Source: Diplonema japonicum (taxonomy: Eukaryota > Protista > Euglenozoa: Diplonemea). From it: 64,000 nucleotides of DNA. Of this stretch, positions 1-64,000 are shown piece after piece. The notes beneath the pieces are model-generated. The model was not told where the DNA came from and made no database searches. It saw only the letters and a list, made by a program, of their open reading frames with translations. A program made the translations under genes and the position numbers. The DNA is taken from the NCBI GenBank assembly GCA_964019335.1, contig OZ025740.1:62001-126000 (forward strand), given 5' to 3'. Numbering within the stretch: position 1 is the stretch's first letter; every line of letters begins with the position of its first letter.

Positions 1-393
1 AAGAACTACCGACACGCTGTGACGCAGCTTACAAACAAGGCATATGTCAATGAGGACAACAAGGAACGGCCAGTTCTGGTGCCGGCCCATGCTTGACGCT
101 AGGTTCCAGTCAGCCAGAAGAAAAGTCAACCCGTACAAGTAAAGCGCAGCCTCGATCATTCTGTACCGCAACCTGCGCTCCGTCAACAGCTGCAGAACCA
201 TAGCTAACGACACCACGAGCCCAAGCACCCTGCGACTGTGTCCAAGCTTGGTGAAGTCACTTGCGGAGAGCAGCACCGCATTCCCAAATGCCACAAGCCC
301 CGCAATACACCCCGTTATGAGAATCTTCTTGGTGAATGATGTCGAGCGGCTATCTCCCGGACGCACCAAATGCGTGTAAAGAAAACACCTCAT
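1..393 (-). CDS. 5' part of a multi-TM adenylate cyclase paralog (runs off window)
   Basis: Manual translation from ATG 393 (MRCFLYTHLVRPGDSRSTSFTKKILITG...LQLLTERR...NWPFLVVLIDICLVCKLRHSV) aligns with the N-terminus of the 32834-34981 cyclase (YVLRAGDSQQVRFSKKLILITS...VQILIERR...MWPYFILLIDLCLVCKLNHRV). Not in the ORF track. Confidence 0.85.
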   Translation of the reverse strand, partial: MRCFLYTHLVRPGDSRSTSFTKKILITGCIAGLVAFGNAVLLSASDFTKLGHSRRVLGLVVSLAMVLQLLTERRLRYRMIEAALYLYGLTFLLADWNLASSMGRHQNWPFLVVLIDICLVCKLRHSVSVVL

Positions 394-508
394 AGGTTCT
401 CTTCTTTTTTTTTTATTTTTGTCTCCCCTACTCATGACTACAAGACAGAGGAAAAGAATAAGATATTGAAAACATGGTGACGAGACTGACAAGTCCATCT
501 AATGTATT

Positions 509-2836
509 CTAAAAGAGTTGTGAAGTGCTTGTCGATGACTCGTCCATGTATCCCATGCCAGGGATGTACAGGGTGCAGGAGGTGGTGGGTGAAGATGGAG
601 GGCAGAAATAACTAACTTGGCTCTTTCTCTCTTTTCCCCTCGTGGACTTGCGTTTCCTCGAGCGTATAAAACTACTCGGAACCCAAGGAACCGTTGGTGA
701 CTCAGGTTCTGCAATATCTATAGATGGCGGTGTCATCGGCGGTGCCGATTGATTGACAGCATTCTTTCTTGGGGACATAATTTGGTGCTGCCAACACTCC
801 TCTGTTGTAAAGACCCACCGCCAGGTCTCGTTTAGATACAGCCCGTACTGCTTCAGGGGACGCTTCTTGCTTTTCTTCTTCTTGACTCCCAACTCCTTTT
901 CCATGGTTAAAACAGGTATGCTGAATGAATCGTCTTGAGCAGCACTACTCACAGGGGAAGAACACTGGCTCTCACCTAAGGAGGGGCTCGCACGGGTCAT
1001 AGCCCCTATTCTACGCATTCCTTTATCCTGAACTTGAACCGGCAGAAGTGCTTTATTACTCTCACGCATCTCTCGCTGTTTTAAAATATTCGCAGGGATA
1101 GTTTGAGTTTCAACCTCAGTTTGGAGGAACTCCAGGAGCGCTTGTCGAACGGACTTCACCGCAGGGGATCTTACTTGCATCTTCCGGACAGGGCTCAATA
1201 CGCACGGAATGGGTTCGTCGTTGGGTTTGTTCTCAAGTATGCTAGGCACCGGCTTCAAGCACTTTTTCTGCAGTGTCCTCCACCTCGAGTTGTAATGAGC
1301 CTCTTTTCCCTTTTCGATGTCTGACGCTTTTGCAACTGACTGTGAACTGGGGGGTTGTGGCTGATGAACAGGGACCTGTTCGACCTCAGCTCTGTTGGAA
1401 ACAAGCTTCTTGCCAAAGTCTGGGAGGTCGCTTGTCGGGTAAAGGAGGATCTCGCCCTCTTTCGGCGGGGTGTACAGCGCGCAGTCGATCCACTTGAGGA
1501 CCTTGTTGTGGACACCATGCTGGCGGAGGATGGGCACGATGTGCATGCGCTCCACCTCCCACACGTCACAGTAGTCAATGGCGACAACATTGTTGAGCCA
1601 CTTGTGCTTTGCAAGGCAGGTCTCCCCGACCACCAGGTTCCGAGGGCAGGCCACGTGTCTCCCTGAAACCCGGTAAGCAGTAGCCCCTCCAGTCACCATG
1701 ACAAGACGGTCGCATGCCTCAGCAACAGAAATGACTGTTTCGTTTGGGGACGCCACCTTCAGCCGGAGGCACCGGAAGATCTCCGCGCAGCAAGACCGCG
1801 ACAGCAACGGTGCCCAGCGTAGGTTCTGCATCCACACCTCGAAGTGCGAGTTCATCCGCTTTCCCTCGTGCTCCTTGCGCAGAACCAACCCGGCCTTCAT
1901 GATCTCCTTTGCAGAAGCTTCTCGCTCGTCTTGCATGAAGGTGTCGAACACCGTGGACTTGATGGTGAAGACCTCGCAATTCTCCACCACACGCACCGTG
2001 TAGTCCAGCTTCTGTTTGAATAGGAACTCCACCTGCCATTGGACGATGGGCTTGTCACGCTCTGAGCGTGTCTCCCCTTGCACTCCTCTGTACTGGACGA
2101 CGCCATCTGTCACGATGGCAAGGTACCCGAGGGCAGTATCAGACGAGTAGATGACAGATCCCTTCTTAAACAAGCGGCTTTGTGCGAGGTTCGCCAGCCT
2201 CCGTAGCTGATCGCTGTTCATATAGGCGAAGAGCGGTACTTTGCGAAGAATTGGGACAACCACTGTGTTTAAGAAGTCCCCTGCCCGCTGTACGATCCTT
2301 GAGAGGTCTTCGTTTCTGATGGTGAAGACAACCCCAGGCTCTGCGCATGTTACTGTGCAGGGTGATCCTGCTCGTTCAAGTGCTAGTTTCAAAGGGAACA
2401 ACAAGCACGGAGCGTGTGTCGGGAGGCTGTACCATGGTGATGCCATTTTACCGGACACTAGAATGCTGAAGAAGTCCCCGCTGCCTTGTTGAAACACAAC
2501 CTCCCCTGCCCCTACTTGTCGAAACTCACCTGCGCTAATGAGTTTGGTCACGTGCTCGGGCATCCACTTGGACATGACCGCACAGCCACGCACTGCCTTC
2601 ATGATTATTCTATTGCGTATCTTGACCTTCTTCTCCACCAGGGCGTCGCGGACTCGTGATAGAGCGCTCTCCTTAAGAGAGTCCCAAATGCATTCAGGGA
2701 GGTGTTTGATGTCCGCAGTCTCCAGGTTCGGGAACCCGACCTCTTCCAACCTCAGCGGCCTCTTAGCGTCTTCTCGTAAAGTCTTCCAGCAGTGGGACTC
2801 GGGGCTCGAGAGGAGTAGGTTCGTGAAGTCCGTCAT
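509..2836 (-). CDS. Cyclic-nucleotide-binding (cNMP) domain protein, about 3 cNMP-like domains plus disordered C-terminus
   Basis: cNMP motifs AGEVVFQQG..FFSILVSG, LRKVPLFAYM..QLRRLA...FKKGSVIY...YLAIVTDG, VVGETCL...VVAIDYCDVW. Start moved to the MTDF ATG because the upstream ORF part is poly-K/F homopolymer. Confidence 0.85.
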   Translation of the reverse strand: MTDFTNLLLSSPESHCWKTLREDAKRPLRLEEVGFPNLETADIKHLPECIWDSLKESALSRVRDALVEKKVKIRNRIIMKAVRGCAVMSKWMPEHVTKLISAGEFRQVGAGEVVFQQGSGDFFSILVSGKMASPWYSLPTHAPCLLFPLKLALERAGSPCTVTCAEPGVVFTIRNEDLSRIVQRAGDFLNTVVVPILRKVPLFAYMNSDQLRRLANLAQSRLFKKGSVIYSSDTALGYLAIVTDGVVQYRGVQGETRSERDKPIVQWQVEFLFKQKLDYTVRVVENCEVFTIKSTVFDTFMQDEREASAKEIMKAGLVLRKEHEGKRMNSHFEVWMQNLRWAPLLSRSCCAEIFRCLRLKVASPNETVISVAEACDRLVMVTGGATAYRVSGRHVACPRNLVVGETCLAKHKWLNNVVAIDYCDVWEVERMHIVPILRQHGVHNKVLKWIDCALYTPPKEGEILLYPTSDLPDFGKKLVSNRAEVEQVPVHQPQPPSSQSVAKASDIEKGKEAHYNSRWRTLQKKCLKPVPSILENKPNDEPIPCVLSPVRKMQVRSPAVKSVRQALLEFLQTEVETQTIPANILKQREMRESNKALLPVQVQDKGMRRIGAMTRASPSLGESQCSSPVSSAAQDDSFSIPVLTMEKELGVKKKKSKKRPLKQYGLYLNETWRWVFTTEECWQHQIMSPRKNAVNQSAPPMTPPSIDIAEPESPTVPWVPSSFIRSRKRKSTRGKERKSQVSYFCPPSSPTTSCTLYIPGMGYMDESSTSTSQLF

Positions 2837-4235
2837 TTTCTTTTTTTGTGTGTCTGGTGTGGTGCGTGCAGAAAAAAAAATGTAAGGAGGGGGGGGGGGG
2901 GTTAAAACAAAAAAAAAGAGAGGGAGGGATAATAAAAGAAAAAAAAAAAACAAAGAAAAAAGAGGGAAAAAAAAAAAAAAAAAAAAAAAAGAAAGAGTTT
3001 TTTTTTTCTTCCCCCCCCCCTTGGGCTGGTGAAGCACAGGAAGCCATAACCCGCCTGATTCTCGGGATCTTCAGGCGATCCTGAAACATCGCAAAAAGAA
3101 GAAAAAAAAAAAAAAAGATAAAGAAAAAGAAAACACTCGTATGAGCACTCTGACGGGGGAAAGGTCTACGAGAAGGACAGTGGAAATGACTTAACCTGTG
3201 GCTAATAGCGACAACCAGAAAAGGAAAAAAAAAAAAAAAAAAAATGGAGGAAAAAAAAAAACATGAGGGGAGCGGGGTAAATGGCAATCAATCAGGGTAG
3301 GAAAAGGACGGGGGAGAAGAAAAAGAAAAGAAAGAACAGGAAAAGTGAGAGGGGGGAAAAAAATACTTTTTTTTTTTTTTTCTCTTCTCAAAATTTAAAA
3401 AAAAAAAAAAAGTCCCATCTAAGTTCTTCTACTTTTCCTTTTTTACTTTCTTTTCTTATTCTCCTTCCCCTTTCAATATTTTTCTCACAGTCTGACCCAT
3501 CTTCCACGCCTACCCTTTTTTTTGTGTTTCCCCATTGAATAGAGAAAAGCCCATGATGGTGGGGAGGGGGCGTGTGTGTTAGTCACGACCCACCGGAAAA
3601 AAAAAAACTTTTTTTCATACGAGCTAGAACGGGGAAAAAAAAGTTTGCTCTTTTGGATTTTTAATTTTGAAGCCTCAAAAAAAAAAAAAAAAAAAAAAAG
3701 AGTAAGAACTGGGCACAACGCGATTTTTAATTCCATTCCATCCCTTGTAGACAACAAAACAGGAATTCTATCCGAGTTCAAACTAGAAATCCGAAAAGAG
3801 GTTTTTTTTTTTTAATTTTTTTCATTTAGAAACAAAAAAAAAAAAAAAAAAAAAAAAAAGAAATCACGTCATATCTCAAAAAAAAAAAAGTGAAGATACC
3901 CTTTGAAGAAACAAAAAAAAAAAAAAAAACCCATAAAAAAGGACCTGGAACTGATAAATCAGTCATATATATAATATCTCCCCCAAACAAAAGTTGTGCC
4001 TCCTGATCAGGGGGTATAGTAGACCAACATCGAAGGGTGCCAAAAGTACACATCAAGGACTGACCACCTCTTGGGCTTCGCTTCAAGTTTCGAAGGACAG
4101 GATAACTGGCTTGTGGCAGCCAGGGCCCCTCATCACGATCGGCTGAGTTGAACTCCTTCTCCTCACATAGACTTTGGGAAAATTTTCTGAAAAAATACTT
4201 GACTTGTCTCAGTCTAGGGGCGCACAGGATGGAGG

Positions 4236-4277
<42 letters not shown>

Positions 4278-4282
<5 letters not shown>

Positions 4283-4349
4283 GAGTTTTTTAAGGTGGAC
4301 GTATATCGGTTATAGGCCGTCAACGCGCAACCCCTCTGCATCAGCAGTC
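4278..4349 (-). mobile_element. Retroposon 3'-tail remnant, family C (longer copy 48825-48958)
   Basis: taaggtggacgtatatcggttataggccgtcaacgcgcaacccctctgcatcagcagtc is identical at both loci; both copies are bracketed by A-runs. Confidence 0.65.
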
Positions 4350-4994
4350 AAAAAAAAAAAACACCAACTGTGCTGCCAATGGGAAAAAAAAGGGGGGGGG
4401 GCAGTCCTTTTATGGGTAAAAAGCATGTAGGGGACAAAACTTTCTTTATTTCTTTGTAGTTATGAAGGCGTAAGAAGAAAAAGAAAAAAAAAAAAAGAGA
4501 AATATAAAAGAAGGTGGAATAACATGGGCCAAATTGGGGGTTTCCTCTAAGAAAAAGGCAGGCACCCTGACTGGCACGAAACAAGAGAGAAGAGAAAAAA
4601 GATAAAGAGAGGAAGGAAAAAAAAAGAGAAAAGAAAATACACGTCACACTCAGGTTAAAAACATGAGAAGAAAGGGAAGGGAAAAAAAAAAAAAAAGCTA
4701 AAAAAAAGAGGAAAGGTGAAGGGGAACAACACATGTGACCGCAAACACAATCAAACAAAAAAAGTTTAAAGAGCCGTAAAATGACTACGCCATTCTTAAG
4801 GAGACTAATAATGAAGTAGCCTCGATTGCTTGTTTGAACAGGGGGGGGGGGGGGGGAAGAAGGGAAGAAAACAGGGAAGAGGGAGTGCATAGCGGATATA
4901 TTCCCCCCCCCTAAGGCCTTATCCAGAGACAAAAAAAAGGGGGATTACCTTTATTCATGGATATATATCTTTCTATTATTTTCAGCTGTGCGCT

Positions 4995-5028
<34 letters not shown>

Positions 5029-5138
5029 AATTTGACAAGAAAGCCTCTTTTTTTTTTTTTTTTTTTTTTTTTAAATATGTATGATCACCAATCGTTTTTT
5101 ATCTACGACATGATTAGCTGATAACGGGTGTGGAAGAA

Positions 5139-5172
<34 letters not shown>

Positions 5173-5174
<2 letters not shown>

Positions 5175-5436
5175 AGACTATTTAAGGGCCTGCAGTATGT
5201 GGCAGGGCGCATCGTCTACTTGATTACAGGGGCGCACCTCGGCCTAGCTGTAGCTTCTTCTGCGTTCTGCGTTGTGTCCTTAATGCGTTTGTGCAACTCA
5301 ACCCTAGCCGGGGCGCGGCGGGTAACCAAGACCCAGCCCTGAGCATCTGCAATATATTCTTCCATTCGGGCGCTACCGGTGATGACCGACGAGGTACTTT
5401 TTATATTTCCATATTTCTGTGTTATCCCACCGCCTT
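5173..5436 (-). mobile_element. Retroposon 3'-tail remnant, family A (others 18720-18874, 19955-19995, 24104-24252, 44171-44646)
   Basis: Shared terminus ttaaggg..ctgc(a/g)gtatgtg(g/a)cagg next to an A-run; the longest copy encodes the LINE C-terminal domain. Confidence 0.7.
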
Positions 5437-5572
5437 AAAAAAAAACAAAAAAAAAAAATCTCCATTCCTCCTTATTTCCAGGAGATTGCCCACCCCCGGG
5501 CTCAGCTAACTTGACGAGATGGACTGGCTTTTTTCAGTGAAAAAAAATTCTTTAAAAAAAAAGGGTCCTGCG

Positions 5573-5610
<38 letters not shown>

Positions 5611-6530
5611 CTCTCTTTTTCTTTACTCTATATGAATTATGTCCGACTGACTCTCTGCGAGGACGGCTCACAAAAAAAAAAAAAAAAAAAAAAATACTCA
5701 CAATTGAAAAAAAAGCCACAAAAAACCAAGAAATGGGAAAAAGCAACAACAAAAGAAACAAACAAAAAGAAAGAAAGAATCTCCTTTTCTTATTCTTATG
5801 GCTCGATGTAAGTACTGAAATCTCCCTTGTCTTGATGGCACATAAGAGTAAGAGCCCTGCAATTACCACTGGGACCTGAAGGCTTTAACACGAATTCATC
5901 AGAATATTTGATAAATGCTGCCAATGGACGAATATTTCGCCCATTAATAAATAGTACTGGTAGCCCACGCTTGTCTTTTTTTCTAGAACAAACTCACTTT
6001 TCCAGGTGGTCTTTCTTCGATAAAAAATAATAATATTTCCCCTATTTCCTATTCTCCTTTGTGTTTTCTTTTTTTTGAAAAAAGGGAAGGGGGGGGACAA
6101 AATATCACATTTCAGGTATCTCCATAACAGAGAGATATCGCAAAAAAAAAGGGGGGGGTGCATTTTGTGTGTAATTATTATGTATTTTCATATTTCATAA
6201 TAATAAGAAAACGGAGAGGGGTGGGAGACCACACTCTATGATACTTTTTTCTTCTTCTTTTTCTTTTAAAAAAAAATCTTTCATATCGCATTGCGTGACC
6301 CCCCCTCATTTCTTCCCCGTTACATATATTACTTTTTTTTTCCTTTTCTTTTTTTTTTTTTCCCTCCCTTCCTTTGCATGGTATGAAACCCTAGCCGCAA
6401 GAAAAAAAGTAAGTAAATAAAAGGGTAGGTACTTTTAGGAAAAAAAAAAAAAAAAAAAGAAAAAAAAAGAAATACCCCTATTCAGAAATATGTTTTAAAC
6501 CGGAAAATTTCTTTCGGCAACCTTGGGTCC

Positions 6531-6561
<31 letters not shown>

Positions 6562-7026
6562 ATTTCCGTATTTCTCCACCACTCTGCCATCTCCGGTGGC
6601 CGCCACTGTCCACTCAGGCTCTCATGAAGTTCTTCTGGGGGAGGGGGAGAAATGCAGAAGAACATATTTTCTGATTTCGGTATTTCCTTCATTCATCTTG
6701 GGTGTGGACAAAATCTGTCGGGGGAAAAAAAAAAAAATAGAATAAAATAATAGAAAATACTTCTCTTTCTTTCTTTTCTTTTCTTGCACCTAAAAAAAAA
6801 ATATTTTGCCAGAAGAAGAGAAAAAAAAAAAAAAAACAATTAAATGTGTGTTTTAAAGGGGTTTATTTGTAAGATGCCCTCGCACCTTTGTTCTTAAATA
6901 TTAAAAAGAGAGAAATATGGTATCGATCCATACTTTTTTTTTTTTTTAATTTTCTGTTTTTCTCCTTCGCACTGAAATTGTGATGTAGATAAAATAATAA
7001 TATTGAAAAAAAAAAAAAAAAAAAAA

Positions 7027-7065
7027 GATTCACTATGATAGGAACGAAGTGGTTAGCAACGGCCC
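7027..7065 (-). mobile_element. Short interspersed repeat, family E (others about 32006-32045, 38552-38799, 45511-45575, 57464-57511; divergent about 48343, 58100-58181, 60813-60905)
   Basis: tcactatgataggaacgaag(t/c)ggttagcaacggccc recurs with one fixed end at an A-run and one variable end. Confidence 0.75.
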
Positions 7066-8413
7066 AAAAAAACAAAAAAAGAAATGCGCAATTTATATCT
7101 CGAGGTGCTGGGGTGCCTAAACATTTGATGCTCTCATGATGGGTAAAAGAAAGGGAGAGGGGAAAAAAAGGGCCATGCTTGCTGAAGTGAAGTGTGTAGT
7201 CCTCGTCTTCCTACCATAGGCCAGGACACCTGAGATATAAAACGTTAAAAAAGAAAAAAAAACAAAAAAGAAAAAGGAAAATGCTCGTTACAATAAGAGA
7301 AATAAAAAAAAAAAAATAAAAAACTATCGAAATAATTGATTTCCTTCCCCCCCTCCCTCCCTCCCTTGTGGATCTCGGCTCTTGGGCAAGAGATCCTCTT
7401 TCCCCTCCCTCCGTTTTCTTTTTTTTCTTTAATTCTCTTTTTTTTTTTTTTCCCCTCCCCCATCACTTCAAAAAAAAAAAAGTAGAATTCAAATTTATCA
7501 TTTTTTCCACAAAAGTCACGAAAAAAAAAAAAAAAAAATAGAAGAGGAAAGAGGAGAGAAAAAGGAAAGGGAGGATATGGAGACTAGAAATGAAGTTTTT
7601 CATTTGGGGATAATATAACTAGGAAAACAAAAAAAAGAAAACAAAAAGGAAAGAAAAGAAAATTCGCTCTTTTCTCCGAATGAAATTTAATTCGTATTTT
7701 TTTCTTTTTTTTTTTTTTCTTTTTTTTTTTTTAAAGGTGAATTGAAATAAATGTGCTCTGGAAGAGTTTTAAAAGTATAGAAATAAAAAAAAAGATAAAA
7801 AAAGAAAATGCGCAAAAGAAACAAAACTCTGAGAAAGTTGGTTTCTAGGGGGAAAGGGAATGAGAATGGGAAGGACGGGAGCAAACCAGAAAATAAAGAA
7901 GTGGGGAGGAAGGAAAGAAAAAAAAAATGGGGGGAAAATCTTTTTATTTTTTATTTTTCATCTTTACAGTTTTTTCTGCCAATAGAATGTATTCCCCAGT
8001 AGATTTGCATAATGTGAGAGGGGATGGCATGAGCAAAGGAAACAAAAACAAAGAAAAAAAAAATTGCCGAGAACAAGGTGTCCCGGGGAAAAGAATTGGG
8101 AGACTTTCCTTTTTTTTCTTGTTGACGAGGAAGAATTGGTTATAGCAGTACCCTTGATTACTTTAGCTCAAACCCTAGAGGGTGTCTCTTGTTTTTTTTT
8201 ATTTTTGTTCTTGGTTTCAAGGACTATTCCGTTTCCCCGCGGACATACAACGGTCGTTGCAAGGCTTTTGGTTGAGGAAAGCGATGAAGGCCGAAGCGCT
8301 TGAAGCAAAAAAAAAAAAAAGAAAATCAGAGGCCCAAGGTTTGCGCAAAAAAAAAAAAAAGAGATCTAGGGGCAAATTGGCTATTTAGAGTAAATAAAAG
8401 ACTGGTTCTTTTA

Positions 8414-8452
<39 letters not shown>

Positions 8453-8683
8453 GCGCGACCTAATTGTGGAGTAGTTACATTTTTTTTTTTCTTCTTTTTA
8501 TTTTTTGTTGTAATAAATAAAAAAAAAAAAAAAAAAAAAAAAACAATATCAGCAACAAAAAAAACATAACAAAAAAAAGAAAAAAAAAATTCAAATAAGG
8601 AAGCAGACCGTAGTGGTCCGTTCTTCTGGTGGAAGAAAAAAAAAAAGAAAAAAAAAAAGGAGCAAAAAAAAAAAAAAAAAAAA

Positions 8684-8875
8684 CTAGTCTGGCTTCATTT
8701 GTTTGCGCGCACCTTCGTCCCGAATCTCGCCTGCGGAGAGCTTGCGATGCTCTTCTTGCACCGCACCAGCCCTTTGTGGGACAAAATGCAAGAACAATGG
8801 ACTAAAAATAAAATAGCTCATTATGCTGCCATCAACTAGCTTTTTGGTCTCGACAATAATATTTTTAAAACAAAA
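8684..8875. repeat. Dispersed repeat shared with 40492-40605
   Basis: aataaaatagctcatta(t/c)gctgccatcaactagcttttt..ctcgacaataatatt.ttaaaac at both loci; both begin actagt. Confidence 0.7.
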
Positions 8876-9576
8876 AAAACGAAATTAGCAAAAAAAAAAA
8901 AAAAAAAAAAATATCAAATACAGTAATTTACTGTTTAAAAAAAAAGGGGGGGGGGCAAATTATTACCAGTGCAGGACCCTAATTTTTTTTATTATTTTAC
9001 ACATTTCACTTTTTCCTTTTTTTTTTTTTTCTTTTTTTTTTTTTTCTTTTTTGCTGTATTGTAATTAAAATTACACCAAATGATGTTTCATTGAAGAGAA
9101 AAGAAAATTTGTTTGACTTTTATTTTAAGCAACTACGCCACTCAACAACAAAAATGATTTTTTTTTTTTTTTTTTCCCCCGCAGGCTCAGATTTTAAACA
9201 AAAGTAAGTAAATAGAAAGGGGTAAAAAAAAAAAAAAAAAAAAAAAACATAACCAATAAATCCCAAGACTGGGTTTTGGCAGTGTACTTTTGGTCTAAGG
9301 TTAAAAAAAAAAAAAAAAAAAAAAAAAGAATATTGTGTTCAGTTTTTTTTTTTTTTTTTTTTTTCACTTTTCAATTTCATATGTTTCTCTTAAAAAATTG
9401 TTACTCTGGGCTCACTGCTCAGACACAGGGGTGGGGAGGCACAAAAAAAGAGGGGGGGGCATGAAAAATGGGGATATGGGGGGGAAGAGAGATATAGAAA
9501 GGATAAGGTATAAAAAAAACAAACAAAAAATTAAAACAAACATTTCTTTCTGAGCGCCGGTATATGGATTTGGACG

Positions 9577-9612
<36 letters not shown>

Positions 9613-10607
9613 TTCTTCCTTTTTCTTTTTTATTTTTTAATAATGCGCAAAGTCTCAAGGCTCTATATACACCAACAAAAAAGAAGAAAAAGTGTGACAA
9701 AAAAAAAATGAAATCTTAAAAAAAAAAAAAAAAAAATTGTATTTCAAACAGGAACGTGGGATAGTACAAATAGGCCCAAGCTTGGCGTTCTTTCAAAAAA
9801 GTGATAAAAAGGTTAAACAAACAAAAAGCCGAGTTTGATTATTAGAAAAATGGTGTACAACTCGCGATAGCTATTCTTCTCTTCTTCGCAATCTGCCTTA
9901 ATTCTCCAGAGAAAAAAAAAAAAGACTCTTTTGTGCAATCTTGCACTTTTTCTTCTTCTTTTTTTTCCTTTTTCTTTTTTTTTTCTTTTAACAATTTGGA
10001 CAAAAAAATTTAAAGATAGGCTTTTTTTTTTCCCCCTCACCTTTTTTTTTTTTTTTTTTTTTTTTTATTATGTCCTCAACTTCTTTTTCTGTTCTTTTAT
10101 TGTTCTCTTTTTTCTTTTTTTCTTTTTAAAAGTTGTAGTGGAGAGGAAAAAAATTTTTTAAGAGTCCTTGCATCTTGTTCTTGCGATACGAGACGCAACG
10201 TGCCCTTATTTTTATTTGTTCTTTACAAGAACGAAAAAAAAGGAAAAAGAAAGGCAAAAAAATAGGAGAGGGTCCCCTAATTTTTTCCCTTAAGAAAAAT
10301 AAAGCAATCCCTTCTTTTTCTTTATTCTTTTTAAATTCAAAAGCAGTGTCTATACTTTATTTCATTTATTTTCTTTTCTTTTCTTTTCTTTTGAGCCCCC
10401 CAGTCCCTTTTTTTTTTTCCACCCTCGTTGTCAAAATTTCTTCTTTCTTATGTCTTTCTTCCTTTTCTTTTTTTTTTTTTTTTCCCACCCACTTTTCTTC
10501 CTCAATATACCCAAAGATTAACTTCACCCAGGCACTTGAGAAAGAAAAGAATTGGAAAAAAAAAAAAAGAAAAAAGGGGAAAAAAAAAGAAATTAAAAAG
10601 ATGACAG

Positions 10608-10639
<32 letters not shown>

Positions 10640-10957
10640 AGGGATAAAAAAATAAAGCATGAACTGGAGCTCAACAAAACAATTATAGACTGCTGAACGG
10701 GTAAAGTAGTGTGTGTGTTTTTTTTCATTTTTTTTTTTTTCATTTTTTCTTGAAGGGTAAGGAAGGCAAAGAGAGGAAATATGAAGAAAGAGAAAAAAAA
10801 GGGGAAAAGCAAAAAGAGAAGAAAAAAAAAGCGAAAAATCAGAAGAGGACCTTCATTAAAAACAAAGAATATTATGAGCACACCACTAAAATCACAACAA
10901 AACTAGGGCACTGCAGTCCATTTCTTACAGCCTACTAAATTGGCCCTTTTACACAGG

Positions 10958-10988
<31 letters not shown>

Positions 10989-11298
10989 TGAAGAAAAAAA
11001 AAAGCCTTTAAAAAATAGAAAAAAAATTCTTTTTTTCCAGAAACAAAATTTGAAAAAAGGGGGGAGGGTGTAAAAAAAAAAAAATTGTTATTTTCATGAG
11101 AAACAAAATTGTTTTTCTTTTTTTTCTTTCTTCTTTTTCTTTCTTTCAAAAAAAACAAATATGCAAGTAGGGGGAGGAGGAGGGGAGGGGGGGGGGGGGT
11201 GGTAGAAGGGAAGAGGGAGTAAAGAATATATTCATTTTTTTTTTTTTTTTTTTTAGCTAAGTTTTATTTTTTATTTTTTTTATTTTTTATTTTTTTTT

Positions 11299-11329
<31 letters not shown>

Positions 11330-11479
11330 CTTGGGCACAGGCAATAGAGAAAAAGAAAAAAGAAGAATAAATTTATTTTATTTTTTTTTCCTTTATTTTT
11401 TTTTTTTTTTTTTTTTTTTTCCTCTAGCCTTTATCATGTGCATGGGAGGGAGAGGGAGAAAAGCTGGGGGAAAAAAAAA

Positions 11480-11941
11480 TCACGATTCCACATATTGGAT
11501 ATCAGTCGTACCATCATCGTTAAGAATGACAATGATCCTTGATGTCTCAGAGGGCAAACAGGCCTTTGTCTGCAATTCCACCTCTGCTTCTTCTTCGTCA
11601 GTTGTCATCACAGAATCATGCTCAATGAAGGACTCCGACGACCCGTCGTCAGAGCTCTCAGAAGAATCGACAAATTTCTGCTTCAAGACAGTAGGTACCC
11701 CATTCAGTACCATTGTCCCGTGAAGGCTGACTCGCTGCTCCAAGTTGAGCTTCCTGTGGTGAACATGGAGGTACTTGCAGGCCGTCCGGCTGCAGGCGCC
11801 CCTTGCGTAGAACTGGTCACACTTGGCAAGTCCCTTCTTCTTCACCTGGTGCTGGCACTCCCTGCAGCGAAGGGTGGACACGTTCTTCCTCTTGCGCACA
11901 ATTTCCCACGAGTTGTGCTCATGTGCAACGGTACGGCTCAT
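11480..11941 (-). CDS. CCCH zinc-finger protein
   Basis: CDQFYARGACSRTACKYLH (CCCH) preceded by H..W...RCRECQ; acidic tail; GC-rich island; A-run before ATG. Confidence 0.85.
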   Translation of the reverse strand: MSRTVAHEHNSWEIVRKRKNVSTLRCRECQHQVKKKGLAKCDQFYARGACSRTACKYLHVHHRKLNLEQRVSLHGTMVLNGVPTVLKQKFVDSSESSDDGSSESFIEHDSVMTTDEEEAEVELQTKACLPSETSRIIVILNDDGTTDIQYVES

Positions 11942-11943
11942 TT

Positions 11944-11977
<34 letters not shown>

Positions 11978-12010
11978 CTGTTTTTGAAATTTAAAAAAAA
12001 AAAAAAAAAA

Positions 12011-12449
12011 GTTGTCTCGATTTTAGTGGTGCCATGCAGTATGTGACACAGCGGCCACCCTTGTGAAACTTCGCCCCGAAGCCTCCCAAGTCCCCTGTGG
12101 TCCCGTAGAAAGTAAAAGTGGAGAGGTAAAGAAAGCTTGGAAATTGAAATAGGGAGAGGGGCCACTTAAACACCAACTGGAGAGTTGTGGAGGCTTGCTT
12201 CACTGGCACGATGCCGCGGGGAGGCTACTTGCCTGACCTGGTGAAGCCACCTCCTTGTTCGATGTAATGGGATAAGGGACTCTCCGTTGAGGGCGATGCT
12301 AACTGGCGCCACGCGTAGGGTGGGCTCTCCACCCCCGTCCAGGTTTCCCCACGTGTACGGCTTTAGAACGAGAGTTTTCCTTTCGCTTGTGTTTCTCCAA
12401 ACCACAATTACCAGGAACCACCACAGGGAGGTTGGAAACATTGGTCCCC
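12011..12449 (-). mobile_element. Retroposon 3' remnant, family F (partial copy about 22065-22230)
   Basis: tttagtggtgccatgcag...cttcgccccgaag...gtcccctgtggtcccgtagaaagtaaa is shared; bracketed by A-runs; carries the CACATACT stem-loop. Confidence 0.65.
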
Positions 12450-12486
12450 AAAAAAAAAAAGGGGGGGGGAAAAAAACCCTCTCAGC

Positions 12487-12568
12487 CTGCCCATTGTCCT
12501 TTCAACGCCTCTAGGTCATGCTTGGTCTTCGGTGATGCAAATATCGATATCGCCCTTCTGTTCCATCC
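12487..12568 (-). mobile_element. Small fragment of the 29985-31595 LINE
   Basis: gcccattgtcctttcaacgcctctaggtcatgcttggtcttcggtgatgcaaatatcg is identical to about 30133-30190. Confidence 0.8.
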
Positions 12569-12662
12569 CTCGTGTCACGGTTCCGTGTGACTCTCCTCAA
12601 AAAAAAAAAAAAAATAGACCTTTGATAAGAGCGCAGAAAATAAAAGGGGGAAGGGAACTCTA

Positions 12663-12695
<33 letters not shown>

Positions 12696-13158
12696 ACTGT
12701 AAAAGTGAAAAAACCATGCCTGATTCAAATCTCCTAACTATGGCTCACCTGTCTGTGCGGGGTGGGTGGGTTACCTACAACTTCATTACGAAGGGCATTT
12801 TCCTGGTTTTAAACAGCCTGCACCCCCAGAGTACCAAAGTCATCAAGAAAAACTCTCACGCCCCCCCGCTAAGGGGTCTGAAATACCTTCAGCTATTTAG
12901 TCAGTACTTGTGCTTTAGTCCGACATTTCTGGCTACATTATCATCACTATCATCTTTTGGCTTGGAAAATAAAACGAGCCACAGTAAGGGGGAGGGGAGA
13001 GGGGGGGCGAATATCGATTTTCTTTTTTTCTCTGTCTTTGTTTTTGCGAAGGAAAAAAAAAAGAAGAAAAAAAAAAAAAAAAGAAAAAATCGAAAACGCA
13101 AGGGAGAGTGCAGGGTGTGTGTGTGTGTGTGGGAAACAAAAAAAAAAAAAAAAAGAAA

Positions 13159-13759
13159 CTACTAAAGGGGGGGTCCGAATAATCCCTGTATTTGGGCAGC
13201 GGAGGGGGGGTGTTTGGGCTCCAAAAAAAAAGAATGATTTGGAATACACTTATTTGGGTTGTACCTATTTGGGCTGGGCCTGCCACAGGGAGCGGCTTAG
13301 AGCACTTCAGAAATCCCAACATGCCAAATCGTGCGAAGATTCTTTTCATGCCTTTTTTTTTCGTAAAGGAAATTTTAACAGTTTTTCTCCCAGGCTGTGG
13401 AGAACCCACAACGTTGCAGACAAACCGCCTGGTTTTGGCGGGGGTCTGAGAGGCTTGAGAATCTGTCGGGGCTTGAGAAGCTGCAAGGGCTTGGGAGGCT
13501 GCTGGAGTCTCGTCAGGTGCAGTGTCCATTGTAACACCCGCAACAACGTTCTGTGCTGCACTGTCTAAAGGGTCCGACTCCTTCAAAGTGCTTACTTCGG
13601 CTTTAGAATCGTTGGAAAAAAAAAAAAAGAAAAGGGTCGGGAATTATTTGGGAAATTTGGAGCGGAAAAATCCCCGAAAAAAAAAAAAGAATTATTTTGG
13701 GAAAAACCACATTATTTGGGAGGGAATTATTCGGACCCCCCCCCCCCCCCCTTTATTAG
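13159..13759. mobile_element. Non-autonomous DNA transposon/MITE with about 30-bp terminal inverted repeats
   Basis: Left ctactaaagggggggtccgaataatccct versus reverse complement of the right end ctaataaagg(g)ntccgaataattccct; internal tatttggg sub-repeats. Confidence 0.7.
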
Positions 13760-14565
13760 AAGGATCTTTTTGAATTCTTTTTTTTTCTTTTTCTTTTTGT
13801 ACAGAAAAAGACTCTTCGATTTTTCTTTCTTCGTTTTTTTCATATTTTGAGGGGAGAAGAAGAGAAAAGAAAAAAAAAAAAGAGTGGGCGGTTTACCCAG
13901 GGAAGATGCATTCGTCATCCGAGGGGGCCTTTGGAGCATCGATAGGATACTCTCGGACTGTAATCGGTTACAAAAATGCCGCACAAAAAAAAAAAAAAAA
14001 ATACACAAATAGGAAGTGATGGGGAACAACTCTCCATCTCCTGCTGTTTGTTTTTAGAGTAACATGGGGGAAGTGAGGGATTGTTCCTAGGGAATCAATC
14101 ATTAAAAGAAAGAGAGAGTAAGCCCGTGTTACAAAATACGTGAGGTCAAAGCAAGTAAAGAAGAAATATAAGAGAAGAAAAGATGGAGGGGGGGAGGGGA
14201 GAGGGCATTGCTGGCAAGTAAACGTGTTTAAGGCTCTCTTTCGGACGCCGGCTTCCTTACGTTTCCTGAGAATGAAAAAAAAGTATTATCAGCTTACCCT
14301 CATTTCCTTTTTTTTTTTTTTTCTTTACCCCTTTTTTTTTTATATTTATTTTGCGTGTAAACTAGTTTCTTTTTTTTTTTTCTTTTTTTATCTTTCTGAT
14401 TTTTTATTTTTTTTTAATTTACTACACTGTTTCTCAGCTCGCAAAAAAAAAGGGGGGATGGGACCAAAGGGAGATCACTTTCTTTCTTTTTTTAAACCCC
14501 CCCCCGCCTTATTATACCCAGGAATGCAAAGGCGAGGCTCAGAAAAAGGAGATAGATTCTCAAGT

Positions 14566-16731
14566 TTAGACCTCGTCATCTTGAATCACCTTGCCAGAGG
14601 TTTTTGTTATCCCGAGCCAGCCCATCATGCACAGCACACCCATCACGATCTCGGCAATGAAGTTGATGATGAAGAAGGCAAAACCGTAGCTGAGGTCACC
14701 GTGGTTCTTGGCCTTTTGGCTGCAAAGCTGTGTGTGTGTTTTTTTAATTCACTCTTCAGAAATTACTTCACGCACTAGGGGGCCCATTACTTCACGGTGA
14801 AATAATGGCCTGTTTTCCGTGAAGTAATAGGGGTTTCCGATAAATAATATGCCTCGGTGGGCCAATTTTTGCCTCGGTTCAGCTCCCAGTGGGGCTACTT
14901 TTTCCTCTCAGTTTGCTAATTTCCCCCCAGGTTCAGCTCAATTGGCCAACTTTTCCAAGTTGGACCACTTTTTCCTCCCAATTTGCCCACTTTTGGCTAG
15001 GCCTTGTTCCCAGTTTCTGGGGGTAACTCTTCTGCGGGTAAGGGTAACTTAGTCAGCTTACCCAAGCTCCCCAAAAGACTTCAAAATATCGAAGCAGCAG
15101 AAAGTGAGGAGCGAGTAGCGCGCCAGGTATGAGAAGGCCTGATTAGAGATAGTGGCAATGCCAGCGACAGCGGCAGCACTTTTAGTCAACAAAAGGAGGA
15201 AAACAACTTGTTATTGTAACCTTTGTACCCAAGAGGGGGGTTGAGGGGGTACTTTTTATGTCCGATTTTGGGGGGTCTTGTCGTGGGGGTCCGTGGGGTT
15301 ATGGCTGGGCTAAAAAGGGCAGCATTCAGCCCTATTTGCCCTGAACTCTAGGATTGAGGTCAGTCTAGATGAAAAAAGCAACTTACGAACTTTTTTTCCA
15401 GCCAGGGTACACGTTTTGCATAAGGGGGCTTTGCAACAGGGGCACCACGTTTGCACCTTCTTCCCGCACCCAGGAACAACACAGAGCACCCTCCTCACCT
15501 TCGTTCCGTTCAACATGGTCTCTGATAGAGACGTTCTGGGTATTTCTGAGTGAGGGAATACTCATTGCTAGCGTGTTTGCGCTTGGGGGTCGGTGACGGT
15601 GTAGTCGGGGGTGGTGTGCTATCGGTTCGGGGCATGGACGGGAAGATTGCCAACAAGTTCTTCTTTACAGTTCGAGAAGCCATAATTTTTGCCACATTCC
15701 CCGTGATCAACAGAACATAGCATTCAACCGGTTTGAGCTTCTCACACATTCTGTTGTGTCGCAAATAGCAGTACAGTGTGGCATGTGTCAGCTGCGTGGA
15801 AGAAATTGTGGTAATGCACCATCCTGTAATTTAACCGCACCACTACCAAGAACCTGAGTAGTTTCTCCTCATTCACGCCTAGATCCCTGAAGCATCCTAC
15901 GCCCAGATTATGGAGGAGTTGGCAACACAGCTTTCCAGGACCCAATAAAAAACGGCCATGGTCCACTTCCGGGTCTTCATATGCCGAACCCCGATCCCCT
16001 GGAGCTGGAAGGGCATAACACTGTCGTCAACAGACAACCACTTGCCACACCGGTTGACAATGATGTCAAGAAACCTGTGCGTGAGGAGCAGTTTGTCTTC
16101 AGAGTCCTTACTGACGTTTTCTATGTTGTCAAAGGCGATGTGACGCTGGATGTCGACAAATCTGTTTCTGCCCATTGTTTTAAACGCCGGGATGGTTAGG
16201 ATTCGTTGTCCAGTAGCTCCTCATGTTCGGTGCCGAGCGTAAACCCATTACCGGGAACTCGAGTTAAATAATGACTCATTATTTGTTGGCAATAAATAGC
16301 TATTTTTTTTTTTTTTTTTTTTTTTAATATACCTTTCTGTCGTAAAGCCCAGCGACACAGCACCAAGTGATCATGAGGAAGAGTGCGCATACAAAATGGG
16401 TGACGAAAAAAAAATTGAGAACCGGAGCAAGCGGTTTCTGCACCTTCTCCTTCACCTGTGGTACGGCCATCAGGATGTGGACAATCATCGTGAGGGACAT
16501 GATCAGAACAGCAAGGACACCAAAGGCCGCGGCTGCCTTCGCGTGGTCGGCCACGTCGTCGCAGGAGGAGTCGACAAGTGCAATCCCGTTCCCCTTGGCT
16601 TCGAACAAGCCCACTCCACCGCTTGTGTTCAAATCTATGATGGCGTCCTTTCCTGCAAGGGCCACGATTTGAAATATCCATACCACTGTTGCCACAGCTG
16701 CTAGGACCATCGGTTTCCAGTCAATAGGCAT
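14566..16731 (-). CDS. Amastin-like 4-TM surface protein, copy 1 (exons 16731-16333 and 14727-14566; 1605-nt TE-filled intron)
   Basis: Exon 1 ends ..GLYDRK|GTATAT; acceptor (AC)nAG precedes LCSQKAKNHGDLSYGFAFFIINFIAEIVMGVLCMMGW..DEV*. Amastin-type C..AAAAF.VLA and C...YGFAF motifs; same intron position as the other copies. Confidence 0.8.
15310..16250 (-). mobile_element. Internally deleted piggyBac transposase relic inside the amastin intron
   Basis: MGRNRFVDIQRHIAFD...DKL...LSVDDSVMPF, KTRKWTMAVFYWVLESCVANSSIIW and Cys-rich CVVPGCGKKVQTWCPCCKAPLC are piggyBac DDD-domain and CRD motifs. Confidence 0.8.
15702..15900 (-). pseudogene. Fragment of a class I cyclic-nucleotide phosphodiesterase (PDEB-like)
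   Basis: LLRFLVVVRLNYRMVHYHNFFHAADTCHT...EKLKPVECYVLLIT matches the PDE YHNxxHxxD motif and the helix before HD; one frameshift. Confidence 0.8.
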
Positions 16732-16986
16732 TTTTTTTTCTTTTCTTTTTTTCTTTTTCTTCCCTTTCTTTTTAGGAGTATGAATAAAACATAAGAGGGC
16801 AGAAAAAAGATTATAATCGGGAAAATAAAATGGGGCGGGTACTGGTGCTGAGTGAATGGGAGGTGGGTGGGTGATACATTTTTTCTCTTTTTTTTTTTTC
16901 GGAGGAAAGACAAAGTTCCCCGGAATAGGGGGGAGCACAAAAGGTTCAATAAAAATATAATTATGCTTTATACCGTTTTCTGCCGT

Positions 16987-17018
<32 letters not shown>

Positions 17019-17567
17019 TTTTTTTCTAATTCTTTTTTTTTTTTTTTTGTTTGTGAGCTTGGTCAACGAAAGACCACCCCTACTAGTAAGAACCATAGAA
17101 GGGAGGGGGGAAAACTCCAAAAAAAAAAGACAATCCTCTTTTTCTTGTTTGAGCAATCTCAAAAAAGAAAAAGGGGGACGAAAAAAAATAATAAAAAAGG
17201 GGGGCTTTATTTTTCATTTTTTTTTTAAAATTTTGTTTTGGGATGGACAATTGTAGGAAGGTAAAAGAGTATTCTGTAAACGTGCGCCACAAATTGCATC
17301 ACCGAAAAGAAAGGGGGGGAAAAAATGGAAAAGGGGCACCAAGAGAGGGGGGGATACAAAAAAAATCTTTTTCAGGTTTTACAATATAACCGTTTTTTTG
17401 AAACTACGCTAAAAGAAGAAAAAAAAAAAAAAAAAAAAACAAGAACTGGCACTGGTTTTGTTGTTTGGTGCCAAACTGTAAGAAAGAAAATAAGAGGGGG
17501 AGGAAGAAAAAAAATAAAACAACAATCTTTTTTCTTTTTTTTTTATTTTTTTAAAAAAAGGCTTTGT

Positions 17568-18206
17568 TTAGAAAGGGTCCTGAGTGGATTTCGCGGAGGA
17601 GCCACCATGCCAGCCCATCATGCACAGCACACCCATCACGATCTCGGCAATGAAGTTGATGATGAAGAAGGCAAAACCGTAGCTGAGGTTGCTGCTGTTC
17701 TTAAGCTTGCCACCGCAAAACTGTGTGTGTGTGTGTGTGTGTTTTTCTTTTTATTATACTAACGTTTTATAGTATTCTTCTTTCTTTCTTTCCTTCCAAC
17801 ATACCTTTCTGTCAAACATCCCTGCAAGGACGCACCAAGTGATCATGAGGAAGAGTGCACACACGAAATGAACAGCAAACATGAAGTTCAGCAGTGGAGA
17901 CAAGGGTCCCGCCACCTTGCCCTTCGCAGGAGGAATGGCCATCAGGATGTGGACAATCATCGTGAGGGACATGATCAGAACAGCAAGGACACCAAAGGCC
18001 GCGGCTGCCTTCGCGTGGTCGGCCACGTCGTCGCAGCGGGAGTCCACCAGCCCGTCCCCACCACACTCGGAGTTGAAGAGCCCAGCGTCACACCAACCTC
18101 TGTCGGCATCCAGGATCGCATCCTTCGCTGCAAGAGCTACAACTTGGAAGATCCACACGATCAGCGCAACAACCGCAAGAGCAATGGCCTTACCGTCGAC
18201 GTTCAT
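17568..18206 (-). CDS. Amastin-like protein, copy 2 (exons 18206-17805, 17720-17568; 84-nt intron)
   Basis: GTATGT donor after DRK; (AC)nAG acceptor; exon 2 FCGGKLKNSSNLSYGFAFF...QDPF*; 184 aa spliced. Confidence 0.88.
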
Positions 18207-19030
18207 CTTTGTTTTATTCTTTTGTTTTTGTTTTTGTCTTTTCTTTTTTTTTTTTGCTTTTTTCAGAGCAGTAGGACGGGCGGCTCGAACATGTTGTTTA
18301 TGGATACTTAGTGCGAACCACGAGGCTAGACGGGCGAATGATGGATTGGCTGAGGAGCGAGTTGCGCGAAAAAATCTTTGGAAGAAAAAAAGAAAAGGAA
18401 GTAGAAAAGCTGAAGAAAAGAAAAAGGGAGCAGCCAATATAATAAAAAAAAAAAAGAAATCTGGATCTGGTCCCTTTTATCTTCATTCTTTTCCGTAAAA
18501 AAAAAGGGAGCGGGGAAGGGGCACAAAGAAGGGGAGGGGGGGGGGGGGGGGGGGGGGGGGCTACAAGGATGAAACAAAAAAAATTGCAAAAAGCCCTACT
18601 ACAGAAAATACGATCTTTTTTTTTTCTTTTTTTTTTTTTTTTTTTTCAAATTAATTCTCTTTGAATACTATTTTTAGAAAAAAGAAATTCCCCTAAAACT
18701 TCCAAAAACCACAACTTGTTATTTAAGGGTACCTGCGGTATGTGGCAGGACGCCCGCTCTACTGGTATAAACCCCTCAACCGAGCTGGTAGGACACAATA
18801 GTTGTACAGACACCTCACAAGGATGTGGCGGGTTGCCGGGGAGGCGAACACCGGTGTCGAGGGGAGTACCCCCCAAAAAAAAACGAGCTGTTTTGGAAGT
18901 TTAGAGGGTCCATAATAAAAAAAAAAAAAAAAAAAAAAAACTGCCCGATATAATGAAATGTGAGCAAATGAGATTCCCCTTGGGGGGAACTTTTTTTTTT
19001 CCCTTTTCTTTTCTTTTCTTTTTTTTTTTT

Positions 19031-19242
19031 CCAGGTTAACCGATCGGGTTTAAAATTGACGTCAATTTGTAAGGCGAGCATGCAGCCCATCTCATCTCCC
19101 GGTCCTCCCAAACACAGCCGAGCCCATGGACTCGGTTTTTAATTAGGATCGATCGATTAAACCGATTGTAAATCAAGAAAAACTCATCATTAACCAGACT
19201 GTGATCGAAAATCTAAAATTTCTCAAGTCGGGTTAACCCTGG
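19031..19242. mobile_element. Putative MITE
   Basis: Imperfect inverted ends ccaggttaaccga / tcgggttaaccctgg; internal accgat repeats; no clear target-site duplication. Confidence 0.5.
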
Positions 19243-19247
19243 ACACT

Positions 19248-19788
19248 ATGGTTTTTTCAAAGTGCAGGACAAACCCCCTCATGGAGGGCCGCCCTTGGGT
19301 GGGTTGGGGGGGGCTATCTATTTATACTCCCCTTCTGGAGCATTGCTTTCGTCCCAATCGAGGCCCTGAGCGTCTTGCGGAGTTGTGTGATGCGGTCTCG
19401 CTTGAGTCGGCTTTCAGTTCCATCAGCTTGTCGTGCGTGGAGTGGGTGGCGAAGATGGGCCTCCTGGCGAAACCCATAGCCGTCTTCCCACCTATTGCAA
19501 TGAGGGACTTCACTCTCTGTTCATCCGCTGGGAAGGGGCGTGGCTTCTTCTGTGCCCTGCATGCCGCGTTCAGCTTTCTTATCAGTGCTTTGATCTTGCG
19601 AGCCTATCTTCCAGTAGACCTCCCAATAACTTGCCTGTCCATTCGAAGACCGCTGACACTTCAGAGCTGGTGTCCTCCTTCACCCATCGTAGCTGTGACA
19701 ACCACTGCAGCAGCGGGTTCAAGAATTCTGCGACGATTCCTCCCACTCCTTCGAGCTCCCCCGCCGTTGGCACGAGGCATCTCCTCCT
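19248..19788 (-). mobile_element. Decayed non-LTR retroposon 3' fragment
   Basis: LLQWLSQLRW...VS...TGKLLGG and RPFPA...VKSLIAIG...GFARRPIFA align with the C-terminus of ORF 30036-31112. Confidence 0.75.
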
Positions 19789-19922
19789 AAAAAAAAAAAA
19801 AAAAAGAAAAGAAAAAAGAAAACAAAAAGCAATCTTTTACATTGGATGTTTTTAGGTTCATGACAACCACTCTTTTTGATACTAAGCTGAATAAGAATAA
19901 TGGAACCATCCGAGAGGGAGAA

Positions 19923-19957
<35 letters not shown>

Positions 19958-20050
19958 ACATTTAAGGGTACCTGCGGTATGTGGCAGGACGCCTCAAAAA
20001 AGGAATCGTTTTTTTTTTTTTTTTTCTATTTTTTTTTTCTTAAAGTTTGT

Positions 20051-20676
20051 TTAGAAAGGGTCCTGGGTGGATTTCGCGGAGGAGCCACCATGCCAGCCCA
20101 TCATGCACAGCACACCCATCACGATCTCGGCAATGAAGTTGATGATGAAGAAGGCAAAACCGTAGCTGAGGTTGCTGCTGTTCTTAAGCTTGCCACCGCA
20201 AAACTGTGTGTGTGTGTGTGTTTTTATACTAACGTTTTATAGTATTCTTCTTTCTTTCTTTCCTTCCAACATACCTTTCTGTCAAACATCCCTGCAAGGA
20301 CGCACCAAGTGATCATGAGGAAGAGTGCACACACGAAATGAACAGCAAACATGAAGTTCAGCAGTGGAGACAAGGGTCCCGCCACCTTGCCCTTCGCAGG
20401 AGGAATGGCCATCAGGATGTGGACAATCATCGTGAGGGACATGATCAGAACAGCAAGGACACCAAAGGCCGCGGCTGCCTTCGCGTGGTCGGCCACGTCG
20501 TCGCAGCGGGAGTCCACCAGCCCGTCCCCACCACACTCGGAGTTGAAGAGCCCAGCGTCACACCAACCTCTGTCGGCATCCAGGATCGCATCCTTCGCTG
20601 CAAGAGCTACAACTTGGAAGATCCACACGATCAGCGCAACAACCGCAAGAGCAATGGCCTTACCGTCGACGTTCAT
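20051..20676 (-). CDS. Amastin-like protein, copy 3 (exons 20676-20275, 20203-20051; 71-nt intron)
   Basis: Protein identical to copy 2; GT-AG intron at the same position. Confidence 0.88.
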
Positions 20677-21081
20677 CTTTGTTTTCTTTTTGTATTGTTT
20701 TTTTTTTTCCTTATTCTGGCTTATGCTTGCAAAAAAAAAACCTTCTTTCTTTTTTCTTATGAGAATGAATTGAGGGAAAGAGAGGGATTGGGCTCGGAAG
20801 AGCCACCTTTTCTTTTTTTTCTTTTTTAAATCAGACACATCCTGCTGGCTTGCCAAGCCCACCTCTCTCCCCTTCGTCTGCTGAGAGAGGCGACCAGATG
20901 TGCTTTTTGTTCCTTGAGTGACGCTTCATGTGAAACAAGACCTGTGCCCCGTGGGGGTTTCGTCCACAAGGTTTGGCAGGGGTGGCTATTTACTGTTTTT
21001 CTTTTTCTTTTTTTTTTTCTTTTTCTTTTTTCTATACATGCTTTTTCCTTTTTTCTTTTTTTTTTCTTCTTCTAAACAACT

Positions 21082-21500
21082 TTAACCATTAAAGGACGAA
21101 GCGCTAGATATCTAGCGATCAAAAAATTAATTTATTAAAATTAATTAATTTGCAAAGGCATTTTAAGTACCATAGACCCTTACCCTTGCACAGAATGACC
21201 TAGTTCCGCGATTTCTTTTCCCTCGAAAATCTGCAAGGCTTGTACTGTGCATCTGTGCCCAGCTTGCTTTGCGGACTATCACGAACCAGTGGTTTACCCA
21301 CCCCAATCTACCCCCTCTGGATATAAAAATGGTTGCATGCTCGAGGATGTTTTAATTTTAGTATACTTGCCCCCTTGCGCGAAAAGGCCGCGGCACGAGT
21401 TAGGCGAGGGAAGTTTTGGTTTTGTTAAATGCATGTTAAATACTTAGAAGCCAAATTTTTTGTGAGAGGTAGGTTTTGTGAAATAAAAAAGTTTTAAAAG
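21082..21500 (+). mobile_element. piggyBac-type end plus CRD relic
   Basis: TTAA followed by CCATTAAAGGACGAAGCGC (same end as at 37383); HLCPACFADYH CRD terminus at 21247. Right boundary uncertain. Confidence 0.7.
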
Positions 21501-22321
21501 AAAAAACTTTTTTTTTCTCAAAATAAAAAAAAAAAAAAGAAACAAGGAACTGTTGTTTGTAAGTGCCGCGCAAGAAAACCTGGAGAATTAAATAACACCA
21601 TGTATAAAAACACGTAGCCAATATCCCCCTTTTGTTCAGACAGGTAAAAAAGACTCTTAAGCCGCACTAGGGCTTACACAAGCCCCAGCACACGGCTTCG
21701 TTTTGATCTCTTCCGCCTGAAAGTATTTTGAAAATACTAAAAATAAATTCTTTTTTTCTCTTTGGTCAGATGAATTGTTTTTATAGCCAGCGTTTCCACT
21801 TTTTACTCACCTCAATTCCGGACGTAAGTAAATGTAAGCGTAAAACTATCTAGGCTAGCCACAAGTGACGATGGGTGGTGGCGTGATGGATCCGCGATGT
21901 CTGAGGGTTAGATTCTCTTTACGCGCTCTCATTACTTCACGCTAAGGTAAAAATTTGAGCTAAAGGAGTTCCTCGCGGGAAGCCTCCTTTCTTTTAAAGA
22001 AGAGATGTGGGGGTAAGTATATTAATTGGGAAGTCCGGAGTAGAAAAGGGTTCTCGAAACAACGTTGTCTCGGCTTTTTAGTGGTGCCATGCAGGAAGTG
22101 GGTTGTGAAGCTTCGCCCCGAAGTCCCCTGTGGTCCCGTAGAAAGTAAACTCGATAAAATGTCAGTGTGCATGGGGGTGCTCACTGTTCAGGTAGAAGTA
22201 AAAGTGAAGAGGTAAAGAAAGCTTTATAGCTTTGAAATAGCGACACCAGCTTGGAATAAAATGAACTATTCTTGGGAAAGGAATTATTTTGAGACTAGAG
22301 AAAAAAAATCAAAAATGTATC

Positions 22322-23650
22322 TCACTCCCCGGCAGCCAGTGTTGTCATAAAGCTGTCCCTCATGGTATAGTGCACAGGGATGTGCCGTCCGTTGGGAATG
22401 AGATCCCTGACGGCCCCGCAGGGGCTCACAGAGCACCACGTCACGTCAAGACTGCCCCACTCCGCCTTGGTGACCTTCGGCGGGATGACAACCATCTCCG
22501 TGGGGGGAGGAAGGGTCCTGTTCAACGTCATCCTTGCGATTTCGCAGTAAACGTCCTTGTCACACCTCTGCACAAGCTTGCTGTCCCCGTTGGGGATGAG
22601 GGCCACCTTATTCCCATCGATGTAAACACACCAAGAAACCTCCATCTGCTTCCATTCAGCATCGTCGTACTCCTCCTCCTCCATAGTCGCCACAATGGGC
22701 TCGAATTCCTGCCTATAAGAGTTAAGACGCTCCCGCCAGACTGGGGGACAGCTCGCAGGAATCCCCAGGGAATTCGGTGAGAAAAGGTCTTTTGCAAAGT
22801 GGGTGGGCGAGAACCTCCTGAAATCCTGTGGGGGGGCGTTTAACCTTGGAGACATGGCAGAAGCGTGCGTAGGTGTGCGCTTCTCGCAAGGGGGAGTCTT
22901 CGTTATCAAATTGACATCGAAGACAGAAGGGTCCCGCTTAGAATTGCACAACTTGCGAATGCCACTTTTTTCATTGTCATTATTCGACGATTTTACAATT
23001 ATATCGAGGAGGGCTTCCTCTTCACGCTCGACGGCGGCCTTGCACTCCAGGATGAACTTGAGCTTGTCCGAAGGACTTACGGGTGTTGTGCTGCCGTTGG
23101 GAATGAGGCTTGCCCAGTGCCCACGGGTCGGAGCAGCCCAAACCAACTTGAAGCTGTCCCACTCCTGTTCTGTGTACGGGGTCACCAGCATGATGTTCAA
23201 TGAGTTCCTTATGTGGCCCAACGTCACAAGCCTCCCCTCCGCTGCCTCTGTCGGGGGCAGTGTGAAGGTCCCGTCGAGAAGGGCGTCGTTCAGGCACCCG
23301 TCCTCCACATCGTCAACGAGGCCCAAGAACTCGTCACAGTTCTCCTTCGTCACCGCCTGCTCCATGCCCCCAGGAACGAGCTCCATCCCTGCCATCCCGG
23401 GCTTCTCCGGAACCATGAAATACATCCCTTCCTTGAAGGTGCCCTTTTTCATTTCCTTCACGGCCGCCTGCCACTCCTTGTACCTAGCCGTGCATGTCCT
23501 TCTCATGATGCCTTCGATAGAACGGAACAACACGTCCTCCCCGGGCCTCGCCTGCACCAGCCCATCCACAAGCTGCTCCACCATCGCAGGGACACGGTGC
23601 TCTGAAAGGTACTTCACTGCCTTCTTTTGGGGGTGTCTGCAATAATCCAT
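22322..23650 (-). CDS. RIIa/DPY30-like docking-domain protein with four HECT N-lobe subdomain-like repeats
   Basis: YLSEHRVPAMVEQLVDGLVQARP (D/D-like); repeats ELVPGG..VTKEN..EF, LIPNGSTTPVS..DK..F, LIPNGDSKLV...DK..Y, LIPNGRHIPV...R..F. Confidence 0.75.
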   Translation of the reverse strand: MDYCRHPQKKAVKYLSEHRVPAMVEQLVDGLVQARPGEDVLFRSIEGIMRRTCTARYKEWQAAVKEMKKGTFKEGMYFMVPEKPGMAGMELVPGGMEQAVTKENCDEFLGLVDDVEDGCLNDALLDGTFTLPPTEAAEGRLVTLGHIRNSLNIMLVTPYTEQEWDSFKLVWAAPTRGHWASLIPNGSTTPVSPSDKLKFILECKAAVEREEEALLDIIVKSSNNDNEKSGIRKLCNSKRDPSVFDVNLITKTPPCEKRTPTHASAMSPRLNAPPQDFRRFSPTHFAKDLFSPNSLGIPASCPPVWRERLNSYRQEFEPIVATMEEEEYDDAEWKQMEVSWCVYIDGNKVALIPNGDSKLVQRCDKDVYCEIARMTLNRTLPPPTEMVVIPPKVTKAEWGSLDVTWCSVSPCGAVRDLIPNGRHIPVHYTMRDSFMTTLAAGE

Positions 23651-24311
23651 ATCTGTTTTTCTTTTCGAAAGAGGGAAGGAAAATCTGGAAAAAAACTATT
23701 TATATTTAAATGTTCTTGCTCTCCCCCCCCCCCCCCCCCCCCCCCAGCAACACTCAATTTTATGCAAAGAAGCAAGGCGTCCGTCTCATGCATCCTCCGT
23801 CCAGAGTTTTGCTCAGTGTCCCCCCGTCGAAATGAATTCTGAAATCTGGTGGGATTTCTTCGCAAGTGCGGTTGAGCCAGACCTCCAAACGGCCTTCAAG
23901 GACGCGAGACGCGAAAAGGCTCAGACTCGAAAGATGCAGCCATGTCAGCCAGGTCGCTATACAGTACAGCTATTAGATAAAAAAAAAAAAGGAAGGAAAA
24001 TGGCCGCGATATAGGGAAATGTATGCAGGTAAGACTATGAAGCCCCTAACGGCCGAACTGTAGGAAAAACGGAACCATCCGAGAGAGGGGAAAATAAAAA
24101 AAAGTGTCATTGAAGGGAACTGCAGTATGTGACAGGATCGCAACTGTGTTTGATTCCTTCTGACGTGGTGCTTGGCCCTTCGTGGTATCTCTTCAGCAGC
24201 TTGGGCGTGAAGCCAACTAGCAAGTTGTTGAGGGGTGGCCTTCGAGGTCGCGAAAACAAAAAAAAAAAAAAAAAAAGAATCTCCTATTTATTTCTTTTTT
24301 TAAGAAGCTTG

Positions 24312-24950
24312 TTAGAAAGGGTCCTGAGTGGATTTCGCGGAGGAGCCACCATGCCAGCCCATCATGCACAGCACACCCATCACGATCTCGGCAATGAAGT
24401 TGATGATGAAGAAGGCAAAACCGTAGCTGAGGTTGCTGCTGTTCTTAAGCTTGCCACCGCAAAACTGTGTGTGTGTGTGTGTGTGTTTTTCTTTTTATTA
24501 TACTAACGTTTTATAGTATTCTTCTTTCTTTCTTTCCTTCCAACATACCTTTCTGTCAAACATCCCTGCAAGGACGCACCAAGTGATCATGAGGAAGAGT
24601 GCACACACGAAATGAACAGCAAACATGAAGTTCAGCAGTGGAGACAAGGGTCCCGCCACCTTGCCCTTCGCAGGAGGAATGGCCATCAGGATGTGGACAA
24701 TCATCGTGAGGGACATGATCAGAACAGCAAGGACACCAAAGGCCGCGGCTGCCTTCGCGTGGTCGGCCACGTCGTCGCAGCGGGAGTCCACCAGCCCGTC
24801 CCCACCACACTCGGAGTTGAAGAGCCCAGCGTCACACCAACCTCTGTCGGCATCCAGGATCGCATCCTTCGCTGCAAGAGCTACAACTTGGAAGATCCAC
24901 ACGATCAGCGCAACAACCGCAAGAGCAATGGCCTTACCGTCGACGTTCAT
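24312..24950 (-). CDS. Amastin-like protein, copy 4 (exons 24950-24549, 24464-24312; 84-nt intron)
   Basis: Identical to copy 2, including the intron. Confidence 0.88.
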
Positions 24951-25268
24951 CTTTGTTTTTTTCTTTCTTTTTTTTCCTTTGGTTTTTTTCTTTCTTCTTT
25001 TAGCAACAAATAAAAAAAATCTTCTTTTTAAACTCGAAAAGAGGGAGAGAGAGAGGGATTGGTCTCGGAAGAGCCACCTTTTCTGTTTAAAAAAAAGGAT
25101 TTCAAGATTTGCATAAAAAAAAGTAAATACGCCCCCCTTGCGTCGCAGGGAGGCGAGGGAAGCTTTTTGGTTTTTTGTAACGAGAGGTAGGGTTGTGATA
25201 TGAAAGAAAAAGGCATGTTTTAGGGCAAACAGAACTCGGCCAACGAAAAAGCCAACGAGTCGGAACAC

Positions 25269-25306
25269 CAATAAAGTACAGAAACTGTGTAGCTTGAATC
25301 GTTGGT
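25269..25306 (-). ncRNA. Genomic copy of the spliced-leader (mini-exon) sequence; retrocopy or orphan SL gene
   Basis: Minus strand ACCAACGATTCAAGCTACACAGTTTCTGTACTTTATTG: conserved euglenozoan 3' half CAGTTTCTGTACTTTATTG and diplonemid-like 5' half; 38 of the usual 39 nt. Confidence 0.9.
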
Positions 25307-25454
25307 AAAAAAAGAAAAGCAGAAAGAAAATGTAACATGTTGGCCCAAAATAGAGGAATCGGTTATTTTCTTTGGGTTACTTCGGGCCGGACCACTTTAT
25401 CCTTTACTTATTCTGTTTTGATCACTTTATCCTATGGGTGGGGGAAATGTTGCT

Positions 25455-28119
25455 TTATTCTCTGCCGTTCTGTGTCGCGTCACACCGTCGCTGAGAGCCT
25501 TGTTCGGGATTAGCTTTACCTTCCGTGATGAGGACCTGCAACGCTTCGGTATGTCCTTTTTCAGTTGCCACGTCACACGGGGTAACACCGTTGTTGTTAG
25601 CCTTGTTCACATCTGCTCCTCCTTCAGTGATGAGGATACGCAATGCGTCGGTGTGTCCCTTCTGAGATGCAATGTAACACGGGGTAACACCGTTGTTGTT
25701 GGCCTTGTTCACATCTGCTCCTCCTTCAGTGATGAGGATACGTAATGCGTCGGTGTGTCCCTTCTGAGATGCAATGTAACACGGGGTAACACCGTTGTTT
25801 TTGGCCTTGTTCACATCTGCTCCTCCTTCAGTGATGAGGAAACGCAATACGTTGGTGTGTCCGCCTTGAGCCGCCATGAAACACGGGGTAATGCCATCTG
25901 TTGTTTTGGCCTTGTTCACATCAGCCTTTCCTTTCGTGATGAGGATGCGTACCGTGTCGGCTTGTCCGAACGAAGCCGCCATGCAACACGGGGTAGTACC
26001 ATTCTTGTTGGCCTTGTTCACATCTGCTTTTCCTTCAGTGATGAGGATGCCCAATGCATCGGGGTGTCCACATTCAGCCGCCAGGTAACACGGGGTCCTT
26101 TCCAAGTCGTTGTCGGCCTTGTTCACATCGACTTCTCCTTCAGTGATGAGGACACGCAATGCTTCGGCATATCCATTGCGAGCCGCTTTCAAACACGGGG
26201 TAAGACCTTCCTTGTCGGCCTTGTTCGCATCTGCTTTTCCTTCAGTGATGAGGATCCGCAAAGCGTCCACACAGTCGTATTCAGCGGCGACAGAGCACGC
26301 AGTGCTGCCAAACGCATCCACCGTATCCACCGCCAGCCTCCCAGAGAGGAGGACATCCTTCAGGAGGTCAGCACGATTCCTTGCCGCCGCCGCATGAAGT
26401 GCTGTCCACCCTTCCCGAGGTCCCTCTTCCTTGTGCACTCCCCAGAACCTATCGCCAAGTGCTTTCACCACCTTGTCGAACACAGCCCGCTTGCAAGCAC
26501 ACGCGAGAAGCCCGACACCTGCTGTCTGCAGCTCGTCTCCTACGCTCCTGAGGTCAGCTCCCTTGCTCAGCAGCACCGCCGCGCTGTTGTCGTGGCTGCC
26601 GTTCTTGTTCACCCGCAACACCGCCGCGAGCGAAGCATTGAGGGCCTCAGAGTGACCTGCGGGTCCCAGGTTGGCACAGCACAGCGACACCACCTGTTCG
26701 TTGTGCTCCAACTCTGCAGCCACCTCCAGCAGTGTCTTCCCGCCCACAACTGGCATTTCCGTGCTGGGCGGGTAGTGTGCCCACTTTCCCTCGCGTGTTA
26801 CTGGATGGGCTTCAAAACGTTGTATAGCTAACACAACCTTCGACTCGATCGTATCGAGGAGCCGTGCGTTGCGAACCTGCTCCACCTGTGTCATGACGTC
26901 GGCAAGCCTGCCCCAGTGATCGAAGTCCATTTCCTGAAGCTCCACCACCACCACGCGACGCAGGCTTGTGTCCAGCGCCACCTCCAGCAGACGCATCACA
27001 CCAACATCAGGGCGCCCCACCACCCGGAACTGTGTGTTCGCTGCGATCAGAACCTCCTGTTCCTCGGGGAAGCGGCTGAATTTCGCGATGCTCCGACCCG
27101 TCTGCACCGGAAGAACGAGGATCGTCCCCTGCACCTCTTCGTCTCCACCAACACCATCACCCTCCCCAAGGAAGTCCTTCACCACCCCCGGATCCTCGCT
27201 TGCACTCGTGGGGTGAGGCATCGTCACCACCGCCCCCACAGAGTACAGCGACTCACTCACCCGGAAGTCCATTGCACGGAACACGGTCCCCTCGTACTTC
27301 GGCTGCGACACCATTGCTCGGTGCAGGGAATAGGCGAAGTCCTTCATCGGCTCGTAGCGCTGTCGCTCCACAGAACGCCACCTCACGCATCGCCGCGTTC
27401 ACCTCATAGCACAAGGGGCTCTCCAGCGTGTACAGCCGAAGGTACGGCTCCGACTTCCCCTCCACCTGCTGCACCGCCCACTCCGCAGTCATCTTCTGGA
27501 ACACCCCACCAGCAGCCCGCTGAGCCGCCTCCAGCTTCCCGCACTTCGAGAGGTGCCGCTCCTTGCTCCCAGCGTTCAGCGCAGTCCCACACGCAGCACA
27601 CGTCACATATTTCTCGCACTCCGCCCCCATCGCAGCCTCCACCGTCGCCAGCATCGGCCTCGCACACGACGCACCACCCTCGAAGAACTCGCTCCACCCT
27701 CGGTCCACGTCGATCTCGCCGAGCCCGTCGCTGTACCGGCTCACCCCTCCCTTCTTGCTCGCCGGCACCACCTTGAACGCCTTCACAGCCTTCTGCAGCT
27801 CTTTCCGCCCCTCCGACACCAGCGATAACACGCAGTCCCCCACACCGCGCTCCTCGCTCCGCTTCAGGAGCTTCTGCATCACAGCAATCACGCTGTGGCA
27901 CAGGGCGTCGTGCCACCTCCCCAGCGCCGCCTCCAGCTCCCTTCGTCTTGTCTCCACGGGCGTGCCGGCGGCGGTGGTGGTGGTGGTGCTGCTGGTGGTA
28001 GTAGCGCTGCTCTCCAACTGTCCACGCAGCTGCTCCACCGCTTCCCACGCTGTCCTCACAGCTCCCTCTCCTGCTGGAGCCTTCGCAGCCTGCACACCAG
28101 ATCCCGCTGTCGTTGTCAT
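25455..28119 (-). pseudogene. C2HC Zn-finger + ADP-ribosyltransferase + ankyrin-repeat gene with +1 frameshifts (pseudogene or assembly error)
   Basis: LYTLESPLCYEVNAAMR (ORF 27253-28119) continues, after one extra G near 27380, into TVFRAM / PTSAS / SRFPEEQEVL (R-S-E ART) and about 9 or more ankyrin repeats. A second extra base near 25505 breaks the last repeat. Confidence 0.85.
25540..25860 (-). repeat. Near-identical 102-bp (34-aa) ankyrin tandem units
   Basis: ITEGGADVNKA.NNGVTPC occurs three times with near-identical DNA. Confidence 0.9.
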
Positions 28120-28199
28120 GGTTTTGTTCTTTTTCTCTCTTTTTTTTCGTGTGATTCTGTATGGGTGACGCTTGAAATATAAAAAGGGAAAAAAAACGC

Positions 28200-29560
28200 G
28201 ATAAAATCTCAGTGTGCATGGGGGTGCTCAGTGTTCAGGAAGAAATTCACTAATCGGGCACCGTTCTGCGGTTGCTGTCTGGTGCCTGCGGTGGCTGTTT
28301 GTCGCGATGAGATGGACGGCATCTGGGCAAGAAACATCACGGGGCGGTTTGGCTCGAGGAGAAGAGTGTGCACTCCCGCTGCAGACCAGAAGACACAGCC
28401 AGCTCTTTGTTGTTTTTTCCCATCTCTGAGGGAGTCAGCCGCCTTCCGAGCATGACCCACACACCGCTTCGCAGCATTGAACGAGGAGTGAACATGGTCC
28501 CCAACAACGACACCCACAACACCACCGTGTTTCCTGACTGAGAGCAGGACGGCTGTCATGAAACTGTTGTAAGTGTGACTCACAAAGATGGAAGGGCTGT
28601 CCTCCAATGCCTTCTGCGACCCAAGCATGTTTGTCACAGTACTTGTCACCAGTAATTATCAGGTATTATGGTCCGCAACACGTATTGAGCATTGGTGAAC
28701 AAGATATCCCGTCGTAACTAGCGACCCAAGTTGTTGGCAACACCTCCCAAAGCAAGCTGCGGAAGCATGCACTTAGCTCTCTTGAAGCTCCTGCCAGTGT
28801 GCGAGTTTGAGCTCATTTTATTTTGGCACGTTGGCGAGCACGATGTGGAAGGTCAGCCTTCCCCGCCAACGCCAAATCAAGGGTGCATACCCTTCGACAT
28901 CTTGGGGGCACACGACGGCACACGGCCACGACAGGAAGACGTTCGCGATCATGGGTCAGGTGGCTGTGACGGCGTCGCTGCTGGAGAGGTTCGGTCGGCA
29001 CGAGGGGCACAAGGTGACCTGTGATCGCTCTGTTCAGAGGGAGCTGGCGTTTTTGTAAAACCACGAGCACAATTATTACTGACGAATACAAATAAAGTGT
29101 AACTGGTCCCCCTACCCCACCCTTCACCCATGACCCTTGACCCCTTCGCGAAAGCGTTGGAGAGCCTGGGGACGCATGTCCTGGACCTCCTTGTGGTTCC
29201 TCAGCGTAGTGTTCACGATGCAGCCTGCCGAGTCCTTGGAACACATCGGGTAGGCACAGACACCGCATAAGAACACCCCGCCGTGTTCCTTGAGAGAGGT
29301 GAGGAGCTGTGGACTGAGAGGTGTTGTGGTAACTGCAAGCTCCACGACTCACAGAACGCGTAAAAGGAAGCAACCTGTGCCAGGTGTGGGAGCCAGCACT
29401 TTGGAACCTTGCCTCAGGCACTTCTTCCGGATCGTCTGAAGAGTGTTCACAAGTGCTTCCCTGAGCTTCGTGACACCCGGCACAGACTTGCAGGGCGTTG
29501 AAGGTGCCGGCACGGAACGTACAGAAAGAATACAACGCCGACAATCTGCTTCACATCATC
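28200..29560. pseudogene. Mosaic of gene fragments, including cyclase-like pieces on both strands
   Basis: Minus 28410-28650 RKHGGVVGVVVGDHVHSSFNAAKRC and plus 28920-29055 KTFAIMGQVAVTASLLERFGR both resemble the degenerate cyclase domain of 40633-43222. Confidence 0.6.
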
Positions 29561-29984
29561 AGCGATCGCCTCCCCTGCCAGCCTCTGTTGCTTCAGGAAC
29601 TGTACCATGTAATCTACACTGCCGTCCACCACTGTGGTCAGGTACTCCTGGGTCCTGTTCTGTACGCTTTCCTCGCCCACTGCGAAGGCTGCGTTGACAG
29701 ACGTGTCTCTTGACTGCTTCGTGTCGTCCAGCGCAGTGTCGCTGCTCGTGATGGCAAGGAACGTGCAGATGAACGCGGTAACCACAATACACATCAACAC
29801 CAGTACAATGTTCAACACTTTGATGCTCGCCATTTTCTTTTTTTCTTTTTTTTTTTTGTGTACACAAAACAAAACTCGAAGTTTTTGTATTTTTATTCAA
29901 TATTAGAGAAGCGAGGAACCAGAGCCTTCGCTAAGAGGGGGTATGCCATTGCATATTAATCTCGCTGCCTCACGGATAAAAAAA
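29556..29984 (-). pseudogene. Truncated duplicate of the 5' end and upstream region of the 40633-43222 gene (continues 31596-31910)
   Basis: MASIKVLN...AGEAIA identical at DNA level to 42950-43222; upstream flanks match 43260-43910. Confidence 0.9.
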
Positions 29985-31595
29985 TATATATGAGTTAAAG
30001 GAAGTCTTTGTGAGACGCCCCCTTGTTCTCATCTTCTACCTGCACCTATCCCCTTTCAGCAGCGGTTTCTCCTCCTTTGGTGGTCTTGCCGGCCTTCTCC
30101 CCAGCCTGGCCGCTCTTTCTCTTCGTTCTCTCGCCCATTGTCCTTTCAACGCCTCTAGGTCATGCTTGGTCTTCGGTGATGCAAATATCGCCCTCCTGTT
30201 CCATCCGATCACCGCCTTTGTCCTCCCGATGGATCGTAGTGTGTGCACCCTTGTGCTCGGCTCAGCTGGGAAGGCCCTCCTTCCTTTCACCTTCTTCAGT
30301 ACCCTCCCTAGCTCCCATGTGTGCCAGATCTTCTTCATCAGTCCATGCAATCTCCTCGCTTTCTGCTGTACTTCTGCGAGATCCCCCAGCTTCCCTCCAA
30401 GGGTCTTCCCGGTCACGTTCTCGAAATCCAGTGCCAGCTCCACCGTCGACACTGACGTGTTCCTGTTGCCTGCATACCAGCGCAGTTGCCGCATCCACCT
30501 CAGCACCTCCTTCGTGTACTCCCGTAGGACATCCCCTGCCGGTAGCTTGCCGAAGTCCTTGTCCGACGGTACTGGGTGTTCTTGACCTTGTGTGATCTCC
30601 AGCCACTGGTGTGTGTGGTACACCTCCTGCCTCTTCGCTTGTAGGGCTGCGTCCCGCTCCCCCACCACCGCCAGCAGGTACCTCTGCGTTCCTTCGAGCC
30701 TTTCCCTGACATCCTTCCCTGCTCCCCTTGGCAGGATGCCATGCAGCTTCGTACACGGTTCCAGCCCCCTGCGCGTCATGCCTTCGTGTTCTTCCCGCTG
30801 TTGCACTTCCTTGGCCTTTTCGCACTCCCACAGTGCGTGCTCCAGCATGTTGGGCAGCTGTTGCTCCTGACCGCAGATGTCGCAGTGTGCCGTCGTGGGT
30901 TTGGCCTGCTTAGCTTCTTGCTTCCTCGCCTCCGCAATCAGCCACTTTTCGGTGTCCTCTTCTTCTTCTTCTTGTTCATCTTCAGCCTCGTCTTCATCCT
31001 CGTCTTCTTCCTTCCGCCATCGGGATGTGCTCCACCGTGTCCGTGCGCCATCCCCGTGGGTTGATGTAGAACACTGCCCCCGAGATGATCCTTCGCACGT
31101 CCCTTGCTGCAATCGGGTCCGCCACCACCAGCTTCCTCCACAGCGCGTTGGTCTCCGCTGCTGCCGCAGCTTCCATGCCCCCCATGGTGCTCCGTTTGCT
31201 CATGATTTCCTGTGCTTCCGCCCGCCTGAGTCGGTCCCTGATGTAGTGCTTGTAGGGCTCCTTTTCCAGTGCGTGGGTGTCCTTCTGCTGTGCCCAGCTT
31301 AACTTGATCTGAGGCAGCCACCTTTCCATCATGATGCCCACCGGTCCCAGCGGTATCTTCTTCCCGCTGTACCGTTTGGCAATGGCGTCGCAGCGTGTCC
31401 ACAGCTTGTCGTCCTTCTTGCAGGCTCTGTATAGGAGCATAAGTGCTCTGTATGCGGCTGTCATCTGTAGGTGGCTCGTGTGTCCCGGCAGTGTCACGGA
31501 TAGTACTGTGCCTGGGTTCCTGGTGCAGTACTTCTGCCCCCAGAGCGCGTACGTGGTCTCCTTCACCAGCGTGGCCATTTGTCCCGTTTTCGGCG
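29985..31595 (-). mobile_element. 5'-truncated non-LTR retrotransposon, 1611 bp, 7-bp A/T-run target-site duplication
   Basis: CDICGQ...LEHALWEC CCHC knuckle typical of LINE ORF2 C-termini; absent from the paralogous site 43661-43680; one frameshift. Confidence 0.85.
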
Positions 31596-31854
31596 AAAAA
31601 AAGATGCGGACCGACCCGATACACAGCAAGAAGCAAGACACCTGATGGTGCCTCATAGCCCCTCACCGCGTTTGTCGGCACACCTCGAACAAGGTTAGCT
31701 TCTCTCTTTTTTTTTTTTTTTTTTTTTTTTTCTGAGGGACTAAGCGCACTCCCAGACTAATTTCAACATGTCATTCTGCTTTACAGCGATGACGAAAAAG
31801 TCTTTTTCTTTTTTAAAAAAAAGCACGAAAAAAATAAGAACTTAAAAAAAAAAA

Positions 31855-31940
31855 CTTGATCTATTATCGTCAAGGTGACATAAGTCAAACGGCGTTCATC
31901 ACGACCGCCACAGTCGGCACAAGAGTACCATAAAGTACAT
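31855..31940 (-). mobile_element. Short repeat family D (also 43861-43910, 48510-48580)
   Basis: aaggtgacat(a/g)agtc(a/g)aacggcg.tca.cacg is shared, next to A-runs. Confidence 0.65.
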
Positions 31941-32057
31941 GGGGTACATGGGGTGAATTAATGAGCCCCCGAGTGCGTGAAGTAAGTTCAGAAGACTGAA
32001 ATAAAATTCACTATGATAGGAACGAAGCGGTTAGCAACGGCCCGCCTATAGAATGAA

Positions 32058-32730
32058 GGGGGACAGCTCGCAGGAATCCCCCAGGGAATTCGGTGAGAAA
32101 AGGTCTTTTGCAAAGTGGGTGGGCGAGAACCTCCTGAAATCCTGTGGGGGGGAGTTTGACCTTGGAGACATGGCAGAAGCGTGCGTAGGTGCGCTTCCCC
32201 TTCTCGCAAGGGACAGTCTTCATTATCAGATTGACATCAAAGACAGAAGGGAATTGCGCAACGTGCGAATGCCACTTTCTTCATTGTCATTATTCGATTT
32301 TACAATTATATCGAGGAGGGCTTCCTCTTCACGCTCGACGGCGGCCTTGCACTCCAGGATGAACTTGAGCTTGTCCGAAGGACTTACGGGTGTTGTGCTG
32401 CGTTGTCGAGAAGGGCGTCGTTCAGGCACCCGTCCTCCACATCGTCAACGAGGCCCAAGAACTCGTCACAGTTCTCCTTCGTCACCGCCTGCTCCATGCC
32501 CCCAGGAACGAGCCCTGCCATCCCGGGCTTCTCCGGAACCATGAAATACATCCCTTCCTTGAAGGTGCCCTTTTTCATTTCCTTCACGGCCGCCTGCCAC
32601 TCCTTGTACCTAGCCGTGCATGTCCTTCTCATGATCCTTTCGACGGCCGAGGGACACGGAGCTTTTGGGGGTGTCTGCAATAATCCATATTTGTTTTTTT
32701 TCCCGAAAGAGAACGAAAAATCTGATATTA
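32058..32730 (-). pseudogene. Multiply deleted copy of the 22322-23650 gene
   Basis: Blocks identical or near-identical to 22744-23700, separated by many deletions. Confidence 0.9.
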
Positions 32731-32833
32731 AACATTCTTCCTTTTTTTTTTTCCCCCGCAACACAACGATAAACATAAATACAGCAACTCAAGGTTATGC
32801 ACAGAAACAAGGGCGTCCCTGGAAAAGGCCGCC

Positions 32834-34981
32834 TCATGCATCCAGTAGACTATCACGCAGAACGGGCTCCACTTGAACCAGCTCCAAGGAGGTCCCGTCA
32901 GGTGCCTCGTGAGAGCCTGCGGCGCAGATGTGCAGCCCGTCCAGCGACATGCTGCTGATCTGTACCGAGGAGGCATGGAAGCACAGCACCCCACAAGAGG
33001 CCGCCTTCGTGCAGAGAATGCTGCTCGATGCCACACCTGCTCCCACCACCGCCACGAACTTCTGCCTCTTCGCACCAACCGTCCCGTGCAGCACACTGCC
33101 CACAGATATCCCTATGTGCATTGGGATCTCTCCTCCATCCAACACCCCTTGCATCTTGACGAAAGCCAACGAGTTCTCCACGTGAGTAGTGCATGCCTTT
33201 AGTCCATTCCAGCACATCGCCACCCTGTTCCCTTGCAGAGACACAACCGTCCCATGAGTCCTCTCAGTGCACATCAGCACCTTCGACAGCTCGTAGTTCA
33301 TCACACCCTCCACTGTGTCAGGTGCGTAGTTTTCCAACACAAGTTCCAATGTTCCCACAGAGGCCGAAGGGCAGCGTTGCAAGGTACTCACAGCGGAGAG
33401 TGTGCTGTTGAGCCTCAACGAACTGCCTGAACCACTGGATTCTGCTCCTGGATCCGAATGGAGCTTCTTTCCCGCATTCCTCAGATATAACTGCTGTTCT
33501 ATGTGACGCTGTCTTCCTTGCAGTTCTAAAGAAAGAAGAAGCAGCAGTGGGACTGGTTCCGTCACGCCCTTCAGTTCTATAGAGCCCATCGGAACCACGC
33601 ACACATCAGAGAGGACGGGCCTTGCCTCCTCCATCACCACGGGGGTGACGGCCACAGCACCTCCGACACATGAGCTCTCGACCCGAGCCGCCTTGTTCAC
33701 AGTGCCCCCGAAGTAGTCGTACCTCCCTGTCAGAGTGTTCAGCTGCACCTCCACCTCGCCATAGTGGACACCCACACGCACACGAAGTCCATACCAGGGG
33801 CCTTCCTCTTCCCAGGAACATTGCTCCAGCGCCAGGAGGTCCTCGGGCCATACGCTGGATGCGAGCCTTTCTTGCACAGAGAGGCCGAACAGAACTGCAT
33901 CAGCCGCACTCTCAAAAGCCACCATGAAGGCGTCCCCGATGGTTTTCACCTCGTAGCCCTCGTGCTCCGCCATGCAGCTCCTCACCGCAATGTCGTGGGT
34001 TTCGAGCCCCACTTTCATCCCCTCGGGGCAGGCCTCCCATGCGGCCGTCGATCCTTGGATGTCGGTGAAGACAACGGCCGCCTTGCGTGAGATCAGCCCA
34101 GGAATCGGGATCTCTTGTGTCGCCTTTCTTCCGACTGTTGTATCATCATCATAGAACAAGGCAGTGGGGAGGTAGGGGCGGTACACGTGGAGGTTTGAAA
34201 GGATCTTGCTGAAGGCGTCGTGGAGGGGAGGGGGGAGGGAGGCGGTTGAGATGATGCCCTCTGCCTGTGCGAGGTCGAAGCGGGACAGGGAGCTGGCGAT
34301 CCGTTCCGTGGCGTCGATGACCGTCAACATCTTGGCGTGCTCCTTTTGAAGGCCGTACGCAAAGCCACGTGTGAAGTAGAAGTCCAGCAGGATGACCGCA
34401 GCCTGGTCAAAGACAGAACTCATCGAGTCGTAAAACGACGCCTTGCAAGGCAGCTTGTCACAGTCTAGAACTTCCCTGCGCTCCTCTTGTGATGGAAGCA
34501 GGAAGAAATCATAAATACCAAACCTGTTCCAGTCTTCTAAACCAAGTACAAAAAGCCACGCAACCAGAAGCACAATCATATTGACCGCAACACGGTGGTT
34601 TAGTTTGCAGACCAGACACAAATCGATCAAAAGAATGAAGTAAGGCCACATGCGGTGGGTGTGAAGGACGACCTGACTAAGGTCACCTAGTAGAGCAGAC
34701 ACGGCTATGGAGTACAGCATTATCTCCACCAAGATGTTTTTTATCCTCCTCTCTATCAATATCTGCACAAAAACCGCGAATGCCGCTGCCACCACGAGGA
34801 TTCTTCTTGCCACGAACATTATGTCCCACGAGGATGATGCAGCCACCGCTGGTACAGAGACGATCAATACTATCAAGGACGTTATCAGAATGAGCTTCTT
34901 GCTGAACCTTACCTGCTGGGAATCGCCTGCTCGGAGCACATAGTTGAAGATACAGCAGAGCGATTGTACCTTGAATGGCAT
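32834..34981 (-). CDS. Multi-TM class III adenylate cyclase with a second degenerate cyclase domain
   Basis: VFTDIQGST..WE, GYEVKTIGDAFMVAF, LRVRVGVH.G, YDYFGGTVNKAAR (metal Asps, ATP-specifying K/D, N/R); hydrophobic N-terminus; start set at MPFK. Confidence 0.92.
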   Translation of the reverse strand: MPFKVQSLCCIFNYVLRAGDSQQVRFSKKLILITSLIVLIVSVPAVAASSSWDIMFVARRILVVAAAFAVFVQILIERRIKNILVEIMLYSIAVSALLGDLSQVVLHTHRMWPYFILLIDLCLVCKLNHRVAVNMIVLLVAWLFVLGLEDWNRFGIYDFFLLPSQEERREVLDCDKLPCKASFYDSMSSVFDQAAVILLDFYFTRGFAYGLQKEHAKMLTVIDATERIASSLSRFDLAQAEGIISTASLPPPLHDAFSKILSNLHVYRPYLPTALFYDDDTTVGRKATQEIPIPGLISRKAAVVFTDIQGSTAAWEACPEGMKVGLETHDIAVRSCMAEHEGYEVKTIGDAFMVAFESAADAVLFGLSVQERLASSVWPEDLLALEQCSWEEEGPWYGLRVRVGVHYGEVEVQLNTLTGRYDYFGGTVNKAARVESSCVGGAVAVTPVVMEEARPVLSDVCVVPMGSIELKGVTEPVPLLLLLSLELQGRQRHIEQQLYLRNAGKKLHSDPGAESSGSGSSLRLNSTLSAVSTLQRCPSASVGTLELVLENYAPDTVEGVMNYELSKVLMCTERTHGTVVSLQGNRVAMCWNGLKACTTHVENSLAFVKMQGVLDGGEIPMHIGISVGSVLHGTVGAKRQKFVAVVGAGVASSSILCTKAASCGVLCFHASSVQISSMSLDGLHICAAGSHEAPDGTSLELVQVEPVLRDSLLDA

Positions 34982-35599
34982 TTTTCTTTTTTTTTTCCCC
35001 TCCCGCCTTTTTCTTTTGAAAATTTTAAAGCAGTTTTTTTTTAAATTTAAAGATAGCATTTTTTGAAAGTACCTTTTGCCTTTTCTTTTCTTTTTCAAAG
35101 CATTAGAAGAGAAAGGGAAAAAAAGGGGGGGGGCAGGAAAACAAGCCGCAGGGGGGGGGGTTTTAAAAATAAAAAAAACAACGGTTTTTGACCGATTAAG
35201 TGTTCCACGATTTCTTTCGGAAAGCTTTCAGCCACGCAGGGGGTTTTTTTGGGGTCACTATTACGTACTGTTATGTGCTCGGTGTGCTATGGGTGGGTTT
35301 TTTTTACAATAAGTCTCACTTCGATTCCTTATTCTATTCACTTCTCAGGGCGGGCCTCTGAGGGGCGTCTGCGGGTGTCTTTTGCCACCTAGGTGATATA
35401 TTTTCTTTTACACAAGAAAATAAAAGAAGTTGATATATAGATTGTTTGCACCCAGATCCCCAGAACACGCATTTGGTGTGTCTTGCTGATCGCGGTCCCT
35501 TTCTTTGGGCCTGCCCGGGCCTATTTGCTTCTTCACTGGGGCTAGATCAGGTACGTTTTTGGCGATTTTCCTCGGATTGTTTCCACCATGGAAACCCGA

Positions 35600-37383
35600 T
35601 TCCCACACACAAGAAAATGGTTTTTTTTTAGCAAAAAATCATATTTCTTTTTCGCATCTTGTCTGTCTCAGTCGAAGAAGCAGTGGCGATTCATTACACT
35701 TTCTAAAAAAAAAAAGGTATGGCTAGGGCACAATGGTCGACCAGTAATCTTTTATGCTGGCCTTGCGGATGATGTCCATGACCTGGATAGGCATCCACAA
35801 GGCCAGAAACTGTGAATTTAGATGGAAAAGAAATCGCGGAACACATTATTCTTTGGTAAACGTTCTTCTTCTTTCAATCGATTGTTATATGTACTTATAA
35901 AATATAAAATATAGCGCGCATTCGACGACACTGATCAAGCGACTGGCACCTTCCGAAGAAGGGCCTCCCACGTCCGCCGGGTTGAGCAGAGGATGCCCCG
36001 GGGCGGCCGTTCCAGTCTGATCATGTCGCACTATAATATATGCTCTCATCTCCAAGGAGAAAAGAGGTTTTTTGCCCTCGTAGCTCGCCGGGCCAGCACT
36101 CTTACTTGCGTAAGGTCTTGGTGGTTCTTGGGGGGTGGCGCTGTCCCACATTATGCCACTGCAGCGTGGTGAAGAACAGCCAGTTAGTGGCCACGAAGTA
36201 GTGATCCTTCAAGGCTCTCATATCTCCGTGCCGCGTGAACTGCTGCCGTCTCTCGACGTCCCCCTTCGCCTTCCAGCCTTCCGAGTCATACCTGGCCATG
36301 ATCCACGTCTTGTCAAAGTCCAGGATGAGGGCGAACCGGACAAACTTCATGTGAATCCCGAGTTCCTTCGCGGTTTTAGGCTCTTCGCCGAGCACGTGTT
36401 TGCAGACCCGTATCATGGCTTCTGGCGTCCACTCCCCTTCCGCTTCGACGATCCCGGCCGTCGCCAGTTTCGTGTGGGAGAGCTTATCTTCCAGACCCGC
36501 TCGATGTTCTTCAGCCAGGGCGTGAACGGCGGCCTTGCCCGACCGTCGGTTCGCCCTGAGGAGGTCCAAGCGGTCTTTCTTCTTTGCGGGCTCCGCTTGT
36601 CCGTCGCACAACTGCCCGCGCTTCGCGCTCTTGGACCGCCATTTGACGAGCAGAGGTGGCTCTGGTGCACGATCTGTGCTGGTCCTTACCAGCTTGGTGT
36701 CGTGGCCAAGGTACACGTCCGGGCATGCGCCTCCCTTTCGCTTCTTCTTGTGGTGGCTTGCGAGGGGCGGGGCCGGGGCTGGGGCTGAGTGTGGGGCCAG
36801 GGCTTCGTCGCCGTCGTGGGTAGTGAGGCATGCCAGTTCCAGCTCCTCCGTCCGTGGCGCAGGTTCCGCCGTTTCCGATGGCGGGGTCGAGGTCGGGGCA
36901 GAGACTTTGTCGTCGTCGTCGCCAGTCAGGTCTATGACCACCTTCAGATTTCTCTGTGCCTCATCGGTCCCCCGTGGGGCAGGTCTCGCTGACTGAGGAT
37001 GGGGGTCGTCGTCTGTTTGCGTCGACTCTGTGGGTGGTGGCTCCAGCATGTACATGTCCCCCTGTGGGGGAGGAGGAGGTTCCGTCGCAGCAGTCAAATC
37101 CGCGGGTGGCTCCAGCATGTACATGTCTCTGCTGTGCTGTGTCAGCTCCGGCAAGTACAGGTCGTCTGTAGCCGACAGACCGGCCAGGGGTGAGAATCGT
37201 TCTGGGGTGCGAGGGAAACACGCGGTCGTTGCGCTGTGTGCGCGTCTCGGTTGTGATCCGCGGAACACATTATTCTGTGCAAAGGGGTAGGTGTGTGGTG
37301 CTTTAAAATACCCTTTTGCAAAAAAAATCTTAATTTCTTTTTTTTTTGATGCGCTAGATATCAAGCGCTTCGTCCTTTAATGG
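35600..37383 (-). mobile_element. Decayed piggyBac element interrupted by a 1.4-kb insertion
   Basis: End CCATTAAAGGACGAAGCGC at 37383; about 130 bp similar to 21086-21225; FLALW...IIRKASIKDYWST transposase motif about 35735-35810. Left boundary uncertain. Confidence 0.7.
36102..37258 (-). other. Unknown ORF-bearing insert between 18-bp direct repeats
   Basis: GC-rich open frame with DMYMLEPP twice, VVIDLTGDDDD, KKKRK; cgcggaacacattattct at 35835-35852 and 37259-37276. Confidence 0.65.
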
Positions 37384-37426
<43 letters not shown>

Positions 37427-38509
37427 AGAAGAATTAGGATTGTTTTCCTTTTTTTTTTTTTTTTTTTTCTCCCCCTGTCGGGTTTTGTAGTAAAAAAAAA
37501 AAGAGATGGATATAGCAATAAAAACAAAATAAAAATATGAGCTTGTCCGGAAAAAAGTGTCAACAAATGACCCTCTTTAGCAACGGAAAATCCTCGGAAA
37601 ATTTCTAAGTACAAAAGTAGTCCGACACCACTTTGTGTGCAGAATTGTAGTCTAAGCTTGAACACCATATAGGTCACAATGCACGCCGTTTGTTTCATTT
37701 CTAAAACGCGTGCAAAAACAACGGTTTTTTTTTTTAGTTTTTGTCATCCGGAAATTGTAAGTGACCCAGGCTCCATATTCCTTTTTTTGTTTTCTTCAAT
37801 GAAAAAGCGAGAAGAAATGGACGCAAGGAACATTTTGGGTGGTTTGGGCTCTTTATCACTATTAAAATGGGGTGGGGAAAATACTGCCATTTTGGCCTAT
37901 TTTAGGCTACAAATGCCCATTTTAGGCTAAAATCCCTTAAGGGCCCTTTAAAAGCAAACTTCTCAATTTATAATTTGTCATGAGTAAGAAAACAAGAAAT
38001 TTTCGGAGGTGCCCAAAAAAGTGTTGACATTTTTTTTTTCGGACGAGCTCGTATAAAAAAAAAAAAAAAAAAAAAAGGTAGTGAAAGGAAAGAGTGAAAT
38101 GGCATGTAAAACAAAAAAACAAAAAGAATTCCTTCACTAAAAAAGGACTTTTTTTTTTGGGCAGTTCGGCCACCCCGTCGGACCCTCCTATAAAAGAGCA
38201 GTTATTCCAGCTTCCGAGCATAATGAATATACTGTAAGAAGTACTATATTCTGAAGATGGCCTTAAATGGAGGATCTCGGGATAAGTGGGTAGAAAGTAG
38301 CTTTTCGTTATTTTCTAATTTTGTTCATTGGTGGAATGGTGTAGATAAAAAGAGGAACGGATTTCAAAAAAAAGAGAAAAAAAAGGGGGGGGGGCCGGGG
38401 TGATGGAGACATCGTGCACATAAGTGCAATAAAAAATTCCTTTTTACCTCCCTGAACCCCCACTAATAAGGACGGATTTTCAAAAAGAAAAAAAAAAAAC
38501 GGAAAATAG

Positions 38510-38553
<44 letters not shown>

Positions 38554-39462
38554 TCACTATGATAGGAACGAAGTGGTTAGCAACGGCCCGCCGCGTATTA
38601 TGATGCTCCCTTTTGGGGTCGTTCTCCAATCCTTTCCTTCCGGTAATCTTCTCTCAGTCCTTTCAGCTTGGTCGCCGTCAGCCCCGATGCAAACAGGGCC
38701 CTCCTATCAAAGCCAACGACGTGGTCGCGGCCAATGGATATCGTAGTGATCCCACGTTCTTTATTTGCATGACTGCGCCGGAAAAAGCGCGTCTCCTCTA
38801 AAAAAAAAAAAAAAAAAAAAAAAAGAACCGTTGTAAAATAAATGATATTACATTTGGTCTGTTTCTTGCGAAACACGTTTCTTTTTTTTTTTTTTTTTCC
38901 CCTCGTTTTTTTTTCCTTAAATACTGACTGAATAAGCATATGGGGGGGGGGGTGGTGTTTTTGTTTTTTGTTTTGCTTCTCTTCAAAATTGTCGTTTTTT
39001 TTTTTTTTTTTTTTCTTTTTTCTTTGGAGGCATTACAAAAAAAAAAAAAAAAAGGGTAACGTCCAAAAATAGGTCACGTCAATAAAGGGGAGGGAGAGGG
39101 AGGGGGTGTCGGTGGCAAACAAAACTGATATCAAAAAAAAAAAAAAAAAAAAAAAAGTAAAAAAAGTGTTCTTCCACCATGGGTAGGCGGGTATGCACTG
39201 GTCCTGCTGACTTAAGGTGTCCGAGTGGTCGCTCATCAGATCCCACAAAGGGTGTCGGTTCATCTAGACAGCAGGACGGTGGCCATGGAATGAGTGTGTA
39301 ACACTCACCTGCCGAATGAACCGGTCCCTGGATGCTCCACGTGGGAATCGGCAGACGGGGAAAAAGAAAACTGTGGGCCCACTTTGAAATAAAGTATATA
39401 TGAGTTAAAGGGGTTTGTGAGACGGCCCTTGTTCTCATCCACAATAAAGAAATACTTTCGTC

Positions 39463-39501
<39 letters not shown>

Positions 39502-39723
39502 AATCAAACCTGTTGTTTTTGTATGTTGCCGAAAATTCGTTGATTTTTTTGTTTGTTTCTTTTCACAAGCCCTCACAGCTGCCTTGCAGTTATGGGACCT
39601 TGCAGTTATGGGAAGAAAACAAAGAGAAAAAAAAAGAAGATGAAAAAAAGCTGCATCACTGGGTTTTGCATTTTGAAACATGGAAAGTGGGGTGCATTTT
39701 TTTTTCTTTCCTTTTTGAAAATT

Positions 39724-39763
<40 letters not shown>

Positions 39764-40632
39764 TTGCGTTTGTACGCATAGTGGTAAGTAAAAAATAAAA
39801 TAGAGGACTTTTTTCAGACTAATCTCAAAACTATAAGAAAATATATGAGTAAAAGTAGTAAAGGAGGACGTCATGTTAGGCACCCGTGAGTTCTATCGCC
39901 CGAGACCACGGCCTCTTCAATCTGGCAAAAAAAAAAAGAAATGAAAAGAGAAGAAAAACAGCATGTGGCACATGCGGCCTTCACGTTTGTTTTCCCCCTC
40001 CTTTTTTTTTTCCTTCTTCCTTCTTTTTTTTTCTTTTGTCAGACTAAGAAAGGTAACAGTAGTTCGGTGATGGGGAATGGGTAGACAAAGGAAAAAAGAA
40101 ATTCTACACCGGTTCATTTTTTTCAGGTTGTCTGCTCAGAGAATGTTCCTCAGCTGCGTAGCCCTAAAAAAGTTCCGGCGTGAAGAAAAAAAAAAAAAAA
40201 AAGAGAGAAAAAAAAATATATTGCATCGAATAGTTCGTTTCGATATTAGCTTGAAGGGGGAGGGAAGAACGTGAACGGAAAAATAACTGGGGAAAAAAAA
40301 ACCTTTTTTTTCGGTAACAGATTTAAATATAATAGGGTGTCAATTTTGTGCTCTGGTTGAGCACCCCAAACCAAAGAACACGAAAGCACAAACGGGGTGC
40401 TATTTTTTTTCCCTTTTTTTTCAGCCGTGCTATGTTGCTACAGAAACACCCATCTCATACTCTGCATGTAGAAAAAATGATGAACAAAAAAACTAGTTTT
40501 GGAGCTTGTTTGTGCGCACGAGCGGAATTTTACCTAATAAAATAGCTCATTACGCTGCCATCAACTAGCTTTTTAGCCTCGACAATAATATTGTTAAAAC
40601 AAAAAAAAAAAATTCTGTTGATCAGTTCGTGA

Positions 40633-43222
40633 TCAGCTTACAAGAGGGTCGTTCTTCCCCATTGGCTCGCAGAGTGCAGGGGAACCCTCAGCAGCAACGA
40701 GCCTTTCCCTGTACCGTTTAACCACTTCGCTACCATCGTCAGGATAAGCGGCAAGGGCTGCCTTCGCTCCTTGCAAGTCACCGTTCATGTACAGCTCGTA
40801 GCTCGCATTAAACGCCTTGTTGGGGTTCCTGTCGGCGCCCTGCTCTAGCTGGTACATCCACTCCGCCTCTTGCATCTCCTTCTTCTTCAGGGCTTCATGT
40901 AAGAACAAGGTTCGTGAGGGAGCATGCTTGCGATATATGACATGCTGCAGGAGCCTGGTGTGTGCTGCACCGTCGACTTCTTCGTGAACGACGTGATCTA
41001 TGGTGATTTCAGAGCCTCGTATCCTGCCCACCCGCTCCGCAATGTGAACCCATGAGGCGAGGGACCCGACAAAGGTGAACTTCTTCATCCCTTCGCAACC
41101 CATGTTTCCGCATTTCACTTCGCCAGAAACGAGCCCGATCGAGAATCTCCTGCCGAGCGATGTGTCATCCACGATGCTCCTTGCGCAGTTGTAGGCAGCG
41201 GTCCTGTGCGATGCGCAAGGTTTCGCTCCGTTCCACGACGCGTACAAACGGTCGCCGCTGAAGCTGTCGGGGATGCCCTTTGTTCGCTTCACGTGACCCT
41301 GCGCCATGTGGAGGTAGTGCGAGATCCCGCTTAGTATCTGCCCCGCCTCGTGCGTTTGCAGAAATGACAGCACATTGCACCCCATCAGCGTCACTCTCTT
41401 CGCTCGCGCCTCTGTGCCGTGCAGTATCGGGCCTACGTGTTTTGTTGATATACGTGACATTGAAGAGTTGTGGGATGTTCTTCGTCGGGAGCCTGTCTCG
41501 CTGCTGTGGTCGCTTGTCGCGCCTGCTTCGTCTTCGTCTTCTGTGTTGTCCTGCACGGAGGCAGGGAGGAAGTTTCTGTACTCCACGAGGTTCTTCGTCA
41601 TCTGGAAAAAGCTTTTCTGCATCGAGTGCACTTCCTGAAGAGCGCTCAAGGGCCTGTTCATATTGACCTCCTCGAGCTTCATCACCGCCACGCTCGCCAT
41701 CTCTTCCTCAAGTGCGAGGAGAGGCTCGATGATCTTCAGCACGAACACGGCGGACATCACGATCAACACTACAGCCACGACTACCACCAGCACGTAGAGC
41801 ACAGTGCGTGCCACTTGCAAGTCGTCGGCGACCTTTTCCTCCGCATCGTGGATTGCGCTTTTTGTCTCTTTTGTCTTGCGGTCTATGCTGCCCAAGATGT
41901 GCTCCCTGTCGATGGCAACGTGCACGTACCAGTCGATCCCGTGTGCGTCCGCCATGCGCCCCACTCTGTAGTAGAAGTCCTCTCCTGAGGGCGCGTAGTC
42001 GGTCGTGATGTTCAGCACTGTTACGTTCTTTGCCGTCACCATCCCTTCCAGGTCCAGCTGCTGCGCTGCTGTCAGAAGCCCCACCTCCCTGATGATGCCG
42101 TCCGTGCTGAGCACAGGGGGGATGGGCGAGGGCTTCCCATTCACACTCCCGATCGAACTAATTTTTATTTATTTATTTTAATTATTTTCCCCATTTTTTC
42201 TTTTTTTTTTTTAATTCATACTTGCCGTGCGAGGCTCCTGTGAGGAGCCCAGCCACTGCTGGAACCAAGAAGTTTGAACGCACTGTGATGAAGACACGAC
42301 CACGGGAAGGGTGCCCTTCGATAGGACCGCCGATGGACAGACGGGAGAGGAACTCGCTGATGTGCCGAAGGTCCGCAGCGCAGACGGAAAACCCGGAGTG
42401 CACACCGTTGTAAAAAATAGGAGTGTAGGCATTGATGGAAAGGTACACATCGATAGGAGTAGGTGGCGTCCACAAGGTAGGCTGCCCCTCCTTCATGTAC
42501 AAGGAGAACTGGTAGAGAGGCGACAGGGTGGGGTCTTGGTACTCAGCTGACGAACCGCAAGGATCACTGGGCTGGGAACCATTGGTCAGCACATCAGCCG
42601 TCAAGTTACAGCTATCACGCGAAACAAAGTTAACATCAGTCAGGGGGTTTGCCACACCAGCAGCTGCTCCTGTGGGGCTGACGGCAGTGGCAGTAAACGA
42701 CCTATTAACGCCACCCCATGGGTGATCGTCACCATAGTTCATGAAAACAGTTGTGCTGTGGTACCCGTCGGGACCGTTTGTCACTGTCCCCACCTCTTCG
42801 TAGAACATAGTCACCAGTCTGTTGGACAGAAAGACTCCTATGCCTGTGCTGCCCTCTGCGCGGAGCTTTTTAAATGTCCAGTAGTACCTCGCCCGTTTGT
42901 GGAAATCCCACTGCTTTACATCATTCCACGGTGAAGCCATCAGCTCTTCAGCGATCGCCTCCCCTGCCAGCCTCTGTTGCTTCAGGAACTGTACCATGTA
43001 ATCTACACTGCCGTCCACCACTGTGGTCAGGTACTCCTGGGTCCTGTTCTGTACGCTTTCCTCGCCCACTGCGAAGGCTGCGTTGACAGACGTGTCTCTT
43101 GACTGCTTCGTGTCGTCCAGCGCAGTGTCGCTGCTCGTGATGGCAAGGAACGTGCAGATGAACGCGGTAACCACAATACACATCAACACCAGTACAATGT
43201 TCAACACTTTGATGCTCGCCAT
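40633..43222 (-). CDS. Receptor-type protein: TM, extracellular domain, TM, HAMP-like linker, degenerate class III cyclase (exons 43222-42222, 42157-40633)
   Basis: 64-nt GTATGA...TTAG intron joins both ORFs in frame (..SHGN-SIGSVNGK.., 841 aa); IIEPLLALEEEM..V/EV..M..SF..M HAMP-like; SGDRLYASWN, IGLVSG.V.CGNMG cyclase fold. Confidence 0.88.
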
Positions 43223-43346
43223 TTTCTTTTTTTTCTTTTTTTTTTTTTTTTTTGTGTACACAAAAACAAAACTCGAAGTTTTTGTATTTTTTATTCAATA
43301 TTGGAGACGCGAGGAGCCCAGATCGATCCTTCGCTAAAAAAAAAAA

Positions 43347-43611
43347 GAGATGATGTCACATGCAAACTCCGCGCGAGAGCCGCAGGCCCCTAGAAGAAGG
43401 GGAGGGGGTATGGTTACTAGGTATATCTCAGTTTCGGACATATCTCGCAACTCCTCCAGGTGCTGTCCTCGTCAGGCGAGAGGCACCCTTCAATGGCTCC
43501 TACTAGCGTCCCAGCAGGTTTGGAGAGTACCGTTCCCGACCACGGTCTCCGCATTCGCTCTGTGGACAAGGCTATGGAAGAGCCAGGTCCTTAGTGGCTC
43601 CTGCGGAGGGG
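43347..43611 (-). mobile_element. 265-bp segment between A11 and A12 runs, absent from the duplicate at about 29930
   Basis: The paralogous site reads ttcgctaagagggg without the segment; orientation inferred by analogy. Confidence 0.55.
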
Positions 43612-44139
43612 AAAAAAAAAAAAGAGGGGTATGCCATTGCATATTAATCTCGCTGCCTCACGGATAAAAAAAGATGCGGACCGACCCGATACACAGCAAG
43701 AGAAGCAAGACACCTGATGGTGCCTCATAGCCCCTCACCGCGTTTGTCGGCACACCTCGAACATGGTTAGCTTCTCTCTTTTTCTTTCTTTTTTCTTTTT
43801 TTTTTTTTTTTGAGGGACTAAAGCGCACTGAGATAAGTAAGTTAAAAAAAAAAAAAAAAAGCTCGATCTTTTAACGTCAAGGTGACATAAGTCAAACGGC
43901 GTTCATCACGGCATGGGGTGTTTGTGGTCAAACGACCTTCTAACTGCCGGGTCCCCGTTTCCTTGCGGTAGTTACTCGTGTTGGGGGCAGTGGCATGGGA
44001 TCGAGTGTCAATGTCATAAGGCGCCTTAATCATTTCATTGTTCTTTCCTTTTTCCCCCCACCTTTCCTTAAGAAATTGTGATGAGGCTCAAGTAGAGGAG
44101 GGAGGGGGGGGTGGGTGTGTTCTTTTTTTCTTCATTCCA

Positions 44140-44170
<31 letters not shown>

Positions 44171-44173
<3 letters not shown>

Positions 44174-44646
44174 ACCTTTAAGGGTACCTGCGGTATGTGG
44201 CAGGACGCCTGAAGAGTCTCAATCTATCTCTTGATCGAACCTTTCTGCTGTGGGGTGGCCTTCGGCCCCTCGTTCACCCTCCTCGGTACCTTAGGTATAA
44301 AACCCTCAACCGAGTTGGTAAGGACACAATAGTTGTACAGTTGTTTCTCAAGGATGTGGCGGGTCACCGGGGAGGCGAATACCGGTCTAGAGGAGTAGCC
44401 CCTTACGGAGCTGTTGTAGTAACCCAACGTGCGCAGGGAGTGGACAGAAACTACTGACGCAGCTGGGATGAGGGGCGCTATGCCCTTACTGGTGTGGATG
44501 CGTTCTAGTGCCGTTATCACCCGGCCTATTACACGCGCGCTCACTTGGATGTCCTCACCCTCTTCACAAGGTGAGAGTCCCACCGTGGCAATGAAGTCTA
44601 TGGCCAGCTCAAGCCTGGAGACCTGTCCACCTGTCGTGCCCCAGTG
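44171..44646 (-). mobile_element. Non-LTR retroposon 3' fragment (family A, longest copy)
   Basis: WGTTGGQVSRLELAIDF...VHSLRTLG...GYSSRPVFASP aligns with W...VSTVELALDF...VHTLRSIG...GWNRRAIFASP of ORF 30036-31112; bracketed by A-runs. Confidence 0.8.
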
Positions 44647-45017
44647 AAAAAAAAAGAAAAAGCAGGTGGAGTAGTATTAGCATCCTTTCTTCTTTTTTCT
44701 TCTTTTTTTTTTTTTTGCAGTTTTGTTACGCAAATATAAAGATTCAACCGTGTTCTGTTCTTCTTTTGTTTCATTTTCATTTTTCCTTTCTTTATCTTTT
44801 TTTTTTTTTTTTTTTTTTTCCCAGTCGTTTTTTTAAAACAAATTTAATTTAAAAAAAAAAAAAAAATAAGAATCTTACCTAATTCTTTGTGCTAGCCTCA
44901 TATGCGACGAGCAACAAAGACCAGTGGCACAAAGAAACCTGAGTGCAGCAAGACAAATAGTAAGCTGTGTGATTTGAAGACGATCAGGGGTTAATTTTTT
45001 TTCTTTTTCTCTCGCTT

Positions 45018-45171
45018 CGGATCCGTTAAGTGACAAAGAATGTCGAAAGGTCCACAGAAAAACTTTTCCCAGAAAATCCATATGTCGGAAATAGGATTCT
45101 AGCCCTAGAAAAAAGCAATTGGAAATCTCTCCTAGCCCGTCATTTTGCGGCTGGGACACTTAACGGACCCG
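45018..45171. repeat. 15-bp imperfect inverted repeat pair (possible MITE)
   Basis: cggatccgttaagtg ... cacttaacggacccg. Confidence 0.45.
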
Positions 45172-45835
45172 GAGCGTTTTCCTTTTACTCGGGAAGAAAA
45201 TAAAAATAAAGTTCTGGGTCGTCAGATTATACTTTTTGAAAAAGAATTAAGAATGACGGAGAAACACACTCCTGGGAATTGCACCTGGAGCCGTGTTTTC
45301 TGTCATTTGTTGTAGTGGGTGTTCTTTGAGAATATATAGTTTTGAAACTTGTTGTTTTTTTTTTTTTTTTTTTTTTTTTTTTGGTTTTTCGCTTTAAAAC
45401 CCTCTAGTTATCATTTTTTTTGGATGAGATAAGCGTCTCTCCCATCAAGTAAAAAAAAAAAAAAAAAAAAAAATATGACAATTTGCTCGAAAAGAAGGTT
45501 TTTTAAAAAAGAATTCACTATGATAGGAACGAAGTGGTTAGCAACGGCCCGCCGCGGTGGCGTGCCTACCTTAGGCCTAGCTGTCGTTTATATCTTCCAA
45601 AAAAGGTTTAGAGGATACAGCACCAGGGCTTCCCACGTGATCACTCACCCCCAAGAGGAAAAAAAAAAAAGAAAAAAGAAAAATACAACAAAAAGAAAGC
45701 AATCATATTTTTTTTTAAAAAATCAATTTATCTATTTCTTTATTGGGGAAGGGGGGGGGGGGGAAGACAAAAAAAGAATGTGATGAAAACATAAAATAAC
45801 TGCGAAATCGGCGAATTTTTTTTTTTTTTTTCTTC

Positions 45836-47575
45836 TTACCCGACAACAGGAAAAGACGCCTTCTGACGGAGCGTGTCAGGAAGGGGGCATTCCCCACCGC
45901 GAAGAGGGATTCCCGAGATGAACACCTCATCGTTGATCCTGTCTGCAGAAAAGGTTTCGTGCGGCCATCGCAGCGCACCCAGGTCGTTCCCCTTCACCCA
46001 TGAAGCACGCGTACCATAGACCCTGCGGCACACCTTCGTCACGGTATTGAATGACCACCCTCCGCAAGAGCCTTCTCTGTCTTCCATAGCCCAGCACGCT
46101 TCAGAGCAGTCCTCCAGGGTCGATCGTGTTGAGCGCTTGTAGTAGCTGCCCTCCGGTAAACGAGCGTCGTATCTGTACCCGTTCTCCACAAAGGTTGCCC
46201 TTCGCACACCACTCACATCGACAAAGTCGTGGAAGGACACACCCTTGGAGACGGGAAGCCCAAGCAGCCCGTGCCTTTCACGCATCGCCCTTGCAAACTT
46301 TAGTACATTGCTGCTGATGGTTGCTTTCTGCTCCACCACGCTGAAGTCATTGGGTTTGAAACCCCTCTTTGTCTTCGTGCGCATCTTTTTGTTCCAAACG
46401 TCCAGCGACTTCGTCCCGTAGTGGTTGTAGCCGATGCCTGCCGTGCAGCAGTCCTTCGACCCCTTCCCCACAGGGAAGGTTGATCCGGGGCCCGATTGTG
46501 AATAGGTGCGGCACTTGTCTTTGTTGTCCTCCCATGTCTTCTCCTTGCACTCCTCGCGGTGCCACACAGACTCGTTTCCAGGCTGCAGCACCGCATCCTT
46601 CCAATACAGATCCTTGTGCTTCTTGAAGTGTGTCGTGTTTGTAGCGATGTGCACGTAGCCAAGGTGCTCGGGGCCAACGCACTTCGTGGAGTACATGGAC
46701 TTCATGTGTCTGCACTCCAGGCAGTAGTCCCATTGGCGTTTGGTGCATTCGAGGTTGCTTGCGGTATGCGCGGTGCAGTCGCCCCCGCTTGACAAAAAGT
46801 TCTCGATCATGAGCCCCTGTGGGTAGGTTCTGTGGCCGGATGTCCCGAAGCGCTCCCATCGTATGACGTCGTGTGCCTCGTTGCTGTCGCAGTGGTTGCG
46901 GACGTGCTCGCTGAGGTCGCAGTTCAGACGCGGGAAGATGAACTCGTCTGTGTCGGCAAAGATGAACCTGTCGACGTACTTGTGCGCCAGGCTGTAGCAG
47001 GTCTTCGGCGCGATGCAGTTCGAGGAGGGCCGCGGTCCGCACCCGAAGTTCCCGCCACGGGGCATCTCGTACAGAACAGTCACGAAGCCAAGCCTTTCGT
47101 ACTGCGAAAGAATGACCTGCGTGTCACCGTCTGTCCCTGGCTTGCTGTCGTTGATGACCCACACGTGGCCCACGCCACTGAGCAGCATCAGCTCAAGCCA
47201 TTCTTGAAGCCATGCTGAGGAGAAAGCTGTCGAGGCGCACACCCCAAGGTGCCATCTGTGCACTGTGGGGTCCATTCTCAACAGGTTTGTCGGCCCGCTT
47301 AGTTGTTTGCTGTAGTTCCTCCCCTGCTCTTCTGTGGTCAGCCTGTGTAGCGGGATAGGAGAAGGTGTCTCGGGTGCTGTTGTAGGAATGATCGGTGATG
47401 GGGTCGGTTCGTGCGTTGCTTGAGTGTCAGATGTCTTCTCTGTTTTCCTTGGAGTGTTCCCTTCTTCAATTCCGTCTTCGGCTTTCAGGTTGTTTCTCGA
47501 TTTTTCCGACCGCCACAATACTATAACAATGCACAGCAATACAAGGCCTGTCACGGTTTTCTTTTGCATCGACAT
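45836..47575 (-). CDS. Type II membrane glycosyltransferase (GT92/GT2-like) with C-terminal PAN/apple-like domain
   Basis: N-terminal anchor, P/T-rich stem, LQEWLE....GV.HV..IND, FADTDEFIFP (DxD), C...C....CGGWSF.....C. Confidence 0.82.
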   Translation of the reverse strand: MSMQKKTVTGLVLLCIVIVLWRSEKSRNNLKAEDGIEEGNTPRKTEKTSDTQATHEPTPSPIIPTTAPETPSPIPLHRLTTEEQGRNYSKQLSGPTNLLRMDPTVHRWHLGVCASTAFSSAWLQEWLELMLLSGVGHVWVINDSKPGTDGDTQVILSQYERLGFVTVLYEMPRGGNFGCGPRPSSNCIAPKTCYSLAHKYVDRFIFADTDEFIFPRLNCDLSEHVRNHCDSNEAHDVIRWERFGTSGHRTYPQGLMIENFLSSGGDCTAHTASNLECTKRQWDYCLECRHMKSMYSTKCVGPEHLGYVHIATNTTHFKKHKDLYWKDAVLQPGNESVWHREECKEKTWEDNKDKCRTYSQSGPGSTFPVGKGSKDCCTAGIGYNHYGTKSLDVWNKKMRTKTKRGFKPNDFSVVEQKATISSNVLKFARAMRERHGLLGLPVSKGVSFHDFVDVSGVRRATFVENGYRYDARLPEGSYYKRSTRSTLEDCSEACWAMEDREGSCGGWSFNTVTKVCRRVYGTRASWVKGNDLGALRWPHETFSADRINDEVFISGIPLRGGECPLPDTLRQKASFPVVG

Positions 47576-49261
47576 TTCTTCTTTTTTTTTTTTGATTCTC
47601 CCGTCACCTCCCCCCCCTCTCCCTCCCTCTTTTTTTTTAATTTTGGTTTTGTAAGAAACGGGGAAAGCAGAAGAACAAAAAAAAAAAAAATTTCGCGTAC
47701 GTACGAGTGGGGGAGAGTGCTAGCATTGGCCACCCCCTTTAAAAAGAAAGAAGAGGGGGGGGGGGGGGGGGGAACCAGTGTTGGTGGGCGCCCTGGCTGC
47801 ATAGAAACAACGGGGTAATCTCTTTTTAACACCATTTTTTTCTCTTTTTTTTTTCCCTTTCCTAGTTTTTTCACGGTCGAGTTTTCATAGAAAATCTTTA
47901 GACAAAGAGAAAGAGAAAGAAGGAGGAGAAAAAAAAAAGGGGGGGAAACTGTCTCACGTACGTTTATTCTTTTTTCTTTTTCTCTTTTTCTCATATCTTT
48001 ATTCCTTATTAGACAAGGTCACTGGCTAACAGGGAAAAAAAAAGAAATTTAAAGAAATAAAAGGGGCACAGCAATATGTAAGGCATAAAAGCGGTTTTAG
48101 TCACCTACATTTTATCGGATTCCCTCCCCCTTTTTTTTGTTTCACTCTCTTCTTTTTTCTCTTTGCTGTTCCAAAAGGTGTTCTCTTTCAACCCTTCAAT
48201 TATGAAAAAAAAAAAAAAAAAAAAAAAACCAAACAATAATGGTGCACGGCGTAGCATTTGATATCTAAAGTTTTCCTTTTTTTTTTTTTTTTCCCCTCTT
48301 CTTAGAAGGATTTTTCTCTTTTCTTAAAAAAAAAAAAAAAAAAGTTCACTATGTTAGGGGGAGGGGATTGTAACGGACAAAGAGACCGCAGTTTCAAGAA
48401 GGTGGTGGGCAAAAAGCAAAATAGTGTGGGGAGAACTCAACAACCCACAAAAGGGAGGGGAAGGAAAAACCCCACGGGTTTTCAGATGAAAGAAGGAAAA
48501 GGAATCAAAAAGGTGACATGAGTCGAACGGCGCTCAGCACGACCACCACAGTCGGCTCCAAGAGTACCATAAGTACATGGGGCGGGGACCAAAGGTCTTG
48601 CTCTCCCCCAAAAAAAAAGAAAAGAAAAAGAAAGAAGTTTATTTTTTAATTTTTCTTACACTGATATTTTGCCTTTTCCGAAACCAACAAAAAAGAAATG
48701 GATCAGGGGGAAAAGGCGGGGTCTTCTAAATGATAGGGAAAAAAAAGAAAAGAAAAGAAAAAAAAACAAAAAAAATTCGATAGAGTTTCAGCGTGCTCAC
48801 ATGTTGGAAGGAGAAAAAAAAAAATAAGAGAAGAGATTTTTAAGGTGGACGTATATCGGTTATAGGCCGTCAACGCGCAACCCCTCTGCATCAGCAGTCT
48901 GCCGTCAGGCCCGAAAGCCCTCCAGCCACTACTCGTTCCGTCAATTCTTGTAAAGTACAAAAATCCTTTTTTTTTTTAAAATATTAGCACCCCCCTTTTC
49001 ACAGCATCTTTTTCTTTAAAAAATAATAACATGGTAAAAATACTTGTCGTTTTAGCTATTCGCTCGAGTAAGGGGGGGGGGGGGGGCGGGTGTTGCAAAA
49101 GGTAAAGGTCAGCAGAACCCTCACTCGGCACAAAGAATACAAGTTTTATTAAATAAATCACTCTTTCTTAACACCAGACCCGTTCGCTATGTTCTTTAAA
49201 AAAGCAGTCAAGTTGATTAGCCCCCGTGTGGGAAAACTTCTTTCAACGAAGAAAAGAAAGA

Positions 49262-50941
49262 TTAAGAAGGAAGTGACGCCTTCATCCGGAGGTGACTAGG
49301 GAGGGGGCACTCACCCCCGCGAAGAGGAATCCCTGAGGTACAATCTTCGTTGCTGGCGCGATCGGCTGAAAGGGTCTCGTGCGGCCACCTGAGGACACCA
49401 AGGTCCTTACCCCGAAACCACGAGTTTTTCGTTCCGATCACCATTCTGCATGTCTTGCTGCTGCGGCTAAAGCTCCAGCCACCACATTTGTCACTAGCCC
49501 AGCACGACTCTGCGCACAAAGGCACGGAACTATTGTGCTGGTGTTTGTAGTGACTGCCTTCCAACGTGCGTTCTCTGTAAATGTACCCGTTCTCCACAAA
49601 GGTTGCCCTTCGCACACCACTCACATCGACAAAGTCGTGGAAGGACACACCCTTGGAGACGGGAAGCCCAAGCAGCCCGTGCCTTTCACGCATCGCCCTT
49701 GCAAACTTTAGTACATTGCTGCTGATGGTTGCTTTCTGCTCCACCACGCTGAAGTCATTGGGTTTGAAACCCCTCTTTGTCTTCGTGCGCATCTTTTTGT
49801 TCCAAACGTCCAGCGACTTCGTCCCGTAGTGGTTGTAGCCGATGCCTGCCGTGCAGCAGTCCTTCGACCCCTTCCCCACAGGGAAGGTTGATCCGGGGCC
49901 CGATTGTGAATAGGTGCGGCACTTGTCTTTGTTGTCCTCCCATGTCTTCTCCTTGCACTCCTCGCGGTGCCACACAGACTCGTTTCCAGGCTGCAGCACC
50001 GCATCCTTCCAAAATACGTTTTTGTATTTTTTGAAGAACGTCGTGTTCATAGCCACGTGCACGTGTCCCAGGTGCTCGGGGCCAACGCACTTCGTGGAGT
50101 ACATGGACTTCATGTGTCTGCACTCCAGGCAGTAGTCCCATTGGCGTTTGGTGCATTCGAGGTTGCTTGCGGTATGCGCGGTGCAGTCGCCCCCGCTTGA
50201 CAAAAAGTTCTCGATCATGAGCCCCTGTGGGTAGGTTCTGTGGCCGGATGTCCCGAAGCGCTCCCATCGTATGACGTCGTGTGCCTCGTTGCTGTCGCAG
50301 TGGTTGCGGACGTGCTCGCTGAGGTCGCAGTTCAGACGCGGGAAGATGAACTCGTCTGTGTCGGCAAAGATGAACCTGTCGACGTACTTGTGCGCCAGGC
50401 TGTAGCAGGTCTTCGGCGCGATGCAGTTGGCGTAGTCCCCACAACCGTGGTGGCCACGGGGCATCTCGTACAGAACAGTCACGAAGCCAAGCCTTTCGTA
50501 CTGCGAAAGGATGACCCGGGTGTCGATGTCCAGCCCTGGCTTGTTGTCGTTGATGACCCACACGTGGCCCACGCCACTGAGCAGCATCAGCTCAAGCCAT
50601 TCTTGAAGCCATGCTGAGGAGAAAGCTGTCGAGGCGCACACCCCAAGGTGCCACCTGTGTACCGCAGGGTCCAGGTTCAGCAAGGTCGTCGGGCCGCTGT
50701 ACTGTGGAGTGTAGGTGTGCCCCCGCTCCTCCGTAGTCTGTCTGTGAAATGGGACTTCAATGGCTACAGGAGCAGCGGTATCGTTACTGTCGTTGTGATT
50801 GTCTAAGCTTCCAGCAGTGTCATTAGTTCCCTCAGCCTGGGCCGGCGTCTTGTTTGCAGCCACATATCCCCCCTGAGGCCATGTGCTGACAACGCACAAG
50901 ACTGTCAAACCAACAACTGTCAGCAGCTTAAAAGATGGCAT
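49262..50941 (-). CDS. Glycosyltransferase paralog (GT92/GT2-like + PAN-like)
   Basis: Core near-identical to 45836-47575; divergent termini. Confidence 0.82.
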   Translation of the reverse strand: MPSFKLLTVVGLTVLCVVSTWPQGGYVAANKTPAQAEGTNDTAGSLDNHNDSNDTAAPVAIEVPFHRQTTEERGHTYTPQYSGPTTLLNLDPAVHRWHLGVCASTAFSSAWLQEWLELMLLSGVGHVWVINDNKPGLDIDTRVILSQYERLGFVTVLYEMPRGHHGCGDYANCIAPKTCYSLAHKYVDRFIFADTDEFIFPRLNCDLSEHVRNHCDSNEAHDVIRWERFGTSGHRTYPQGLMIENFLSSGGDCTAHTASNLECTKRQWDYCLECRHMKSMYSTKCVGPEHLGHVHVAMNTTFFKKYKNVFWKDAVLQPGNESVWHREECKEKTWEDNKDKCRTYSQSGPGSTFPVGKGSKDCCTAGIGYNHYGTKSLDVWNKKMRTKTKRGFKPNDFSVVEQKATISSNVLKFARAMRERHGLLGLPVSKGVSFHDFVDVSGVRRATFVENGYIYRERTLEGSHYKHQHNSSVPLCAESCWASDKCGGWSFSRSSKTCRMVIGTKNSWFRGKDLGVLRWPHETLSADRASNEDCTSGIPLRGGECPLPSHLRMKASLPS

Positions 50942-51148
50942 TCTTTTTCCTTCCGATCCCCCTCCCTGTGTTGTATTGTGAAAAAGAAATGTGGGGAAGC
51001 ATAAAGAGAAAGAAAGAAGAATGTTTTCTTTTTTTTTTTCTTCTTTTTCTTTTTAGCATATTGCTTTTTGTTTTGTGTCGTATGGTATAAACCCTGGGAT
51101 AAACACTGCATCCTATCACTAGCACTACTCTTTTTCTTTTTGGATTTG

Positions 51149-53185
51149 TTAAAATCCAGTTGAATCACCACTCACAGATGGGAACGCGAAAATGTCCGCC
51201 TCGACACCCCCAGGGAGAGCGACGTTGCTTGCGAAGAGATAAGCCACGCCGTCGTCCGTGCATGCGGGCTGTTCCGACTGAGTGCAGTACAGGCAGAAGG
51301 TGTTGCTCTCAACCGCCAGCATGCACAGCTTGCTGCTGATGTCGAAGCACGGTCCCAGAACAGTGATGAACTTCTGCCGCCCCGTACCCACCGTACCGTG
51401 GATGGCTTGGTTGTTCGACAGCCCGATGCCAAGTAGCTCGCTGGACTGCCCCAACGACTTCATATTCCCGCCCATCATGTCCACAAACTGCATTGAGCTC
51501 TTCACGTGATTCACATTCTTCTTCGACGTGTTCCACACAACGGCGACATTGCTGCCATGAACAGACACCACCACACCATGGGTTCTATCGCACACCATCA
51601 GTATCTTCCTTAGTATCTCATCCACATGGAGCATTACTGCCCCCATGCTGTAGCAGAACTTCATGTTCACTATGGCCATACTTGCTGAAACAGTTTGTAA
51701 GTTATTTCGCCTCTCGGGGTCTAGAGAAAGGAAGCTTTGCAGGGACGCTTGGGTTTCGTCTTGCTGTCTGATGTAAGCCTCCCTTCCTTCCAGGGAGCGG
51801 GGGAGGAGCAAGCATGCCCTAACACTTTCCCCGACACCCTTCAAGTGCAGCTTCCCCATGGGGACCACCACGTCGTTGTCCCCCATTTCGTCAGCAGCTC
51901 TTGTGTGACAGCCACTGCGCCAGCTACACATGCCCCTTCCATCCGTGCTGCCCTGTTCACAGTGCTCCCGAAGTAGTCAAACCTGCCTGTCAGAGTATTC
52001 AGTTGCACGTCAACCTTACCGTACTGCATCCCCACACGCACGCGTAGTCCGCACCACGGCCCGCTATCGTCCCGTTTGCACTGCTCCAGTTCCAGCACCT
52101 CTTTGGGCCACTCCGCCCTTACGAGCTCTTGCTGCACAAACAGCCCAAAGGAGACCGCATCGACTGCGCCCTCGAAGGCTGCCATAAATGCGTCCCCGAT
52201 GGTCTTCACCTCGTACCCTGAGAAGGCCTCGATGCAGTCACGCATCACACTGTTGTGCACACGGAGGGCCCCTTTCATCCCCTCGGGACACGCCTCCCAC
52301 GTGGCTGTGGAGCTCTGGATATCAGTGAAAACAATCGCAGCTTCCTTCGAAACCAGCCCGGGAACATGAGTCTCTTTGACCTGCAGGGTGGTGCTCTTGT
52401 GCATCTCGCAGAAAAGGGCGTCGGGGAGGAAAGGGCGGTACCTTTCTAGGTTGCTGAGGATGGCGAGGAAGGCGGCGTGGAGGGGTTCGGGGAGGGTGGA
52501 GGTAGAGATGTTGGCCTCTGCAGACTCGAGGTCGAAGTTCGAGAGGTCAGCCGAGATTTGCTCCGCGGCAGAGATGACTTTCTGCATGGCAACGCGTTGC
52601 AAAACCGCGGGTGAAGTGATAGTCCAAGAGAAACACGGCGATTTGTATGCTGAGGACTGAAATGGCAGTAGATGCGGCAACTGCACAGGGTAGCGTTTCG
52701 CAGTTCGAAATCTCGCGTCGTTCTTGTTGGGTGTACATGGAAGGGAGGTCAAGGTCGAAGATGCCGAAGCGAAGCGTAGCCTCCACAGCAGCTAGTACCA
52801 GCCACGTGACGACAGCAATCGAGATGTTCCTCCCGACCCTGCTTTTTAGGTCGCAGAGCAACGTTACATCGAGTATGACCACTACGCCTGACCAGATGCG
52901 AAGCCGTCCCCCTGCAACATCGAGAAGGTCGGAGTAAAGCACTGTAAAGGTCATCAGGTATAGACCCATCTCCACCACCCAGTCCCGCACCCTCCTCTCC
53001 ACCAAAAGCTGCACCAGTATAGCAGTCCCACCTGCCGCTGCAAATACATAGTGAGGTAGGAACATCACTGCGATGCATGTGTAGGACAGCACGATCGAGG
53101 TGATCGACGCAGTGAGGATGATCTTCTTCTTCGTCCGTGTGAACTGGCCGTCCTCCGGGCGGAGTATAAATCGCAACACGGTCAT
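51149..53185 (-). pseudogene. Adenylate cyclase paralog with two frameshifts (about 52590, about 51893)
   Basis: Three consecutive ORFs are colinear with the 32834-34981 protein; catalytic motifs intact. Confidence 0.85.
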
Positions 53186-53264
53186 AGTAATTGGCTTCTA
53201 CCTGTAGGAAGAAGTAAATACTGCCAGCGGTACAAACTGTATGGAAAATATATCGAAAAACTAC

Positions 53265-54575
53265 TCACCCACAACTCGGTTGTGCTTCTGAAGGAGAATT
53301 GTTCGTTTCGTGTAGCTTGGACTGCTTGGCGATGAGGTGCTCGACCATGTCCTCGGCCCCGTACTGGCTTGCGAAACGCGTCAGCCGCAGCAGCACCTCT
53401 TCCGTGAAATACCTCTGAAACCTGTCGTCAGCCATCATCCGAACCACCTCCTCCCTTCCCCTCGGGTGTTTGTTCATACAGATCACCGCTGACAGGAAAA
53501 CCTCCCTCCGTTCCCTTTCACCGGAGACGTCGAGCGCTGCAGATAATATCTCAGCGTTGTGTATTTTTTCAGAAACTCTGGGCGGGACGCCGTTTCGGAG
53601 AAGCTTTCGAAACACCTGAGGAGTGCCTTCGGTTTTCCGAAGCATAGAAGCTGCAAGAAAAGCAGCATGCTGGTCCTTCACCGGTGCCCGGTCAAGCAAT
53701 GCCTCAAGGTACCCCATGCAACGGTCTGTAAAATTTGTCAGCTGTGTCACGTTTGCGTGAGTGGCGGACGGGGCTGTGCAGTGTTGTATGATGGCGTCCG
53801 CCCAGTCCCATCGGCAGTGGTTCACTGAGGTGATGAACGCTTCTGCTGGGAAGGCCTTTATCTTCTTTGCAAGACTGGGCACCACACCGCACAACGCAGG
53901 TTTTCTCAATACCCTCTGTGCAACAATCTGCAATATTTCATCAGGTGTTTCACCAGTAAGTTTCTTATCCATGTAGTACTCGATGAAGGCCAGCAAGGCT
54001 ACAGGACACGATATATTCGCCACACAGGACACGCTGGGGATGTGCTTCCTCCTCTTCCCCGCTCCCAGCAACAGGAATCTTTTGAACAGGGTTGCGTTCT
54101 CAACCGAAACGCAGCACATCAAGCTAGACTTGGCGTTCTTGGTCACCCAGTACTCTGCCCCAGGCTGGGCAAGTAGGTACTCGGTTACACTCGAAGCACG
54201 AACTACAGTGTTCGTCAGCGGAATCTGATAGTGAGTAACGTTGCCTGCTTTTACGCAAATGTCCAAAAGCTCTGGGTTATCTGTTTCGAAAACTTCCCTC
54301 ATCACCTCTTCATGGGTCATTCCCATCTCGTCGAGTACCCTCTTGGCCTCTTCTTTCTTGTTGAGTACTACTTCCATCTGGTCGCCCATCCCCGCCCCGA
54401 GTTTCACCGGATTATCGTCAACTTCAACGATATTGCCTTCGTACTGCACATCGAAGCTGCTTGTTACCATCCCAGTCAGTTTAGCCACCTCCCGCTTCAC
54501 ATCAACTCCCAACCACGTGGGACCCATCTCCACCACGTGCTTCTCACCGCTTGGCGTGACGATGAAGACCTCCAT
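53265..54575 (-). CDS. Ubiquitin-like domain protein with helical/degenerate ankyrin-like C-terminus
   Basis: MEVFIVTPSGEKHVVEMGP...DVKREVA...F.VQYEG Ubl start; 436-aa ORF. Confidence 0.72.
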   Translation of the reverse strand: MEVFIVTPSGEKHVVEMGPTWLGVDVKREVAKLTGMVTSSFDVQYEGNIVEVDDNPVKLGAGMGDQMEVVLNKKEEAKRVLDEMGMTHEEVMREVFETDNPELLDICVKAGNVTHYQIPLTNTVVRASSVTEYLLAQPGAEYWVTKNAKSSLMCCVSVENATLFKRFLLLGAGKRRKHIPSVSCVANISCPVALLAFIEYYMDKKLTGETPDEILQIVAQRVLRKPALCGVVPSLAKKIKAFPAEAFITSVNHCRWDWADAIIQHCTAPSATHANVTQLTNFTDRCMGYLEALLDRAPVKDQHAAFLAASMLRKTEGTPQVFRKLLRNGVPPRVSEKIHNAEILSAALDVSGERERREVFLSAVICMNKHPRGREEVVRMMADDRFQRYFTEEVLLRLTRFASQYGAEDMVEHLIAKQSKLHETNNSPSEAQPSCG

Positions 54576-55045
54576 CTTTTTTTTCTTTTTTTTTTTTTTT
54601 TGGTTTCACTTTTTTTGCGTTGTGTGCGTGTGTTTTTTTCTTCCCGCCCCCCCCTTCTTTTTCTGCTTGAAACAATATAAAAAAGAAAATAATAATAAAA
54701 AGATATTTTGATAATGAAACTAATGTTTTGTTGCGTAGCAGCGTGGGCTATTCAAGATATCCACACCAATCGGAAACAACAGAGTGCTCTGTAACAAGGG
54801 GAGGGAAGAGATGAGACAAAGATGAGCTTCTGGCGAAATTCATGATGCACTGTCTAATAATGTTCACTAAAAAAAGAGGAGGTTGTTTTTTTTTTGGCAC
54901 CTTACACCTTTTCCTCTTCCTTTTTTTTTTCTTTGGAGGAAAGTAAAACATAAACGGTGAACCACTTTCAAAGTGTAGCAGGATTCTATTCCCCCCCCCC
55001 TTTTTTTTTCTTTTCTTCTTCTTTTTTACAAAATGTATCGTTTTC

Positions 55046-56362
55046 TTATTTCTGTATTCTCACCCCCGGTGGCACCACATCGTCAAGAGTATCAGTGCCT
55101 CTCAAAATGATGGTTTCTAGTTTGTTGCACCCAAACAAGAAATCATTACCAATGTTATTAAGTTTGGTCATCTCACTCAAGTCGATGGTTTTTAGGTTTT
55201 TGCACCCATACAAGAAATCATTACCAATGAAATAAAGATTGGTTATCCCATTCAAGTCGATGGTTTCTAGTTTTTCACACCCGTACAAGAAATCATTATC
55301 AATGGAAGAAAGATTGGTCAGCCCATTCAAGTCAATGGTTTCTAGGTTTTTGCACTCTGACAAGAAATTATCTCCAATGGAATCAAGATTGGTCATCCCA
55401 TTCAAGCTGATGGTTTCTAGTTTTTCACACCCATACAAGAAATCATTACCAATGGAATCAAGATTGGCCATCCCATTCAAGTCAATGGTTTCTAGGTTTT
55501 TGCACCTTGACAAGAAGCCATTACCAACGGAAGAAAGATTGGTCAGCCCATTCAAGTTGATGGTTTCTAGTTTGACGCACCCTGACAAGAAGCCATAACC
55601 AATGGAATCAAGATTGGTCGTCCCATTCAAGTCGATGGTTTCAAGGTTTTCGCACATTGTCAAGAACTGATCACCAATGGAAGAAATATTTGTTAGTGAA
55701 ACCAAGATGGTTTTTAGTCTTTTGCACCCCGACAAAAAGTAAGAACCAATGGAATAAATATTGGTCATCCCATTCAAGTTGATGGTTTCTAGTTTGTTGC
55801 ACTCTGATAAAAAGTCATCATCAATGGTAGAAACATTGGGGAGGATGAGATCAACAGACGTCAGGTCACAGCCTTGAAGAAATCCAGCGTCTATACTTGT
55901 AACACAGCCTGTGGAGTTGGTGACAACGAGGATCTGAAGTCCAGAAGGAAGGTCCCCCTTCTCCATTGTCAAGTCTTCGTCGACGTCATCTGGCAACGAG
56001 TTCCCCACCTCCACCACCAGAACCAGCTCAGGGTCAGCTGCCACAAGACCCTCAAGCTCCGAAACTGAGCTCCGAAGCTTCTCCAGCTGAACGGTTTTCC
56101 TATTCACCTCCACATGGACCACGGAGCCCTCCACGAGCCCAAGTTCTTGAACATCTCTACCCCCGTTCCTGTCCAGGACCTCTCCCTCCCAAACCAGTTT
56201 GAACTTGCCTTCGAGTAAACCAGCAGCACACCCTGCCTTCCTGTACAGGCTACCCACCGTCTCCTTCCCTGACACTTCCACATCGTGAGCCCCGCCTCCC
56301 GTCTTCACGAACACTGTAAAATCGTTCACTCCTACCTCTGATCTCTTTCTCTTTCCATTCAT
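55046..56362 (-). CDS. Ubiquitin-like domain + BspA-type leucine-rich repeat protein
   Basis: FTVFVKT.GG...VEVSG.ETV..L...F.LVWEG Ubl; about 11 25-aa repeats LETIDLNG.TNL.SIGNDFL.GC. Confidence 0.88.
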   Translation of the reverse strand: MNGKRKRSEVGVNDFTVFVKTGGGAHDVEVSGKETVGSLYRKAGCAAGLLEGKFKLVWEGEVLDRNGGRDVQELGLVEGSVVHVEVNRKTVQLEKLRSSVSELEGLVAADPELVLVVEVGNSLPDDVDEDLTMEKGDLPSGLQILVVTNSTGCVTSIDAGFLQGCDLTSVDLILPNVSTIDDDFLSECNKLETINLNGMTNIYSIGSYFLSGCKRLKTILVSLTNISSIGDQFLTMCENLETIDLNGTTNLDSIGYGFLSGCVKLETINLNGLTNLSSVGNGFLSRCKNLETIDLNGMANLDSIGNDFLYGCEKLETISLNGMTNLDSIGDNFLSECKNLETIDLNGLTNLSSIDNDFLYGCEKLETIDLNGITNLYFIGNDFLYGCKNLKTIDLSEMTKLNNIGNDFLFGCNKLETIILRGTDTLDDVVPPGVRIQK

Positions 56363-56429
56363 GTTCCTTTATCTTCGTTCTTTTCCCCCCACACCCCCTT
56401 TTTTGCTTTATTTTTTATTTTCCCTGTGT

Positions 56430-57260
56430 GCTTGTCTTGAAGGACCACTCCGACTCTGCTCCCTTGCGGGATATCCACCGTCATCCCTTGCAACACGACA
56501 GGGAGGTCCGTGCGGTACCTCACCGATAGGTCGGCCAGCCGGATCGCCCCTGTCCTCGGCCACTCCTCGTCCATTGTTTTTATCTGCAGCAAACAACCTT
56601 CCTCCTCTTCGGGCGGCAGCGAGGAGTACAAGAGACGTTCCACGGAAGTCATCATGGTCTCCACCAAGCTTGAGTTCCTTGCCATGTACTGAAGTGTTTC
56701 CCCCAAAGACAGGGAGTATGTGAGGGCCAAGGCGTACACAGACGTCGAGACCGTGTCCTTCAGGACAAGCCCCATCCCGGAAAGCAGCGTCACGAGAACC
56801 GCGCACATGATGTCCAGTCTGAAGCCGATCCATCTGTTCCCGATGAACCACCAGTACCACGGCTTGGCCATCGCTTCCAGCCTCATCCCGAAGGCGTGTT
56901 GTATCTCGTCTTGTTTCTGAAAGGCTTTGATCCGCGGCCGAGCGAGAAGGTCGAGGCACAGACACCACCGTAGACTGCGAGGTAAAAGTGGTTCTGCTGC
57001 TCGTTTAAATCGTTGTCCGCCCAGCTGCTGAGGAAGTAGTCCCCGTACATCATCGACAGCTGCCCGCTGAACAGTCCGACCAACACCACTGTTGCAAGGA
57101 ACCGTCCCCCCGCTTTGATGTACTCTACATAGGTCGTCCCTGTGACAGCTCCCCTTGCACGGTCTTCCGTTTCAACGAGCTTCACGGCAGCGTCCTTTTC
57201 TTCTTCCTTTTCGTTTTCCTTTTCGTTTTCATGAGGATGAAGAAGGTTGCACCTTCTTGC
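56430..57260 (-). pseudogene. Internally deleted ABCC (MRP-type) transporter fragment
   Basis: EDRARGAV....Y..YIKAGG, NRWIGFRLD, MTSVERL, WP..G.I....LSVRYR.DLP.VL; stops just before the Walker A motif. Confidence 0.85.
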
Positions 57261-58235
57261 GTTCTCTTGCCCCGCCGGAAGCGGGTTCTTTTCGGTTGCA
57301 GACAATGTCAACAAACCCCTCCCCACGTAAGAATTTAAAGATAATAATAAAAGGTGCAGTAAACACAGAGAAGAAAAGAAAATGAGTGCTAGCTTGACAA
57401 TGCAGGTGCTAGAAAAGTATTGCATGTACTTACTAATCAAAAGGAGGGAGGGAATAAAAAAAAGAAATTCACTATGATAGGAACGAAGTGGTTTTTTGCA
57501 ACGGCCCGCATAAAAACACAAAAAAGAAAAAGAGAAAAAGAAAATAAACTATTCTTTTAAGGTATGCGTTTTTGCGCTCACCGGCCGAGCTGCGCTTAGT
57601 CCCCGTAAATAAATAAAAGAAATAGTAAATACCGAGCCGCAAGAAAAAAGAAAGTTGGGTCTCTTAAGGGAAGTGGGTTAGAGGTCTCGTACTGACTGCG
57701 ATTTACGGCAAGCAATCTTACCTGTAAAACTCTTGCATTTTCGGATTATCTTCGGTGAGCGAAGACAGGTGCGCAAAGTAGCTGATGAAGTTTCTTCAAA
57801 CCTGTCCAAAAACGGCAGTCTACTCTTTCCGTGAACAAAGGGAGATAGAAGAAAGAGAAAGAAAAAAGAAGAAGAAAAAAAGGAGGAGAACAAGAAAACT
57901 GACTCGAGAGTCAATTCTTTCCCTCGTGTGGGGGAAAACCATAAGAAAGAAAAACTGTAGTCGCTCAGAGAGAGACAACAAGTGTGGTCTTTGGTGTGCT
58001 GGGAACATCATGCAGACCACTGTTTGAACTATCTCTTACTTATTTATTTATTAAAACATCTTTTCAAAAATAAAACGAATAACCAAAAGTTCACAATTAT
58101 ACGAAAACGACGTGGTCAGCAGCGGCCTACCGCAGTGGCGTTGCCTACCTTTTGACGCCCTTTTGGGGTCGTTGTTACCAAAGAAAAAAATGAGATAGAT
58201 TTAAAAAAAAATAAAAAAGAAAGTCTCAAACTTTT

Positions 58236-60065
58236 TCACTCGAAGTCCCTTGCTTTTTTTGCCAAGACGAATGCAGCGATAGATCGAATGCCGACGAAGG
58301 CCGCAAGCATGATGAGGGTGTAGATCCACCAGTGGTCCCTGTTGATGCTGGAGTCGTGGACAAGGGTTGCCACGACGTCCGAAGCCGCAGTGTTGTTGTC
58401 GGGGAGGTTCTTCTCCGAGAACTCGACGATGGTGCTGAGGGCCACCCCGTACTTCAGGAAGCAGCCCCACTGAATCCAACGCATGAAAACAGGGATCGCA
58501 TCGCTTGTGATGAAGAACCCCGCGAACAGGATCTGAGGGACAAAGATGGCCGGCACAAGGTTCACTGCCGTCTCCGCACGAGTGGTCGATGCACCAAGCA
58601 GCAGCGCCGCCGACCCAGACACAGCTGCGAGGAGGGTCATCGCAAGCACGTGAAGAAAGAAGTCCCCTTGGTAGTCGACCAAGAAGTACACCGCAATAAG
58701 ACCTACAAGCTGCTCAAAGAAAGCTACCGGAACGTCGATCATCGTCTTCGCAAGGAAGTAAGCTGCCGTCCCGTAGGTCCCTGTGATGTACTCTCTGATG
58801 AAGACTGGCCGCTCCAAAGGGAACACCAGCAGCAACGGCTCCGCCGACAGGAACATCGTGTTGATGGATATGAAGACCAGCGCCCCCCAGTGGTTGTTCA
58901 CCTCCTTCTCTACGTCCCCGCTGGTTCGGGCGTCCCCCCACTCATCCCCAGCCCCCAAGAAGATGAGTCCTATGATGACGGACAGCACGATCGCCATCCC
59001 GAACCTGCTCATCAGTGTCATCTTGTCACGCAGCACTTGGTAGAACTCCCGCTTCACCAGGTGTTGGAACTGTGTCACGAAGGGTGCCGGGTTCGAGTCC
59101 CACATCCCAGACGCAGCGGACACCCCTTCGATCTCGCTCCCCTCCTTCACCACGCTCTGCACTGTCTGGATCAAGGGCTGCGCCTCCTCGTCTGTGATCC
59201 GCTGCACAGTCGTCATCGCGAAGTCGGCGGGGTTGTAGTTTGGTTTGCAGTGGTGGCCGTGTGCCGCGAAGTGCTCCGCCACCCCCTCCACAGGCCCGTT
59301 GTACACCATCTGCCCGTAGCGCAGCAGCATCACACGGTGGAACAGGTCGAACACCTCACTGGAGGGCTGGTGGATCGTGCACACGATGGTGCACCCCGCC
59401 TCCGCCAACCCCCGGAGGATCTTCACGAGTTCAAACGCGTTGTGCGAGTCCAGCCCGCTCGTCGGCTCGTCCAAGAAGATCAGTGACGGTGACGAGATGA
59501 GCTCCACAGCCACCGCCGTCCGCTTCATCTCACCACCAGACAGCCCAGGCGACAGGACGGACCCGATCAGCGTGTCGGCACAGCGGTCCAGGTTCAGAGA
59601 GTTGATCGCCCTGTTCACCAACTCCTCCCTTTCCTCCTCACTCGAGTCGGGGAGCTTCAGGGCCGCCGTGAAGTGCAGGCACTCTCGAGGGGTCTGCGTC
59701 GCGAACAGAGCATCCTTCTGCATCACGTAAGCAAGCTTCGTCTTGTACTGCTTCGGGTCCACAGCCTCCCCGTTCATCGTGATGCTCCCAGAAGCCCTTC
59801 CGTAAGGAGCCCTCCCCGCCAGTACGTTCATGAGGGTGCTCTTCCCCGCCCCAGACGGGCCCATGATGGCGGTCAGCTCCCCAGGACGCAGCGTCCCACC
59901 CAGGTCGCTCAGGATCTGCTTCGTCTCACCCTTGCTCAGGTCCACAACGAAGTCGAGGTTGCTCCACTTCAGGGTGAGTGGCTCGATGAGAGACTTGTCA
60001 TGGAAGCCGGTGCTGGTGGGGGCCTCCTCGTCGAAGGGGGCCGTCGTCGTTGGGGCGGTCGACAT
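58236..60065 (-). CDS. ABCG half-transporter, copy A
   Basis: GPSGAGKST, LSGGE, FLDEPTSGLD, TIHQP; NBD then TMD. Confidence 0.95.
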   Translation of the reverse strand: MSTAPTTTAPFDEEAPTSTGFHDKSLIEPLTLKWSNLDFVVDLSKGETKQILSDLGGTLRPGELTAIMGPSGAGKSTLMNVLAGRAPYGRASGSITMNGEAVDPKQYKTKLAYVMQKDALFATQTPRECLHFTAALKLPDSSEEEREELVNRAINSLNLDRCADTLIGSVLSPGLSGGEMKRTAVAVELISSPSLIFLDEPTSGLDSHNAFELVKILRGLAEAGCTIVCTIHQPSSEVFDLFHRVMLLRYGQMVYNGPVEGVAEHFAAHGHHCKPNYNPADFAMTTVQRITDEEAQPLIQTVQSVVKEGSEIEGVSAASGMWDSNPAPFVTQFQHLVKREFYQVLRDKMTLMSRFGMAIVLSVIIGLIFLGAGDEWGDARTSGDVEKEVNNHWGALVFISINTMFLSAEPLLLVFPLERPVFIREYITGTYGTAAYFLAKTMIDVPVAFFEQLVGLIAVYFLVDYQGDFFLHVLAMTLLAAVSGSAALLLGASTTRAETAVNLVPAIFVPQILFAGFFITSDAIPVFMRWIQWGCFLKYGVALSTIVEFSEKNLPDNNTAASDVVATLVHDSSINRDHWWIYTLIMLAAFVGIRSIAAFVLAKKARDFE

Positions 60066-60959
60066 AGTTTCGCGGTAGTTTATTTCTTTTTCTGGTTTGT
60101 TGTAAAACTAGCTGTGGTGTGGGTTTTATTTTTCTTTCTTTTGGTGGAAACAAAAGATTATAGGAATAGATGTGGGAAAGGGGACGGGGTGGGAGGGGAA
60201 TGTCAACAAACCCCTCCCCACGTAAGAAAAGAAAGGAGAGAATAAAAAAGAAAAATAATAATTCCTTATGACTATATGTCTTGGTTGTTTCGCACGAGCA
60301 AATAAGACAAGGTCTTAGAAAGCTGCGGGCATGAGTTGCATATAGCTATAAAAAACAAAATCTTTAACTTATTTGTGCCCTGTCAGCACAATTAGTTCTT
60401 TCATAAGCTTTTAAACGCAGGAGGGAATCAAAAAGAAAAAAGGGAGAAATACAAAAGAGAAAAAAAGTTAGGAACAAAGAAATGCTTTATCGCTGAAAAC
60501 TCCGTGCAAGAGCCGTAGGAAAAAAGAAAAAAAAAGGAGTTTTTTTTCTTTTTCAATTTCCCTCCCTTCCGAAGAAAGATCGAATAGAGAAAATAAGAGA
60601 AAAAAGGACCTTACCTTTTCTCCCCGTTTCTCGAGACTTAATTCTTTTCCTCGTGTGGGGGGAATCATAAGAAAAAAACTGTAGTCAGTCAGAGAGACAA
60701 CAAGTGTCGTCTTTGGTGTGCTGGGAACATCATGCAGACCACTGTTAGAACTATTTCTTATTTATTTATTAATCTTTTCAAAAAACGATGCAGGACCAGA
60801 AGAAGACAAAAAGTTCACAATGATACAAAAACGACGTGGTCAGCAGCGGCCTACCACAGTGGCGTTGCCTACCTTTTGATGCCCTTTTGGGGTCGTTGTT
60901 ACCAAAGAAAAAAATGAGATAGATTTAAAAAAAAATAAAAAAGAAAGTCTCAAACTTTT

Positions 60960-62792
60960 TCACTCGAAGTCCCTTGCTTTTTTTGCCAAGACGAATGCAG
61001 CGATAGATCGAATGCCGACGAAGGCCGCAAGCATGATGAGGGTGTAGATCCACCAGTGGTCCCTGTTGATGCTGGAGTCGTGGACAAGGGTTGCCACGAC
61101 GTCCGAAGCCGCAGTGTTGTTGTCGGGGAGGTTCTTCTCCGAGAACTCGACGATGGTGCTGAGGGCCACCCCGTACTTCAGGAAGCAGCCCCACTGAATC
61201 CAACGCATGAAAACAGGGATCGCATCGCTTGTGATGAAGAACCCCGCGAACAGGATCTGAGGGACAAAGATGGCCGGCACAAGGTTCACTGCCGTCTCCG
61301 CACGAGTGGTCGATGCACCAAGCAGCAGTGCCGTCGACCCAGACACAATAGCGAGGAGGGTCAGTGCAAGCACGTGAAGAAAGAAGTCCCCTTGGTAGTC
61401 GACCAAAAAGTACACCACAACAAGACCTACAAGCTGCTCAAAGAAAGCTACCGGAACGTCGATCATCGTCTTCGCAAGGAAGTAAGCTGCCGTCCCGTAG
61501 GTCCCTGTGATGTACTCCCTGATGAAGACAGCCCGTTCCAAAGGGAACACCAGCAGCAACGGCTCCGCCGACAGGAACATCGTGTTGATGGATATGAAGA
61601 CCAGCGCCCCCCAGTGGTTGTTCACCTCCTTCTCTACGTCCCCGCTGGTTCGGGCGTCCCCCCACTCATCCCCAGCACCCATGAAGATGAGCCCTATGAT
61701 GACGGACAGCACGATCGCCATCCCGAACCTGCTCATCAACATCATCTTGTCACGCAGCACTTGGTAGAACTCCCGCTTCACCAGGTGTCGGAACTGTGTC
61801 ACGAAGGGTGCCGGGTTCGAGTCCCACATCCCAGACGCTGCTGAGGAGACACCTTCGATCTCACTCCCCTCCTTCATGATGGTCTGCGCGGTCTGGATCA
61901 AGGGCTGCACCTTGTCATCTGAGAGGGTCTGCAGGAGGTGCATCGCGAAGTCGGCGGGGTTGTAGTTTGGTTTGCAGTGGTGGCCGTGTGCCGCGAAGTG
62001 CTCCGCCACCCCCTCCACAGGCCCGTTGTACACCATCTGCCCGTAGCGCAGCAGCATCACACGGTGGAACAGGTCGAACACCTCACTGGAGGGCTGGTGG
62101 ATCGTGCACACGATGGTGCACCCCGCCTCCGCCAACCCCCGGAGGATCTTCACGAGTTCAAACGCGTTGTGCGAGTCCAGCCCGCTCGTCGGCTCGTCCA
62201 AGAAGATCAGTGACGGTGACGAGATGAGCTCCACAGCCACCGCCGTCCGCTTCATCTCACCACCAGACAGCCCAGGCGACAGGACGGACCCGATCAGCGT
62301 GTCGGCACAGCGGTCCAGGTTCAGAGAGTTGATCGCCCTGTTCACCAACTCCTCCCTTTCCTCCTCACTCGAGTCGGGGAGCTTCAGGGCCGCCGTGAAG
62401 TGCAGGCACTCTCGAGGGGTCTGCGTCGCGAACAGAGCATCCTTCTGCATCACGTAAGCAAGCTTCGTCTTGTACTGCTTCGGGTCCACAGCCTCCCCGT
62501 TCATCGTGATGCTCCCAGAAGCCCTTCCGTAAGGAGCCCTCCCCGCCAGTACGTTCATGAGGGTGCTCTTCCCCGCCCCAGACGGGCCCATGATGGCGGT
62601 CAGCTCCCCAGGACGCAGCGTCCCACCCAGGTCGCTCAGGATCTGCTTCGTCTCACCCTTGCTCAGGTCCACAACGAAGTCGAGGTTGCTCCACTTCAGG
62701 GTGAGTGGCTCGATGAGAGACTTGTCATGGAAGCCGGTGCTGGTGGGGGCCTCCTCGTCGAAGGGGGCCGTCGTCGTTGGGGCGGTCGACAT
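60960..62792 (-). CDS. ABCG half-transporter, copy B
   Basis: Tandem duplicate (stop codons 2724 bp apart); start set at MSTAP. Confidence 0.95.
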   Translation of the reverse strand: MSTAPTTTAPFDEEAPTSTGFHDKSLIEPLTLKWSNLDFVVDLSKGETKQILSDLGGTLRPGELTAIMGPSGAGKSTLMNVLAGRAPYGRASGSITMNGEAVDPKQYKTKLAYVMQKDALFATQTPRECLHFTAALKLPDSSEEEREELVNRAINSLNLDRCADTLIGSVLSPGLSGGEMKRTAVAVELISSPSLIFLDEPTSGLDSHNAFELVKILRGLAEAGCTIVCTIHQPSSEVFDLFHRVMLLRYGQMVYNGPVEGVAEHFAAHGHHCKPNYNPADFAMHLLQTLSDDKVQPLIQTAQTIMKEGSEIEGVSSAASGMWDSNPAPFVTQFRHLVKREFYQVLRDKMMLMSRFGMAIVLSVIIGLIFMGAGDEWGDARTSGDVEKEVNNHWGALVFISINTMFLSAEPLLLVFPLERAVFIREYITGTYGTAAYFLAKTMIDVPVAFFEQLVGLVVVYFLVDYQGDFFLHVLALTLLAIVSGSTALLLGASTTRAETAVNLVPAIFVPQILFAGFFITSDAIPVFMRWIQWGCFLKYGVALSTIVEFSEKNLPDNNTAASDVVATLVHDSSINRDHWWIYTLIMLAAFVGIRSIAAFVLAKKARDFE

Positions 62793-63336
62793 AGTTTCGC
62801 GGTAGTTTATTTCCTGGAAGGGTTTGGAGGGGGTAGCGATGGAAGATAACAATAGCGAGGGAAGATAACAATAAAAGAAAAGGTGCAGTAAACACAGAGA
62901 AGAAAAGAAAATGAGCGCTAGCTTGACGATGCAGGTGCTAGAAAATTATTGCATGTACTTACTAATCAAAAGGAAGGAGGGAATAAAAAAGAAATTAAAA
63001 AGAAATGGGGCTTTGGTTGCAACAAATAAAAGAAGTAGTGAGGAAGTACTTTTTCTTTTCTCTTCTTTAAACCCGATGGGTTGTCGAAAACAAAGAAAAA
63101 TAAAGGAAAATAAAAACAGAATAAAAACAATAGTTAGGAAAATGGAAAAAAAACAAGGAAATATAAAAAGGTGAAAGAAAGATCTCAAAGAAAATAAGAA
63201 AGGGGGAGTGACCCTTTTCTTGGTTTCTTTGCTGGATTATTTCTTTTCTTTCACAATAGCAAAATATTTTACTTGTTGGAAAAGTTGTAAGGCTTGTGAA
63301 ATAATATCAACAAGAAAATTACAAGTCGTTTTTTTC

Positions 63337-64000
63337 TTAATGGAACTGCTGTGCCTTCCTCGCCAGCACAGTGGCGGCAACCACTCTGATGAAGACGAAG
63401 GCCCCCAGCATGATGAGGGTGTAGATCCACCAGTCGTCCCTGTTGATGTTGCTGTCCTCGATGGTGCGGGCGACCACCTCCAGTGCGAAGGTGTTGTTGT
63501 CGGGGAGGTTCTTGTCCGAGAACTCGACGATGGTGCTGAGGGCCACCCCGTACTTCAGGAAGCAGCCCCACTGAATCCAACGCATGAAGGCAGGGATCGC
63601 ATCGCTTGTGATGAAGAACCCCGCGAACAGGATCTGAGGGACGTAGATGGCCGGCACAAGGTTCACTGCCGTCTCCGCACTTGTTGTCGATGCACCAAGC
63701 AGCAGCGCCGTCGACCCAGACACAATAGCGAGGAGGGTCAGTGCAAGCACGTGAAGAAAGAAGTCCCCTTGGTAGTCGATGAGGAAGTACACCACAACAA
63801 GACCGAGCAGCTGCTGCAGGAAGGCTACCGGAACGTCGACCATCGTCTTCGCAAGGAAGTAAGCCGACGTCCCGTAGGTCCCTGTGATGTACTCTCTGAT
63901 GAAGACTGGCCGCTCTAAAGGGAACACCAGCAGCAACGGCTCCGCCGACAGGAACATCGCGTTGATGGTGAAGAATTGCAGCCCACCCCAGTGGTTCTTC
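63337..64000 (-). CDS. ABCG half-transporter, copy C (3' part)
   Basis: TMD homologous to copies A and B; frame open to the window edge. Confidence 0.9.
   Translation of the reverse strand, partial: KNHWGGLQFFTINAMFLSAEPLLLVFPLERPVFIREYITGTYGTSAYFLAKTMVDVPVAFLQQLLGLVVVYFLIDYQGDFFLHVLALTLLAIVSGSTALLLGASTTSAETAVNLVPAIYVPQILFAGFFITSDAIPAFMRWIQWGCFLKYGVALSTIVEFSDKNLPDNNTFALEVVARTIEDSNINRDDWWIYTLIMLGAFVFIRVVAATVLARKAQQFH

What the first reader, a model, noticed from the sequence alone, without database searches (positions are those of the whole stretch)
29978..31602. LINE-like element with no poly(A) tail that duplicates a sense-strand T-run, shown by an empty paralogous site
Seen: the empty site 43661-43680 reads cggat-A7-gatgcgga, and the duplicate reads cggat-A7-[1611 bp]-A7-gatgcgga. 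The insert encodes a CCHC-knuckle LINE-type C-terminus on the minus strand. On its own sense strand it ends ..CTCATATATA, is flanked by T7 on both sides and has no poly(A). Known: L1-type TPRT primes a poly(A) RNA from a nicked T-rich DNA strand, leaving A-runs 3' of the element. Inference: the polarity is mirrored here, as if a nicked A-run primes a U-tailed or untailed RNA, giving a retrotransposon that targets sense-strand T-tracts.
Basis: partly seen in the sequence, partly recalled or inferred. Interest (0 to 1): 0.85.

Follow-up and report, generated by a model that had tools for sequence, protein, structure and literature searches.

The report
Tail-less LINE that inserts into T-runs
This is a dead, front-truncated copy of a young and abundant jumping gene (a LINE) of a diplonemid protist; the family has no poly(A) tail, ends in a hairpin plus a short (TA)n repeat, lands almost only in runs of T on its own sense strand and points the same way as the host genes, which I did not find described for any LINE.

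Summary
Window 29985-31595 (minus strand) is a 1611-bp, 5'-truncated copy of a ~6.3-kb APE+RT LINE. It lies between two A7 runs. The paralogous site at 43666-43672 has a single A7 and no insert.

The pattern holds family-wide:
- The last 21 bases occur 368 times in the 62.5-Mb genome, very probably Diplonema japonicum.
- Of 50 distinct 3' junctions, 46 run from (TA)n straight into T-rich sequence (background 5.6%).
- Of 30 junctions of 5'-truncated copies, 24 are preceded by T-runs.
- Only 3-4 sites genome-wide have an A-run after the 3' end.

Under target-primed reverse transcription the first nick must therefore lie in the A-run of the antisense strand. That is the mirror of L1.

- T-runs are no longer downstream than upstream (12 versus 15 copies, 3 equal).
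- Mixed-sequence duplications abut (TA)n directly.
- A predicted 3' hairpin plus a variable (TA)n repeat fits a stringent-type LINE that needs no homopolymer tail.

Copies are co-oriented with host genes: 93 of 96 share their contig's majority orientation.

This is a new variant of a known kind. Two earlier findings of this scan (s1-867015, s1-866996) reported T-tract-targeting, tail-less LINEs elsewhere in this genome.

The parts
29985..31595 (-). 5'-truncated, dead copy (1611 bp) of the LINE family. It corresponds to positions 4669-6289 of a 6289-bp full-length copy (end of RT, C-terminal CCHC domain, 3' UTR).
   Evidence: 98.95% identity to the full-length copy L036. Deletions of 9 nt (~30954) and 2 nt (~31008) relative to other copies (table 4).
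29978..29984 (.). A7 on + (T7 on the element's sense strand): the target-site duplication copy lying 3' of the element.
   Evidence: the empty paralog has a single A7.
31596..31602 (.). A7 on + (T7 sense): the target-site duplication copy lying 5' of the truncation point.
43666..43672 (.). Unoccupied paralogous target, a single A7/T7 run.
   Evidence: the joined flanks of the insert align across this point.
29990..30032 (-). Predicted 3'-terminal RNA hairpin immediately before the (UA)n end.
   Evidence: -13.4 kcal/mol, z = -2.3, 6 of 200 shuffles fold as well. It is a prediction only; no covariation test was possible.
29985..29991 (-). (TA)n terminal repeat of the element. The number of units varies between copies (1-15, mostly 2-3).
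29556..29984 (.). Left arm of segmental duplicate A (paralog of 42945-43672, which carries its own 284-bp insert).
31596..31903 (.). Right arm of segmental duplicate A (paralog of 43666-43910).

Best explanation
The insert is a 5'-truncated copy of a young APE+RT LINE family of a diplonemid. The family is of the stringent type: its RNA ends in a short hairpin followed by (UA)n, and no poly(A) is needed.

Most likely mechanism:
1. The element's endonuclease nicks the antisense strand inside or at the edge of an A-run, that is, a T-run on the element's sense strand.
2. The A-ended 3'-OH primes reverse transcription right at the (UA)n end of the RNA.
3. The second nick falls a few to about 20 nt further along the T-tract, so the T-rich target is duplicated (here T7).
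4. Reverse transcription often stops early, giving 5'-truncated copies.

Shown: the family, its domains, the 3' end, the absence of A tails, the T-run targets on both sides, the empty site, and co-orientation with host genes.

Inferred: which strand is nicked first (from the TPRT model), the role of the hairpin, and that specificity lies mainly in the endonuclease rather than in RNA-target pairing.

The strong co-orientation with host genes is most simply explained by selection. The sense strand is purine-rich and has no pyrimidine tracts. The antisense strand would place many polypyrimidine-AG sites into trans-spliced host precursors. This last point is also inference.
For: Family size and shape:
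- 368 copies of the terminal 21-mer, 151 copies of a 21-mer 48-68 nt upstream of the end, and about 15-18 copies of the 5' end. This is the usual LINE 5'-truncation profile and fixes the polarity of the RNA.
- Copies are 97-100% identical.
- The full-length copy L036:~410-6684 carries Exo_endo_phos and RVT_1. The RT is related to L1 ORF2p and R2. A 99%-identical 1916-aa product stands in a transcriptome assembly.

Junctions:
- Empty versus filled site.
- 46 of 50 3' junctions and 24 of 30 5' junctions are T-rich, against a ~6% background.
- Duplications containing non-T bases abut (TA)n with 0-1 extra nt.
- Upstream T-runs are longer in 15 copies, downstream in 12, equal in 3.
- Only 3-4 sites genome-wide have A6 after the 3' end, against at least 177 forward-strand sites with T6 within 12 nt.

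Structure: hairpin z = -2.3; variable (TA)n.

Orientation:
- 93 of 96 copies lie in their contig's majority orientation.
- Flank ORFs lie on the element's sense strand in 37 loci and on the antisense strand in 7.
- All long ORFs around the window copy are on the minus strand.
- The sense strand has 12.6% T and no pyrimidine tract of 10 nt or more; the antisense strand has 29.

Literature: stringent 3'-end recognition and non-A repeat tails (PMC3747384).
Against: - No RNA 3' ends were seen. All runs available were contigs, so a U-run on the template, from read-through or added, is not excluded.
- In pure T-run targets extra T's would be invisible.
- The hairpin is a single-family prediction without covariation support.
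- Endonuclease specificity was not tested.
- T-runs of 8 or more are only ~1.5 times commoner than A-runs on the gene-sense strand. The near-total co-orientation therefore needs an extra factor that I can only infer.
- Only one empty site could be examined.
- The sampled loci are the best-scoring, youngest copies.
Confidence: 0.75

Rival explanations
1. Read-through pairing, as in R2 or microsatellite-specific LINEs. Every copy sits in a T-run, so transcripts run on into a U-run. These U's pair with the A-run of a nicked target and guide the RT, which still starts at a fixed distance from the hairpin. T-tract specificity would then be inherited through the RNA rather than set by the endonuclease alone.
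For: - Every copy is followed by T-rich sequence.
- In-register starts, with no surplus T, are what a hairpin-positioned RT would give.
- Unrelated retroposed sequences in the window (the 284-bp family and the SL-headed 184-nt insert) with different 3' ends are also flanked by T-runs. This fits a shared feature such as a U-run.
Against: - No RNA evidence.
- No 3' transductions were seen among 50 junctions.
- Sister LINE families could equally share an endonuclease preference.
Confidence: 0.3
2. The RNA receives a non-templated oligo(U) tail, or ends in a terminator U-run, which the A-run primer anneals to. This would be a true mirror image of L1 poly(A) priming.
For: The mirror geometry of the junctions. 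Long T-runs (up to T44) follow some copies.
Against: - Downstream T-runs are not longer than upstream ones (12 versus 15).
- The empty site shows T7 giving T7 plus T7 with no surplus.
- Mixed duplications start directly after (TA)n.
- A conserved hairpin plus (TA)n end already accounts for template recognition.
Confidence: 0.1
3. Not insertion but loss: the 'empty' paralog arose by deletion between two pre-existing A7 runs. Alternatively, the T-runs are complements of poly(A) tails of retrocopied antisense transcripts.
For: Two 7-nt direct repeats could mediate a deletion. On the + strand the right-hand A-run could be read as an A tail.
Against: - The insert boundary coincides to the base with the 3' end shared by 368 copies.
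- The other boundary is an arbitrary internal point, as in other truncated copies.
- An antisense-RNA model needs always-complete cDNAs with a fixed 5' end and random 3' ends over 6 kb, the opposite of known retroposition.
- The empty site shows no net A-tail.
Confidence: 0.02

Closest known systems
Stringent-type LINEs with a 3' stem-loop and a short tandem-repeat tail (I factor (TAA)n; eel UnaL2 (TGTAA)n)
   Same: No poly(A). A predicted stem-loop lies directly before a short repeat whose unit number varies between copies, consistent with slippage. The 3' module is more abundant than the body of the element (PMC3747384).
   Different: The repeat is (TA)n. The element is followed almost invariably by a T-rich target that is duplicated. 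I did not find such a target rule for those elements in what I read.
L1 (relaxed type, poly(A)-dependent, EN target TTTT/AA)
   Same: APE endonuclease plus RT, TPRT-type duplications of variable length, frequent 5' truncation, and a homopolymer-rich target.
   Different: The polarity is mirrored. L1's duplication begins with A's on the sense strand and the primer ends in T's. Here it begins with T's, so the primer must end in A's. There is no poly(A) tail.
Sequence- and microsatellite-specific LINEs (R1/R2, Dong, Waldo, Mino, Kibi, Koshi; Kojima & Fujiwara 2004, cited in PMC3747384)
   Same: Insertion into a defined simple sequence in a fixed orientation, no need for poly(A), and the target sequence present on both sides.
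   Different: The target is a mononucleotide T-run scattered about every 200-300 bp through the genome, so the element is dispersed rather than confined to arrays. The nick position within the run is variable.
Ingi/L1Tc clade of trypanosomatids
   Same: Euglenozoan host. APE+RT with an NPGP (2A-like) motif just before the endonuclease (PMC3894237).
   Different: No RNase H domain was detected. The zinc motif is CCHC rather than C2H2. There is no poly(A). A separate ORF1-like frame is present. The canonical D and E of the 2A motif are not conserved. No phylogeny was made.
Earlier findings of this scan in the same genome (s1-867015, s1-866996)
   Same: Tail-less LINEs sitting in sense-strand T-tracts, co-oriented with host genes.
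   Different: Those notes report a spliced-leader head or a 5' HDV-like ribozyme. This family shows neither an SL match at its 5' end nor any Rfam ribozyme hit.

Membership tests
Non-LTR (LINE) retrotransposon, APE type | Reverse transcriptase domain in the full-length element | tested here: met
   RVT_1 9.9e-26; matches to L1 ORF2p and R2 RT chains at 1e-15 to 2e-21.
Non-LTR (LINE) retrotransposon, APE type | N-terminal apurinic/apyrimidinic-type endonuclease | tested here: met
   Exo_endo_phos 2.3e-12 and Exo_endo_phos_2 7.4e-06. The motifs QET, GDFN and DH are visible in the translation.
Non-LTR (LINE) retrotransposon, APE type | Common 3' end, variable 5' truncation, target-site duplications, no terminal repeats | tested here: met
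   empty site.
L1-like (relaxed, poly(A)-primed) LINE | Poly(A) tail at the 3' end | tested here: not met
   0 of 50 junctions; 3-4 A6 runs after the 3' end genome-wide.
L1-like (relaxed, poly(A)-primed) LINE | Duplication starting with A's on the sense strand (EN site TTTT/AA) | tested here: not met
   Duplications start with T's on the sense strand.
Stringent-type LINE with repeat tail | Conserved 3' stem-loop next to a short tandem repeat of variable length | tested here: inconclusive
   The hairpin is predicted at z = -2.3 and (TA)n has 1-15 units. There is no covariation or functional test.
Stringent-type LINE with repeat tail | 3' tail shared with non-autonomous or sister elements | tested here: inconclusive
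   The terminal 21-mer has 368 copies, against 151 for a 21-mer 48-68 nt upstream. A sister subfamily is 73% identical at the 5' end. Contigs diverge at the hairpin base. The short copies could not be fetched.
Ingi/L1Tc clade | RNase H domain after the RT | tested here: not met
   No RNase H hit at E <= 0.1 in the 1434-aa ORF2.
Ingi/L1Tc clade | RT phylogeny placing it in the clade | not tested
   No reference clade sequences were available. The best non-diplonemid hits are very weak.
Sequence-specific LINE | Insertion in one sequence type in one orientation | tested here: met
   46 of 50 3' junctions and 24 of 30 5' junctions lie in T-rich runs on the sense strand. The target is a sequence class, not a single site.
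HDV-ribozyme-headed or SL-headed diplonemid LINEs (earlier scan notes) | Spliced-leader sequence or HDV-like ribozyme at the 5' end | tested here: not met
   No SL similarity in the first 400 nt. No ribozyme family in Rfam at E <= 10. Only 3 full-length 5' ends were readable.

The most novel reading that the evidence does not exclude
The T-tract would serve three roles at once. It is the insertion target. It supplies, through read-through or termination, the U-run that pairs with the A-run primer at the next target. And its upstream duplicate, followed by the AG seen just before the element's first bases in all three full-length copies read, forms a polypyrimidine-AG signal usable by the trans-splicing machinery. 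Each insertion duplicates a T-run, so such a system would breed its own targets. That could explain the extraordinary density of homopolymer runs in this genome (275 runs of 8 or more in 64 kb).
Probability: 0.25. Interest if true: 0.8.

Novelty: new variant of a known kind. Interest (0 to 1): 0.62.

Why it matters
LINE target choice is usually explained either by L1-like TTTT/AA nicking with poly(A) pairing or by strict site specificity.

A dispersed, highly successful family that uses the opposite homopolymer, needs no A tail and is almost perfectly co-oriented with host transcription offers several things:
- a natural test of how much of TPRT targeting lies in the endonuclease and how much in RNA-primer pairing;
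- a case of how a retrotransposon adapts to a polycistronic, trans-splicing genome, where polypyrimidine tracts are processing signals;
- a possible source of the unusual T/A-run load of diplonemid genomes.

It also gives annotators a practical rule. In this genome retroposed sequences are flanked by T-runs on their sense strand, not followed by A tails.

Tried and rejected
1. Deletion origin of the empty site: rejected. The insert boundary is the family's canonical 3' end.
2. Antisense-RNA or poly(A) reading of the A-runs: rejected on the truncation profile and the empty site.
3. Systematic T-tail: not supported.
4. Spliced leader or anti-leader at the 5' end: none.
5. HDV-like or any other Rfam ribozyme at the 5' end: none at E <= 10.
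6. Shared 3' tail between the LINE and the SL-headed 184-nt insert at 25122-25306: none.
7. More empty sites: joined flanks of all two-junction copies were searched against everything held, and only the window's pair turned up.
8. Polymorphic empty allele in public runs. A contig in X2 and X4 skips 29978-31595, but its right arm carries the AG insertion of paralog B. It can be a path through the ~50 nt shared by the two paralogs, so it was not counted as evidence.
9. RNA 3' ends: all four runs laid were contigs of unknown kind, which cannot show ends.
10. Clade placement: the protein atlas and the homology search gave only diplonemid relatives and unnamed clusters. PDB gave L1 and R2 alike.
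I did not try to read flanks by other means.
13. Literature searches for a T-tract-targeting LINE found none. The two diplonemid genome papers do not analyse these elements.

Full report
**1. The observation**

Read directly, the + strand has cggat, A7 (29978-29984), a 1611-bp insert (29985-31595), A7 (31596-31602), then gatgcgga. The site at 43661-43680 reads cggat, A7, gatgcgga.

The two sites lie in a ~95% identical segmental duplication: 29556-29984 plus 31596-31903 against 42945-43910. The primary assembly holds no third paralog of the immediate flanks.

On the minus strand the insert has two long reading frames broken by a frameshift. The frameshift comes from a 2-nt gap near 31008. There is also a 9-nt gap near 30954, both relative to other copies (table 4). 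Pfam sees nothing in the fragment alone.

**2. What the insert belongs to**

- A search of the window's own genome (62.5 Mb, 132 contigs) finds dozens of 97-100% identical copies and more than 500 candidates.
- Walking upstream in five copies gives a full-length element of about 6.3 kb, for example L036:~410-6684.
- It has an ORF1-like frame, an NPGP (2A-like) motif, an APE endonuclease (Exo_endo_phos 2.3e-12), an RT (RVT_1 9.9e-26) and a C-terminal CCHC motif. No RNase H was detected.
- The RT matches L1 ORF2p and R2 structures about equally.
- A 99% identical 1916-aa product stands in a EukProt transcriptome assembly, and relatives at 33-45% identity are annotated in Diplonema papillatum.
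- The genome size, the diplonemid relatives and earlier notes of this scan point to Diplonema japonicum YPF1604, a 62.3-Mb HiFi assembly (PMC13598402). I did not verify the species independently.
- The window copy corresponds to positions 4669-6289 of the 6289-bp reference copy.

**3. Polarity**

The terminal 21-mer occurs 368 times. A 21-mer 48-68 nt from the end occurs 151 times. The first 350 bp occur about 15-18 times.

Copies therefore share the end that lies 3' of the reading frame and are truncated from the other end. That fixes the RNA template as the ORF-sense strand.

**4. Junctions family-wide**

From 66 loci I obtained 50 distinct 3' junctions and 30 5' junctions of truncated copies.

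- Every copy ends ...AACTCATAT(AT)n with 1-15 TA units, mostly 2-3.
- 46 of 50 then run straight into T-rich sequence. The pure T-run has a median of 7 and a maximum of 44. The background for the same criterion is 5.6% (p ~6e-53).
- 24 of 30 truncation points are preceded by T-rich runs, against a 6% background (p ~2e-24).
- No copy has an A tail.
- Genome-wide, an A6 run follows the 3' end at only 3-4 sites. A T6 run lies within 12 nt at 177 or more sites on the forward strand alone; reverse-strand rows are inflated by overlapping matches.

Young copies have no A tail and non-random targets. The full element has an RT. The empty site cannot be a deletion, because the boundary is the family's canonical end.

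**5. Tail or target?**

Under TPRT the primer is the antisense-strand 3'-OH at the left edge of the downstream duplicate. Here that primer ends in A's, the mirror of L1.

Three observations argue against a T (U) tail being copied into DNA:
- The empty site shows T7 giving T7 plus T7, with no surplus.
- In six copies whose duplication contains non-T bases (for example TATTTT, TCTTTT, TTTTTTCTT, TTTATTT, TTTTTCT) the duplicated target starts 0-1 nt after (TA)n.
- Upstream runs are longer than downstream runs in 15 copies, shorter in 12 and equal in 3. This is the symmetry expected if both nicks fall at variable places in one pre-existing T-tract.

By this measure the duplication is roughly 4-20 nt.

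A read-through U-run that pairs with the A-run while the RT starts at a fixed place would leave the same DNA signature. That model is therefore not excluded.

**6. The 3' end**

The last ~48 nt fold into a hairpin directly before (UA)n: -13.4 kcal/mol, z = -2.3. Over 132 nt the fold is no better than shuffles.

A hairpin plus a variable short repeat is the standard layout of stringent-type LINEs (PMC3747384). Lack of poly(A) is therefore ordinary for that class.

The terminal module is more than twice as abundant as sequence 50-70 nt upstream. Public contigs diverge into T-run-type sequence exactly at the hairpin base (table 7). This suggests very short copies or sister and non-autonomous elements sharing the tail. 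I could not fetch them.

**7. Orientation**

- In the 100 listed copies, 93 of the 96 that lie on contigs with two or more copies share the contig's majority orientation.
- Flanking long ORFs lie on the element's sense strand in 37 loci and on the antisense strand in 7.
- In the window all long ORFs around the insert are on the minus strand, as is the insert.
- T-runs of 8 or more are only about 1.5 times as frequent as A-runs on that strand. Target asymmetry alone predicts roughly 60:40, not above 90:10.
- The element's sense strand is purine-rich (T 12.6%) with no pyrimidine tract of 10 nt or more. The antisense strand has 29, and 18 of them are followed by AG within 30 nt.

In a host that processes polycistronic precursors at polypyrimidine-AG sites (PMC10161547), antisense insertions should be harmful and sense insertions nearly neutral. 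This selection argument is inference. A transcription- or replication-coupled insertion bias is equally untested.

**8. Public reads**

All four runs laid were contigs of unknown library kind, so RNA ends cannot be read.

A contig in X2 and X4 skips 29978-31595. Its right arm carries the AG insertion typical of paralog B, and the two paralogs share about 50 identical bases at the site. I therefore treat it as a path through paralog B and not as a polymorphic empty allele.

**9. Comparison and novelty**

The element works like a stringent-type LINE with a repeat tail. In its fixed-orientation use of a simple sequence it resembles microsatellite-specific LINEs. It is not L1-like in tail or target, and it fails the RNase H criterion of the Ingi clade.

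I found no description of a LINE specific for sense-strand T homopolymers. The diplonemid genome papers do not analyse their LINEs.

Two earlier findings of this scan (s1-867015, s1-866996) reported T-tract-targeting, tail-less, co-oriented LINEs elsewhere in this genome. This report confirms the rule independently for this family and adds:
- an empty site;
- the upstream/downstream T-run symmetry test;
- the strand-composition argument.

Unlike those notes, I find neither a spliced-leader head nor a ribozyme hit here.

**10. Limits**

- The clade is unassigned.

Noticed in passing
window 43338-43621 (paralog B) versus 29925-29935 (paralog A): A 284-bp insert present only in paralog B. It belongs to a retroposon family of at least 256 candidate copies that are 5'-truncated in minus-sense orientation and co-oriented with the LINE on shared contigs. 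It is flanked by A11 and A12, yet the empty site in paralog A has only AA (TAAGAG). Here T/A runs seem to have been gained on both sides, unlike the clean T7 case.
   Followed up: partly
window 25122-25306 (minus strand): A 184-nt insert that starts with the 38-39-nt spliced-leader sequence followed by GT. It looks like an SL-RNA gene-type sequence rather than a spliced mRNA. It ends without an A tail and is flanked by T7/T8 on its sense strand. It shares no 3' tail with the LINE. First noted by the scan as s1-856850.
   Followed up: partly
window 12465-12600 (minus strand): A fragment of about 130 nt related to the LINE's region 150-230 nt from its 3' end, including a 58-nt stretch at 100% identity. 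It lacks the terminal hairpin and is flanked by T16 upstream and T7C10T12 downstream.
   Followed up: no
whole window: Extreme density of homopolymer runs: 116 T-runs and 159 A-runs of 8 or more in 64 kb (one per ~230 bp), and 80 runs of 15 or more.
   Followed up: partly
G000 contigs (for example C7, C28, C30, C19, C20): LINE copies on one contig nearly all point the same way. On C7 they switch from minus to plus only near 850 kb, which suggests chromosome-scale directional gene clusters with strand-switch points.
   Followed up: partly
L036:~405-420; merged C82 and C23 copies: All three readable full-length copies begin with a T-rich tract followed by CAAAG, CAG or CGCAG and then GGGCTGGTAATTTGGG. 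A polypyrimidine tract plus AG therefore sits exactly at the element's 5' edge. The AG may be a trans-splice acceptor or junction filler; three copies are too few to tell.
   Followed up: partly
L036:~1554-1700: A long (AAC)n repeat inside the 5' third of the element, read as poly-N, poly-T or poly-Q in the three frames. Its length differs between copies and it is much shorter in the transcriptome-derived protein P0001.
   Followed up: no
L036:~2400-2430 (ORF2 N-terminus): A 2A-like motif GIHPNPGP lies just before the endonuclease. NPGP is present, but the canonical D and E of DxExNPGP are not (PMC3894237).
   Followed up: no
L066 (G000:C52:349310-352609): One copy ends in an unusually long (TA)13-15 run followed by an inverted copy of the element's last bases (GAGTTAAAGG). 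This gives a palindromic junction, possibly a snap-back or hairpin artefact of reverse transcription.
   Followed up: no
G000:C14:211172, C4:202106, C2:150681, C27:396689 and others: A sister subfamily only 71-73% identical in the first 270 bp. It sits at full-element distance from 3' ends that carry the same terminal 21-mer, so the 3' module is shared between diverged subfamilies.
   Followed up: no
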